The translations under genes were made by a program, and so were the position numbers. The notes under the pieces are model-generated. The model saw only the letters and a list, made by a program, of their open reading frames with translations. It was not told the origin of the DNA and did not search any database. Positions 1 to 64,000 of a stretch of 64,000 bases of DNA are shown here, one piece after another; position 1 is the first letter of the stretch, and each line of letters starts with the position of its first letter. Source of the stretch: Blastocladiella emersonii ATCC 22665 (taxonomy: Eukaryota; Fungi; Blastocladiomycota); the NCBI GenBank assembly GCA_025594325.1, contig JANHCV010000004.1, positions 2,108,001-2,172,000 on the forward strand. Reading direction: 5' to 3'.

Positions 1-1093
1 CTTGCGCGAGGTCGAGACGCGGGAACACGTGCTGGTGGTGATGAACTTCTCGGCGTTGGCGCGCTGCACCGCCTTGGGATCCGTGTCGCCGCCCCCGCCC
101 GCACCGTCTCGAGCTGCGCCCCCGGACTTGGCTGTTGCCCGGGCTTCGAGGCGCGCCTTGGCGTGCTCGTTGTGCATCTTGATGAGGATGCGACAGAGCT
201 CCGTCGGCGCCACTGCGCCGTTGCCCGACTGCATCACCTTCTTGCACGCGTCGAACATCTTCTTGATGTCGCTGAACTTGTTGTTGAGCGTCAAAGGCGG
301 GACCGAGCGCTGGAACTCCATGTCGAGCTGCTCCACGATCTGCTTGAGCTTGTTGTTCTTCTCGTCCTTGTCCTTGGGCGAGCCACGCGCGAACACGTTC
401 AGCTTGATCTCCTCGGCCTTGTTGAACATGGTGAAAACCTTGAAGAGGGTCCACGACATGGCCTTGATGTTGGCGCGCTTGTTGATGGCGTCCTCGGCCG
501 CGTACTTGAGCGCGTCGTAGGTCTCGAACGGCTCCCACTTGAGCTCGAACCCGTGGTCCTCGTGCGCAAACTCCCAGAACCAGTTGGCGCGGTTCTCGTC
601 GAGCACCGTGTACTTGTCGTTCTTGCCGTAGTCACCGGCGCCTTCGACCCCGTCCTAACCCGTTGCGGTTGAAGTGGTTGACGAAGAGAAAGCGCCGTCG
701 GCGTCGGCCGCGGCCGCGCTGCTGCCCGTGGCGGCGGCCCCCCTTTTTCGACGTCTTGCGGCGCTTGCGGGAACGAGGAGCGCTGCCCTTGCCGTTATCG
801 TCCGCGCCCTCGCCCTTTTCGTCCCGGCGGTTACCGCCGGGCGCGAGGTGACGGCCATTCTTGATGATCGCGGCCATTTCGGCCTCGGTGACGGCGGGCG
901 TTGGCTGACTAGCGAAGCCGCGGCCCACCTCGTCGCCGGCCAGCGTCTCGCGCGCGTTGGGCGGACCACGAGACGGGTCGTTGGGCGGGCTGCCGGAGCG
1001 GCGCTCAGGGTCGAGCTCCTCATCGAGATTGCGGTCTGAGAGAACCTCGAGCGAGCTCTCGCGCGACGAGAGTTCGAAGTCGAGATGATTCAT
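1..1093 (-). CDS. Hypothetical protein, 3'-truncated by the window edge, at least one intron
   Basis: ATG at 1093 (MNHLDFELSS...) with a basic NLS-like stretch. After a TTAG acceptor near 655 a frame with strongly biased codons stays open to base 1 (DGVEGAGDYGKNDKYTVLDENRANWFWEFAHEDHGFELKW...). No family recognised. Confidence 0.6.
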
Positions 1094-1346
1094 GGGTTCA
1101 AAGAGAGTTTATAAGTGCGCCAAACAAGCGCTTGCGGGAGGTCATGATACGTTGGAGCAGCCAATAAATAGCGCGACGCGGCGGGGGAGCGGGGAAGCGA
1201 GGACGGCGGGCGGGCGGGCGGGCGCGGCGAGTGCAAGCGCGGGTCGGCTCCTCTCGGCCACGGGTGGCGCTCCGCATGGGCACGCGAGCCGGAAGCGGAA
1301 CGGAGCCGGTTCGAAGCGCGCGCCGCGCATCACGATTTTTTTTGGT

Positions 1347-1522
1347 CGTTTTGAAGGCGATTAAGGCACCGCAGGCAAGCGGTGCTTTCAAAAGCCATGT
1401 CCAGCCGTTGAAGGCACCCACCAGCTTTCAAAAGCACTCCCCCGCCTTCAAAAGCACTCCCCCGCCTTTGAAGGCTGCGCACGCTTTTGAAGGCTATAAA
1501 CGCTGTTATCGCCTTCAAAACG
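1347..1522. repeat. Array of about 8 GCYTTCAAA/TTTGAAGGC motifs bounded by a perfect 15-bp inverted repeat
   Basis: CGTTTTGAAGGCGAT (1347-1361) is the reverse complement of ATCGCCTTCAAAACG (1508-1522). TTCAAAAGCACTCCCCCGCC is a 20-bp tandem at 1427-1446 and 1447-1466. Confidence 0.85.
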
Positions 1523-3650
1523 CCCAGGAAAAAATTCAATATAGGTTCGCCAGCTCACGCTCCAGCTTCGCTTAGGGTCCACGAGAAAGATATAGGGAGG
1601 AACAAAATGTATTGATCATCAGGCACATTGAGGGCGGGAGATGGTAGGAGGGCGACGACCGCGTCATGTCGCGGCCGATTCGAGAGGGCCGAAGTACACC
1701 GTGCTTGGCCGCCATCGACCAGCGAGCCGGCGCGTGCACGCGGCCGTGACCATGGGAATTCTTGGAGATCAGCTTGGGCATACAGTTGCAGCGCTTGGGA
1801 GATGCACGCTTGGGTACAGCATCATCAGCGCTACGAGGAAGATGCAAGTGAGTGACTGTCGTGGATGAGCAAAAGCCGCGGGGGGCGTACCGTGACCATG
1901 GCCGTGGCCTGCTAGAAAACGTGTGTCTTGTCGCGGTTGACCTTGCGCGCGCGAGCGAGTTCACGCGGAAGCCGACTACACGGTGCAGGCGGGGCGCGAC
2001 GAGTCAGAGACAAGCCGCGTGGGAGACCTGGTGAGAGGTGTGCAGACCGTTGCCGCGAGAGAGATCCGGGACACGGTGGTCGGGCCGGGACTCGGCGGCG
2101 GGTGGCGGCGGCGAGGAGGACCGGACGGCGGCCGCGTGCGAGCCCGACTAGTCGATTCGAAGGAGGCCAGCGGGTGGGCGCGATGACGGTGGCCGGGCTT
2201 GGTGAGCGAGGTTCGTGCGGGCACTACACAGCGAGACGAGACGAGACGGGTCAGGATCGGCACGGCGGTTGACGGGACGGGGCGACGAGCGAGTTGGCGG
2301 CGGCGAGGGCGGCATCAACCAGCGTCAGCGGAGCACCAAGTAGGTGCGCAGACAGCGTAGTGGAGGGAGATCGAGCCGTGACGAGTGGGACGGGTACCGC
2401 GGGGCGAGAGTGTCGCGGTGAAGGGGAGCGGCGAAGGGGAACGGCGACGGCCGAGAGGAGTCGGGAAGCGGCGGTTTGGTGTAGGGAGCGAGGGTACTGC
2501 GGCGGCTGGAAGGTTGCGAGCATGATGGCGGAAGGGGGCAAGCGGAGGAGCGAGCGTGGGGCGAGCGAGAGGCGGCGGATCAGAGGCACGCTCACGACGC
2601 GCGACCACGCAGCGCGGACCGCGCGACGGCGTTGATGTGGGCGGGCATCGTGTCGGTGCGTGTGGTTGTGGTGAGGAGGGGGCGGCGGGCGGGGGAGAGA
2701 GCGGGGGCGGGCGGCGGCGCTCGCCCTTTGTTTGGCGGGCGGGTGGCTTGCCCGCCGCCGGGCCGCGATGATCGGCAAAGGGCGGAGGCCACAAAACGTG
2801 ACGCGCCTGTCACTTCAAGCACGCCCGCTCCCTGTGTTTTTCGGGACTTTGCGTCGGCGCGAGTGCGCGCCCGCACTGCTGCTGCAAGCCCGGCCCGGCC
2901 GCTCCTCTCTGTGTCGGTCCGCTCGAGCTCACCTCGCCCTGCGCTACCCGCCGCCTCCGCTCCATCCTGTTCCATCCGTGCGCCCAGCGCTGCTCCCAGC
3001 TGCCCACCGTCGCCGCGGCGAGCGAGCGCGGGTCGCGAAAAGCCGCGCCCCGACTGCGCGCCGTCTCGGCCAGCGCTGCGCCGCTCGTAGATCGTGCAAG
3101 CCGCCGGGCTCACATGCTGAGCGCGAGCAGCTCGGGGCAGCGAGCGTCGATCGTGAGCGATCAAACGCCGTTCAGGGCGAGGTCGGCGGCGCCCGCCAGG
3201 GCCATGGCGACGTTGCATGCGGTGCCGCCGCGAACAGCGTGCTCAAGGCCGTGCCGCACGCCGCACGGGGCGCCCGCGTTGGCCAGGGCGGCGGTCTCGC
3301 GCGGGGCTGCGCGCCGGGCTGCGCGGCTGAGCGGGTCGCGAAGGACTGCTCGCGCGCGGGTAGGACGCAGGGCAGGGCCAGTGTTGGCGCCTGGCTCGAC
3401 GCCGCCGCCGTCCTGCTCAGTGCGACACGATGAGGCGAGGCGTGACGGGTCGGAGCCTCTCGGGAGCGCGCTCAGTCAAAGCTTCAAGTTGTTGCAGTGG
3501 TTACATGACGATAAATTCGCGTTAGGGCGCTGTGTGTGATGCGGAGGGATCGGGGAGCGCGGGTTCGAGGGGCAGGGTGGTGGGGAGGTGGTCTGCAGCC
3601 GGCGGCCCTTGGCTGCGAAGCGGCGGGGAAGCTCTCAAAGGAGCGCGGCG

Positions 3651-3728
3651 GCCTGCAAAGCGGCGGGGGTGCCTGCAAAGCTGTGGGGAGCTGCCTGCAA
3701 AACGGGGTGAGCGCCTGCAAGCCTGAAA
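3651..3728. repeat. GCCTGCAA(A) motif array
   Basis: Copies at 3651, 3671, 3693 and 3713, plus a variant at 3721. Spacing is about 20-22 bp. Confidence 0.8.
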
Positions 3729-3958
3729 CGAATTTCGTGATGGCGTCGGAACGTTCATGCAGCGGCGAGCGAGCGAGCGCCGCACGGCCTCTCGCGCCCG
3801 GTGGCGGCGGCGCGCCGCGTCGCCCCAGCAGCTCAGCTCAGCTCAGTGGCCGGCGGGCGAACCGCAGACCCGCCCGCTTGCCCTGAACGGCAAACCGCGG
3901 TGCGCCACATTCGTGAGAATGCCGCTCGTGAGAATGCGCCGCCGGGTGCTCAACATCG

Positions 3959-4603
3959 CTATTGGTTAGGAATTAGGACGAGAAGGTCCATGTGCTCAAT
4001 CCCAAGCTAAACGCGTGAGAAAGCGAGCAAGTCCTGACAGGAAAACATGCTTGGGACGTACCTTTGACAGAGACCTTTCGTCCTCCACGCGAATCGGTTG
4101 GTCATCAAGTAGAAACCGAATCCTGGTTGTACCCTCGCACAGACGGTCGACAGCGGTCGCAAGCGCGTTGAATGTCGTCGTTGGCCTCGCATGAAGTTCT
4201 TTAAGTGAGCGGGCAGTGCAGGTGAGTGCGTGTGAATCCTTGCCCAGCAACTTGAACAACAACTTGAACTGTGCGTACCGAGTCGTTCGTTGTTCCGACT
4301 GTCAACGAACACCACAGTTATAGACTTGCTCTCGCGACGCTGCGAGCTCGCTGCACCTGCAGTGTCAACCTCGGCCCACAACGGGTCGCTCTTGATTGCC
4401 TCAACGAGGTGGTGCAGAACCGTTGTCTCTGGCGCAAGTGGAACAAGCGGCTCGAGAGAACGGATGACTTCACCCTGCTTCCGCACGAACTGTCTGAGTT
4501 GACCAATCTCCTCGGACTGAAGTTGCTGAAAGCAGAGAAACCTCGAGCAGCTCCGCTCAAGCTCCAGAATGCGACGCGCCAAGTCTTCAACGGGGTTTGA
4601 CAT
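3959..4603 (-). CDS. 169-aa protein with N-terminal coiled coil and C-terminal SUMO/Rad60-like ubiquitin-fold domain, lacking di-Gly
   Basis: Exons 4603-4279, 4198-4062 and 4006-3959 join in frame through GT-AG introns. The spliced C-terminus ITVVFVDSRNNERLELHARPTTTFNALATAVDRLCEGTTRIRFLLDDQPIRVEDERSLSKLGIEHMDLLVLIPNQ follows the SUMO pattern (RFLxD..I, L.ME..D.I). Confidence 0.65.
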
Positions 4604-5192
4604 CTTGTTGGTGGAACAGAATTTTGCTGGTGGAGAGAACAAGCAGGGCAGCGCACTTGTTCGCAACTTGGGAGGCAGCCTCAAGCTGCATTCAATCTCA
4701 GCTGCCAGTAGGCCAGCTATTCAAATCGTTGGAAAGGTTTATTGCCTCAAACCGGGATCAGCGTACTCCGTCACGCGATCTTGACATCGAGGTGGAAGGG
4801 TTCGGGCGCGCGAGCGAGGGCTCGGCGTTGAGACGTGAGACGCGTTCCGATATCATGTGACGGCCAGGGGCGATCAGCTGACGGCCTGGCCATCAGCTTT
4901 TGTACGCGGCAAGCCAAGCGTTTCTGAGCACCGACCGCGCTCAGCGTTGCTCTCTCCGCTCCCCCCGCTCCCTCGTCCTCTCCTCCTCGACCTCCCCCCT
5001 CGCCTCTCCCCGCAATATCTTTGGTGTGCCGATCCTCATCCTCCCTCCTTCGATTTTGTTCTTGGCGTGATATCCCCTCCTCCCTCCCTTCCCCCGCGAA
5101 AGTTTGAAAACGGTCCACCTCTCCTCCCGGATCAACCAACCCTACCAACCGTTCTCTCTCCTCCCACCAAAACCAACCAACCGATCAACAAC

Positions 5193-6728
5193 ATGGACTC
5201 GGACGCTGCCCCCGTTACCGCGTACCCGCAGCACGGCATGCCCCAGGCCGCGGCTGGCCCCGCGCCCGGCGGCTACGACGCGCCAGCCGGCGAGCCCGTC
5301 GTCACGATGCGCATTCTGCTCAACAGCAAGGGCGCCGGTGTCGCCATTGGTACGCGTTTGCCGTCGTCGGCGGCTTGGCGTCGTCGCGCGATCACTCACG
5401 GCTCGCTTCGTGTGCGATCCTCCTCTAGGCAAGCAGGGCGCGACGATTGAGGAGCTCCGCGAGGTGTCGGGCACCAAGGCCGGCGTGTCCAAGTCGGTCG
5501 AGGGCGTCAACGACCGCATCCTGTCGATTGCCGGCACGGTGCCGCAGATCGCCAAGGTCCGGCGCGCGTCTATATCTGGACCTACCCCCACGACCCGCGT
5601 GCTGAATCCCCTCTGGCATCCGTGTAGGCCGTCAACTTCCTCGCGCGCACGCTGATCGCGACGCCGTCCATGACGTTCCAGCCGCCGCTGCCGCCGAACC
5701 AGACGATGCTGCGTCTGCTGGTGCCCAACGCGATCATGGGGTCGGTGATTGGCCGCGCCGGCGCGCGCATCAAGCAGCTGCAGGACGCGCACGGCGTGCG
5801 CCTCGTGGCGACCAAGGAGCCCCTGCCGGCGTCCACGGAGCGCCTGACCGACATCACGGGCACGCCCGAGGGCATCGAGGGTGCCGCGACCGAGGTCGCG
5901 CAGGCGCTCGCCGACGACTGGGACCGCGTGTGCCAGTCGACGACGCTGTACGACCCGCGCGTCCGCATGCGCCACACGCTCGGCCCCGCCGCCGGGTACA
6001 TGCCGCAGCAGCACCCGCAGCAGCAGCAGCAGCAAGGCGGTATGGTGTCGCCCGCGGTCGCGGGTCCCGTCGCGCCCGTCAACGGAGCCGGCGCACAGCA
6101 GGCCGCGTACGCGCCCCGCGGCGGGTTCCACGGCGGCGCCGCCTCGGCCGGGTACCCGGCGCAGCAGCAGCAGCCGGCGATCCCCGCTGCGGCCGGCGCG
6201 CCGCTCGCACAGGGCCGGCAGCACCACGCGCGCGGTCACCACGCGCACCACCAGCAGCACCATCAGCAGCACCATCATCACCAGCAGCAGCACCAGCCGC
6301 AGCAGCAGCACGGCGGGTTCCACGGCGGCGCCGGGACGCACTCGCGCGGGCACACGGGCGACTTCATCCCGCGGTCCGACGACCCGAACGCGGTGACGCA
6401 GATGCTGGCGATCCCGGCGGGGCTCGTGGGCAGCATCATCGGCAAGGCCGGGTCGCGCATCGCCGAGATCCGCGAGGCGTCGGGCGCCAAGATCGCCATC
6501 TCCAAGATGCAGAACGAGAACGGCGAGCGCACCTTCACCATCGTCGGCACCCAGCCGCAGAACGACGTGGCTCTCAAGATGCTGTACGACCAGCTCACGC
6601 TCGAGAAGAACAAGCGCGTCGCCATGCAGCAGCAGCAGCAGGCCCAGGCTGCTGCGGCCGCGGCGGCCGCGACCGAGGCTCCGGCTGTGTCCGCGGACGA
6701 GCAGCCGGCTGCCTCGGCGGCGCAGTAG
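5193..6728 (+). CDS. Triple KH-domain RNA-binding protein (hnRNP K/Pbp2/Hek2-like)
   Basis: Three KH motifs: GVAIG|KQGATIEELRE, GSVIGRAGARIKQLQD and GSIIGKAGSRIAEIRE. Two short introns near 5351-5428 and 5557-5628. Q/H-rich linker. Confidence 0.9.
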
Positions 6729-7092
6729 TTCAAACTTTCCCCCTTCTTCCCTCAACGTAGCGATTATCTCTGCCTATTCTTTTTGGTATCCCCCCTCCTT
6801 CGTCTGTAACATGATCTTCTCCCTCCCTGTGTGACGCCATCGTTTCAGCTGCCTCGCAGGATGTCTCGCGCGGCCGATTGACGCGTTGCGCCACACTTGC
6901 GACCTCGCTCCATGGCCCACGCGGGCCGCGTGCATGGTCGGAACGAACCGCGCGCGTGCGAGCGTTTCAGCACCCGCATGTGCGCGTGCTCTCGCCCTCG
7001 GCGAGGAAAGTCGGCGTCGACCTTGCGCGGCACCGGCCGTTGTCTCTGTGGCACAGCCGCGGGATCTGGTTGAGTGAGGCGGGCGGCCGGGG

Positions 7093-7099
7093 TATAAAA
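7093..7099 (+). promoter_or_regulatory. TATA box of the small secreted peptide gene
   Basis: TATAAAA in a very GC-rich context, 65 nt upstream of ATG 7164 and followed by a pyrimidine-rich 5'UTR. Confidence 0.75.
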
Positions 7100-7163
7100 C
7101 CTGCTCTACCCCGCCCATCGTTCTCTTCTCTCTCCAAAGCCAACTCAACCAAGAGCTATCAAA

Positions 7164-7349
7164 ATGCGCACCGCCACCGCCGTCCTCCTCGTCGCGTACC
7201 TCGTCGCCCTCGTCGCCACCATGGCCGCAGCCGCGCCGGCGCCCGAGCGCAACAGCCCCGTGGGCGTCGACCCGAACAAGGCGCCGCAGGACCAGGAGTT
7301 CAACCTCATCATCGTCAAGCAGTTCTGCAAGCTGACCGGGTGGTGCTAA
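7164..7349 (+). CDS. Small secreted prepro-peptide (61 aa) with C-terminal C-x5-C loop
   Basis: TATA box, CAAAATG start, hydrophobic signal peptide ending AAA, and typical biased codons. Sequence ends QDQEFNLIIVKQFCKLTGWC. Confidence 0.8.
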   Translation: MRTATAVLLVAYLVALVATMAAAAPAPERNSPVGVDPNKAPQDQEFNLIIVKQFCKLTGWC

Positions 7350-7610
7350 GGCGATCGTGGACAACGGGCCGCAGGCGTGGAAGCAAGTGCAAGTGATGGC
7401 CAAGGAGTGTGTGTGCGAGGAGGAGCAATGTAACAATACAACTACCAGTACTATCTCCACGATCTCGCGCACGACGAGGTGAGGGTGTCTGAGCTCGTAC
7501 AGCTCGCGCTTGCGAGGAGGATCAGGGGTCGGTGCGCATGCACCATCCCTTGGCGTCCTCGGCGACTCGGTCGTGCAAAATCAATCAGTTACATTGCTCA
7601 TCGACCCATC

Positions 7611-8675
7611 TCAGCACCGGTCCGACAGCCACGCGATATAATCGCCAACGAGCGTCTCGTACAGGTTCTGCTCGTTGTGGAGCTCGTGCTTGAACCCGTG
7701 GTACATCTTGAACGTGACATCGCTCCACCCCTCCTCGACGCGCGCCGCCGCAAACGCCTGCGTCGCGGGCGCGTACGTGATCGGGTCGCGGTCGCCGTGC
7801 ACGAGCAGCAGCGGGACCGACTTGGCGGCGAACGTCGCGCCGGGCGCGCGCAACGCCGCGCCCGCGTCGAGGATCCCCTCGCCCGCGATCAGCGACAGGT
7901 ACCCGTGCACCAGCGGGTCCGCGCGGTACGCGGCGATCGCCGCGTCGTCGTGGCACAGGCCGTGCAGTTCGACTGGGTTCGCGATCGAGTGCGCCGGGAT
8001 GATGTGTTTGACGACGCGCAGCAGCGCGACCGCGGGCGCCGCGGGCTTGGAGGCCGGCCACACGTCGATGGCGGGGGCTACACGTACAAGTGGAGAGCGA
8101 TGAGCATTTCGTGGGGGGACGGCACGCGATCGCAGTGCGTACCGCTCGAAATGACCCCCGCGAGCATCACCTCGCTCCCAAACTGGCGCAGAAAGTCGAG
8201 CACAATGAGCCCGCCCATACTATGCCCGACGAGGAACTGCGGCAACCCGTCGACCGCGTTCCGCTCCACGGCCTCGCGCACATCCGCAAGCACCACGGGC
8301 CAGCCGCCCGTATGGCCGAGCTCGGCGCCCGCGTTCTTGCGCACCGTGCGGCCGAACCCGCGCTGGTCCCACGCGTGGACCCGGAACCCCGCCGCGGCCA
8401 GCGGCATGAACACGTGCCGGTACCGCTCAATGTGCTCGCCCAGGCCGTGCACCCACGTCAGCGTCGCGCGCGGCGTCACGCCGTGCTAGAGCGCGCGAGG
8501 CGGGCGAAGGAGGGTGAGCGGGGTGGAGTTGGTGGGGGAGGGGTTAAGGCGGGCGTACAGGGACCTCCCACGTCCGCGCGTACACGACGTGCCCGTCGCG
8601 CAGCGTGAGCCACTCACCGTGCTCGAGGTCGAGCAGCGGGTCGGTCGTCGCCGGGGCAGCTGAGCCAAAGACCAT
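7611..8675 (-). CDS. Alpha/beta hydrolase, monoglyceride lipase/lysophospholipase family
   Basis: Motifs VHGLGEH, DQRGFG, nucleophile elbow GHSMGG, HGDRDPIT and HELHNE. Several short introns. Confidence 0.9.
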
Positions 8676-8996
8676 GTTGTTGAAGATGCGGGTTCAGGAC
8701 GTTCGGGACGTTCGGGAGAGAGAGAACTGATCCAACGGCGCTCGTTCGAGAAGTTTGCCAGCACTCGCCGAGCGTGTTACATGCGATACAGTGACGTCGT
8801 TGAGAGAGCGAGGCCGACGTTTTCACGCGTCGGTCAAGTCGGAAGCGCCGGGACGGAAAACGCGCCACGTTTCGGGTTGGCGTCGCGACGGGTCACCCGG
8901 CGCCGCGTGACCTCAAATCAACACGCTGCTGCGCCGCGTCGCGTCGTTTTCGCGTCGCTCGTCTCATTCACGGCGCCACCAACGACACGACACACC

Positions 8997-10038
8997 ATGG
9001 ATAACATTGACCCGCGACTCGCCGCACACGCCGCGTCGTTCTGGGGATGGAGCGACGACGAGGCCGAGGCCGAGGTGGCCGCTGCCCCGGCGCCCGTCCA
9101 CGACAAGAGCGGCCGCGAGGTTGCGGTGCCTGGGCGCCACGTCGTGGACGATATGCGGAGCGACGATGAAGAGTTTGATGGGAGCGACGACGACAGTATG
9201 GATGAGGATACCGACGATGAGGCGGAGGTCAACGCCGTGACTGCCTCGCTCACGGCGACCAAGCCGGCGGCTGTGCGGAAACCCGCGCCGCAGGTGGTCG
9301 TGTTCGAGGACCCGACCAAGGCCAAGGCCGGCGGGAACCTGTACGAGTTCAAGAAGTTCATGAGCTCCAAGGTCGCGACCGTCACCAAGACGGCGCCACC
9401 ACCACCGCCGCTCACGTCCGAGGAGGCGGTCGAGGAGGCGTACGTGCGTCTCGTATCCCCGAATCCGCTCCGATCGTTCACGCAGCAACCCGCAATCTAG
9501 TGAGCTCAACATGCAGGACCGCGAGCTCGACGACCTGATCAAGACGAGTAAGCTGATTGAGGAGTTTGCCGCGGACGAGCTGGTGGGCCGGGACCGGCGC
9601 AAGTACCAGATGTACAAGCTCGAGGAGCTGGGCATGAAGGGCAAGAAGGCCAAGATGCCCGAAAAGGAGCGGCACCAGATCCGCACCCGCGACGCGACGC
9701 TCGAGCGCAAGGCGCTGTCGCGCATCGAGGAGCTCGGCCTCGACACGCGCGCCGTCAAGAACGGCCTGACCACGGCCCGCGCCCTCGCCCGCAACGTCTC
9801 GGACAAGAAGGCCACCTCGTTTGACAAGGTCATCTCGTTTGCCGAGTTTGGCAAGAAGAAGGCCCCCTCCAACAAGCCCGTCAAGAAGCGCGACCGCGGC
9901 ATCAAGGGCGCCGCCGTCGGCCGGTTCAAGGACGGCATGCTCACCCTGTCCAAGCGCGACATTGAGCGCGTCCAGTCGTCGTCCGCCTCGACCAAGGCCA
10001 AGGCCAAGGGGAAGGGCAGCAAGGGCGGCAAGCGGTAA
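8997..10038 (+). CDS. Nucleolar 40S biogenesis factor, Faf1/C1orf131-like
   Basis: Acidic N-terminus, PQVVVFEDP and DRELDDLIKTSKL. Basic C-terminus RDRGIKGAAVGRFKDGMLTLSKRDI. One intron near 9442-9500. Confidence 0.7.
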
Positions 10039-10094
10039 GAGGAGCAAAAAAATACACGGGATGTACAGTTTATGGCCGCACACACTCTCTCTCG

Positions 10095-11330
10095 CTAGAC
10101 GTCGCCGCTGTTCGCGTCGGTCTTGGCCCGGATCCACGCGCCGACCCAGTTGTGGTAAAACGACGCGAGCATGTGGTCGGCGTACCCGTACGGGAGCTCC
10201 AGCGGGCCGTACATGGACTCGGGGAACCCCGGCGGCACGCTGACGGGCGTGTAGGCAAAGGCGTTGTACGTGGCGGCCTGCGAGATGGTCTCGCGGCGGC
10301 TCCGCGACAGCGTCTCGCGGCGGCTGTCCCCGCCCGCGGCGGCCTGCTCGGCGGGCGGGATCTCCTCGATGCGCACGGGCTTGAGCTGGAACGCAAACGA
10401 CTCGGCGCCCTCGATGTCCGACTGCACGTACTGCAGGGACCCGTCCTCGAGCACCTCGGCCGACAGGCCCGTCATGTTGCGGTACACGTCCAGGTAGTAC
10501 TCGTGCGTCGACGCGGTCTGCTCGGCTTCCTCGAGCCGCGCGTACAGCTTGGCCTGCTCCTCGGCGTGGCGCGCCTCGGCCGCCGCGACGGCTTCCGCCA
10601 CGCGCGCGTCCGCGTCGCCCGACACGCCCGACGCCGACAGCAGGCCCTCGAGCTCCGTGTTGCGCTCCTGCAGCTGCTTGATCTTGTCGGCGTACTCGAT
10701 CTTGGTGCGCTCGAGGTCGAGACGGGTTTCCTCAGAAACTACATAAGACAGTTGTTAGCGGTGCGACGGACGACCTGCACAAGCTAGCAAAACGAAACGC
10801 AACGCACTCGTGTACCGGTTCTCGGCGAGCGCGCGGTACGTCTCGAGGCGCTCCTCGGCGTTGGTGTAGCGGATCTGGGTCAGGCGCTTGATCGAGGCGT
10901 TGGCCTCGTCGAGGGCCTGCCGCAGCGACCGGTTCTCGGCCTCGAGCCGCTCGTACCGCAGGTAGTCGATCTCGGTCTGCGTGCTCGTGCCCGTGTTGGC
11001 GCTGAGCAGTGCCTCGTGCGCAACGGAGTGCACCACCGCGGGCAGAGGCGCTGTCGCGGCCGCGATTACGTCCTCGAGGTCGTAGCCCGGCCCCGACGCG
11101 GGGGCGGCGGGCGAGGATGAGCGTGCGGCAGCAGCAGCGGAGGCAGAGGCGGTGGCGGCGGCAGAGTGAGCGGAAACAGCGTCGTCGCTCGCGGCTGGGT
11201 CGCTCTCGTGCATCTCGACGTCGCCGGCGGGCGGGACGGGCGACGACGACGCCGCCGACGATGGGACGGGCGCGTCGCTGCCGGCGGTTGCGGCAGGCGC
11301 GGCAGGCGCGGGAGCAACAGCAGATGACAT
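10095..11330 (-). CDS. Coiled-coil plus RWD-like protein, probable monopolin Csm1/Pcs1
   Basis: QIRYTNAEERLETYR coiled coil, followed by YLDVYRNMTGL..QYVQSDIEG..FAFQL..FAYTP..LELP..LASFY, which resembles the Csm1 globular domain from recall. One intron near 10735-10812. Confidence 0.55.
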
Positions 11331-11591
11331 TGCAGGCAGTGTGTTCGCGTTACGTGGGCCCGAGTCGGGACGAATGCATGAGTTGAGGGGAGGGAGCCGT
11401 GGTCGTCGTCGGAGGTTGAGAAGCAGAGACGCGACGCCGCCGATCGCATCACGCGGCGACCGCTCGGACTCATTCCTCTCTCCCTCTCCACGCCGACGAC
11501 GGCAAACCCATGAATCTCTGCCCCGCGGAGCGGGAGCACATGCATCTGCCGTAGCCCACACGCGCGCTCCGCCCCGCCCCGCATCACGCCC

Positions 11592-13762
11592 ATGGATCCG
11601 CGCGTCGGCGCCGCCGCGCACTTCCTCGCGGCCCGCGGCGCCCGCGTCCTCGACGGGTGGACCGAGCAGTGCGTCGAGTACATCGTGTCGCTGCCCGATT
11701 ACGCCGCGGGCGGCGCGTCCGAGCCCGTCCTGCTGCAGATGGTGTGGGACCAGTACCTCGCGTCAGACCTCGCCGCCATCGCGCCGCCCGCGCTGCCCAT
11801 GCTCGTCACCGACTTTGAGAACAACAACGGGCTCGTTGCCGACGCCGTGCTGCAGGTCGTCGCCGTCGACGAGGTCGGCGTCGCGGGCCTCGCCGTCATC
11901 CAGGCCCTCGAGGCCCTCGAGACGTACCAGGAGCGCACCCGCGCCATCGCCGCCGCGGGCAACAACCCGAACGCGAACGCTGGCGCGGCGCTCGCGGCGC
12001 AGACCAGCGGGCCGAACACGGATAAGGGCCCGCCAAAGATCCCGCGCAAAATGCTCCGCCTCACGCTGTCCGACGGCCACGCGTCGGTCCTCGGCATGGA
12101 GTACGCGCCGCTGCCCGCTTTGTCGATCCTGACGCCCGTCGGCGCCAAGGTACCGTTTAGGGGTTGTTGCGGAGGTGATGGGCGTGAGACTTATGACCGG
12201 AACGCGGCGTAGATTCGCGTGCAGAACGCGCGGTGCTCGCGCGGCGTCCTGTTCCTCGACCCGGCGTGCACCACGCTGCTCGGCGGCGCGATCGAGGAGT
12301 ACGCGACCGGTCTGTCCGGCCTGATCCAGCGGCTGTCCGAGCAGCTCGGGTACGTTTTCTACGTACAATGTCTTGCTCAACCTTGCTGACAACCGTTTCT
12401 TGAATAGAGTACGACCACTCGGCGCGACCAACCCCGGTCCCGCGCAGCGCATCGACGCGTTCGCCAACAACTTTCTGCTCGAGCCGCCCGGCGCCGAGGA
12501 CATGGAGGAGCCCGAGGAGCCGCCGCCGCCGCCACTAATCCTGAACCTCGAGGAGGAGGAGGAGCAGGTCCACTCTGGGTACCCGACGCCCAACTCGCAG
12601 ACACAGCTCACGGGGCCCATGGGACAGCAGCAGCAGCAACAACAGCAACAACAACAGCAGCAGCAGACTCAGCCGTCGCAGCAGAGTCTTCTCCGCGCGG
12701 GTACGAAGAGCATCTTGGACGTGACATTGTGAATGAACTCACATTGCGTGCCCTGTAGTCCTCACGCCCGCGCCTACGCTCGCCGCGCCGAATCCGCCCC
12801 CGCCAATACCGACGTACCAACCGCCTCCACTTCAACCTCCACCTCCACCTCCACCTCCGCCACCGCAACAGCAGCCGCAGCAGCAGCCCGCACTTCAACC
12901 GTGGGCGGCTCAGCCGCCGCCGCCACAGCAGCAGCAGTGGAACCCGCCCAATCCATTACTCCACGCACCCGCCTCCTCGCCGCCTCGACCCATGTCGCCG
13001 TCCGCCATGATGCCGCCCAACGGGTTCGCGCCCATCGACGGCGGGTACGACGACTACGGCATGGGCTACGGCGGGATCGACGGCTTTGACGCGGACGACG
13101 CGGACGACGACGATTTCGACTCGCTCGTCGCGTCGGCCCCGATCGGCCAACTGGTTGAGCCCACCTCGCAGTTTGCGTCGAGCGGGACGACGGCGGCGCA
13201 GGATACCGGGCTGACCCCCGCGACGCCGCCCGTGCTTTCGGCGGAAGCGGTGCCGGTGGTGGTCGCTGATCTAGAACCGGTTCCCGAGGTCGTGACCATG
13301 GCCGAGTACGCGGCACCGCCGGCGTGGCCGATCGCTGACCTCGCGGCGTGTCCACACCTGCGCGTCACCGTCGAGGTAGGCTCTCGCATTCCCACTTCGA
13401 GGAACCTCTCGCTTATCTGGCACTTCCCTTCCCTCTAGGCCGTCGTCAGCAAGTTCGGCACCACCATCACGTCAAACCCGCGCGTCCGCGGCACCATCCA
13501 CGCCGTAGTACAGCTGCTCCCGCCAGGCACGCACCCGGCCGACAAGTCGGTCCCGCCCACGGCCGTGTCGATCGAGGACCGCGAGCTCGGCGAGCTCGGG
13601 TTCTGCGTCCCCGAGTTCCTCGTGACACGCAGCGCCGACATGGTCCGGTCGCTGTCCACGGCGCTCGCGCGGCTCACGCGACGGCCGCTGGTCCTCGAGC
13701 GCATCGAAGGCGTAACGACTCCTGGGCCCAAGGCGCCCGCGTGGAGAGTGGTGATGGAGTGA
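11592..13762 (+). CDS. RMI1: RecQ-mediated genome instability protein 1
   Basis: DUF1767/OB-fold motifs: W..QC, DQYLASDL, LQVVAVDEVG, RKMLRLTLSDG..VLGMEY..LP.LS..TPVGAK..V.N....RGVLFLDP. Multiple introns. Confidence 0.85.
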
Positions 13763-14263
13763 GTGAAATCGTGACTCGTTTTTGATCATCAAGCTCGTGA
13801 ACGTGCAACGACGAGCGGGGAGGGGAACGCGTTTGCGTTCGGGTGGCTCGGCTTCTGTGGCGGAACGCGCCGACGCGTTCACGCGCTTGCGCAGCTTCCG
13901 GACCCCCGAATCCGGATCCGGGGCGCGGACCGTGCATTCTGAGCTGCGCTAAACCGCATCCACGTAACCGCCGACACAACGGGAAGACGCTCAGCGCCAC
14001 ATGGCCGCGCTGGGCGAAGAAGCAGCCCCGCTTCTGCTGCCTTCCTCGAAGCGCCGAGTCTTCGACGCAACGCGACTGGCCTCACTTCTCGCAACGAGGG
14101 ACCAAGGCCGCTGGGAAACACAAGAGCTCGCAGCAACCCCGCGCTTGGTGCATGTCACTCGACACTTGTGTTGATCCGCACCGCCATTACACGAACCATG
14201 TAAGTCTCGCGACCGCCGCGATTTGAACGCGAAGGCTCACCGCGCCCTTCCGGCCGTAGCACC

Positions 14264-14608
14264 ATGAGTTTCGGCGATCTCCTGCTCGTCCACGGCATCA
14301 ACCTCAACGGGTACGGCGACGCACTGCCCGGTCCGCGCGACGAGGCCATCGCCAAGATCGTCGACGACACGCTCAAGGCGGGCTGGCGCTCGTGCCTCGT
14401 CGTGCACACGGCGCACAAGATCCGCGGCCCACACCACCACAAGCACGTCGAGGTGCGCCGCGAGGGGACCGTGTCGAGCACCATCGGGTTCGAGGTGTAC
14501 TACGGCAACGAGCCGTTCGAGTTCGAGCTGCTCGGCGATGGAGGGTTCGACAACTGGTGTTTCGGCGGCAGCTTTGTGCACGACGGCAAGTACGTCAAAT
14601 TCAACTGA
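14264..14608 (+). CDS. Intronless 114-aa protein with YvgO-like C-terminal motif
   Basis: CACCATG start and strong codon bias. The C-terminus GDGGFDNWCFGGSFVHDGKYVKFN resembles Bacillus YvgO GDGGWINWAFRGWFDRDG as recalled. Confidence 0.65.
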   Translation: MSFGDLLLVHGINLNGYGDALPGPRDEAIAKIVDDTLKAGWRSCLVVHTAHKIRGPHHHKHVEVRREGTVSSTIGFEVYYGNEPFEFELLGDGGFDNWCFGGSFVHDGKYVKFN

Positions 14609-14894
14609 GAGGCGGATGTGGGAGGTGTTTCGTTGTGATTGGGATCGATGAGACAAACAAAGAGACCCTTTCTTCCTATCTAAATCCCGCGAGGAGACTT
14701 GCTTTGACGTCTGATGGCCGTGGTGATCTGAACGCGGCGCGAGTCGCGGGACGGCTCGCGTCGCCCATCACGCGAGCCTGAAACACGACGCGTTCCTCAT
14801 ATCTTCCACGGCCGCGGTCGAGTCGAGTCGGAACCCAAAAGCTGCACCATTGTCTATATAATCGGTTGAAACGTCATGCGTACTCCTTTGCAGA

Positions 14895-16034
14895 CTACTC
14901 GGCGCCCTGGGCGGATTGCTCGACCGGATTGGCTGGAGCGGGTTCCTCGACTCGAGCTGCTGGCGCGGCTTGATTCTCGACGGCAGGAGGAGGAGGGTAC
15001 GGCCACATGGGATCTCCGCCGTTGCCGTAGAAGCACCAGTCGCACCCTAGACGGCGGACGCGAGGCGAACAGGCTGCGCAGATCAAGACTTGGAACGATT
15101 CGGGTGAAGCGTGACCCTCGTGCTGGCAAACATCCTCGAGCGGGGCGCACTCCGTGGTAAGCTTGCGGCACGTCCAACACGTCTGCGGCTGCGGCTGATT
15201 CGCGTCCTCGGCCTGAGAACTTGGCTCCGCGTCCACCAAACAGCCCGGACAGCGCCAACCTGGTCGTTTGCAAAGCACCGCGCGCCCCGCACAACCGGTA
15301 CAGACGGTAACAGGGGATGTGCGGTTCTCGATTTGAGCGGGCCAGTAAATTCCCGCGCCGCTTGAGAACTCGGGAGCCCGGTGAATAAAGCGATACGCAG
15401 CGCTCGCGCCGTCACGGATGTAGACGGAGTGCATAATCAAGAGCGCGGACACCAAGTACTTCTCGAGCAGCGAGATATCAATCGTGGTGAGCTGATGCGG
15501 CTTCACGGCCGCGCGGATCCAACTGATCATGACGAGAAGCGCGCTGCCCGTTTTATCGGTCTCTCGCTCCAAGGGGCTCCCAGCAGGGCGCGCCAGCGCG
15601 GTGAGATGGACCAGCGGACACGGCATGCTTGGCGACGTGGCGAGCGTAAAGAGACGCGAACAAACGAAGTGGAGAGGCAGCGGGAACAGCCTGGGTCAGA
15701 CAATCTTGACATCACATTCGCCGTACGGAGGCGAGATGACCAAGTGGACTTGCGGCATGAACAGAGCGGGGTCAAGCGTTGTCAAACGAAAGAGCGAGGA
15801 ATGGGCGCATATGGTGTCAAAGAAGCCCCGCGGACCCGCATACTCGAGGACAGCGTGGAGAATGATCGCGAGAATGTCCCGTGGTAGGTCCAACAGCTGA
15901 AGCGGTCGTCCGGCCTGCGCGGGAGGCAACGGGGACGATGGCGGCGGCACCGCACGCTCGTTCGACAGGCTAAGCTGGTCGATAGGAGCACGTTGCAGGG
16001 GGTCGTTTGATTCCGTCGCCATTATCGAGTCCAT
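14895..16034 (-). CDS. F-box protein with Cys-rich C-terminal region
   Basis: LQLLDLPRDILAIILHAV F-box motif in ORF 15696-16034. Downstream ORF 14895-15626 has multiple CxxC pairs (CTGC, CPGC, CWTC, CAAC, CDWC). Exon joins are uncertain. Confidence 0.55.
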
Positions 16035-16456
16035 TAGCTTCGCATGCGCGCGGTGGGAGCAGCGCGATCAGCGGCGGCCGCGTTTTATCGGCCCGCTCGC
16101 GCTGTGGCGCAACGCGTTCTCGCCCGCCCTGTTTAAATTAAACACTTCGTTCAGGCAAAGTACGTGATGAAAAGTCAAATCTATTATTTGCAGCAAAAAC
16201 ATCTATCAAGTTCTAAAGCTAAACACGGCGGTGCTTGCGACCAGCGCAAGCGTTGCACGCCGCAGCGATCTATGCTGCGCGCGCCCCCGCCTCGAGCAGC
16301 AGACACTCGGACCAGCCCTAACTATTGGCGGCCGTGCCGGGCGCCGGCCATCATGGGATCATGTCGATGATCCGCGAAACCGCCCGCCCGTCGCCGTCGA
16401 GCCGTATCACGGCGGCACGGCGAGGGCGGCGGTGCATCTACTAAGGACCCGAACAA

Positions 16457-17851
16457 CTAGTTCGAGTCGAGCGGACCTATGTGGAACTCGTGAAAGTGGC
16501 TCGTCTCGCCCGGGCTCCACCAGAGCTGGTTGAGCGCGACCACGGTCGAGCTGAGCTGGCCGTCGGCGTGCATGAACATGAACGCCAGCATGAGCGCAGC
16601 GGCCGCGTACTCGGGGCGGCGCGCCGCGACCACGTCGAGGACGCCGAGCCGCGTCGCAAAGTGGGCCTGCGGCAGGGCCATGGCGACGGCGGTGATCTGC
16701 TCCGTGAACGTGACCTGTAGACTCTTTCGCACCTCGAAGCCGGTGCAGCGGTCGTACGTGACCTCGAGCAGCTCCTGCGGTGCGACGCCGCGGAACAGCG
16801 CGAGCGGGCGCGAGAGGAGCAGCTTGCCGCGCATCGACCGGCACGCGGGGCGCAGGGCGCCGTTGTACCGGTGGAACAGGAACAGGTCGCTGGGCATGCC
16901 CGACGGCACGAGCTCGGCCGTGAGGATGCGGGCCTCTCACGCGGCGTCGTCGAGGAACGAGGGGACCTTCTTGACCAGCTTGTCGAGGGCCGCAATGGTA
17001 GCCGTCACCGAGGTGTTGAACGCGACCGGGTCGTACGGCGTCGAGTGCATGAACGGCTTGAGGACCGGGGCCGCGGCGGCAACGGCCGGCGGCTCGTACA
17101 CCGTCTGCTGCGGCATCGACGGCGGCTCGGGGATGGCGGACGCGTCGTGGTGGTGCGTCGGGAGCTCCTGGCCGGCGCCCGAGTCGCGGCGGTCCTGGTT
17201 CACGGCCGCGGGACCGGCGACCGTCTTGATGTCCTCGGCCGAACTGGAAGACGCGACCGAGTGGCGTCATCGAGTTGTGCTACAGATACGAAAAGGGATC
17301 GAGTGCAACAAGTGAGTAATGATTCGAGTGATGATGATGATGCATTCGCAAGACAAGAGCGTACCCGTGGCGGTAACCGAGTCAGCATTTGAGGACTCGT
17401 TGACCGTGTTGTTGGCGAGGCCGAGCGAGAGGAGGCTAGCCTGCGGGAGGAACGTGGGCACGCACAGCGTCGACGAGCCGGACTCGGACGACGGCGACGA
17501 GGGCGCGGCGAGGGTCGCCGAAACGACGAGGGCCGAGTCGACCAGCGCGATCTCGGTCTTGGCGGCCGCTGGAGCGCACGCCGACATGTCGACGAGGTTG
17601 CGCGAAATCGGGAGAACGGGCGAGACCTTGGCCCTGCCCTTGCCAGCGAACTTGGCGGCGGCGGCGACAGCAGTGTCACGCTGCTGCTGCTGCTGCTGCT
17701 GCTTGCGGCCAGGCACGATGCGGCGGACGCCGGCCTTGATGCAGGCCTTGATGCGGCCGAGCAGCGTGGGCTTGGTCTCGACCGGGACCGGGGCGGGAAC
17801 GGGCGCCGACCTGGCGGCCTTGGCGGCGGCCTCCTTCTGCGCGGCCATCAT
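16457..17851 (-). CDS. Hypothetical multi-exon protein (low-complexity N-terminus, globular C-terminus); true start may lie further upstream
   Basis: ORFs 17267-17851, 16937-17203 and 16457-16909 show biased codon usage. The last two are in the same frame and separated by one TGA or a 51-nt intron. Confidence 0.55.
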
Positions 17852-18766
17852 GCGCTCGACGACCGGCGAGACGGGGCGGGCCGAGGCGCGGGCGGCAGCC
17901 CGGTTGACCTTGGTAGCGGCGGCAATCGACTTGTTCTACATGTTGATGATGCGGAGTGGGGGAAAAGCGAGTGGCGCGGAGAAGGTCTTATGGAACAAAA
18001 TCAGGTCCGAACGACAGCGACGGGTGTCGATGGTGCGGAACTCGGGGGTCGACTGCTTGATGGAGCAGCCGCAGCGGTACGCTGAGAAGCGGGTGAAGGC
18101 CGAGACGAGTCGGCGGGTTCTGGTACTTCTTGGCGTGGTTTCTTCGTCGAAGCGATGTGCACTGGCGTGGAGTCGGTGCAGGTAGCGGCGAGGAAGAGGA
18201 GGAGGCGTGTGGATACAACTTGGGGAACAGCTTGAGGACTTTGCAAGCGGTACTCAGTGGGGGAGCAGGAGCGGAGGGCGGGCCGCCGGGCCTTTAAACA
18301 CAGCGCATCGGTGGTCCAGCGTTGCGTTGGATGCCAAAATGAACTGTATGCATGCATTCAGGAAGATCAGGTGTCGGCTGCCGCAGCAAACACGCGAGTG
18401 GCGCGTCGCGTCGTCAAGCCACCGCCACCGAGTCCGAAGCGCGGACGCGAGCTGTGCTGATAGCAACCGTGATGTCGGACGACCGTGCGGAGCTCCACGA
18501 AATACGCACCTGCGACACGTCGTTTTCATCTCAATTTGATGCATTGATGTCGCGAACTGCGAGGGTGGAAGCAGAAAGCCGGCCGAGGGACGGTGCCGAC
18601 CTGGCCGAGTCAGCCGCGCTCACTCGCTCGCTCAAAGACCATGATCAATTGCTATGCGCAACAAAGTGTAGAGAGAGGGGCGAGAAATACGGCAAATGTA
18701 CACAACCAAGGGGAGAGAATCGAGTGGGATGATGCGGAAGGGGGAAGAGTGGTAGAGGAGCGGCGC

Positions 18767-21700
18767 CTAGTCCATGGACTTGAGCTGGTCCAGCAGCGCC
18801 TGCGCCTGGCTGGTCACATTGGACAGCGACGACTTGCGCTGTCGGCCCATGAACGTCTCGCGGCGCCGGGACATGCGCAGCGTTGCCTCCGTGTCGAGCT
18901 CGCGGGACGCAGGGGCCGCGGGACCGGCCGTCGTGGGCGTTGAGGGCAGCGACGACGACGTATCGGCGGCCGTCTTGCCGCCCGCGCCGCCGCCGACGCG
19001 CTTGAGCGACGCGAGGAGGTCGTCCATCTCGTCGATCTCGTCGGCGCCCTCGCCGGGGACGGCCTTGGGCTCGCGGGCGCGGTTCGCCGTCGGGTCGCGC
19101 GACCCGCGTGCGCCGGCGCGGCGCGGGGGCGGGGCCGCGAGGCTGTCGGCGGACTGCGTGATGCGGTCGGCGGTACCACGGCGCTGGCGGCCACCCGCTG
19201 CGGCGGCGCTGTTGCGCGAAGCCGAGGACGAGCGGGACGGCGCCTTGTCGTCGGCGCCCGTGACGATCATGGACTGGGCCTGGCGGCGGCGGCGCTCGAG
19301 CTTCTCGGCGTTCTCGCGCTGCTTGAGAATGTCCTTGTGGACGCGCTGGAAGGACGTGAGGAAGGTCTGGACGATGCCGAAGAACTCGTCGGCGCCCATC
19401 TTGGACGGGTCCTCGCCGAACATGAGCACCGACTTCTCGTACTCGACCTTCATGGCGGCGTACTCGGCGCGCAGGTCGGCGAGTTTCGCGTTGGCGCGGT
19501 CGCTGAACTCGGCCATGACGATCTTGAACCGGTCGAGCGAGTCGTGGACGTCGGCGCCGCTGTAGAAGCGCTCGAGCTCGTTGTCGATGTCGCGCAGGCC
19601 GGCGTTGAGCGTGTTCATCTCGGCCGTCATGCTCTCGAAGCTGACGCGGCACGCGACGGCCGTGTCCTTGAGGTCGTCGGTGAACTTGAGCAGCTTGGGC
19701 AGCTTGAGCGAGACCGTGTCGACGAGGAAGTGCAGCAGCGTGCGCTTGTTGTCGGCCGACTTGGTGTCGACGAGCTTGTTGATGGACCCGATGCGGAACC
19801 CGGTCGCGTTGCCGCGGAACCCCGTGTTCATGTAGTTGCCCATGGTCAGGATCAGCTGCAGCAGGTCGCGGAACGCCTCGGACGTGTGCATGCCGACCGC
19901 CGCCTTGGTGATGGCGCGGATGTCGCCCGACTGCTCGGTCGTGCGCTCGTTGAACCGCAGGTAGTAGTCCATGGCCTTGAGCCGCTGCTCGTACCGCTCG
20001 ACCTTGATCATCTCGACCAGGAACCGGTCGGGCTTCGCCAGCTCCGACAGGTCGTCCGAGAAGGCCGCGAGCTTGCCGATCTCCTCGGCCGTCGGCACGT
20101 ACTTGAGGAACTGCGTGACGACGGGCCGCGTCATGAGGTCGAAGTCGAGCGCGAGAATCGACCGCCGGATATCGCCAAACGACTGCTTCATGCGGCCCAG
20201 CATGATGTTGATGTTGTACGCGCGCTTGGACTCGAGCACCGAGATCTCCTTCTTGACCGTGGCCGCGACCTCGACCGCCGCCGCGACCGCGGGCTGCCGC
20301 GCCGGAAACACGTCCTGCAGGTTCGCGAACAGGTCCTCGCCCAGCACCTTGGCCCACTTCTCGTCGGGATCCTCGCCGCGCTCCAGCTGCTCGATCGTCG
20401 TCGCCCAGATCGTCTGCCGCGCCTTGACGTCGGGCAGCTTGTCCCACTGGAGCTGCTTGAGCGTCACCTTGGGCGAGTACTTGCGCACCCGCCGCGCCAC
20501 GGGCGACGGGAAACCGGGGAACGCGCCGAACCCGCCCGGCGGCGGCGGCGCACCGCCTGGTGGAGGCGGCGGCGGACCACCAATGCCCGGCGGTGGGGGC
20601 GGCGGAGGCGGACCGCCGAAGCCGGGTGGTGGTGGAGGAGGAGGAGGGGGTCCGCCGCGGAACCCGCCGGGCGGCGGCGGCGGCGGAGGGGGAGGAGGTG
20701 GACCGCCGCCCATTGGTGGTGGCGGTGGTGGCGGAGGAGGAGGCGGACCGCCGCCAAACGACATGGGCGGAGGCGGTGGTGGTGGAGGAGGGGGCGGACC
20801 GCCGCCGAACGACATGGGCGGGGGCGGAGGTGGCGGAGGAGGCGGCGGGCCACCGCCGAACGACATGGGTGGTGATGGTGGCGGCGGAGGCGGCACGGAC
20901 CCGCCGGCGCCGGGGAAGACCATGGGCGGTGGTGGCGGGGGCGGGGGTGGTGGCGGTGCGCCGCCGGTAGCGACGGGCGCGGATGGTGGTGCGGTCGGGA
21001 AGACGACCTGGGTGGCGGCGGCCTCGGCCTTCTGCTTCCATGCCTGGAGCTGCTCCTTGAGCTGGACGTTCTCGGCCATGACGCCCTCGAGCTGTTTGGC
21101 GACGGCCGTCTTCTCCTCCTTGGACAGGACGTCGGTGATGGCCTTGATGCGGTCGTCGGTGTCGTCGCGGATGGCGGCGAGGAGCTCGGCGATCTCGGCC
21201 TCGTGCGCGGCCATGGCGGACGTGTACTTTGACTGCACGTCGTACAGGTGGCGGTGCAGGACCTGGAGGTTGCGCTCCGACAGCTGCAGGAGCTCGTTGA
21301 GGCCGTGGATCTGGGCGAGGAACTGGGCGCGCTGCGACTCGGAGCCCTCGCACAGCTCGAGCTCGAGCCGCTCCTTGTCGCGGATCAGGCGGTGCTGCTG
21401 CTCCTCGAGGTCGCGGTTGAGCTCCTGCACGCGCTGCAGCTTGTCCGAGTTCTCGAACATCTGGATCAGCGCCTGCACGTTGACCGTGTGGCGGCTCGAG
21501 AAGTCGGGGTCGATGCCCTTGCGGTCGAGGACGATCTCGGCGACGACCGTGTCAATGAAGCGCAGGTAGTTGGCCTTGAGGTCGGCGGTGGCGAGCTCGT
21601 CCTGCTCGATGCCGCGCACGCACAGCAGGTGCTGGACGAGGCTGGTCAGCCAGAAGATGCCGTCCGAGTGGCCCTCGACGCTGCGCAGCAGCGACTTGAA

Positions 21701-23325
21701 CAGGTCCATGGGGTCGGCGAAATCCTGGATCACGGCGTCGCACCGGTCCTTGAACTCCTCCATGTCGACGGCCATGTCGGCCTCGAACTGCGTGATCTGC
21801 CACTTGACAAACTCGTCGGCAAACTCCTTGATGGTCTCGATGGCCGGCATCAGGTTGCACCCGAGCAGCTGGTTGCGCAGGTGGATCCGGTACTCGAAGT
21901 CCTCGGGGATCCGCACCAGCCCGTTGACGAGGATCAGGTTCGACAGCGCGTACTCGTTGAGCTCCTCGTCGGTCATGCCGCGCGTGGCGCCCGTCGCGCC
22001 GACCAGACTGCCGAGGATGCCGCGGCCGTTGACGATGTTGGCAAAGGTCAGCAGCCACGGCTCGAAGCGGCGGGTGGCCCCGCGGTGCGCGTTGAGGAAG
22101 TCGAGGCCGCGCAGGACCATTTGGTGTCCGCGCGGCCGCGCGAGGTAGCAGAAGGCGGTCAGCACGTCGGCGACGAGCTTGCGCGTGTTGAGGTTGTCGC
22201 TGTCGAGCGAGAGGCACAGCGACTCGATCACGTCGGGCATGGCCATGGCCGCCTGCATGCCGGGCTTGACGTTGAGCAGGCCCTTGAGGCACCGCACCAC
22301 CTCGTTCTCGATGGACGTGAACTTGAACTGGTTCTTCCTATCGGGGTGCGCGCGATGGGAGAGGGAGATGCGATGTGAGACAGACTGCAAATAACGACGC
22401 GCGGGGTGGCGCAGCCGCACCACTCGTGGTCGGGGCCGACGCGTCGCCCGGAATAGCCCACGCGCGAGAAGGCGGAGAAGAGAGCAACGTACTGTCCGGC
22501 GGCGGCGCTCTGGCTGTGGCATCGCTGGTGGACGAGGACGAGGGCGGCGAGCCCGCCGCGCTGGATGAACTCCGCGATCCACTGCGGCGTGTGTGTCGCG
22601 AGCGAGACGCGCAGCGACATGAGCAGCTTCTGCGAGACGCGGTCCGAGTGCGGGGGCAGGTGGCGCATGAAGTACTCTGGGGTGAACTTGACGTTGCTCT
22701 GGATGCCGGCGCGGTTGTCGCGGGTCGAGTAGTGCTGGGTGATCATGGACCACTTGTTCTTGTCGGGCAGCACGTAGATGGCGCGGCGCGCGTCGTCGCG
22801 CACGCCCATGTCGTCGAGCATCTCCTTGAGCAGGCGCTCGAACAGGTCGCGGTTGTCGGGCGGGTTGGGCGAGTCGAAGAAGCCGGGCGGGCACTCGTTG
22901 TAGACGGACGAGGCCGACGGCCCGAACCCGGGGATCGCGGCGGCCACGGCGGCGGCATCGTCGATGGCGGCGAGGTCGGCGAGCGACGTGCTGGACCGGT
23001 TGAGCCCGCTGGCGCCGTTGCTGAACGACCCAGTGCCGGCGCCGTTGACGTTGGGCGCGCTGCCAAAGTGCAGCGTGGTGGGCGTGCCGGGCTGGGCCGG
23101 GCCGACGTAGACCTCGTGCATGGAGCTGGCGCTCTTGCGGCGGAGCATGCCGCTGACGTTGCCCGAGAGGCGGCGGGCCGAGGACGGGATGCCGAGCGAC
23201 AGCGACGACGACGACGAGCCGGCGGACCCGGAGCCCGTGCTGCCGCCGGCGCCGTGCGGCGAGAGCGCGCCGTCATCGCGGCTCGCGCTGCGGCCGCCCT
23301 TGATGCTGTGGAAGATCTTTTTCAT
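18767..23325 (-). CDS. Diaphanous-related formin of fungal Bni1/SepA type (GBD/FH3, FH1, FH2, DAD)
   Basis: SLRVSLATHTPQWIAEFIQRGGL (GBD), poly-Pro FH1, FH2 motifs LKQLQWDKL, RAYNINIML, GNYMN..GFRIGSINKL.DTKS, and DAD-like MDDLLASLK. Confidence 0.95.
20520..20960 (-). repeat. FH1 poly-proline tandem units (GGGPPPPPPPPPPPMSF-like)
   Basis: Repeated units read directly in the formin ORF. Confidence 0.9.
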
Positions 23326-24032
23326 GCAGCCGCCCGATCAGCAAGCAAGCAAACGGCGCGAGGTTGCTGCAGGTGCGCGGGGAGACCCGGCAGGGACCGG
23401 CCGAGGTGGCGCACGGCGAGCGAGCTGCAGGCGCGCGGGTAAAGGAGCGTGCGGGCCGCGAGGGCGGGCGGCGATGGGTGGGTATACGAGAGTCGATGCG
23501 TCGCGGACGAGACGGGAGCGCGGAGGAGCGGCGGCAGCGATGGGCAACGCTCGCGCGCGGCTGGCCGATGCGGCGGCGGCGGCGGTCCAAAATTGGCGAC
23601 GGCGGCGTGGCGGGCGTGCAGGATCGCCGCCGGGTGAGAGATTCGTCGCCGTCTACGTCGTGGTGTGGTTCGAGAGAGCGCGTCGGCGAGGCGAAGGGGA
23701 CGGAATTCCTCGCACCGGCAGCACGGTGGCGCGACGCAGAAGGGAAGGGAGACGCCCAACGTGGGCTCTGCTGACGGCGGCTTTGCGACGCGCCACCGCC
23801 ACACGGCAACTTGTCTCGCACTCAGCACGTGAGCCGCGCGTGCGTGTCTCCCCGCGCGCGCAGCGACGCGTCGGGCCGCCGCTGCCTCACCTCGCCGCCG
23901 ACGTCTCGCCGCCTCCGTGCTCTCGTACCGCAAAACTAGAGTAGAGTAGATGCATCGACGCCGCTAGACGCAACATAGAGTAGTAGACTGGGCACCGAGT
24001 CCCCGATAGACCGACCACCACCCGCTCCGACC

Positions 24033-27000
24033 ATGGGCAACACGGCGAGCCGCGACGCCGAGCGCCTCAAGGCCCGCTACAAGGATGCCATCAAGCCGCC
24101 CGACGGTCTGCCTCACGCCGACGCGGTGCCGTCCGCCACCGCGCACCGCGGGACGCTGGCGACTGCGGTCAGCAGCTCGCCGTCCACGCCGAACGGGCCA
24201 CCGCGGCCGATCCCCGAGGAGCTCCCGATCCCGTGCAAGGAGGACCTCGATGCCGGCCTCGAGATTGTCATGGTACGCTTGCCTCGCACCACGCGTGCAC
24301 CGATCTGGACTTACACGCCGCACAACCCACAGGACGACCTCGGGCTCAGCGAGGACAAGAAGAACGTGATGCGCGCCTTCTCCGACGACCGCAAGTGGAC
24401 GCTGATCCAGTCGCACATCCGCGACCACAAGCCGACGAGCCAGCACCAGATGCCCGAGCTGCTGCTGCTCAAGGAGAACCCGACCGAGGACGTGGTCCGC
24501 AACCTCGTCGTCGTGCTGCGGTCGCGACCCATCAGCTGGATCACGGGCTTCATCAACGCAGGCGGCCTGCGCTGCCTCTTCTCCATGCTCGAGGACCTCG
24601 AGATCCAGTTCCTGCACAACCCCATGGAGGAGCTCGTCATCAAGTGCATCAAATCCATCATGAACAACAAGCCCGGCCTCGCCGCCGTCCTCGAGTCGCT
24701 CGACAATCTCGTCATCATCGCCCTCGCGCTGCGCTCCACCAACCTCAAGGCCAAGACCCTCGTCCTCGAGATCTTTGCCGCGCTGTGCTTCATCCCGGGC
24801 GGCCACAGCCTCGTCCTCGACGCCATGACCATGCTCATGGAGGCGCTCGGCCACGGCAACCGGTTCGACGTGGTCGTCAAGTGCCTGCTCATCGAGGCCC
24901 CCGCCGTCAACCTCGCCGCGTACCAGGGACCCGCCAACAGCCCGACGAGCCCGACCAACGGCGCCTTTTCGATCGCCGGCGGCACCAGCGCCGCGTCCCA
25001 GGCCGCCGCGTCCGCCTCGCCGACGAGCAACGCGGCCATCGCGTCCGTCGTCAGCATGCAGCAGCAGATCGCGGACCTACAGGTGGCCGCCATGGCCTTC
25101 ATCAACGCCATGGTGTGTGGCGGCGGGTCCAAGCCGTCACAGCTCGACCTGCGCATGCACATCCGCTACGAGATGTACGGGTGCGGGATCGAGGAGGCCC
25201 TGTCCAAGCTGCTGTTCCACGACTGCTCGCACGTCGAGCAGCAGATCGACATTTTCGAGTCGGGCGCCGAGGCCGACGAGGCCGAGCTGCTGTCGCGGCT
25301 CGACGCGGCCGCGCTCGACTCGGACGACCTCGCTTCTGTATTCGCCGCGATCCAGTCGTCGGTCGCCAACGCGAAATCGCAACGCCACCTGCTCTCGATC
25401 CTGCGCCACATGGCGCTGCTGCCGTCCAACCCGCACCGCGTCCGCAAGTACTGGGCCGTCCTCGACGCCGTCGTCCAGCAGGTCGTCCTGCAGCGCGCGG
25501 CTGGCGGCGGCGACCCGGACCCCGCCGTCGCCGTCGCCTCGCTGTCCGTCGACGACGTGCTCGCCCGCATCAACGCCGGCGACGCCGACATCGAGGAGAA
25601 GCGCAAGAAGCTGATTCAGCAGGCGCAGCTCGAGATCGCCGAGCTCAAGGACAGGCTCGCCAAGGAGGAGGCCAAGCACAAGGACCACGACGACGAGACG
25701 GCCAAGCTGCGCGCCGAGATCGGCCAGAAGAAGCGCGAGGTCGCCGAACTCGAGCGCATGCTCCGCGAACGCGCGACGAGCGGCGACGAGGCCGCGCGCG
25801 AGCTCGCGCACGTCCAGAAACTCAGTCTCGCCGGGCCGGGTAGCGGCGCGCCGCCGCCCCCGCCGCCTCCACCACCACCTGTCATGGGCCGAGGCGGTGG
25901 TGCTCCCCCGCCTCCACCACCTCCGCCTCCGCCTGTGATGGGGGGCGGCGGCCCGCCACCACCACCTCCTCCACCACCACCACCGCCGATGATGATGGGC
26001 GGCGGGCCCCCTCCGCCTCCTCCACCACCGCCGATGATGGGCAGCGGTCCTCCTCCGCCCCCTCCGCCGCCGCCAATGATGGGCGGGCCGCCCCCGCCCC
26101 CACCACCTCCGCCAATGATGGGCGGCGGGCCTCCTCCTCCCCCGCCTCCGCCACCCATGGGCGGCGGTCCTCCGCCCCCGCCGCCACCACCTCCCGGCAT
26201 GCGCGGCGGCCCACCGCCCCCTCCGCCGCCGCCGATGATGGGCGGCGGTCCGCCCCCACCTCCACCACCTCCCGGATTCGGCGGCGGCCCGCCTCCCCCG
26301 CCACCACCGCCCGGCATGCGCGGCGGCCCGCCACCACCTCCACCCGGTCCTGGCGGCGGTCCGCCGCCTCCGCCACCCGGTCCCGGCGGCCCGCCGCCGC
26401 CGCCCGGCGGGTTCCGGCCCATGGTGCCGCCGCCCGGCGGGTTCCGGCCCATGGTGCCGCCGCCGGGTCCCGCGGCCAAGAAGACGAACCTGTCGAGCAA
26501 GCCGCTGCGCGGGCTCAACTGGTCGAAGCTGCCGCAGCCGAAGGCCGCCGCGACGATCTGGAAGGCGCTCGACGACGCCGAGGTGCACGCAAAACTCGAC
26601 ACGGCCGCGTTCGAGGACCTGTTCGCGGCGGCGACGGCGAAGCCCAAGGGCGCGATCGCGCCGGCCGCCGACGGCGCGGGCATGGGGAGCACGGGGACGC
26701 TCGGCAAGGCGCCCGTGGCGTCGTCGGCGCTAATCAGCGTCGTGGACGCGAAAAAGTCGCAGAACCTCAGCATCCTGCTCAAGCGCGTCAAGGCCGACGT
26801 CGACGCGATCCTGGCGGCGATCCGGCGCGCTGACACGGAGCTGCTGCCCGTCGAGGTGCTCACCGAGATGAACAAGCTGAAGCCCGACGACAACGACGCG
26901 ATCGCGCTCGCGCCCGTGGCGGCCGAGCCCGCGAAACTCGCCATGGCGGACCGGTTCCTGTTCGAGGCGGCGCGGATCCCGCGGTTCGAGCACCGGCTCA

Positions 27001-28323
27001 ACGCCATGATCTTCCGCGGCAACTTTGACGAGACGCTGGGCGACCTCAAGCACAGCGTGCGCGCGGTGCGGCTCGCGAGCGACCAGGTCACGGGCAGCCC
27101 CAAGTTCCGCGAGCTGCTGCGCCTCGTGCTCGGGCTCGGCAACTACCTCAACGCGGGCGCGCGCGGCGGCGCGTACGGGTTCAAGCTCGACGCGCTGTCC
27201 AAGCTCGCCGACGTCAAGTCCAACGCCAACGCCAACGGACGCAAGCACACGCTGCTGCACTACCTGTGCGAGCTCGCCGAGTCGCCAAGGTTCGCGGACG
27301 CGATCGGCGGGTTCGCCGAGCAGCTGTCGGCCGTCGAGCCCGCGTCCAAGGTCACCATCACGACCGTCCGCAGCGCGCTCGGCACCATGAAGAAGGAGAT
27401 CAACACGCTCGGCGGCCTGATCGAGTCCATGGCCAAGGACGCGAACCCGGCCAACGCCGAGTTCGTCACCGCCATGAAGCCGTTCCACGCGACCGCCGAG
27501 ACCGAGTACAAGCAGCTTGACGAGGCGTGGAAGGCCGCCGAGACCGCCTTCGAGGCCGCCGTCAACGCGTACGCCGAGGACCCCAAGGTGATCACCGCCG
27601 AGGAGTTTTTCGGGCAGTTCCACCAGTTCGTCGCCGCCTTCAACACAGCGCACGCCGAGAACGTCGCGTGGGTCCAGAAGGAGGCCGAGAACGCCAAGAA
27701 GGAGGCCGAGAAGAAAAAGAAGGAGGACGAGGCCGCCGCCCGCAAGGCCAAGAAGTCAAACGACGCGCTCGCATCCAACTCGGAGCTCAGCAATGGCAGC
27801 GGTGCCGCCGCCGGGTCCCCGACCTCGCCCGCGGGCAGCACCGGCAGCGCGCCCGGCGGCGGCGACCAGGAACTCGACGCGCTCATCGACCAGGTTAAGT
27901 CCGGCAAGGCGTTCCAGGGGTCCAAGGTGCGCCCGTCGGGCGTGCGCGCCAAGAAGCTCGCGGGCGGCGACGACGCGCGGCCGGGCGGCGGCCCTAGTGC
28001 GACGCTCGCCCCGCCGAGCGAAGGCGACGACGGGAAGGCCGATGGCGGTGACGGCGAGGCCAACGGCGGGACGCCCGGCGTGCGACCACGCGTCATTCGG
28101 CGGTCGCTATCACCTGGTACGTCTCGACTCAGATGTGATCCCGTTTGGAACAAATCTGACCTCGCTCGACCGTGTAGCCGCGCAAGAGAACCGCAAGTCG
28201 CAGGTCGTCAACCGCGTCCGCGGCAAGTCGCGCGGGCGAATGACCGAGGCCGACGTGGACGCGCTGCAGCAGTCGCTCGGGTCGTCCGCGGGATCCGCAG
28301 CCGCGGCGGGGCTCGCAAAGTAG
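24033..28323 (+). CDS. DAAM-like Diaphanous-related formin with predicted N-myristoylation
   Basis: Starts MGNTAS. Contains CIKSIMNN..G...VL, K.LVLEIFAALCFIPGGH.LVLDAM, an FH1 region, FH2 (LNWSKL, GNYLNAG..GGAYGFKLDALSKL.DVKS) and DAD ELDALIDQVKSGKAF. Introns near 24273-24332 and 28117-28178. Confidence 0.93.
25845..26470 (+). repeat. FH1 poly-proline tandem units (MMGGGPPPPPPPPP; PPGGFRPMV x2)
   Basis: About 13 poly-Pro tracts, with a 27-nt exact duplication near 26400-26460. Confidence 0.9.
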
Positions 28324-28567
28324 CGGTTCAACAAAATAAACAATTGCACTGGTAGTCGCGCGTTCGGACAACGAAGAATGTGGCATCCCACGGATCGTAC
28401 AAGCAACTGCATCCGGCCACAGGGCGACGCGACACCACATAGCGAAACTGGTCTCTGAGCATCAGTCGCAAATCCCCTCGATCTCAACGGGAAGAGCTTC
28501 GCCATCCCGTCACTTATGACGTGATATATATGTAGGACTCTACGGCGGTCTATAATTAGTGGGGGGA

Positions 28568-28957
28568 ATGTTTGAAAACAGCGACGAGGAAGCGGAGCGC
28601 GACTGTGGCGCAACGCGTCCGCTCCTTCGCGTGAGGTCCAGCTCGCCTTCCTGGGCCGCATTCTAGAGGAGGTCCCCGACCAGACACAATCGGAGGCACG
28701 ATCGCACCAAAACTAAAAACTAACGTCGACGTTATATTGAAATCCAGAACCTAGTGAACAAATCAATCACGTCACATCGTCTTGAGGTCGATCATGGCGC
28801 GGAACACGCGCTTTCCATCAACGAGAGGAGGTGGAACCACGGTATTGTAGTCAACGTTCCACTCCTCGATGATGACGCCGCGCTCCGTCGGCTCGGGTTC
28901 CGACCATTCCTTGAGATATGTGCTCGAGGCCCGCGTCTGCTTCGGCTGAATGACTGA
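28568..28957 (+). CDS. Possible small spliced gene antisense to the last exon of BTB gene A
   Basis: TATATA at 28525, ATG at 28568, GTGAGG donor at 28631, ACTAAC branch near 28718 and CAG acceptor at 28747. These give an in-frame 90-aa product. Confidence 0.25.
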
Positions 28958-30700
28958 GCAGATGGCTGCGTTGTGAACAGAAGGGCTGACCTGAAAAGTG
29001 CAAGCTCGGATTTGGTACATGGCGATTTGGCGAGGATCGACGTAGGCGTTGGGGGTCTCCTTCACCGATCGTTGTCTAGTCCCAGCGAGTTAGTTTTTGG
29101 ACTGCGCTGAGCGGCACTCGAGTAAAAGACTTGAACGACGCACTGGGACATGCAGACGACGACACGCCCGTTCTTGTCCTTTTCCACTTTGCGCTCAACG
29201 TTGAATTCCCACCAAGACCCAGCAAAGAACGCGGGTCGACTCGCGTAGCGATGCTTCATGTAAGGATCTTTGGTCACGTCAAACTCGATAGAAACGCGAA
29301 ACACGGGAAAGCCGAGCTTGGAGACACACTTTCCAAGCGTCGCATAGTCGTCATCGCTTGAGCCGTCATCGCTCTCCTCCTCTTTGTCGCTTCCTCCATC
29401 CTGCGAGCCGCCGCCACAGTCCTCATCCGCCCCATCATCCATCGTCTCGTCTTCCATCTCATCCTCTTCCATCTCGGACCCGCGCTGCGCATCGGCTTTC
29501 GCGTCCCTGTCGCGTCCGTCCAAGTCTGCACCGCCATCGCTGCCCACATCTGCTTCCACGGTAGAGCCCGAGTCCGGACCAGAGTCCAAGTCAGTACCAT
29601 CCTTGGCGTGGAACCACCCGGCAGGAAGCTCTTTGTCGGATGAACGGCAACCAGTAACGGCAGTGTACATCGCGAAGTGGTCATAGAAGGCCGCCTTGAT
29701 GCACTGCCGGAAGACATGGTCGCGAGTCGCAAGCCGCGAGTTGATGGCTCGGCGCAAGTCGGATTGCGGCATGGTGTAGAACCGCACCAGGCGAAGTAGG
29801 TCTGCGGTGGGCACGTCGAAATCGCACAGGAATTCGTACAGCGCGAGCTCCGAGGATGCAAAGAAATCGTTTTCGCAGAGAACGCGGCGGACGAGCTCCT
29901 CGGGGCACTGCTCAAGGATCGCCCGCGTGACGGGATGCGGACCAAGGTATTTCAGGTGAGCAATGGTCTCATCCAGGAGCTGAGAGACGCGATTTGGGAC
30001 CGTCGTTTCGTTGCAGAACGTCATCACTCGAGAAGCAAGCTTGGCAAAAGTCTTCGACGGCGCGTCAAGCGATGAAGCGCAGTTTGCCAGCAAGCTGAGG
30101 TACGAGTTGCAGCACGCGTCCACGAGCTGCTTGAGATCTGCGTCAGAGAGAGAGAAGAGTCAGTGTCGAGGTTGATGGCAGCGAAATGGATCTTGAAAGG
30201 GCCGCACCAAAGTAGTTCCCGGCTTCGAGGTAGTCGAAAAAGGTATTGGGCGTGATCCGCGATACGATAAGTGTCTCACACCCACCGTACAGCGCAATGA
30301 GAGCCGTCTCCCACGCGAAGAGCGCGCGGCGAGCGAGGCCGTCATTTGCATCGACGTTGCTGCTACCAGAGTCGCTACCGCTCTCGCACTCGTCATCGGC
30401 TGCATCGGCACTTTCGTCGTCGTCCGACAGTGAAAAATCGACGCGAAGCGAGCAACCCTCCGACGGTGTGTGCCAAATGTCGTTGAGGAGCGCGGCGAAG
30501 AACGGGCTTTGAATGAGGACGTCTCGATGAAGCGAATACGTTGTCCCGTGAATCACAATGTCGACGTCCGATTGTGTGCCGCTCTGCGCAAGTTTGCGAA
30601 AGTGGCGAACAAGCGGAAGCGCCACAGGCGTGCACTCGCACTTGGCGGCGAGCGTGTCGCGAAATGACGGTTTTGCATTCGATTCATCAGTTTGCTCCAT
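28772..30700 (-). CDS. BTB/POZ-domain protein, tandem copy A
   Basis: SDVDIVIHGTTYSLHRDVLIQSPFFAALL (BTB), BACK-like helices, an acidic insertion, FFAGSWWEF and YVDPR. Two introns. Confidence 0.85.
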
Positions 30701-31052
30701 GTTCGGTCGCGTTTGAGATTAAAAAGAGTGTGGAATCCAGATGGAGGGTTGTGATCGGGTTGATTATGAAGGGTGCGGTGGTCGGGTTGCTGTGGTGTGA
30801 GACATGGTGCGAGACGCGTCGCGTTATCACGTGTGCTCTTATCGTGCTGGCCGCCGCGCTGTCTCGCAGGGCTGCGCCTCAAACGTGATATCAAGACGCG
30901 TCTCCTGGCGACGATCCGTTCTTCGACATTTTTCTGGGTCAAAACCATGTGCCCAGGAATATGAATGAGGCGCAACAATCAAAGGACGAGAACCTGACAT
31001 GTATTCAAAAACAAACTCCGATCATTCGACGACACGGAGTTTCGCCACCTTG

Positions 31053-32813
31053 TCACATCGTCCTCAGCTCGACCATGATTCGGAAGCACCGTTTACCGCC
31101 AACGAGTGGCGGTGGAACCGAGTTGAAAACTTCAATATCCCAGCCGTCCGAGTTGTTGCCCACGGCGCTAGTGTCCGTCCACTCTTCACAGTGCACGTCG
31201 GTAACCCATGTGTCGGACGGAGCGACAATAGAACAACCCGCCTTGGAGATGGAGGGACAAACCCTGAAGCTGAACGACCGGGTTTCGTACAGGGCTTTTG
31301 CGCGAGGATCGACGTACAGGCTCGGGCCTTTGCAGTTGATGCGATAACTAGACAACCAAGAGTAAGGGTGAGATGAGTATTGCCCGCTGGCACAAGTAAT
31401 CGAGCCTCACGCAGACTCGGCAAGAAACGTACCATGACATGATGAGAACGACGTTGCCGTCCGCGTCATTTTCCTCCTTGGGCGAGAAGCGGAACTTCCA
31501 CCAAGATCCGGCGACAAAATAAGGTCCGCGGTCGTAGTCGCACGACATGTAAGGATCGTCGGTCACATCAAGCTGAATCGGAATTCGGAAGATGGGGGTG
31601 CCAATCTCGCGGACGACTTTGGTAAGTGCGGCGTACGGGTCTGGTTTCGAAGGCTCGCTATCCGCGTCGACATCCATGTCGGCTTCGCCGTCCGTGGACT
31701 CGGAATCGGAGCTTCCCGATGTGTTGCCGTCGTCGAGATCAGGCGCGAACCACCCCTTGGGAAGCCCTTCGTCAGCGGTGTCCGATTCAATGATGGCCGA
31801 CTCGAGCGAGATCTGGTCAAAAGCAGCTGCTTTGACGCTGAGACCAAGCACCGGATCATGGGCCACACGCGACGACCTGAGGACGCGGCGCAGGTCATCT
31901 TGGGGCATGGAGTAAAAACGCACTAGATAGGCAAGCATGTGCGAGGAGATGGCGTCAAACTCGCACAGGAACTTGTAGAGCGTGAACTCCGAGGGCGCGT
32001 AGAATTCGTCATCTTCAAAGACGCGGTGAATCACCTTCTCGGGGCAATGCCGAAGAATTGCGCGGGTGATCCGATGCGGCCCCAGAAACTTGAGATGGGC
32101 GACGGTTGCTTCGAGCAACGAGGCAACGGATTTCGGGACCGTCTTTTCGGTGCAGAAAAGAAGCACACGGGACGCAAGCTTGGCGAAGGGCGTCACGGGG
32201 ACGTCGACGGTTGCAGCGCAGTTCGCAAGCAGGTTGAGGTAAAAGCTGCAGCACGCATTGATGAGCAGGTCGAGACCTACATCCAACAGTAAAGCATTTA
32301 GCACTCGAGGATCGTGTGAAGGAAAAGGCCCAAGGCCACCGTACCAAAGTAGATTCCAGCCTCAACGTGATCGAGAAAGTTATCGTCCGTGACGCGCGAC
32401 GCAACTTGGAATTCGCACCCGCCGTAGAGCGCAACGAGTGCCGTTTCCCACGCGAAGAGCGTGCGCTTCGTGAGACCAAGCGGCGCTTCTTCGTCTTCGT
32501 CGTCGCAACTATCTTCGTCATCGAAGCTGTTGTCAAGACTGAGCGCGAAACCAAGGCGAAGCGCACAGCCCTCGGTGGGCGCGTGCCAAGCGTCATCAAG
32601 AAGCGCAGCGAGGAGAGGGCTCTGCAGGAGGACGTAACGATGCAAGGCATAGGTTTGGCCTTCTAGGACAACGGTGACATCCGATTGAGCGTTGCTTCCC
32701 GCGAGTGACCGAGAGAGGCGGACGATTGGAAGGACGGTCGGCGTGCACTTGCACGCGGTCGCAAGTGTCTCCTGCCAGGAGTTCGGTATGGTCGATGCTT
32801 TCATTTGCTCCAT
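31053..32813 (-). CDS. BTB/POZ-domain protein, tandem copy B
   Basis: SDVTVVLEGQTYALHRYVLLQSPLLAALL, the same exon layout as copy A, FVAGSWWKF, YVDPR and PPPLVGGKRCFRIMVELRTM. Confidence 0.85.
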
Positions 32814-33077
32814 GTTGGACAGTGCCAAGGCCAGGGATTAGTTACATGGAAGCCAGTCGGAGGGAGCCGAGACGGAGACGGCGGCTAACACGAACAAGCG
32901 GTGTGAGACAAAGTGAGCATCACATGTGTGGCGCAGCGCGTCACCTCAACCAACCCTGCTTCAACGAGAGTGTAGAGTTGCGAAGGCGAAAACGAGAGCG
33001 TGGGCCTCGCGAAGGCGGACAGTTTGGCGGAGGGCGCAAACTGCGACAAACCAAGGGATAACCAAAACCGATGCTAT

Positions 33078-36000
33078 TCAAAAATCATCGCTTACACCCC
33101 AAACGCCAACACCCTCACCATCTCGCATCTCGAGCTCCTCCTCGCTCAAATCTCCTCCACCCAGCACACTCCTCACGACCGCCGCCGCGTCCTCGTCCGC
33201 GACCTCGCCCGGCGTCCGACCCGCAACGGCAGCCGCCGCCGCGACAACCGCGCGGTGCTCAGGCTCGAGTCGCGCGAACGCGTCGCCCGCCGCTCGGCCT
33301 TGCTTGCGCATCCACGCCGTACCCGCATCCACGGGCACCGAAGCGACCGCGGCCGCGAGCGTGAGGCGCAGGTCCGCGATCCCGGGCAGCGTGTCAAACA
33401 CGGGCAGCGACATGAGCGCGCGGGCGACGGCAGCAGACTCGACGTCGCGCCACGACTTGGACTGTGGTCCCGCGACAGCGGCGTGTGCGACGAGCGCAGC
33501 GAGAGACGACGGGAGCGACCACCGGTTGGCGATGGTGAGCTTGGACGTCGAAGCCGCGGCGCGCTTGCGCTGGACGCGGACCGGCGCGTCGAGCGAGGAC
33601 TCGACCGTGACCGTGACGGGGTACAGGTCCGAGTCGCCGCCGCCGACGTGTACGGTGCATACCTGCGCCGTGTGCGGGAGCCGCGCGGGGAGGTTGACGC
33701 GCGACGTGGTCCCGTCTGCGAGCTCGACGGTCGCCGTCGCGTTGATCGACCGCGCAGGATTCCCGGCCTCGCGCGCGGTGAGAACGCGGTGCGGGCGGAC
33801 CGCGAGAACCCACAGATGCGCGGCGGTCGGAAGCGCCGACTCGGCATCAAAAGTGGACGCGGGGAACACGCCCGGGTGCGTCGCGGTGAACAGGGCGAGT
33901 GCCGCGACGGGGTCGGACCGCGTGTCAAGCGTGAACTTGCCGCGGCCGAGCGTCAGGAAACCGAGCGCGAGGCTCGCGGCGAGGTGGTGCCGGTACTGGA
34001 TCGCGGTGCCGTACCGCTGTTGCAGCGCGGCGGCGCGATGCAGGACGGCTGGGTGCGCGGTGCCCGCGGCGATGAGCGACGCGTACATGACCAGCTGCGG
34101 CGCCCAGTCGCGCGCGCTCGCGGTCGACAGGCGGTCGTGGAAATCAACAGTTATGTTTTTTGCGGGTGGGTGAGTGCCCGTCAACTTGGACTTTGTGAAT
34201 GGCAAAAGCGTACCCATGCGGCTCCCGCGCTTGGCAAACGCGTCGGCGTAGTGGAGACACGTCTCGATCGCCTCCTCGTTGGCGGTCCCCGCGAACCGCA
34301 GCGCAATCGCGAAGCACGCCGCCGCCTCGACCGCGTCGGCGACCTGCTGCGTCGCCATCTCCCCGGCGTCGCCCTTGACGGCCGAGCGCGCGCGGCGCAC
34401 GAACTCGATCCCGGACCCGATACTGCTCCACCGCACGAGATGCCCGGCGAGCGCACGGTAAAAGGCTGCGTCGGGCGGGACCTCGCTCGATCCCTGGACC
34501 AGCATCCGCGCGACGCCGGCTCCCGCACCCTTCTCGGCCGAGTCAAAGAATGCCCACCCGAGCGCGACGTACGCCGCGGGCGCCGTGAGCGCGGCACTCG
34601 GCTTGTCGGGATCCGTGAGCCCGACGAGCGGCGCGACCCACGCGTGCTTTGCGGACCCGAGCAGGACGAACGCGAACCCGATGCCCGCCGCCATGCGGTA
34701 CGCGTCGCTCGCGGTGTCGAACGTGTCGGCGAGCGCAGCGAGGAGCGCACGGGTGACGCCCGGGTGCCGGTCTCCCGCGCGCGCGTGCAGGATACCCGCG
34801 GCGAGGACGGCCGTGGCGCGGACCACGAGCGGGGTGTGTTCCGTGAGCGCCGCGGGGTTGGTGCCGGGGGCGGCGGCAAACGCGGCGGGGTGCGCGAACG
34901 CGATGAGGCGAAACAGCTGCGGGTCGGCCGACCCGGCCTCGCCCGCAGCGCGGCCGAGCAGGAACGCCGACTCGATGAACGGGTTGTGCTCGCCGAGGAC
35001 GCGCAGGGTAAAGATGGGCGTGACGCCGCGCAGGCGGCCCGTGAGGCCGAGACCGAGCAGCGTGCCCGCCCACGTCGCGACGGGACCCGAGGTGCGGCGG
35101 CGCGACCAGAGCCACGCCTCGATATCGGCGGGCTCCGGGGATCCCGCAAAGTCGAGGGCGAGCGCGTCGGCGACGCCCGCGTGGAAGTTGGGCCACGCAA
35201 AATAGGCTGCAAGGTCCGGGTTGGCGGCGTCGAGCTCAAACGAGTCGCCGGGCACGGGCTCGCCGTCGAGCTTGCTGAAGGTCGCTGAAACGTCGATCCG
35301 GGTCGGCGGCGGGAGCGCATCGATAGCCGTGGTCGTCGTCGTGCTGCCGCCGGTGACTTGCCGTGCGACGTGCACGCGGGCGGTGCGGAACTCGAGCGCC
35401 GAGCGGCCGACGACCACGGCGCACGCGCGCAGAGCAAACGCGTCGGCGAGGTCCTGCTTGATCTGGCGGACGCCCGGGTCGTCGGCGGAGACGGCCGCGT
35501 CCGAAAACGGGTGCGCGAGGACGATCGAGGTGGGCAGGCCGAGGAGCGACGTGACGAGCGCGAGGTGGGACCGCGGCACGGAGCCGGCCGGGTCGGCGGC
35601 AAACTCGTCGTCGTCCGCGCCGTCCGCAGTGGCAGCGGGCTCAGCGGGAGCAGGAGCGAGCTCGGGCCGGCGCAGCAGGTCGACGACGTCGCACGGCACG
35701 CTTCCTCCGGCGGGGAGCGTCGTGTCGCGCGCGAGCTCGACGACGGCGGTAACGACGATGCGCCAGCCCCACGGGAGGCTCGCGATGGCGGCGCGGTTTG
35801 CGCGGTGCATGGCGACGACGTGGTGCATGGCGAGCTCGACGCTCGCGTCCGACACGAGCGCGGTGACGATCGCTTCGAGCGCCGCTGCGACGGGCGCGAC
35901 GTCCGCGTCCACGGACCACGGCTCCAGAGTTCCGCTGCGCGCCGCTTCGATCGCCCACCGCGCGAGATCCAGCGTCTGCGGCTCGTCCGGGTCGACCGCC

Positions 36001-37844
36001 GCGAGCAGCGGTTCACCGCCACACCCCTCGGCCGCAATCGCCGCGACGTTCAGCTCGCGGACCGCGTATCGGAGCGCGACGTGCTCGACGTGGCGGGTCC
36101 ACCCGATCGACGCGGCGAGGCGGACGACGACGGACGCGAGGTGTCGAGTGTCGCGCTCGCGGAGCGCGTCGAGGGACCACTCGGCGACGAGCACGGCGAG
36201 AACGCGGGTCGCGGCCTGGCGGAGCGGGAGCGTCGGGCACGCGCGTGCGAGGAGGAGCGAGAGCGGGGTCTCGGGTGGTTCGCGGACGAGCGTCGCGGTG
36301 GTGGATGCGGGGAGCGCGGACTCGAGGGCAGCGCGAACGGCTGCGAGGGCGGGCGACGCATCCCACCGTGGGTGCACGAGGTGGAGCGCGTACAGCGAGC
36401 CGTCAGCGAGGATGGCGACGGCAAAGTTGGGGGCGATCCCGCCAAGGTCGGCGAGCCCGTGCACGGCGACGGCGGGCGGGACGGTAGCGACGGGAACGAG
36501 CAGGTCAGCACCAGCGCCGAGCCAGAGCGCGAGGCACGGAGGGTTCGCAGGCCCGCCGCGCAGCAGGATGAGCGGGTGCGAGCGGCCGCGGTACCGGACG
36601 GGCTGCGCGGCGATGACGCCCGCGACGTCGTCAACGATCCCGCCCGTCGCCGGGTCAATGATGCGTAGTGCACCCGCCGCGGTGACGAGCGCGACCCGAC
36701 GCTGGCCCTCGACGTCGAGGCACGCAAACGCCGCGGTGACGGCGGACGTCGTGAGGATCACCGCGACACGCGTCAGCGCAACGCGCGCGCGCTCGGGTCG
36801 CCAGTCGACGACGGCGGCCGGTCCACCCGACCCGCCTGCATCAGCGATCCGTGGTGGTGTGCCAGCCGAACCGCCGCCGCGCGGTGTGCCAAACACGGCC
36901 GCCGGCGAGCCGAGCGATCCGTCGCGCGAGTTACGCCCGCGCAACGAGCGACGTGCTGCAGTCGCGGCTGCGCCACCCCCCACCGCCGGCGACGCGGGAA
37001 ACGGCATTGGTGGCGGCGAGTTGAGCGACGCGAGCAGGTCGGCGGCCGACAGCTCGGGCAGGCGCGAGACGCAGAACACGGAGACGGCAGCGGGCGACGC
37101 GGCGACGAGCGTTTCGCCGTCGACGAGGAGAACACGGGCGCCGGCGTCGAGCGACCACGGGGTCCGCGTCGGGGCGGGCGGCCGCGTTGGTGCGGGCCTG
37201 CGCCACCCTCCCGCATCTGGCGCAGCCGCAGCCGTAGCGGTAGCGGTGGGAGCGGCCGCGTCGAGCACGAGCGGGGTCGGCTGCGCAAGGGGGTGGTCGA
37301 CGATGGCGACGACGCGGGTGCGGCCCGCGTACGGGGAAGCGGGCGACGCCTGGTCGAGCACGTCGGCGGCCGCGACAGCGACAGGGGTGGGATCCGCGGG
37401 AACGGCGAGAAGCAGGCCGCCGCCCGTCTCCCGCGCTGGCGCGAACAGCGCGAGGGGTGGCGCGGGGACGGCAGCGACAACCACGTCGCCCGAGCGCGCG
37501 TCGAGGAAGCGGAGTGAGGCGTCGGCGAGGGCGACGGCGAGGAAGGGCGCGTCGGACGCGGCAGGAAAGTAGCAAAACGCGACGGCGACGACGGCGAGCG
37601 TGACGGTCCCGCTGCTGAACGAGAGCGCGGCACGGACGTGGCCGCCAACGCGCCAGACAACGCGGCGGTCCGCGTCGGCGAGCTGCGCCTCGTGCAGGAC
37701 GCCGGCGTGGTCGAGGGTGGTGAGCCCGGCCAGCGGCGAGCGGGGCGCGGCATCCGCGTTGTCACGAGCATGAACGCGGTCGTGGATTGCGGCGTAGGCG
37801 TCGGCGGGAGCGACCCACGGCGCGACGGTGAGGTGCGCTTCCAT
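33078..37844 (-). CDS. APC1: Anaphase-promoting complex subunit 1
   Basis: PC-repeat motifs WPNFHAGVA, AGTLLGLGLTGRL, YRMAAGIG...V.LG, TAPAAYVALG, FYRALA..LV.W, ACFAIALRFAGT and HLA..LALGFL.LG.G..T. Confidence 0.9.
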   Translation of the reverse strand: MEAHLTVAPWVAPADAYAAIHDRVHARDNADAAPRSPLAGLTTLDHAGVLHEAQLADADRRVVWRVGGHVRAALSFSSGTVTLAVVAVAFCYFPAASDAPFLAVALADASLRFLDARSGDVVVAAVPAPPLALFAPARETGGGLLLAVPADPTPVAVAAADVLDQASPASPYAGRTRVVAIVDHPLAQPTPLVLDAAAPTATATAAAAPDAGGWRRPAPTRPPAPTRTPWSLDAGARVLLVDGETLVAASPAAVSVFCVSRLPELSAADLLASLNSPPPMPFPASPAVGGGAAATAARRSLRGRNSRDGSLGSPAAVFGTPRGGGSAGTPPRIADAGGSGGPAAVVDWRPERARVALTRVAVILTTSAVTAAFACLDVEGQRRVALVTAAGALRIIDPATGGIVDDVAGVIAAQPVRYRGRSHPLILLRGGPANPPCLALWLGAGADLLVPVATVPPAVAVHGLADLGGIAPNFAVAILADGSLYALHLVHPRWDASPALAAVRAALESALPASTTATLVREPPETPLSLLLARACPTLPLRQAATRVLAVLVAEWSLDALRERDTRHLASVVVRLAASIGWTRHVEHVALRYAVRELNVAAIAAEGCGGEPLLAAVDPDEPQTLDLARWAIEAARSGTLEPWSVDADVAPVAAALEAIVTALVSDASVELAMHHVVAMHRANRAAIASLPWGWRIVVTAVVELARDTTLPAGGSVPCDVVDLLRRPELAPAPAEPAATADGADDDEFAADPAGSVPRSHLALVTSLLGLPTSIVLAHPFSDAAVSADDPGVRQIKQDLADAFALRACAVVVGRSALEFRTARVHVARQVTGGSTTTTTAIDALPPPTRIDVSATFSKLDGEPVPGDSFELDAANPDLAAYFAWPNFHAGVADALALDFAGSPEPADIEAWLWSRRRTSGPVATWAGTLLGLGLTGRLRGVTPIFTLRVLGEHNPFIESAFLLGRAAGEAGSADPQLFRLIAFAHPAAFAAAPGTNPAALTEHTPLVVRATAVLAAGILHARAGDRHPGVTRALLAALADTFDTASDAYRMAAGIGFAFVLLGSAKHAWVAPLVGLTDPDKPSAALTAPAAYVALGWAFFDSAEKGAGAGVARMLVQGSSEVPPDAAFYRALAGHLVRWSSIGSGIEFVRRARSAVKGDAGEMATQQVADAVEAAACFAIALRFAGTANEEAIETCLHYADAFAKRGSRMGTLLPFTKSKLTGTHPPAKNITVDFHDRLSTASARDWAPQLVMYASLIAAGTAHPAVLHRAAALQQRYGTAIQYRHHLAASLALGFLTLGRGKFTLDTRSDPVAALALFTATHPGVFPASTFDAESALPTAAHLWVLAVRPHRVLTAREAGNPARSINATATVELADGTTSRVNLPARLPHTAQVCTVHVGGGDSDLYPVTVTVESSLDAPVRVQRKRAAASTSKLTIANRWSLPSSLAALVAHAAVAGPQSKSWRDVESAAVARALMSLPVFDTLPGIADLRLTLAAAVASVPVDAGTAWMRKQGRAAGDAFARLEPEHRAVVAAAAAVAGRTPGEVADEDAAAVVRSVLGGGDLSEEELEMRDGEGVGVWGVSDDF

Positions 37845-38612
37845 GATCGAAGGGTCGAGAGACGGCGACGAGCGAGGCAGGGAGGCCGTGGACAGGTCGA
37901 TCAGCTGTCGTAGGCTCGATGAAACTCCCGCTAGATGCAGCTAGTAGTAGACGCGCAAGCGTAAGCGTGAGCGCTAGAGCCGAACGCAGTACGATACAAC
38001 GAGTGTAGGCGTACCAGGCGGGTATCGATGGTGCTCACACTGCACTTCGCGCGCGCATGCGACGTAGCACGGTGAGGAGCGAGCCTACCGCAGCGTTGCA
38101 CAGAGTCGCGAGCAACACTGGCGAGGTCGAGCAGCTGCTCTGCAGGGTCGGAAGTGGCCGAGACGAACGACGCGTCGGGCTCGCCGTCGCAAGCCCTCGG
38201 CGCGGCAGACCCCGTGGCGGGCCACAACTAAGAACACGACTCCGTGTCGACGATGATGGTGTGATACGTCTCGGTTCGGTTGGGCAGCCAAGCAGTGCAG
38301 GAGACCCACAAGCCTGCGCTCGCGCTCTGGCCGCGGTCGCCATCCAGGTCGCCACGACCGCCTCCCGACACATTGTGACTTGATGATCTGGCTGCATCAA
38401 GTAGCAATCTCGGTTCATTCATCAGCGAGTGCATAGCAGCGTAGAGAAAAGGGCGAAGGAAGGGCTGGGTGCACCGGAACGGCGCTTCCCACCGCATCGA
38501 GCTCAACGCCACGCTCGCGGCCGCAGAGCTTCCTCTCTCCCCAACCGCCTCTCACCATAATAAACCTACGAAACCACACGCATCGGCTGCCGTCGCCCGC
38601 CTCTCTGCAACC

Positions 38613-40274
38613 ATGACGACCCGCAGCTGCCGCAGTCCTGCCGCTCTCGCCGCCGTCGCCGTCGCCGTCGCCCTGGCGCTTGCCGCTTCGGTGCAGGCGT
38701 CGCCCGCGCCCGCCCCGCAGTTCACCATCCCGCCCATCGGCAGCATCACGCTGCCGCCCATCTTCGGTGGCGGTAGCAGCAGCAGCGCATCGCCTACGCC
38801 GACGCCCACGTCGTCCTCGTCCTCCTCGGCGAGTTCGACGCGGACCACCTCCACCTCGTCTTCGGCCACCTCGACGACCGCCTCCACCACGTCGACCATC
38901 GCTTCGTCCAGCGCCTCGGCCGCCGCGACGGCGACGAGCTCCCCGATTGCCGACGCGGCCGCGAGCAGCGGCGGCCTGGGAACCGGCGCCATTCTGGGCA
39001 TTCTGGTGGCGGCCGCACTCGTTATCGGCGGCGGCCTCTTCTACTACCGCAAGATGCAGGCCAAGAAGGCCGAGGAGCGCTACAACAACAGCAAGAACAA
39101 CAGCGACTCGTCGTCGGCCCCGCTCAACAACTTTGGCTCGATCCCCAAGTCGACCAACGGCACGTCGGGCTCCGCGGGCATCCCCGCCGGCAGCGTCGTG
39201 TCGAGCCTCACGCCCGCCCCGCAGCCCGCCGTGACCGTCACGTCGACTGCTGCGAGCGTCGCCACGTCGTCGGCTGCCGGCCAGCAGCAGCAGCAGGTCA
39301 TCTACTTTGCCTCGTCGCCCTCGGAGGCGGCCGCCCCTGTCGCTGTTCCCGCCTCGGTACCCTCCTCCGCGCCCGCGCTCGCGCTCCCGGTGCTCCAGCA
39401 GCAGCCCATCTTCCAGCCTCAGATGCAGCCGCAGCAGCAGCCGATCATGCAGGCCGCCCCGCAGCAGCAGTCGTGGTCCCCGTCGCCGCCCCCGGCCGCG
39501 CAGTCCCCGCAGCCCCAGTTTGTCGCGCAGCAGATCGTCACCCAGCCGCAGATGCACATGTCCCAGGTGCAGCCGCAGCCGCAGCAGGCCTACATCCCGA
39601 CGATGCAGTCGACCGCGTCCTTCGACCCCATGACGCCGACCACCACGGGCAACACGACCATGTCGACGTCCGTGTACACGACGGCCGTGATGGTGCCGAC
39701 GGTCGCACAGCAGCTCGCGGCGCCCGTGACACCGCTGGCGCTCACGCCGCGGCCCGACGGGTCGTTTGGCCCGCTGTTCCACGACCCCGACTTCCCCGTG
39801 ACCGAGAACACGGTGGCCGCCGTGCGCAAGGCCTTCATCCCCGAGCAGCCCGACGAGATCGACCTCGTCATCGGCGAGTCGATCACGGTCCACTCGCGGT
39901 TCCCCGACGGCTGGGCCCGCGCTACGCGCCACCCGGCGACCGGCCGCCCCGCCGTGACTGGCTTCTTCCCGCTCGGCGCCATCGAGGCCGACGCTGCTCC
40001 CGCTGCTGGTGCGGCCGGCAACGCGGCGGCGGCGGCGGCGCCCGGCCAGCTCGCGTCGCTCGCGACGGGCGGCACCATCTCGTCGTCCACGTCGTCGATG
40101 CGCCGCCTCGAGTCGCTCTCGCGGTCCGGCTCGCGCGACGGCGGCATGGTCATCTCGAGCGTGCCCGCGTCTATGATGTCGCAGCCGCCCACCGTCGCAA
40201 GCGCCGTCCCGCCCCTTCCCAGCATCCCCACGCGCGCGGCAACTCCGACCACGACGACGACGCCGACGGTCTGA
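38613..40274 (+). CDS. Type I membrane protein: signal peptide, Ser/Thr-rich ectodomain, TM helix, cytoplasmic SH3
   Basis: Signal peptide ending VQA, S/T stalk, TM GAILGILVAAALVIGGGLFYY followed by RK, and SH3 AFIPEQPDEIDLVIGESITV..FPDGWA...GFFPLGAI. Confidence 0.85.
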   Translation: MTTRSCRSPAALAAVAVAVALALAASVQASPAPAPQFTIPPIGSITLPPIFGGGSSSSASPTPTPTSSSSSSASSTRTTSTSSSATSTTASTTSTIASSSASAAATATSSPIADAAASSGGLGTGAILGILVAAALVIGGGLFYYRKMQAKKAEERYNNSKNNSDSSSAPLNNFGSIPKSTNGTSGSAGIPAGSVVSSLTPAPQPAVTVTSTAASVATSSAAGQQQQQVIYFASSPSEAAAPVAVPASVPSSAPALALPVLQQQPIFQPQMQPQQQPIMQAAPQQQSWSPSPPPAAQSPQPQFVAQQIVTQPQMHMSQVQPQPQQAYIPTMQSTASFDPMTPTTTGNTTMSTSVYTTAVMVPTVAQQLAAPVTPLALTPRPDGSFGPLFHDPDFPVTENTVAAVRKAFIPEQPDEIDLVIGESITVHSRFPDGWARATRHPATGRPAVTGFFPLGAIEADAAPAAGAAGNAAAAAAPGQLASLATGGTISSSTSSMRRLESLSRSGSRDGGMVISSVPASMMSQPPTVASAVPPLPSIPTRAATPTTTTTPTV

Positions 40275-40884
40275 CGAGCGTAACGTCACTGCTCCGGCGT
40301 TTCTGGCGCCAAGGCCGATGCCCGCGATCGGGGTCGCTCTCGAGCGAACCGACCCACGTTTTCGTCGGAAACGTGCCGCCGTCCTCCACCTCCCTCCCGA
40401 CCTTAGATTTCAGACCCAATACAGTTTTGTGTACCCCCTCACCACGCGTATTTACAGCTCGCGCGTACAGCTCGCACGCGTGCGGGCAGCGTCGCGGCAA
40501 GGGAGCGGCGACTTTCATCACCACGTCGATCATACAGCTCCCCCGCCGCCGTTTCACCCGTTCTCGCGGCGCGCGGGCATGCAGGGGAAACGTGCCTAGT
40601 CGCGCGCGTGGCATTTCGCGAGCGGCGCGTCCCCGCTGGGGGCGTCGAGAGACCCGCCAACTCGCGTGCCAATCGTTCGCGGCGTGGGAGCGTGGGAACC
40701 GACTCGGCCACAGTGCGCGAGCGCTACGCCCCCGCCGGCCGGGCCCACGACGATCCGCCCCCGCTGACCCCGGGCGAGCAGAACGTGTGGCGAGGAGCGC
40801 CTGGTCGGGTTCTTCCGTCGCCGCGGGCCCCAACGGAGCACTTCGCTCTTTGCATCGGCGTCGGACTGAGCGAACCCCCGAGGG

Positions 40885-40890
40885 TATAAA
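40885..40890 (+). promoter_or_regulatory. TATA box upstream of PhoD gene
   Basis: TATAAA about 150 nt before ATG 41041 in GC-rich surroundings. Confidence 0.6.
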
Positions 40891-41040
40891 GGTCGGCCGT
40901 GCCCCCGCGCACCTCCCTCCTCTCCGCTCCCTCATACCAGGCCGCTGCTCATCCCGGCCAGGCATCGCACTAGACGGCCGCCCCCTCCCCTAGACCTCCC
41001 TCATAGACAGCCGGCCTGCACCACCACCACGCACCACACC

Positions 41041-43067
41041 ATGAAGCTGCTCCTCGTCCTCGCCGCGCTCGGCATGGTCGCGACCGTGTCGGCGGCCAAC
41101 CCCGCGTCGGCGCCGCGCATCGCGAGCCTCGTGGCCACCACGCCCGAGAAGCTCGTCACCAACTACGAGAAGAACCTCGCCTTCAAGTCGCCCTTCGTCA
41201 ACCACCCGGAGCTCGCCGTGCGCCTTGCCTCCAAGGAGCGCGTCACCGAGTCGCTGCGCGCCATCGAGAAGGCCGTCGTCGGCCTCGAGAAGCGCGACGC
41301 GCCCGCTGTCAAGTTCGCCCACGGTGTCGCCTCCGGTGGTCCGTATCCTCTCTCTCGCACGCTCCTCGCCTGGGCGTCCTCCGCCTTTGCGGCGCTCTGG
41401 TGTTGCTCTCGGCGGCGGTGGCGACCGTCGTTCTGCCGTGGCGGTGGCGCACCGCGTCCCGAGATTGGGTGTGATGCAAACCGATCACTCATCGCATCAC
41501 GACGCTCTCAAACTCGCCCTCGACCTTGTTCACTCACAACTTGATACCACGAATCTGTTCAGATGCCCTCGAGGACAGCATCATCCTGTGGACCAAGGTG
41601 ACGCCGCCGTCCAAGGGCGCGTCGGTCGCCGTCGAGTACCACGTCGCCACCGACTCGGCCTTCTCCAACATCGTCAAGAAGGGTGCCGTGCTCACCACGG
41701 CCGACGTCGACTTCACCGTCAAGGTCGACGCCTCGGGCCTCACCCCGGCCACCAAGTACTACTACCGCTTCGTGTCCACTGGCGTCGCCTCGATGACCGG
41801 TCGCACCCAGACGCTGCCGCCGACTGGTGCCGCCATCAAGAAGCTCAAGCTCGCCGTGACCAGCTGCAGCAACATGCCGCACGGCTACTTCCACGCCTAC
41901 CGCCGCATTGCCGAGAACCCCGACGTCGACATGGTCGTCATGCTCGGCGACTCCATGTACGTGACTTTGCTTTCGCTCGCGCGATAGACCCTCAGACTCG
42001 ATCACTCACTCACCCTATCCCCACCACTTTGAACTTCTAGCTACGAGTACGACCTCGACGGCTACAAGCCCGTCGGCGGCAAGATGCCCGCGTCGCGCGA
42101 CCCGCAGCCGCCCAAGGTCATCTCGTCCCTGTACGACTACCGCACGCGCCATGCCCAGTACAAGACCGACGTTGACCAGCAGGCCATGCTGGCGGCCAAG
42201 GGCACGGTTATTACCGTCGACGACCACGAGTTTGCCGATAACGCATGGACCGGTGGTGCCAACAACCACAAGGACGACCGCGACGGTCCGTGGGGCCCGC
42301 GCAAGGCCGCGGCGGCCCGTGCGTGGCACGAGTACATGCCCGTGCGCATCCTCAACATCTCGTCTGACTTCAAGATCTACCGCAAGTTCCAGATCGGCAA
42401 CCTGGTCGACCTGATCATGCTGGACACGCGCATCGACGGGCGCGACCAGCAGGCCAAGGGCGATAGAGAGAAGCGCAACCTCATGGGCAAGGAGCAGGAG
42501 GCCTGGATGCTCGACTCGCTCAAGAACTCCAAGGCGACGTGGAAGGTGCTCGGCCAGCAGGTCATGTTCGCGCCGCTGCCCAGCAAGGTGCTCGCGTGGG
42601 AGATCCCGTTCCTCGCCGACGGCTGGTCGGGCTACCCGGGACCGCGCCAGCGCCTCATCGACTTCATCGTGCGCAACAAGATCTCGTCGGTGGCCGTACT
42701 TACAGGAGACCTGCATGCGAGTGTGGCCAGCGACATCTACAACCCGAACGGGGACTACGACAAGGACACCGGGCGCGGCGCGGTCATGGTCGAGTTCGTC
42801 GGTCCGTCGGTCACGTCGACCGGCCCCGCCCAGGAGTCGGCTACGCTCGACTGGCTCGGCCGTGGCGCTTTCAAGCTCGCTAACAAGGGCGCCAAGTTTG
42901 TGGACCTGTACCGCCACGGGTACATGCTCGTCACCTTCACCCCCGAGAAGGTCCGCACCGAGTACAAGTTCGTCAACTCGGTCAAGACGCTCGACGGCGG
43001 CGCCGACTACACAGCCAAGGTCCTCGAGTCGGCCGTCGGCAGCAACCGGATCACCTACCAGAGCTGA
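41041..43067 (+). CDS. phoD: Secreted PhoD-family alkaline phosphatase
   Basis: Signal peptide, then FAHGVASG|D...IILWT, DFTVKVD..GL.P.T.YYYRF, SCSN..HGYF.AY, DDHEFADNAW, LDTR, WKVLGQQV, DGWSGY and LTGDLH. Introns near 41339-41562 and 41957-42040. Confidence 0.95.
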
Positions 43068-44018
43068 GTAGTAGTAGACGGATACCTAGACGGGCGCGTG
43101 TGTGTACTTCTTTTTTCGAGTGTGTGTGTGCAGCTATTTTTTCAATGATCAGATGGTTTTACGTCGTCTTTCTTTCGTCTACAAGTGCTCTCGTTGATTT
43201 CTTCCTCGAGACTGTACGCAAAACGCGTTTTGAAAAAGTGTCTCGCACGTCACGTGATATCAAAGCGCGTCTCATGCGCCTCGAATGCGTCCGCTTCCGG
43301 CGGCTTGGTCCGTTCTCGAAGGCAAATGGGAGCGGTTCCGAGTCGTTTGGAACGTTTCGTTAATGTTGCGCACTCGTCCGCTTGGATTGGAGACGAGCTG
43401 AAGTCGGCCAGCGTGTGAGCCGCGGGAGCGTGCGCTGCATTCAAGAGCGCGGGCTCGTGAAGGGCCACTTAAATTCGTTCTTTCTCCCTTCCAGACCTTG
43501 GATGAGCGGATTTGAAGCTCATGGATCGGTATCTGGCCACGATTGAGCTGGATTGGGACTCGCGTGTTGAAGTTGCCGCGTGGGACCTCGCTCGTCGTTA
43601 TCGTCCACCATGAGCCAAATCGAGCCAGTTTTCATCGTTTAGGCTCGATTTGGCTCATGGTGGACGATAACGACGAGCGAGGTCCCACGCGGCAACTTCA
43701 ACACGCGAGTCCCAATCCAGCTCAATCGTGGCCAGATACCGATCCATGAGCTTCAAATCCGCTCATCCAAGGTCTGGAAGGGAGAAAGAACGAATTTAGA
43801 GTCCGTTTGGTTCAGATCAGGTGGATCAGCTGAAAAAGTTGCCACGTTTCACCTCACCCCCGTTCATCTCAGCGGCCGTGCGAACCAAACGCCCCGCTGG
43901 ATGAACGCCCCTCCCCCCCCCCCCCGCAATAAAATCTTTCCCACCTCTTTGCAGCCGCACTTATTGCAACGAATCAACACCTAACCTCACGCATCGTGTT
44001 CTCGAGCCCTCAAACAAC

Positions 44019-45336
44019 ATGGGCAAGGGATACAACCGCAAGCTGCGCGGCCTCATGCTCACGGCCGCCCTCGCTCTCCTGCGACGTCTCGCTGCGCGCA
44101 ACGAGCGCCGCTCGTGGGAGCCTATCCGCACGTCCACGCTTTCTGGCGAGTCGTGGGTTCAAGAGCTGCTGACGTGCAACGGCAAAACGCGTTTTTCGGA
44201 AATCGCCCGTATGCCCCGCGAGACCTTCAAGGCCATCTGCCGCCTGTTCCGCGACCGTGGCCTTCTCACCGACGGCCGCGAGCTGTCCATCGAGGCGCGC
44301 TTCATGGTTTTTCTTGTCATGGCCGGCGAGGGCAGCACCAACCGCAACCTCAGGGAGCGGTTCCAAATTTCTGGCGAGACCGCGTCCAGGGTTCTGAAGC
44401 AGGTGCTCGACGCTCTGTACCGCCTGATGCCCGAGTTCATTGTCCAGCCGTCCGATTCTACGCCCGTGCATGAGCGCATCGCCCACGACCCGAAATACGC
44501 TCCGTTCCAGAACGCGGTCGGCGCGCTTGACGGAACGCACATCCCGTTTGTTGTGCCCGCCAAGCTTCACGACTCGTTCCGAAACCGCAAGGGGACCATC
44601 TCCTCAAATGTCCTCGCTGCCTGCGACTTTGACTTGAACTTCACCTACGTTCTCGCAGGGTGGGAGGGCAAGGCGCACGACTCGCGCGTGCTCTCGGACG
44701 CCTTCGCCCGTGGGTTCAAGATCCCCGCCGGCCGCTTCTACCTCGCCGACGGCGGCTACGCAAACCGCACGTCCATCATCGTGCCCTTCAGCGGCACCCG
44801 CTATCATCTTCGCGAGTTTGCCCGCGGCAAGGATGGGTACGTTCTCACTGCCATGACCATCACGTTGGCGCCATCTCATCTGCTTCACCAACGTACGTAG
44901 AGTTAAGAACCGCGAAGAGCTTTTCAATCTGCGTCACGCGTCGCTCCGCAACTCCATTGAGCATATCTTTGGCGTGCTCAAGAAGCGGTTCCGCGTCCTC
45001 TCGATTGGCGCGGCCTACCCAATCAAGACTCAAGTCAAGCTTGTGTACGCGCTCTGCACGCTGCACAACATGATCAACAAGTGGAACCAAGGCGGCAACG
45101 CCTTCTTTCGCGACGCCGAGACGGAGCTCCGGCGCGCGCGGGACGCGGCGCGTGAGGCGCCAGTACGTGGGCGCGAGCCCCTGGACGACGAGAACGAGGA
45201 GGACGACGAGGCCGCTGTCCTCGAGGCCTCGCTGGACGGAGCTCGTCAGCGCGGTATCTCGCTTCGGAACCGCGTCGCAAATGTTCTTTGGACCGAGTAC
45301 AGGCGCGTCATGGCCGCTCGTGGGACCCGTCTTTGA
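44019..45336 (+). CDS. Harbinger/HARBI1-type DDE transposase nuclease
   Basis: GALDGTHIP, NVLAACDFDLNFTYVLAGWEGKAHDSRV, YLADGGY and ELFNLRHASLRNSIEHIFGVLKKRF. Intron at 44837-44900. No stops. Confidence 0.95.
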
Positions 45337-45649
45337 AGGCGCGAAATAATTGTTGTACCCGCATGCATGCTGTAATATACTGATTTGTCAAGTACTATAA
45401 CGTTAGATAAGCGATTCCAGATGATTTGACGCGTCGCTGAGGTCAGAACGCATCGGTGGAGACGCGTCGATCAATCACGTGACGTGCGAGACACTTTGAG
45501 AACCACGCGTTTCTCAACGAGTCGCGTCATTTTCGAGCGAAGGGTAACGATTGAAGATACGATGGACACAAAGCCAGATGTATTGGACACAAATGGGCGA
45601 GAACAAGGCCAGGAAGCAACGCGAGGGGAGGGGGACATGTGCGAGAGAG

Positions 45650-46779
45650 CTACTGAATGAAAAACTCGAGGACGCGCTTGCGCTTCGATTCGGACACGGC
45701 CATGACGCGAAGCGCTTGATCCTCGGTCAGGCGGGTGGCGACGTCGATCTGGTACTCTTCATTGTCATTGTACGCGTCCTGGACCCATTCAAGTGCGGCG
45801 GTCAGAACGGGCTTGGAGTCGGCGGTCGCGACGCTCTGGAACACCTCCTTGATGCCCATGAGGAATTCCGAGTCCGAGAGGCGACGCGAGCTGCTGTCCG
45901 AAGTGCGGCTGCGCTTGCTGGCGGGGGCCGCGTCGTCTTGACCATCAACACCTTCCACGTCACCAGACTCCTTGCCGTCCTGCTCGAGGTGCGAGTACTT
46001 GCCGGTGGCGGTCGAGCTGCCCCACAGCATGTTGGCCTTCTTGTAGTACGGGAAGGGCTTGCAGCCCGCAGTCAGCTCCTCCTTGAGCTCTGCCTACAAT
46101 TGAAGCAGGCCAGGCGCTGTTAGCTCGCCGCGAGTTGACGCGTAACGATATTGAACAAACGTACCGAGAGATCGTTCCAGAACTCCTCTGGCACGTCGAC
46201 CGTGCACTCACCCTCATTCCAGGTGCAGCCGTTGCCCGAGTACGACAGAAGCCGTTTTACGGCGCGAAAACAAGTGCGAAGCTGGAGCCGAACGCTGACG
46301 TTGTTAGCGCTACGGTTGACGCGTGTCCGCAAGACAAAGCGTACGTATGTCACGCGGTTCTTGACCTGCTCCGCCGTAAACTGCATGTTGAACTCGTCCG
46401 ACAGGGCCTGGGCAATCGACACACGGTGCTGGGCCTTGAGCGTGTTGCTGTCGCCGAGCACGCCGTCGTCAGCGAGGTTGCAGAAGTGGTCGAGGAGGAA
46501 GTTGGTCGACGCGGAGCAGAAGGTGGCCTTGCCGCCGCTGGCCTTGCCACTGCTGGCCTTGCTGCCACTGGCCTTGCGCTTGCTTGGCTTGGCGATGGTC
46601 ACGGGCGGCAGCGGGTTGGTCGGCGTGACAGCAGCGTTGCCGTCGCTCCCAGCAGCGTCGTCATCTGCATCCTCGTCGCTATCGGCGGGCGGCGGCGGGA
46701 TTTCGGGCACGTTCTTGACGATCTCCTTGATGGACATGGCCGTATGGCCAGCGCGCTTTTTGCTTGACGGGGGAGCCAT
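45650..46779 (-). CDS. Myb/SANT-like DNA-binding protein of the Harbinger element
   Basis: Basic N-terminus, IAQALSDEFNMQFTAEQVKNR..Y|LRTCF..V..LL..SG.GCTWN..V.V..EFW and KPFPYY..A..LWG. Two introns. Confidence 0.85.
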
Positions 46780-47185
46780 TCTTTTTGGCTTTGAGGGAGG
46801 ACGGGGGAGAGAGAGCGAGTTACTTTGGAGGAAAACGGCGTTTATATAGGCCGGGGAGCACAGCCTGAAGGTTTCAGGGGCGAGCAGACGGGCGATTCAG
46901 CGACGAGGGTTCCATTCAGCTCACCCGGGGGTTGAACCAAACGCCGCGATGAACACGACGGGGTGAAAATGCCACGTTTCAGCTGGGTGAACACCGGACC
47001 GTGTAAAATCGATTGATCCACCTGATTCACCCCGGAACCAAACGGGCCCTTAAGTGGCCCTTCACGAGCCCGCGCTCTTGAATGCAGCGCACGCTCCCGC
47101 GGCTCACACGCTGGCCGACTTCAGCTCGTCTCCAATCCAAGCGGACGAGTGCGCAACATTACATTCCTCAACGTTACGTGTATTC

Positions 47186-49003
47186 TCACTCGCCCGCCGC
47201 TCCTGTACCGGCGCCCATCGACATGGGTAACCACGGTGCGATGCGGCTGAGCACCTTGGCCGCCTCGCGCTGGAAGTTGCGGTCCATGTACAGAATGACA
47301 AGCGGATCAATAGTTGTGCTCGCGTTGATGCAAACCACGAACGCTACAGTTCCCATCATCAAGAGTCAGCACTCGCCGCCCAAAGCGTTCAGCACGTGAG
47401 CCACGCACCCTGATCGAGCCAGCTCAGCACGCGCATCCCAGACTCAAGCGCGTGGAACAAGTGCACAACGAAGAAGACCCAGGTGAGCAAGAACGCAGCG
47501 AAGACCGCCGCGCCGCGGCGGAGCAACAGCGCTTTGGCGCGGAGCAGGCGCAGCTCGTCCTTGCGCCGCGGCGTCTTTCTAGACCCGGTCGCAATCGCAG
47601 GTTTTGTGCTCGAGTTGAGGACTGCCACTGACAACGACGCAGAGACGCTGCCCGCGAGCTGCACGCGCGACGTGGCCGTGGACACGGGCGCCAAGTTGTA
47701 TCCCAGGGTACCGACATCACCCGTGGTCCTCGCCAGCGAAAGAAACTCGGCTTGCTGGGGGATGGGTACCAGTCCCGTGTCGCCGGCGCGTTGGTTTGCT
47801 CGTGGGGTCGTGTCGCCGCCGCTAGACGCACGCAGCATTGACAACAGCGTAGCTAAGCCGCTCAAAGCGCGCGGCATCGACAACGACGGCGTACCTGCAC
47901 CACTACCGCTGCCGCTTGCAGACTCTGAGTTGGAGGTGACTTCGATCGTGCTGGTACGACCAAGAGACTGCGAGACGGTGGAGCGGAACAGGTCGTGGAA
48001 GTTGGACAGCTGCGAGGCAATGGTACTCGACTTACGCATGCCGGTGGGCATGGGGCCGCCGGTGCTGCCACCACCACTGTGTTCCGTCGAAACGAGTCCG
48101 GCACCGAGCTGTTTGGACCGGTGCGCTTTAGCGCGGAGGAAGTTGATGCGCAGCTGGAGCACGATGCCAGCATACACGGCTACAAACTCTCGTGTCAGCA
48201 AGACATGACACGATCCGAATGTTTGCGCGTACCAATGATGACCACGACGTTGAGCAGGATCAAGACCTGGTCCACAATCGAGACGTAAAACATGTAGCCA
48301 ACGTTTCCGAAGCCAGGCGCGCAGTAGAGCCCAGAGTTGGAGATGATGGGTGTCGGACCAGCGATCCAGTGGAGCGCGGTGCTGAGCGCGGACATGGACC
48401 AGCCGATGGCGCCGGCGATCCATACGAAGCACAGTTTGACCTTGACGAGCAGGATGATGGCCACGAACCGCTCGAGCGATGTGAACAGCATGAGGAACAG
48501 GTTGCTACGCGAACGTACAGCGTTAGTAAGAGAGCGCACGATGGCCATGGCGAGTGGGTGACGGCGAGTACCTCGTGAGCATGAAAGTGTGCGTGCTTCC
48601 ATCAAACAGGCAGTGTACAAAGGCCCAGTCACGACGCGCGATGAAGGCCGTCTTTGTCACGAAGAGGAGGATGGCGTAGCAAAAGCTGTTGAAACTACGA
48701 GCCATCGCGGCGTCAGCACAGCGGCTCACCACGGCAGCCATGCGCATACCATAGCATCGATGAGAGCAAGTTGGCCGGATTGGACTTGTACCACCGCGAC
48801 GCGATAGCGACGTGGAGGAACATGGCGCCGCTGAGCACGCCAACGAGGGCCTGTGCCACGTTGACATAGTGATACGAGAGCGCTTCTTCAAGTGGCGTTG
48901 CAAAGTCGAGTGGCTGCCACTCGGCCAATGTCCGGTGCAACAGCACGCCAATGTCATCGGTAGTCCATTGCGGGTTCTGTGGTGGTCCAAGGGTTGGTAG
49001 CAT
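47186..49003 (-). CDS. Rhodopsin-class (class A)-like GPCR, copy A
   Basis: Seven hydrophobic segments, TM3-top Cys (HCLFDG), SLERF, ECL2 Cys (GLYCAPG), long ICL3, F..TW in TM6, TIDPLVILY and helix 8 NFQREA. Multi-exon. Confidence 0.85.
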
Positions 49004-49641
49004 CTTAGTTTACATTCAACGGGAGCGAGAACAAGGCACGCCGAGGGACTACAGACCTGCGCGCATGTGTGATCCGAAGCGATGAAGATGTCTCGCACCA
49101 CGCAGGGGGCGCTGGCCGCGGACATCGGCGATCGAGAGCGTCGCGTTGCTTATGTCCGGCCATGACTCGTGAACTTGCGATCCGTGTTCGCGGCCATCAG
49201 GCCGCGACCATCGCCCGCCATGGCCACCGTTCGATTGTTCACGCGTAAACATGATCTGCGACCTCCTCAGCCAATGCTCCGGGAGAAGTAAACTAACGAG
49301 TTCTTTATATCAAGCACATGTGTTTTAAAGTCAAGCATCGTCCTTTGACTCTGAAGGTGGTCATGGCGAGCTCACCGCCAATACCGTCGCCTGCGCTAGT
49401 GCCTGCCGCTGCATCTGTGGCGGCAGCTGCTCGGTGGAAAGCGGATCGATGTGCTGATGCGGCCACGACGTTCCCGCCTGCAGCTAGCAGGACGAACAGC
49501 GATGGCCGTGTCCAACGGCCATGGTGGCGGCGGCCGCGGCCGCGGTCGCGAACTGGGTTGAGTGATTGAACGGTGTGGATAGCGAAAGGCAGGACGACAG
49601 GTGTGCAACAGGCAAAGTACATCAACGTAACGTGTGTATTC

Positions 49642-51351
49642 TCACTCGCCCGCCACTCCTGTGCCGGCGCCCGTCGACATGGGCAGCCACGGCGCAACGC
49701 GCTTGAGCACCTTGGCCGCCTCGCGCTGGAAGTTGCGGTCCATGTACAGGATGACGAGCGGGTCGATGGTCGTGCCCGCGCAGATGCAGAACACCATCGC
49801 TACAAGCCGTACAGTTAGCGTTAGTGTTCTCACTCCATGATCGTCGAGGAGGAGCAACGAAACGAACCTTGGTCGAGCCAGCTCGGCACGCGCGTGTTAG
49901 AGTCGAGCGCGTGGAACAGGTGCACGACAAAGAAGACCCACGTCAGCGAGAACGCGGCGAAGACGAGCACGCCGCGGCGGAGCAGCAGCGCCTCGGCGCG
50001 GAGCAGGCGCAGCTCGTCCTTGCGCCGTGCCGGTTTCTTAGAGACAGCGAGCCGCGGTCCCAAAACCAGCGCCGACGCGGATCCATTCGGGAGCTGCGCG
50101 CGCGACGTCGCCGCGGACGCGGGCGCCGACTCGGGACCCGGCCCGCCCGGTAGCGAGAGGAGCTCAGCCTGCTGCGCTGCCGGCGGTGGCACGTCGCCGA
50201 CGCGTCGATTCGGCCGCGGCGACGCGTCGCCCGCGCTCGAAGCGTGCGGCATTGCTGCCGGCGTGCCAGCCCCGCTCCCGCTGTGTGCCGCGCCGCTGCC
50301 GCTCGCGGACTCCGAGTCGGACGCGACCTCGGACGTGCTGAGCCCGACGACGGACCGCGAGATGGTGGAGCGGAACAGGTCGCGGAAGCTCGCGAGGTGC
50401 GAGACGACGGTGCTCGACTTGCGGATGCCCGTGGGTGCTGGAGGGCGGCTCCCGGCGCCGCCGCCGCCGCTGCCGCCGCCGTGGTCTGTCGACACGAGAC
50501 CCACGCCGAGCTGCTTGGAGCGGTTCGATTTCGCGCGGCGGAAGTTGGTGCGGAGCTGGACGATGATCCCGGCGTACACGGCGATGATGACCACGACGTT
50601 GAGCAGGATCAGGCACTGGTCAATGACCGTGACAATGAACATGTACCCGGCACGGCCGAACCCGGGCGCGCAGTAGAGCCCGGAGTTCGAGATGACGGGC
50701 GTCGGGCCAGCGATCCAGTGCAGCGCGGTGCTGAGCGCGGACATGGACCAGCCGATGGCGCCGGCGAACCACACGAGGTTCAGCTTGACCTTGACGAGCA
50801 GGATGATGGCCATGAACCGCTCGAGCGACGTGAACAGCATGAGGAACAGGTTGCTGCGCTAACGCGCGGCGTCGGTGAGTTGATCAAGCGGTGGCCATGG
50901 TCGATAAGGTGTACCTCGTGAGCATGAACGTGTGCGTGCTCCCGTCAAAGATGCAGTGCGCGAACGCCCACTCGCGGCGCGCGACGAACGCCGCCTTGGT
51001 CACAAATATGAGGACGGCGTAGCAGAAGCTGTTGAAGCTACGCCCGCGCGGCGTCAGCACGGTGGGCCACGGCACGGCGGCCACGGACAGCAGGTACCAT
51101 AGTAGCAGCGTGAGCAAGTTGGCCGGATTGGACCTGTACCACCGCGACCCGATCGCGACGTAGAGGAAGAATGCGCCGGCGAAGGCGCCAATTACGGCCT
51201 GCACCATGTTGACGTAGTAGTAGGGCATGGCCTCCTCGAGCGGCGTCGCAAAGTCGAGCGGCTGCCACTCGGCCAGCGTACGGTGCAGCAGCACGCCAAT
51301 GTCATCGGTGGTCCAGTGCGGGTTTCGTGGTGGTCCGAGTGTTGGTAGCAT
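49642..51351 (-). CDS. Rhodopsin-class (class A)-like GPCR, copy B
   Basis: Same architecture and closely similar sequence as copy A (MLPTLGPP...LAEWQPLDFATPLEEA, SLERF, TIDPLVILY). Confidence 0.85.
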
Positions 51352-51686
51352 CGCAGTTTATCAAGCGGGTTTTGGGAGCGAGAATGGGGCGCGCGTTGCG
51401 GACAATAGACTTGCGCTCAATTGTGGGGCACAGTCGTAGACGCGTCTCGCTTCGAGCGGGAGACAAGCGGGCTCTCCGAGCCGTGGACATCGGCGATCAT
51501 GAGTCGTGTTGCTGATGTCCATGCACTGTCGTGCCGTGCCCATGGCTCGGTGGCCGCGACCATCAACCTCCGCGGCCACGCGTCAAACGCTCCAGCGTGA
51601 GCGCGATCTGCGGCCCGCGCCCGAGTCCAGGCTCAATTGGTGAAGTACAAACTAACCAATTCTTTTACATTCGCGAGCGCGTCACA

Positions 51687-53744
51687 TCAATCCTCGTCCA
51701 TGGGCTCGGACGACGGTCCGGGCGACTCCATCGCCGACCCCGTCGCCTGCTGCTGCTGCTGTTGTGGCGGCTGCTGCTGCTCGGCGTAGAACGGCTGGAC
51801 ATGCTGCTGCGGGCCGGTGACGACGAGCGGGGACGCGGACTGGACCCAGCTGCCGCCGGCGGCGACGCCCTCGCCCGGCGGTGGCGGGACGAACGGGAGA
51901 TGTCCTGCGCCAGCGGCGACGGCGGCGGCGGCCGCGGACTGGGTGCCGTGGGCGAGCATGCCGCACGCGTCCGAGGCGAGGGCGAGGGCGCTGCGCAGGC
52001 GATCGGCCTCGGCGCGGAACATGCGGATCTGGGCGTCGAGCTGCTCGTTGTGGATCGCGAACCCCTGCGCCTTGGTCTCCATGAGCGTCAGCTGCTGCTT
52101 CTTGCGCTGGCGGCACTTCATGGCGGCTACACACGACGGGGCTCGAGGGGTCAGCACTGCTCGCTTTCGGACGCGGGATGAGCAAAACGTCGTACCCTTG
52201 CGGTTGCGCTCGAGAAACTCCTTGCGCTTCTCGTCGAGCGCCTCGTAGTCGACCTTGCGCTTGGTGTTGCCCTTCTTCTGCGGCGGCACGTACGGGATGT
52301 TCTCGAGCGCGAGCCGCGTGATATCGGTCGGCACCGTGAGCGGCACCGCCGGGATCTCGGTACTCATCCCCGCCCGCGTACTCGCGCGCGTGCTCGCCAT
52401 GGCCGCCGCGATCGCCGCCGCCGTCGATTCGGGGATGATGCTGGGGACCCGCACCGACGACGACGACGACGACGACGAGACGGCGGGCAGCGCGGATCCA
52501 GGTACTGGTGCGGGTGTCGCGCGGACCCGCACCGGCGACGTGGGCTCAGCGCTCGACCCGCCGTGCTGCTGCTGCTGCTGCTGCGACGCTGCTGCTGCTG
52601 CTGCCGCCGCCGCTACCGCGAGATCAGCAAACTCGCTGAACGGCATGGGCGTCGCCTGGTGGTGCTCGCCACTGCGGCTGCCGTCGGGCGGCGCCACGGA
52701 CGCGCCGCGCGGGTCCGACCCGACGACAGGTGCCGCGGCGAACGGCTGGTCCTGCGCCTGCTGCTGAGAAGGCGGCGGCGGCGGCGGCGGGTATCCCGCG
52801 TACGGGTAGCCCGGGTACGCGTGGCCAGGCAGCGGCGGCGGCGCATGCGCGTGGTAGCCCGGGTGGTACACCGCAGCACCGGCGTTCGGCTGTTGAGATG
52901 CTGGCGGAGCGGCGGCGGCGGTGGCGTAGTAGCCCGCGGGCGGGTACGCGTGGTAGCACGGGTACCCCTGGACCGGCGCGGGTGGCGGTGCGGGATGCCC
53001 GCCCGCGCGCATGGGCCACGGCTGGCCGGCCGTAGGCGGCGGCGGCGGCGGCGGCTGGAAGTACGGCACCGCCGCAGGAGCACCGCCGGGTGGCGGCGGG
53101 TGGTACGCGTAGTGCGCCGGGTACGGCGCGAACGCCGGCGCAGATGACATGGCGGGCGAGCCGAGGGGCGCGGGGACGGACCCGGACACGGTGCGCTCGC
53201 GCGGCGATGGCGCGGACGCGGGGTGCATGGCGGGCGACGACACGGCGGTCGCGGGATCGGCGGGCCGCATGGCCGGCGACGGCGCGTGGAACAGCTGCGT
53301 CGGCGGCGTCAAGTGTCGCGAGCCTGCGGGTGGAGACAGGATCGCGGGCGATCCACCTGCCGCCGCTGCTGCTGCCGCGGCGGCGGCAGTGTCGAGAATC
53401 CGGTCGTTGGACGCGCCCGCCGAGTGGCCGGTACTCTCCGACTCCTCGGGGACGGCCGAGAGTGGCGGCTGCGGGAGGACCGAGCGGCGGGGCGAGGTGC
53501 GCGTGCTGATGGGCGCGGGACCGCCAGATCGCGGCGGCGAGCCCGCGGAAATCGACGACGACTGCTGCTGCTGCTGCTCGAACGGCGGATCGGTGAGCAG
53601 ACTCACGATACCGGGCGTGAGGAGCGGCGCGCGGTTCGGGTTGGCGGCGGACTGGGCGGTGAGCGACGAGTAGATGGGGGTCGGGGTCGGGATCTGCGAG
53701 GCGATCTGGAGCAGCGACGACGAGGCACCGGACGCGGTGGCGGG

Positions 53745-53775
<31 letters not shown>

Positions 53776-54581
53776 ATGGGCAGGGTGCCGGGCGGTTTGA
53801 CGACGCGGCGGGATGACGAGGTGGAGGCCGTTGCGGGGGACGACTCGCTTGGTGGGTCCGAGCTCGCAGCGGCGGTGGGCCCGACGGCGGGCGACGAGGT
53901 GGCGGAGAGCGACGAGGTAGTGGTGGGCGCGTAGCCGTCGAGCGCGCTCGAAGGCCGGCTCGACGCCGTCGCGCTCGAGCATCCCGGTGCGCTAGGGGGC
54001 ACCGAGAGGCCGAGTCCGACGGCGGGCGACGACGAGGGCGGGAGCGACGAGGGCGGGAGCGACGAGACGGACGAAAGCGACGACGAGGACATGGTATCGC
54101 GAGCGTCGAGCGGGCGCGGGGTGAAGCCCGAGGTCGGCGGGGCGAGCTGCAGCAGGGTGCCGGGCGAGAGCGGGGTGCCGTGGGCGGGGCTGCCCCACTT
54201 CTCGGCGAGGGCGGCCCAGTTGCGGAAGCGCTCGGCGTCCGAGGGCAGGTTGAGCGAGGGCGAGATGTGCTTCATGCCGGGCAGCGACGGCTTGGGCGAC
54301 GAGTCGAAGGTGCGCTGCAGCTTCTGCAGCACGTCGGGCGGCGGGATGTTGGGCAGCGCGACGGGCACGTCCGTGGGCGAGGTGACGGGCTCCGCGCCAT
54401 CGTTGCCCGAGGGCGGCGGTGGTGGTGGTGGTGCCGATTCCGACGAGGCGGCTGCAGCAGCAGCGGAGCCCGTTGACGACAGTGACGAGGACTTGAGCGG
54501 CGAGGCCGAGCCCGCGCGGGCGGGTGCCGGAGCCGGCGCGGCAAAGGAGCGCTCAAAGGGGTTGATCTCGTGGCCGTGCAT
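51687..54581 (-). CDS. ATF1/Sko1/ATF2-like bZIP transcription factor
   Basis: N-terminal HEINPFERSF motif and bZIP EKRKEFLERNRK|AAMKCRQRKKQQL with a leucine zipper. 69-nt intron at 52127-52195. Confidence 0.88.
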
Positions 54582-55010
54582 GGCGGCGGTGCATGTTCAG
54601 CGGAGGGCTATGGCGAGGACGAGGGCGGACTGCGTGAGCATCGAGTCCCACGCGGGCGGGTGGCACAGCAGCAGCAGCGATCCGCGAACGCGGACGACGC
54701 GGTCCCGTGTGGTGATGTCGGTCGGCGGCCGCGCGCGGTCGAGGATGATGTCGTTGCGCGGGCGGCGCCGCTGCCGTCATATCACGCCGTTCGACGCTCG
54801 GTCGCGCGCGGGCGGCGGAGCGCGGCTCGTCTCCCCCCGCGTCTCCCTCCCGCACTACGCTCACGCTCTCCCAGCGCCGGCACACACGCCGCACTCATCG
54901 AATTGCGCGCCGGGGAGGGTGGTGGTGCAGGGGGCGGGACCGCGTCGGCTCGTCGCGCTGCCGTGACTGAACGAGTCCATGCATGGGTCGGTGGTCCATA
55001 AGTACCGTGA

Positions 55011-55073
55011 GGTCGGTGGTCGGTGGTCGGTGGTCGGTGGTCGGTGGTCGGTGGTCGGTGGTCGGTGGTCGGT
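55011..55073. repeat. Perfect heptamer tandem repeat (GGTCGGT)x9
   Basis: Read directly. An extra partial copy lies near 54986 and (ACCG)x4 near 55485. Confidence 0.95.
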
Positions 55074-55636
55074 GAGTGCAGCCGGCGGCGACGAGGGGAG
55101 AAGAGGTCGGAACCGCGAGCCCGGCGGGGGTCGGTGATGTCAGCAGCAGCCAGCGGTGGCTGATATGATTTGCGCCTCACCAGATCGCCTCGCCCTCGGA
55201 TCCACTTCGTCCACGACGACGCAGAATACTTTGCTACTGGCAACGGGTACATTTAAATATCAAGGTCGACTTTGCGCAGTATTCTCGGCTCATTCATGGT
55301 GAACATCGTCATCCCGAAGAGCCACGTGGGCTCGGCTGATGTCTCGCGAAGCGATCGGCGGTCCCTCCGCGTGATGCAGAGTCGGCGGTTTCAGGTTCCC
55401 TGCCCGTTCTCGCGGGTGGCGGAGCGCTTCGAAGCTCTCCTCTTCCGCCCATCGTCGACGTCGTCGCACTCGGCATTGCTAACCGACCGACCGACCGACC
55501 GCTGACGCACGCCCCCGCTGATCCGCGTGCCCGCGCGCTCCCACCATAGACTCCCATAGACGCACCCGGCCCCGGAGCCATAACCTTGTTCCCACACTCC
55601 CCCTCCCTCCCCCTCCCCCATCACACACACGCCGCA

Positions 55637-57154
55637 ATGGACTACTCGCAGCAGCGCCAGCCCATGCAGGGCGGTAACAGCGGTGCCGCCCCGTCGCGCG
55701 CCTTTGTCAGCCCGCTGCACGACGCGGCCGCCGACCCAGCGCCCTCCCGCGCGCGGCCGTCGTCGGCCTCGCACTCGCCGTGGGCCGCGTCGCCGTCGAC
55801 CGACGAGTGGACGCGCCGCCGGTCCGCGTTCCTGCCCGACGCCTCGGTCACCACCGAGCTCGCCGCCATCAAGTCGTCCGTCACCTCGTCCGTGTCACGC
55901 TGGATGTCGTCGTTCCTCGACCCGACACCCTCCTCCTCCTCCTCCTCGGCGCCTGCGGTCGCGCCGCCCTCGCCGTGGGTCACCACGTCCGCCGCCGCCG
56001 TGCACCCGCCCGCAACGGCTCCGCGCCCGCGCGCCCCGCACATTGCGCCGTGCCCGCCCGACCTCTACGCCATGTTCCCGACCGTCGACCGCGAGATCGT
56101 CGAGGCCGTCTACCTCGAGCACGCTGGCGACGTCGACCGCAGTCTCTCGGCGCTCCTCGAGATGACCGACCCCGACTTTGTGCCCGAACCCGAGCCCGAG
56201 CCCGAACCCGTGCCGCAGCAGCAGGAGAACGCGCGCCGCACCGCCGCCCTCGTGTCCGAATTCGCCGCCATCGCACCCGGGATGGGCATGGGCGGGATCG
56301 CCGCACCGGGCGTCGGCATGATGGCGCCCAACGCGGCCGCCGTCCCGAACTCGGTCCTCGCCGCGGCCGAGTCGGCGCGTGCACCGCGCCGGTCCTACGA
56401 CGACCATGACGACGACGAGCCGTCGCTGTTCGACGACCTCGCCATCGCCGAGCGCGTGCAGGAGGCCGCCGCCAAGACCAAGCTCATGTTCCGCGGCATG
56501 GCGTCGAAACTCGAGCGGCTGACGTCGCGTCTCGGCGACGAGATTGAGCTCAACTTTGGCGCCATGTCGATGCCGTCGCTAGCGTCCGACGACGAGGACG
56601 ACAGCATGTCGCGCAACTCGCTCACCATGTCGCACCACGACGACGCGTCGATCCTGTCGCTCCGGTCCGGCGCCAACACCCCGGCCCCGGCCTTCACCAC
56701 GCGCCACGACTCGTACGGCGACACCCCGCTCGCGTCGCCGCTCCCTGCCGCCGCTGCGGTGCCGGCGGGTGGTCCCGCGCCGCCGCGCGTCGCCCCCATC
56801 ACCATCTCGCGCACCGCGTCCATGCGCTCGTTCGACTCGACGCCCAGCTCGCCCTTTGTTATCTCTGAGCCGGGAGACGATGACAGCGACAACGAAGACC
56901 AGGACAAGGACGTGCCCAGCTCGCCGAGCCAGGCGCACCTGCGCCGGCACCCGGCCCTGACGCGCGCCGACTCGCTGTCGCGGTCGCCCACGCGCCCGCG
57001 GTCGCCGCTTGCCACCTCCGCCGGCTTCTCGCCCGTCGTCGCGGCACCCATCCTCTCGTCGAGCCCCGCGTCCAGCGTGCGCAGCGGGCTCAGCCGGCCC
57101 GTCTCGCCGTACGCGGCGTCGGCGCCCGCGGCCGGCCCTTCCTCGTCGGCGTAA
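55637..57154 (+). CDS. CUE-domain ubiquitin-binding protein (Cue5/Don1-like)
   Basis: DLYAMFPTVDREIVEAVYLEHAGDVDRSLSALLEM (MFP...LL CUE signature). The remainder is S/P-rich disordered sequence. Confidence 0.85.
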   Translation: MDYSQQRQPMQGGNSGAAPSRAFVSPLHDAAADPAPSRARPSSASHSPWAASPSTDEWTRRRSAFLPDASVTTELAAIKSSVTSSVSRWMSSFLDPTPSSSSSSAPAVAPPSPWVTTSAAAVHPPATAPRPRAPHIAPCPPDLYAMFPTVDREIVEAVYLEHAGDVDRSLSALLEMTDPDFVPEPEPEPEPVPQQQENARRTAALVSEFAAIAPGMGMGGIAAPGVGMMAPNAAAVPNSVLAAAESARAPRRSYDDHDDDEPSLFDDLAIAERVQEAAAKTKLMFRGMASKLERLTSRLGDEIELNFGAMSMPSLASDDEDDSMSRNSLTMSHHDDASILSLRSGANTPAPAFTTRHDSYGDTPLASPLPAAAAVPAGGPAPPRVAPITISRTASMRSFDSTPSSPFVISEPGDDDSDNEDQDKDVPSSPSQAHLRRHPALTRADSLSRSPTRPRSPLATSAGFSPVVAAPILSSSPASSVRSGLSRPVSPYAASAPAAGPSSSA

Positions 57155-57209
57155 CCTCGGCAGTATGTAATAAATCGTTCTCTTTTTGTGTACCCCTACA
57201 CCTCCCCGA

Positions 57210-59219
57210 CTACGTCCCCGACGCGCGCCAGCGGCGCCCCGGGTCGCTCGACGCGGCAGCCAGCAGCCCGAACGCCGTGTCGCGGTTGCGCACGTGGTCG
57301 AGGACGACGACCGCGTTCCCGCTGCGCAGGTGCAGGACGAGCTGCGGGTTCTTGAACACCCACAGCGACCGCGGCGTCGCCTTCTTGATGCGCACCAGGT
57401 CGCTCAGCGCTACGCGCAGGTACACGTCGTTCTGCGCCGACCCGGAGCCCGCGGCCGCGACCACCTCGGCGTGTGTCGCGCCCGCGCGGATGCGCAGGAC
57501 GGCGGAGCGGCCGTTCCAGCTGCACGGGAACACGTCGACGCGGATCCGCTGTGCGGCCGTGGTCTCGGCGGCGCGCGCGGCGGCGGCGGGTGTCGCCGAG
57601 TCGGCCGCGATGGGTCCGACGGGCGCGCACGCGACCGGCACCGGGCGCGTCGCGGCCGCGAGCTCCTCGATGGCCCACTCGGCGTGTGTCGGGAACGGCC
57701 ACAGGACGATCTGCGTCAGGCTGAACTACACGCCCGCAACAGTCGCGAGTGAGCACACGCTCGCGCTGAACCAACGGCACAGACTAGGAGTACCATGCGG
57801 CGGTACCGCGGGAACTTGACCTGGAGCGGGAGCAGGACGAACAGGATGACGCCGACGTAGACGCCGAGCACCTTGGCGAGCACGTTGTACGAGAGGACGT
57901 GGACGAGCGTCGCCATGCCCGCGAGCTGGACCAGCATGAACAGCGTGGCGTGCGGCCGCTTCCACGTCACCATGTTGTGCAGCTTCTCGAGGATATCCGC
58001 CAGGTCGTGCACCTGCAGCTGCACCGCGGCCAGCACCGTGTCCTTGATCCCGAGGTCGGGCCGCTTGCCGGTACCTGCGCTTGCGCCGCCTGCCGCGGCC
58101 GCCCCGTGCACGGCGCTGCGCACCGTCGACGCGAGGTTGCTCCCGTACAGCGGCGACGCGTTCGGGTCGGCGAGCTGCGCGAGGAGCGCCGCGCCGGGCC
58201 CGCCGACGGCCGCCGCGGTTGCCGGGTTCTTGCGGTCCTCGACGTGTTTCGCCCGCGACGCGTCCGCGAACGCCGGCTGCCGCTGCGCGTCCAGGTACAG
58301 GCACCGCAGGCCCATGGCCGCCAGCGCGCGTTCCTGCGACAGCCCGTAGTAGGCGAGCGTCAGGACAAAGGCCGATGCGAGCAGCGACGTGGCGTGCTCG
58401 CCGAGGACCAGGGAGAAGTAGAGCGCCATGAAGAAGGCCGACTTGACGGGCGACTCCCAGAGGACTACGCCCTGCACGAACCCGAGAAACTCGGGCAGCG
58501 GTTGGAGTGCGGCGAACACGCGCTCCGCGTTCGCGCGAAGCTCGGTCCACGCAAACTGCTCGTCCTCGAGCGTGTCGACCCGGCTCGTCGCGAACGAGTA
58601 GATGTGACGCTGCAGCTCCTACGGAAGGCGGGGTGGGTGGGTGATCAGTGCTCACATCACGCGGGTCAAGGGGCGTGTGAGAACGTACCCCGCCAAGCCG
58701 CTCGGCGTGGTCCGCGAGCTGGTGCATCTTGGCGTCCCACGGCGACGACTCGGGCTCGGCGCCGACGGGCTCGCGGCGCGCGACAGCTGCGCCGGGGTCC
58801 GGGTCGGCCGCGGGCGCGACGGCCATCGCAGCGGCATCACCCGCGGCCGCCGGCGACTCCTGCTTGGCGCCGTCGCTCTCACCGCGCTGCTGCGGGTGGT
58901 GGTGGAGCAGCCGATGATGCTCGTGGTGGTGCGTCTCCTCGACGCGGTGGTGGCGCACGACGGGCGGCGGCGGGCACGACGCGACGCCGTCGGCCATGGC
59001 CTGCAGGCACGGGATCGGCGCCTCGCGCTGCACCTGCGCGACGCGGCTCAGGTCGTCCATGCGCTGCTGCCGCTGCGTGATGGTCTCGGCCGTCGTCGTC
59101 GTCGCCGTGGTCGGCGCGGCGCACCGCGGGACCGTACCGCGCGGCGGCGAGGGGGTCGCAGCGGCAGGCGGGCCGCGATGCGATGGGTGGGGTGAGGTCC
59201 ACGGTTGCGGCGGATCCAT
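57210..59219 (-). CDS. GRAMD4-like membrane protein with C-terminal GRAM/PH-like domain
   Basis: V.LWESP..SAFFM.LY, QLQVHDLADILEKLHNMVTW..P..T, hydrophobic hairpins, KFPRYR, and C-terminal RDTAF. Several introns. Confidence 0.6.
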
Positions 59220-60461
59220 GGTGGGTGGTGATTAATCGTGGATCGGTCGGCTGCTGGGGAAGAGAGCGGGCGAAGGGCGAAGCGAGCAAGGCGGGGGTGC
59301 TCGCTCGCTGATGACCAAGAGTCGCGTCACGCAGCGGTGCGCGCCGATCGCGCGGGAGATGAACATCGCGCAACGCGTGGCCACCCCACGCTCGCTCTCC
59401 CGACTTTACATGCTGCGAATGAAACTCTCGTGGATCGATGCCGGATAGAGTTGGTGCAGAACGACGGTTGCACTCGCTCACACACGCGCTGGACACACAG
59501 AACTGTCTGCAAGTGGGCGGGCGAAGCATGTCAGTGCGACCGTATGCGACCGAGGCCGCACGACACGGGGAAATTTGTACCACTCTAACCATCTTAGAGA
59601 GAGGCTTTTTGGTTCATGGAGTTGTTGTCGCTCCCGATGTACTTTTTGTGCTACATCGCTGCATGGTACGCCCGCACGGCATTACACCGTGTCCTTGGGA
59701 CAGAGCGGCCCATGTACAGAGATGCCCCGTGAACCTCGACGCTCACCCCACCTTGTCCGTTGCATCGATCCAAACAGGCTAAGCTCGTGCTGGCTCACGT
59801 GCAGAGCGCATCATCATCATCACGCTTTGTGCTTGGGCTCGTACGGGCGTCTCGGTGGCCAATCACACTTGGTCGGAGAGTCCCTCGCTTCGCTCTCTCA
59901 CATCGACTTGAGCAAACTACGCTACTCTCAGTGCATCCAATTCTCGGCGCGTTCGCAGGCGGTTGACAGACTCACTCGTCGCGTCGATCCGCCCCATCGG
60001 CAAGCTTTCCCAACACAGCCGAACTCCGCTCGCGCGCCGACGATTCCGGCGATCGCAGTACTCGTGCAGGTGCCATGAAACGTGCGTGCCGCCTGCGCGG
60101 GCGTTGCGCCTGTGAGAACGTCAGCGCGCGAGCGGGGTGCCGGCCCGCTGTGTCCGGAGTGGTGTTGATGTCGGGGGCCAGCTCGTTGTGAATGAGCAGG
60201 CAGATTTTGCGCACGAACTTTGCCTCGCGAGACGCTTGGATCTCGTTTGAGGCGGGGGCTTGTGATGTTCATTCGCACGCGGGGGCAGGACGAGAACGGT
60301 GGGACGGTGTGGCGCAGCGCGCTCCGTTTCAGGCCGCTGGGAACACCGATCGCATCACCACGGCCAGCGACCGCGGCGCGCCATCTGGAGCCAAGCGCTC
60401 AAAACCGGGGCGCGGCTCCGCAGCGCGCCCTCTCTCCCCCCGAACCTCATAGCACCACACC

Positions 60462-62472
60462 ATGGTAACCAACGATATTGCGATGTACCGTGAGGCACAC
60501 AGATGCTCACGCAGCGGTTGTAGCCGTACTCGTCACTCGCCGCGACCGAGGACCCGATCTACTACCGCTCGCGGCGGTCCGCTGTGTACTCGCGCAAGTA
60601 CATGGTGGCCGCCGCACAGCCGCTGGCGGTGGCAGCTGGTGTGCGTCTCCTCGAGCGCGGCGCCAACGCGGCTGAGGCGGCCATCGCTGTGGCGGCGGCG
60701 CTCAACGTGACGGGTGTGTTTTGTTGCTTGACTCCACGCCGACGCGACATTCACTCCATTCGACAACTTGTAGAGCCGGGCTCGTGCGGCGTTGGAGGCG
60801 ACATGTTCTGCCTCTTTTACAACGCCAGGGACAAGTCGGTGCGTGAGCTCTAGCTCATCGTACGCGCGTAAGTCACGCTCACCCGAACTCGACGCCGAGT
60901 AGATTAAGGCCGTGAACGGCAGCGGCCGCTCGCCCGCGGCGCTGACGCAGGCCCTCGCGCTCGAGCGCCACCCAGACGCGGGCGCGCGGCTTCCCGCGAC
61001 CTCGCCGCTCGGGATCACGGTGCCGGGCGCCGTCGCGGGCTGGGTCGACACGCTCGAGCGGTTCGGCACGGGCAAGATCCCGCTCGCCGACCTGCTCGCG
61101 CCCGCCATTGACCTTGCCGAGAACGGGTTCTCCGTCAGCCGCATCTCGGCGTGGCAGTGGGGCAACGCGACGGCGCGTCTGCTCGCCGCATCGCCCAACG
61201 GCGCCGAAGTCCTCCTCAAGGTCAATGGCACGCCGCGCGCGCCGCGCGAGGGCGAGACCATGTACATGCGCAACCTCGCCACCACGCTGCGCCGCATCGG
61301 CGAGCTTGGCAAGACCGGGTTCTACGAGGGACCCGTCGCCGAGGCCATTGTCGAGGTCATCCAGCAGGCTGGCGGCGTCATGTCGCTTGACGACCTCAAG
61401 CAGCACACGTCCACGTTCGAGGACCCGGTGTCCATCGTGTACGGCGGAGTGCGACTGTGGGAGTGCGTTCCCAACAGCCAAGGTACGACGATTAACTACT
61501 CAAACGAACACGCGAACGCTCACGCGAACCTGCGTAGGACTCGTGGCCCTCATGGTGCTCGGCATCCTTGACCAGGCAAACAAGCTCGGTATCATCCAGA
61601 CGCCCATCGAGGACCAGATCGCCGCCGCAGACAACGCCACCACGCCGCTGCCCGCGACTGCCGCGCACTACATGATCAACGCGTTCCGCCTCGCGTTCGC
61701 CGACGCGCAGGCCAACATCACAGACCCGTCGCTCGTCCCACCCGTCGAGACCATCGCGATGCTGCTCTCGACCGAGCACCTGCAGCAGCGTGCGCGCCAG
61801 CTCGTCGCCGACACGGCGCTCCCGGACGGCGCGCCGCGGCACTCGTCGGACACGGTGTACTTTTGCGTGGGCGACGCCGACGGGAACGCGTGCTCGTTCA
61901 TCTACTCCAACTACCAGGGCTTCGGCAACGGCGCGGTCCCGCGCGGGTGCGGGTTCACGCTGCAGAACCGCGGGTGCGGGTTCGACCTGCGCGGGACCGG
62001 CGTCAACGTGATCGCGCCGCGTAAGCGGCCGTACCACACGCTCGTCCCCGCTATGCTCACGACCAATGGCGAGGGCGGCGGGCACAACCTGCTCGCGGCG
62101 TTCGGCGTCATGGGCGGGTTCATGCAGCCGCAGGGCCACGTCCAGGTCCTCATGCAGTACCTCGCGGCGCGCAAGGCCGGCGGACGTGTCGACCCGCAGG
62201 ACGCGCTCGACGTGCCGCGGTTCTGCCTGCAGCCGGAGCAGCGGACCGCGGGGATGCCTGCCCCTGTTGACGTTGAGGACGGGCTGTTTACCGAGTCGGA
62301 CCTGGCCAATCTCCGCGCCCGTGGTCACAACCTGCGCGTAGTGACCGGTATGAGCCGCTCCGTGTTCGGTCGCGGTCAATGGGTCGGGCCTGTTCGCGAT
62401 GCTGGCGGTGCGCAGCAGGGCTGGATCGGCGCGAGTGACGGACGCGCTGATGGCTGTGCGTTTGGGTGGTGA
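60462..62472 (+). CDS. ggt: Gamma-glutamyltranspeptidase (soluble, YwrD-like type)
   Basis: MVAAAQPLA..AG..LLERGANAAEAAIAVAAALNV.EP.SCGVGGD.F, TVPGAVAGW, nucleophile SSDTVYF..GDADGNACSFI.SNY.GFG, LQNRG.GF, KRPYHT, GVMGG.MQPQGHVQ and ASDGRADG. Confidence 0.95.
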
Positions 62473-64000
62473 GATCGCTGTCCGGGCAAAATATACGTAT
62501 CATCGATTCCTTTATCACAGCATTCTCTTTTCGGCGCTGCAAGGACGGTGGAGTGCAAGGCGAGCCCGCGTCGTTCAGCTGCACGTGGGCCGGCGGGGCA
62601 TGGAACGCACCCACTGCGAGCGCCGCCGCTTCGTCTCTCGCCGACTCCCATGGAACAAGTCTGATTCGAATCGCTTACATGCATAACTTGGCGCAAACTG
62701 GTTGCAGGCGCATGTTGATGACGGTGCCCAAGACCATGGCAAAATGCAACGCTTTGGCACCACCCTCGTGAAGCGCGAGAAGCAACCTTGAACGTCACGC
62801 CCATGGCGCTCGCGTCAATCGCGACGGCGCTCAGAACCCAATCTGTTTCAACTTGATGAGGCGTTTGTGTTCCCGCGTGGTCATTTAAAGGAGCTGGAAG
62901 CTTGGTTTGCTCGGCGCGCAAGTCCGGCCCCGCGCGCGAGTTTGCGACGTCAAGTGCGACCGAGCAGGCTACTTTTATAGCAGTGTGCGATGCACAGTTG
63001 CTTGCACTAGTCATGCTACTAGGCAACTCTAAGGAGGTGTCGGCGTCATTGCCTGCCACTACAGTCACAGACCGGTACGTTCCAACCGCTCACATTCAGT
63101 GCGCCACCGTTTCCACCCCGTCCTGGACTTTCCGAGACGCTCCTGTCCATGCCAAACTGTCCGCAGACGGAAAGCACGTTTACAAACAGTGGCTAACGTT
63201 CAGACACACGAAACTTACAGGCAACACCACGGCTCAAGATCCAACACGTCGCCCATACTTGTGATACTTCTTGTGCATTCATTTCCACCCGGCTGTATCG
63301 CGGAGCTCCAGTTGATATCTCGCACACGAACACAGCTCAGGGCTTCTTCAACATCACCTTCGAGTACGGGCGAAGCCAAGCTCTCCACTACGGTAACCCA
63401 GTTCATGGGCTCGGACGAGACGGGGAAGCTTCACTTGCAGCCTCAGCGCGCTCCGATCAACCAATTCGCATGCTGCTTCAAGAGCTACACGAGCGCGGCA
63501 AGATCGACGAGACCGATTCACTTCCCAGTGTAACTTTTCCCGCTCGCGCACGACGCTGGTTACCGCAGCGCTCGCCCAGGCGCCATGAAAAGCGCGTGTC
63601 ACTTGCGCGGGCGCTGCGCAACGAATGCGCCGCTGTCGATGCGGGTGTTGGTATGCTGGAACGTGAGATCGTCGATGTCCGAACCTGTAAATAGAAGGGT
63701 GATGTTACGTACCTTGCGTGAGTGACAAGTCGAAGATCGTTGAAGGAAGAGAAGGGTCGCGATGGTCACCCGCACGTGGGCCAGGTGATGATGAAGTCAC
63801 GGTGGCCAGGCCCACGTCGGCTTGTCCTCTCACCGATCCCATGAATCTGCATTAATACGGCATGCCTGCATTTACGACTTGGCGCAACGACTTCACAGGC
63901 GTTTGTTGCAAACGGTGCTCTGCGCTAGAGGCGGCCGAGACCCGACGTGCGACGCGGCGCTCAACTCGGGAGATCAAGTGTTGTCTTGCCACTGCTGCAA

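Follow-up and report, generated by a model that had tools for sequence, protein, structure and literature searches.

A candidate gene for a small secreted peptide with a C-terminal Cys-x5-Cys tail in Blastocladiella emersonii

The locus and its coding evidence

We analysed a 64-kb stretch of DNA from Blastocladiella emersonii ATCC 22665 (hereafter the window), which has a G+C content of 66%. The short gene described here is flanked by two larger, spliced genes, which we searched exon by exon. Upstream, an hnRNP K-like KH-domain gene occupies 5104-6728 on the plus strand; its NCBI protein has 461 aa, with KH domains separated by a long low-complexity stretch rich in His and Gln, for which the Allomyces orthologue has an Ala-rich one. 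Downstream, a convergent Hydrolase_4 gene (monoglyceride-lipase-like, S33) occupies 7611-8675 on the minus strand and, at about 8486-8564 and 8078-8142, is interrupted by two short GT..AG introns. The stop codons of this gene and of the peptide gene are only 261 nt apart, so their 3'UTRs may overlap. Between these neighbours we recognised the following features.

7093-7099, plus strand: TATA box TATAAAA, 65 nt before the start codon, of a type rare in the 64-kb window
7100-7163, plus strand: C/T-rich leader read from the sequence, the putative 5'UTR with the presumed transcription start
7164-7349, plus strand: single-exon ORF of 61 codons followed by TAA (7347-7349), recognised by its codon-position G+C and present in single copy
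7164-7232, plus strand: predicted signal peptide, residues 1-23, from a rule-based -3/-1 check and hydropathy
7233-7298, plus strand: Pro-rich, mildly acidic linker or pro-piece, residues 24-45, APAPERNSPVGVDPNKAPQDQE, net charge -2, predicted coil
7299-7346, plus strand: hydrophobic tail, residues 46-61, FNLIIVKQFCKLTGWC, charge +2, within a predicted helix at 41-58
7326-7346, plus strand: Cys55 to Cys61, spaced for a possible seven-residue disulfide ring, CKLTGWC, the disulfide being putative

A preliminary description of this DNA had reported a TATAAAA element followed by a 61-aa ORF, and both are present, at 7093-7099 and 7164-7349 on the plus strand. TATAAAA occurs twice in the 64 kb against 0.14 copies expected, and none of 100 shuffles contained two or more; TATA-containing promoters are rare in the window. 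A G+C-rich stretch containing GGGCGG lies directly upstream of the TATA box at 7093-7099. No ATG was found between the TATA box and position 7164, and the ORF start carries an A at -3 (caaaATG). In yeast, TATA-containing promoters mark regulated, stress-type genes; an inducible secreted peptide would therefore fit the promoter seen here. A scan for bacterial promoters and terminators found nothing, the models being bacterial and irrelevant for a eukaryotic host.

The length of an ORF is no proof of a gene here, because open frames come cheaply in a genome this rich in G+C: 45 ORFs of 30 aa or longer overlap the interval 5500-9000. The case for a gene is carried by base composition at the three codon positions. 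The G+C fractions of the peptide ORF are 0.66, 0.46 and 0.98 at positions 1, 2 and 3, which is the pattern of B. emersonii genes (GC1 about 0.65, GC2 about 0.45, GC3 about 0.95-1.0), and third-position G+C in the neighbouring hydrolase exon is 0.95-1.00. All codons except one (60 of 61) end in G or C, for which a binomial estimate with an assumed intergenic G+C of 0.62 gives a chance of about 1e-11. The antisense ORF at 7145-7312 has the mirrored pattern, with low GC1 and high GC2, as is the case for spurious ORFs lying antisense to real genes.

Codon periodicity sets in at about the ATG at 7164 and is gone after the TAA at 7347-7349. In 7350-7600 no periodicity was found in any frame, up to the end of the convergent hydrolase gene at 7611, and therefore no hidden exon lies downstream of the peptide ORF. 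On the other side the frame is closed by a TAA at 7095-7097, which lies within the TATA box and is in frame with the ORF. The other small ORFs of the window with a sense-type pattern are pieces of larger genes, and none of them has a strongly hydrophobic N-terminus as this one does. The genome contains one copy of the locus, whether searched as DNA or as protein. The 61-codon ORF is very probably a real gene.

The suggestion that such a small gene would have been missed by gene callers did not hold, as the exact 61-aa protein is already recorded as a prediction from the 2.51-Mb contig. Since the genome annotation used ab initio predictors within funannotate (PMC9730499), this gene call is no evidence of expression. 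The same genome paper mentions 23,370 B. emersonii ESTs, citing Ribichich et al. 2006, and reports an assembly of 34.27 Mb in 21 contigs (PMC9730499); the genome copy that we searched comprises 32.65 Mb in 21 contigs and may thus have part of its sequence masked or withheld.

Anatomy of the predicted peptide

The N-terminus of the 61-mer is built from an n-region MR, a run of 22 uncharged residues (3-24), a c-region TMAAA and then Ala-Pro-Ala-Pro. The strongly hydrophobic core within it spans about V7-A18, some 11-15 residues, and the maximum of a 19-residue Kyte-Doolittle profile is 2.44, in the transmembrane range. The -3/-1 rule is satisfied at A23|A24, an AxA-type site and the likeliest cut, and a cut at 24|25 is ruled out because Pro would stand at +1. 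A charge-balance check of the residues flanking the hydrophobic stretch places the N-terminus in the cytosol and the C-terminus outside it. By these rules, residues 1-23 are likely a cleaved signal peptide with its cut at A23|A24.

The main alternative is that the hydrophobic stretch stays uncleaved and serves as the N-terminal anchor of a small single-pass type II membrane protein, with the remaining 38 residues exposed as a tail on its luminal or outer side. The unbroken run of 22 uncharged residues and the transmembrane-range hydropathy maximum agree with an anchor, as does the AlphaFold2 model made from the single sequence, in which residues 2-23 form one continuous helix. However, the strong core is short for this role, at just 11-15 residues or so, and is followed by a c-region of small residues, an AxA site and Pro, the usual build of a cleaved signal; moreover, the protein matches no known micro-membrane-protein family. 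We regard an anchored protein as unlikely, though less so than the other alternatives weighed below. The signal peptide proposed in the preliminary description thus stands as a secretory-type N-terminus by hydropathy and the -3/-1 rule, for which cleavage seems more probable than anchoring.

With cleavage at A23|A24 as the preferred reading, the predicted mature product is a 38-mer of two halves. The same AlphaFold2 model (mean pLDDT 66) suggests a coil at residues 24-40 with pLDDT 54-56 and a helix at 41-58. The peptide strings quoted earlier are each contained exactly in the translation, as residues 24-45 (APAPERNSPVGVDPNKAPQDQE) and 46-61 (FNLIIVKQFCKLTGWC). The first of these is indeed a Pro-rich, mildly acidic pro-piece with a net charge of -2, the terminal C-x5-C is formed by Cys55 and Cys61 at the very C-terminus, and the absence of a KR site was confirmed, with neither KR nor RR in the translation. 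A wider search for the dibasic pairs KR, RR, KK and RK across all 61 residues found none. Likewise, we found no N-glycosylation sequon in the predicted mature 38-mer and no repeats in the 61-mer. Cys55 and Cys61 are its only cysteines, and since the predicted topology is extracytoplasmic, they may be joined in a disulfide.

The tail had also been called cationic and amphipathic. Its charge of +2 bears out the first word for the 16 residues taken by themselves, but in the predicted mature 38-mer this charge is balanced by the -2 of the spacer to give a net charge of 0, and the hydrophobic moment of the tail does not rise above that of shuffled sequences.

Comparison with brevinins

The Rana box of frog skin peptides is a conserved C-terminal, disulfide-bridged cyclic heptapeptide, and brevinin-1 peptides combine it with an N-terminal FLP, a Pro hinge near position 14 and a net charge of +3 to +4 (PMC7464788). 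A natural example, brevinin-1PLb, ends in ...KIFCAITKKC (PMC7464788); we used this 24-residue peptide for hydrophobic moments and its 10-residue tail for identity. The fungal peptide shares with brevinin-1 the layout of its precursor, namely a signal peptide, an acidic spacer and a short, hydrophobic, cationic peptide. Its tail also has the spacing of the Rana box, Cys-x5-Cys at the seventh-last and last residues, a likeness of spacing only. When the fungal KQFCKLTGWC is set against KIFCAITKKC, five of the ten residues are identical and one further position is an I/L match, but the fungal ring has Gly and Trp where the frog peptides have their two ring lysines.

On the Fauchere-Pliska/HeliQuest scale, the fungal 16-mer has a hydrophobicity H of 0.912, a moment of 0.359 and a charge of +2, against 0.834, 0.310 and +3 for brevinin-1PLb, for which our script reproduces the published values. 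A released 16-mer would be brevinin-like in its bulk properties. However, when its residues are shuffled, 22% of the shuffles reach the same moment (39% on the Eisenberg scale), and forms longer than the 16-mer are neutral and less amphipathic.

Several further features set the two apart. The KR site that in brevinins separates the mature peptide from its acidic propiece is absent from the fungal 61-mer, as are the FLP N-terminus and the Pro hinge, with no Pro after residue 41; and against the brevinin charge of +3 to +4, the fungal tail has +2 and the mature 38-mer 0. Searches of Pfam (E<=10) and of PDB sequences (E<=10) found no homology to the frog skin active peptide signal/propeptide family or to families of mature frog peptides. 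In the ESM Atlas feature search, the score to the frog precursor cluster was 0.75, a range that shuffled proteins reach. Membership of the brevinin family was rejected on three counts: no precursor homology, no KR and no FLP.

Because the host is a fungus, any likeness to the frog peptides would be convergent. As far as the residues go, the likeness is a short, convergent-looking tail motif picked out after the fact. The brevinin/Rana-box-like loop of the preliminary description therefore keeps its ring spacing, its five of ten tail residues and its bulk properties, but has no sequence-family link to frog peptides. A functional analogy to brevinins is at most conceivable.

A specific form of this analogy is that the disulfide-looped tail of about 16 residues is released and acts, by convergence, as a brevinin-like membrane-disrupting antimicrobial. 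The five tail residues identical to brevinin-1PLb and the similar H, moment and charge of the 16-mer speak for it. Against it stand the lack of any recognisable cut site, dibasic or other, ahead of the tail, the replaced ring lysines and missing FLP, a moment that 22% of shuffles reach, the zero charge of the 38-mer, and a resemblance chosen after the fact and without a Pfam or PDB sequence match. We consider a released antimicrobial of this kind improbable. The same grade applies to the broader idea that an early-diverging zoosporic fungus independently evolved a secreted, disulfide-looped Rana-box-type peptide, with a hydrophobic cationic tail, for membrane-active defence or zoospore signalling, processed without a dibasic site.

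Search for relatives

Relatives of the 61-mer were sought at several levels. A word-index search of 5.8e9 proteins and a HMMER search of 1.84e9 cluster representatives (E<=0.001) each returned the 61-mer itself alone. In its own genome, translated in six frames and searched with the 61-mer and with its mature part (E<=10), only the self match was found and no paralogue. A scan of JGI metagenomes gave 600 pattern matches, of which 0 were confirmed by tblastn. In Pfam (E<=10) the sole match was irrelevant, at E 1.1, and neither the mature part nor the tail matched; PDB sequences (E<=10) gave no match. The best ESM Atlas feature score was 0.78, which a third of shuffled proteins exceed, and the mature part returned nothing. 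That the peptide was undescribed is borne out by the protein, own-genome, metagenome, Pfam and PDB sequence searches, in which no described relatives appeared.

By its sequence the peptide gene is thus without detectable relatives among predicted proteins. The word orphan is used here in the sense of none detectable, because with a query of 61 residues divergent orthologues fall below a library-wide E-value cut; short, divergent or uncalled orthologues could exist in other blastoclads.

The upstream KH gene, in comparison, has orthologues in a blastoclad from a JGI metagenome (47% identity), in Sorochytrium, in Allomyces arbusculus and in Allomyces macrogynus. We compared the contigs around the orthologues from the metagenome blastoclad, Sorochytrium and A. 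macrogynus, leaving out A. arbusculus. The genes downstream of the KH orthologues differ (Aha1, RRP36 and PP2C), and no comparable small ORF was found downstream of the KH orthologue in these three contigs. Since gene order is not kept at that distance, synteny speaks neither for nor against conservation of the peptide.

The lack of relatives, in a 66% G+C genome rich in long spurious ORFs (the 45 overlapping 5500-9000), is what could suggest a non-functional frame, one that is decaying or arose by chance, or else an exon belonging to a larger gene that was mis-modelled. We give this little credence, as the local non-coding DNA does not produce 98% G+C at third positions together with sense-type GC1 and GC2, the periodicity is bounded by the ATG and the TAA in a frame closed on both sides, and the TATA box and first-ATG context suit a stand-alone gene.

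Proposed mechanism and comparison with known systems

Taking these observations together, the account that we favour, with rather modest confidence, is a single-copy, TATA-driven gene for a secreted pre-peptide of 61 residues, whose 38-mer would act outside the cell through its tail. Transcription would start from the TATA promoter, and the 61-residue pre-peptide would enter the ER co-translationally. Signal cleavage at A23|A24 in the ER would then release the net-neutral 38-mer. Its N-terminal half is predicted to be flexible, Pro-rich and mildly acidic, and its C-terminal half to be a hydrophobic helix with a charge of +2, ending in Cys55-x5-Cys61. In the secretory pathway Cys55 and Cys61 would be oxidised to close the seven-residue ring. 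After export of the 38-mer, the C-terminal helix together with the ring would presumably be the active end, binding a membrane or a receptor.

Among known systems, lineage-restricted small secreted peptides of fungi are alike in their short gene, signal peptide, Cys-containing mature part, lack of a known domain and restriction to one lineage. Judged by its predicted features, the locus is an ordinary gene of this kind. The precursors of fungal peptide pheromones are likewise small precursors of an extracellular peptide, and their X-Ala/X-Pro spacers are trimmed by a dipeptidyl aminopeptidase. The AP-AP dipeptides that follow the predicted cut recall such spacers.

Other assignments were tried and rejected. 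A precursor of the alpha-factor type was set aside since the 61-mer has no Kex2 sites and no repeated cores, and a lipopeptide of the a-factor type since it has a hydrophobic N-terminal signal and ends in ...GWC followed by the stop, with no CAAX. CAAX prenylation as such fails for lack of the AAX. For a fungal RiPP precursor, repeats and dibasic sites are missing, and in place of tailoring enzymes the gene is flanked by those for a KH-domain RNA-binding protein and a Hydrolase_4 esterase. The N-terminus is too hydrophobic for a mitochondrial presequence and has one Arg only, while a GPI signal would call for a longer and less polar tail. An origin from a repeat or transposon was rejected because the locus is single copy. 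Lastly, a functional link to the S33-family hydrolase was rejected, its gene being convergent and having no evident signal peptide.

The secreted peptides of Blastocladiomycota are little known, and B. emersonii is under development as a model for zoospore sensing. In this setting, a peptide with a defined tail, once its secretion was verified, would provide a probe for studying defence or signalling between cells in the lineage, and, if active, would suggest convergence with the host-defence peptides of amphibians. For now, the gene appears to be one among many unexplained lineage-restricted small secreted peptide genes of fungi. Its main value lies in a well-supported small gene model whose function could be tested cheaply with a synthetic peptide.

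Other observations

The second TATAAAA of the window lies at 62972-62979 on the minus strand, within a stretch of lower G+C. We found no ORF with coding periodicity after it on that strand; the element could have arisen by chance, or it could drive a transcript that is non-coding or very short.

Apart from the self match, the orthologue closest to the KH gene comes from JGI sample 3300047125, on the A+T-rich, 19-kb contig Ga0499901_0533, with 47% identity over 93% of the query. The source of this contig seems to be a blastoclad relative, uncultured or unlabelled, whose base composition is very different.

Follow-up and report, generated by a model that had tools for sequence, protein, structure and literature searches.

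PIF/Harbinger elements such as maize PIF, rice Ping/Pong and Harbinger3_DR possess two genes, one for a DDE_Tnp_4 transposase and one for a Myb/SANT-like protein. They also have a 3-bp TSD of TTA, short TIRs, subterminal repeats and many near-identical copies. All of these features are shared by an element of Blastocladiella emersonii, which differs from the known representatives in its host, an early-diverging fungus, and in its best protein match of 51%. The element is located within one arm of a perfect palindrome. In maize, alternative transposition of Ac/Ds (sister-chromatid or reversed-ends) leads to inverted duplications, and there, as here, a DDE cut-and-paste transposon is joined with an inverted duplication of host flanking sequence. 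However, Ac/Ds breakpoints are the transposon ends, whereas the Harbinger element described here lies inside an arm, has a normal TSD and is 157 and 109 bp away from the palindrome boundaries. A literature search found no report tying a PIF/Harbinger transposase to palindrome formation, and to our knowledge no such link is on record for the superfamily.

Foldback transposons and long-TIR MITEs are likewise almost entirely palindromic, measure a few hundred bp and have a very small loop, while the palindrome of B. emersonii differs in being single-copy, without TSD and with a host-like outer end. Foldback (snap-back) duplications have in common with it an inverted copy adjoining the template, a short unpaired spacer and little or no homology at the distal junction. 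In yeast, foldback-templated inverted duplications arise at breaks, where Pol delta extends one end while end joining captures the other; the insertions are mostly 5–34 bp long (PMC11724301), so that the 266 bp found here fall outside the documented size range. SD-MMEJ, or snap-back synthesis by Pol-theta, is a related known system (PMC5728401, PMC2943611).

The stretch analysed here (the window) comprises 64,000 nt of B. emersonii ATCC 22665 (Blastocladiomycota; assembly GCA_025594325.1, contig JANHCV010000004.1, positions 2,108,001–2,172,000, forward strand), and all coordinates below are window positions. Reads were checked through k-mer contigs (k = 31) from four runs, X1 to X4, which share their sample with the assembly and whose contigs carry no long-range information.

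The palindrome and its Harbinger element

The features of the locus are listed in Table 1. A script check found the left arm to be the reverse complement of 43642–43798 plus 47053–47161 and equally of 43642–43795 plus 47050–47161, in both cases with 0 mismatches over 266 nt. A repeat search resolved the same structure into two inverted repeats of 100% identity, 43470–43626/43642–43798 (157 nt, 15-nt spacer) and 43361–43472/47050–47161 (112 nt), which overlap in just the TAA that represents the empty site of the left arm. The 266-bp exact reverse complement with a 15-nt loop, first described in a sequence-only reading, was therefore correct to the base, and the repeat search likewise bore out the 157-bp perfect palindrome next to the left TIR. 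Without the insert the palindrome measures 547 bp, while the structure with the Harbinger element extends over 3.8 kb. It sits between convergent PhoD and GPCR genes. The latter is on the minus strand and has its stop codon at 47186–47188, so that the right arm ends 25 nt downstream of this codon. For the 481 nt around the palindrome centre a fold of −250 kcal/mol is predicted (z = −38). An origin of the inverted-repeat structure by chance is excluded; no other inverted repeat of at least 30 nt and >86% identity was found in the 64-kb window. Rfam yielded no family within 42800–47600.

Table 1. Features of the palindrome locus (window positions)
Feature	Position	Strand	Remark
Left arm, 266 nt (inverted copy, probably derived); unoccupied TAA 43470–43472	43361–43626		Exact complementarity to insert-free right arm
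Unpaired centre (loop), 15 nt, AGTTTTCATCGTTTA, TTA at its end	43627–43641		
Right arm, inner part, 157 nt, including left TSD copy TTA 43796–43798	43642–43798		
Right TSD copy TTA 47050–47052 and right arm, outer part, 47053–47161	47050–47161		
PIF/Harbinger element, 3251 bp, TSD TTA 43796–98/47050–52	43799–47049	+	
Transposase gene, 417 aa, one 64-nt intron 44837–44900	44019–45336	+	Pfam DDE_Tnp_4
Myb/SANT-like DNA-binding partner gene, ~340 aa, two introns, splice sites uncertain	45650–46779	−	
TIR-like motif GTCCGCTTGG, 9/10 to Harbinger left TIR core; mirror copy 47137–47146 (−)	43376–43385	+	
Related TIR-like motifs of the left flank; 43340–43353 = GAGTCGTTTGGAAC	43289–43296 and 43340–43353		

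The Harbinger TIRs at 43799–43813 and 47035–47049 (GAGTCCGTTTGGTTC and GGGCCCGTTTGGTTC) match in 13 of 15 positions, and subterminal copies of GCGTTTGGTTC are found near 43886–43896 and 46938–46948. Both genes of the element are intact. The transposase contains the Pfam domain DDE_Tnp_4 (PF13359; 4.6e-12), and the spliced protein has an intact catalytic DDE triad, conserving the DGTHIP, D(G/A)GY and IE(R/H) columns if compared to HARBI1/ALP1-like proteins. Such proteins are among its homologues, which reach 51% identity; the homologue search gave nothing above this value. Consequently, the genes of the element are without annotation in the public proteome of the B. emersonii genome. The partner gene matches Myb_DNA-bind_3 (PF12776; 3.2e-05), and removal of its two GT-AG introns results in a single open frame.

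The Harbinger unitig has a depth of 1111, 4173, 194 and 27 in the four runs, about 35 times that of the flanks and more if summed. At both termini of the element the k-mer contigs show many loose ends with different flanks from other insertion sites. The element is apparently an autonomous member of a high-copy and recently active family. This copy carries at least ~13–20 substitutions that are absent from every k-mer contig, and its left terminal bases are GAGT, while GGGC is the majority on the contigs of other copies.

The locus thus presents a filled and an empty site as a pair on one molecule, as had been claimed from the sequence, and both the structure and the reads confirm a Harbinger element at a TTA of one arm with the exact unoccupied target in the other. 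The pair proves a canonical, TTA-duplicating insertion of an apparently autonomous Harbinger element in an early-diverging fungus.

Origin of the inverted duplication

The locus is made of familiar events, a local inverted duplication and a Harbinger insertion. That the duplication is unique and local follows from three observations. First, the depth of the arm is 28.6 in run X1 (flanks 30), 217 in X2 (flanks 118–140) and 8.8 in X3 (flanks 5–8), and across the four runs amounts to about 1–2 times that of the flanks, compared to about 35 times or more for the Harbinger element. Second, the 64-kb window holds no second copy of the arm. Third, no TSD is present: the outer flanks (...TTTCGT to the left, CATTCC... 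to the right) lack a direct repeat, in line with the earlier remark that no longer TSD is visible, and only the palindromic termini TAA/TTA are found.

Of the two arms, the right is probably native and the left derived, since the outer end of the right arm is collinear with the tandem GPCR paralogue (GGACGA---GTG[C/T]GCAACA; P ~0.01 in an end-anchored 50-nt comparison). The alternative native junction gave P = 0.88. Local alignment of the whole arm against the sequence upstream of the paralogue was not significant.

On balance we favour, with some reserve, a young, unique and local inverted duplication that arose by foldback or template-switch repair and was followed by an ordinary Harbinger insertion. 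A 266-bp piece downstream of the GPCR gene would have been copied in inverted orientation 15 nt to the left, giving the 547-bp palindrome. As the mechanism we infer either foldback (snap-back) synthesis at a double-strand break or a template switch during replication. Later, the Harbinger element would have inserted by cut and paste at the TTA of the native right arm and duplicated this TTA. As only the right arm would have been hit, the left arm keeps the unoccupied target.

The distal junction of the duplication comprises 0–3 nt of homology. At the loop ends no priming microhomology is visible, and these ends are unable to pair (A/A, T/G, T/T). Any priming homology would be hidden within the perfect arms.

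The substitutions of the Harbinger copy are an argument against this explanation: if they postdate the insertion, either the arms have been homogenised or the events took a different order, since 0 of 266 positions differ between the arms while the element carries the ~13–20 substitutions mentioned above. It is just as conceivable, however, that a rare source copy already had them.

With its 266 bp, the duplication documents an unusually long and perfectly kept case of the foldback type. A perfect hairpin of 157 bp with a 15-nt loop stays in the 3' region of a gene, a kind of structure for which fragility or the formation of dsRNA is to be expected.

Further arguments against the foldback explanation are the size of the copy, the lack of visible priming microhomology, and the fact that it has to treat as coincidence both the TTA/TAA found at each breakpoint and the clustering of TIR-like motifs at the locus.

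Alternative origins

One might speculate that the palindrome was triggered by Harbinger itself, through a break made by the transposase and repaired into an inverted copy. Such a break could have arisen when an earlier copy or MITE was excised at a TWA site of the locus, or when a TIR-like pseudo-end was cleaved. Pairing of the nascent TTA with the overhang that the TSD had left on the other broken end would have brought foldback synthesis to a halt, and the present Harbinger element would be a later or local re-insertion. We regard this scenario as possible but doubtful. In its favour, all three breakpoints touch TWA (TAA 43361–63, loop-end TTA 43639–41 and TTA 47159–61), and the window's only Harbinger element and only high-identity palindrome occur at the same place. 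While the palindrome breakpoints are not located at the ends of the resident element, the centre abuts a TTA directly followed by the TIR-like 15-mer GGCTCGATTTGGCTC, with which the inner right arm opens. This 15-mer matches the Harbinger TIR in 10 of 15 positions, and among the 486 TWA-flanked sites of the window outside Harbinger it is the sole one to reach that level. A start-anchored 95-nt alignment of the inner arm against the Harbinger end falls into the top 0.15–0.6% of the null (P ~0.002–0.006). Furthermore, the motif GTCCG[CT]TT occurs four times if both strands of the window (128 kb) are counted, each time at the palindrome locus. However, the motif evidence is all post hoc and each piece of it modest. 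In a gapped 30-nt anchored test the resemblance was not significant, as 37 of 427 null sites scored as well, and local alignment of the arm against the whole Harbinger element gave no significant similarity. Beside the loop there is neither a footprint nor a second TSD copy, and the outer TIR-like motif lies in sequence seemingly older than the GPCR tandem duplication.

A more general version would be that breaks made by the Harbinger transposase are recurrently foldback-repaired in B. emersonii and that the family seeds many young palindromes of the genome, a proposal we put forward tentatively and do not expect to hold. The breaks could occur at the ends of elements, at TWA targets or at TIR-like pseudo-ends, and the present locus, in which each breakpoint touches TWA and the centre carries a TIR-like motif, would be one small and fully readable example. 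If an association of Harbinger with inverted duplications were true genome-wide, it would tie PIF/Harbinger transposases to palindrome formation.

The sequence-only reading had also raised the idea that Harbinger targets cruciform or hairpin DNA. This is unsupported, since the insertion is located mid-stem at an ordinary TTA that is separated from the centre by 157 bp and from the base by 109 bp.

It is improbable that the duplication came after the insertion. In this case arms of about 3.5 kb, including Harbinger, would have been formed, and the left-arm copy would later have been excised precisely, restoring a single TAA. PIF/Harbinger/Tourist elements do generally excise precisely (PMC4561436), and a somewhat diverged Harbinger element would be reconciled with identical arms, yet only if the duplication is recent. 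However, this order of events requires a larger duplication and one extra event, while its outcome equals that of a site never occupied and nothing speaks positively for it.

Very unlikely is a mobile foldback element, that is, a 547-bp palindrome belonging to a dispersed family of foldback elements or long-TIR MITEs and later hit by Harbinger. Harbinger-TIR-like motifs do occur near both arm ends. However, the low depth of the arm in all four runs argues against dispersal, no contig places it in another genomic context, and no further copy lies within the window. The palindrome is without flanking direct repeat (CGT to the left, CAT to the right), and the resemblance of the outer arm end to the flank of the tandem paralogue points to host sequence. 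Thus, of the initial suggestion of a foldback element or an inverted duplication, depth and missing TSD leave the latter standing and not the former.

A Tourist-like MITE, as a sub-segment of the arm or the whole arm, was rejected as well, because the two ends do not match as TIRs and the triplets beside them disagree (TTA and GTG; CAC and AGT). We also discarded the idea that the arm had been re-inserted canonically, as a transposed unit, since the left arm has no TAA at its loop end.

Presence in sequencing reads

The palindrome and its filled and empty sites are present in the k-mer contigs of the reads, which answers the worry, voiced from the sequence, about a chimeric or foldback-read artefact. 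The junction between flank and left arm is contained in contigs X1 rec1 and X2 rec9, which both stop exactly 30 nt (k−1) into the arm. Contig X1 rec2 comprises the empty site and the inner arm, X3 rec18 the loop as well as the inner and outer arm with the empty site, while X4 rec30 links the right end of Harbinger with the outer right arm and the right flank.

Perfect palindromes form a known class of artefact and Pilon polishing could raise the apparent identity of the arms, yet an artefact of assembly or library, for instance a palindromic read of chimeric origin or a heterozygous bubble that was joined wrongly, is hardly credible here, as all novel junction k-mers have roughly the depth of the flanks in separate runs, the palindrome is internal with unique genes on either side, and the HiFi reads of the published assembly (mean ~10.5 kb, ~185x) are long enough to cross the 3.8-kb structure (PMC9730499). 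An X3 contig that skips 3254 nt was rejected as a record of an empty right arm, since a graph walk at k = 31 cannot separate the arms. Depth, linker and year clues are suggestive of different platforms for the runs X1 to X4.

The palindrome and its native arm

The palindrome between the convergent PhoD gene and the minus-strand GPCR gene carries a Harbinger element in its right arm and the corresponding empty site in its left arm. By script comparison, the 266-nt left arm is the exact reverse complement of the two right-arm parts joined together (differences 0/266), and the sequence-only reading was right to the base. A repeat search delivered two perfect inverted pairs, one of 157 nt with a 15-nt spacer and one of 112 nt, which share the TAA at 43470-43472. 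The left arm runs continuously through ...GGGCCACT-TAA-ATTCGTTC..., and the right arm holds its 3251-bp insert between two TTA copies. No comparable inverted repeat was found elsewhere in the window, where the runners-up were only 71-86% matches, low-complexity or coding repeats. As single-stranded DNA, the palindrome centre folds at -250 kcal/mol vs. -76 kcal/mol for shuffles.

Initially, both a foldback element and an inverted duplication had been considered. In k-mer contigs of four sequencing runs of one sample (X1-X4), the arm reaches only 1-2x the depth of its flanks (X1, 28.6 vs. 30; X2, 217 vs. 118-140; X3, 8.8 vs. 5-8) and occurs in no other genomic context among the contigs listed, while the window holds no second arm copy and the palindrome lacks flanking direct repeats. 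Thus it is a unique local inverted duplication, and the idea of a dispersed foldback family was abandoned.

Coordinates of the palindrome, the Harbinger element and neighboring features
Feature	Position	Strand	Remarks
Left arm	43361-43626		266 nt, empty site
Loop	43627-43641		15 nt
Right arm, inner part	43642-43798
Right arm, outer part	47053-47161
Harbinger element	43799-47049		3251 bp
Harbinger TIRs			GAGTCCGTTTGGTTC and GGGCCCGTTTGGTTC, 13/15 matching
Internal TIR-core copies	43885-43896 and 46937-46948	-	GCGTTTGGTTC, ~90-100 bp inside each Harbinger end
DDE_Tnp_4 transposase gene		+	417 aa, one 64-nt intron (44837-44900)
Myb_DNA-bind_3 protein gene		-	one reading frame once two introns are removed
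Stop codon of GPCR gene	47186-47188	-	right of palindrome
Tandem GPCR-like pair	47168-48700 and 49622-51043	-	71% DNA identity

From comparison with the GPCR paralogue, we regard the right arm with moderate confidence as host sequence, and the left arm as a 266-nt inverted copy placed 15 nt to the left. BLAST similarity of the GPCR pair begins at 47168 (= 49622) and the pair remains similar for ~45 nt beyond the stop codon, into the outer arm. Collinearity with the paralogue continues upstream of the 47168 anchor into the outer right-arm end (GGACGA---GTG[C/T]GCAACA), with a score reached by 1% of random 50-mers, whereas the alternative of a native junction between loop and right flank lies at the 88th percentile of chance (P = 0.88). 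Second support for a native right arm comes from taking the left arm away: the end of the left flank, the loop and the start of the inner arm then meet and form a dense cluster of TCG(A)TTTGG-like motifs.

Origin of the structure

The inverted copy lies beside its template with a short unpaired spacer, and its distal junction has 0-3 nt homology, which points to either foldback synthesis or a template switch. Either a resected break would have undergone foldback (snap-back) synthesis and then been closed by end joining, or the template would have been switched during replication. Since the loop ends are unable to pair, the priming microhomology would have to be hidden inside the arms. In yeast, the same hybrid of foldback and end joining gives insertions of mostly 5-34 bp (PMC11724301), while the 266 bp found here are much longer.

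In the simplest order, the duplication would have come first and the Harbinger insertion into one arm second. A larger duplication including the Harbinger, followed by precise excision from the left arm, could have led to the same arrangement and PIF/Tourist elements do excise precisely as a rule (PMC4561436). However, this reverse order requires a bigger duplication and an extra excision. At ~13-20 sites, mostly transitions, the Harbinger copy matches none of the k-mer contigs; either these variants were inherited from a rare source, or conversion or polishing kept the arms identical. Two familiar processes in sequence offer the best explanation of the structure, and the locus is of moderate interest as an insertion site that documents itself.

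A break made by the transposase seems an unlikely trigger of the inverted duplication, although several observations would fit. TWA occurs at all three breakpoints (TAA 43361-63, loop-end TTA 43639-41, TTA 47159-61), and PIF-type transposases cleave the TSD in a staggered manner, leaving TSD microhomology on the broken ends (PMC4561436), which could account for the copying stop at TTA. The inner arm end right after TTA shows a 10/15 TIR match, which is unique to it among the window's 486 TWA sites outside the Harbinger, and the alignment of the first 95 nt of the inner arm with the Harbinger end beats 99.4-99.85% of random segments. Furthermore, all 4 copies of GTCCG[CT]TT on the two strands of the window lie here (left flank, two arms, Harbinger TIR). 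However, these motif and breakpoint observations are all post hoc, a gapped 30-nt test of the inner arm end against the Harbinger end was not significant, arm and Harbinger have no overall similarity, and the outer TIR-like motif lies in sequence seemingly older than the GPCR duplication. The geometry gives no support to the suggested targeting of hairpin or cruciform DNA: the insertion hit an ordinary TTA in the middle of the stem, with 157 bp separating it from the centre and 109 bp from the base.

Support from reads and assembly

The palindrome with its Harbinger is real and was correctly described, and an artefact is highly improbable. The ATCC 22665 assembly (21 contigs, 34.27 Mb) was built from PacBio HiFi reads (mean read 10.5 kb, 6.37 Gb, ~185x), with 65-nt Illumina reads used for polishing (PMC9730499); HiFi reads of this mean length are long enough to cross the entire 3.8-kb structure. 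The read support consists of Logan k=31 contigs from the four runs; the runs probably include the assembly's own data, and contigs of this kind carry no long-range information. All novel junctions are present in these raw data at about the depth of the flanks. Two contigs from the left flank (X1 rec1, X2 rec9) end at 43390, exactly 30 nt (k-1) inside the arm, as a repeat boundary at 43361 predicts. The empty site and the inner arm lie within X1 rec2; the loop is found in X3 rec18, along with the TTA and both the inner and the outer arm; in X4 rec30, the outer arm connects the right end of the Harbinger to the right flank. Homologues of the flanking PhoD have their best matches in Allomyces, Catenaria and Blastocladiella.

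Depths, a loxP linker in X4 and run years suggest that the runs represent different library types; X1, at a depth of ~30, is as expected of a 65-nt Illumina run. At 47289, an X4 contig runs into the loxP-type linker, which we take to be an artefact of a Cre-lox paired-end library and not genome. One contig skipping 3254 nt was rejected as an empty right arm, since a graph walk cannot separate the arms.

The Harbinger element and its relatives

The insert is a complete PIF/Harbinger element: ATCAGGTGGATCA comes next after the TIR on both sides, and the catalytic columns of the DDE_Tnp_4 protein align with HARBI1/ALP1-like proteins. In the k-mer contigs of the four runs, single Harbinger unitigs reach ~35x flank depth, more when summed, and both termini are joined to many different sequences; thus the family is large and recently active. 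The left internal TIR-core copy is inverted relative to the TIR and forms a ready-made short inverted-repeat unit. The left terminus (43799-43802) reads GAGT here and mostly GGGC, as in the right TIR, in contigs of other copies, while GAGT also occurs on at least two other insertions. Consequently, two terminal variants coexist in the family. Near the left end, a poly-C tract (43908-43926) varies in length by copy, with an 11-nt deletion in one X4 contig. Among the ~7 visible flanks of other insertions, ATTTA recurs directly before the left end (43794-43798 in the window) and TTAAG(T) directly after the right (47050-47055), suggesting that the preferred target extends beyond TWA and is partly palindromic.

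Downstream of PhoD, a stretch of ~55-65 nt (43221-43273) shares 82% identity, in inverted orientation, with the spacer between the two Harbinger genes (45459-45512), including an exact 24-nt core (43235-43258 / 45474-45497) that includes CACGTG. This shared segment may represent a small dispersed repeat or a terminator-like module. An X2 contig follows the window to 43274, beyond which it runs on in unrelated sequence; segment 43221-43273 is therefore common to a third genomic context.
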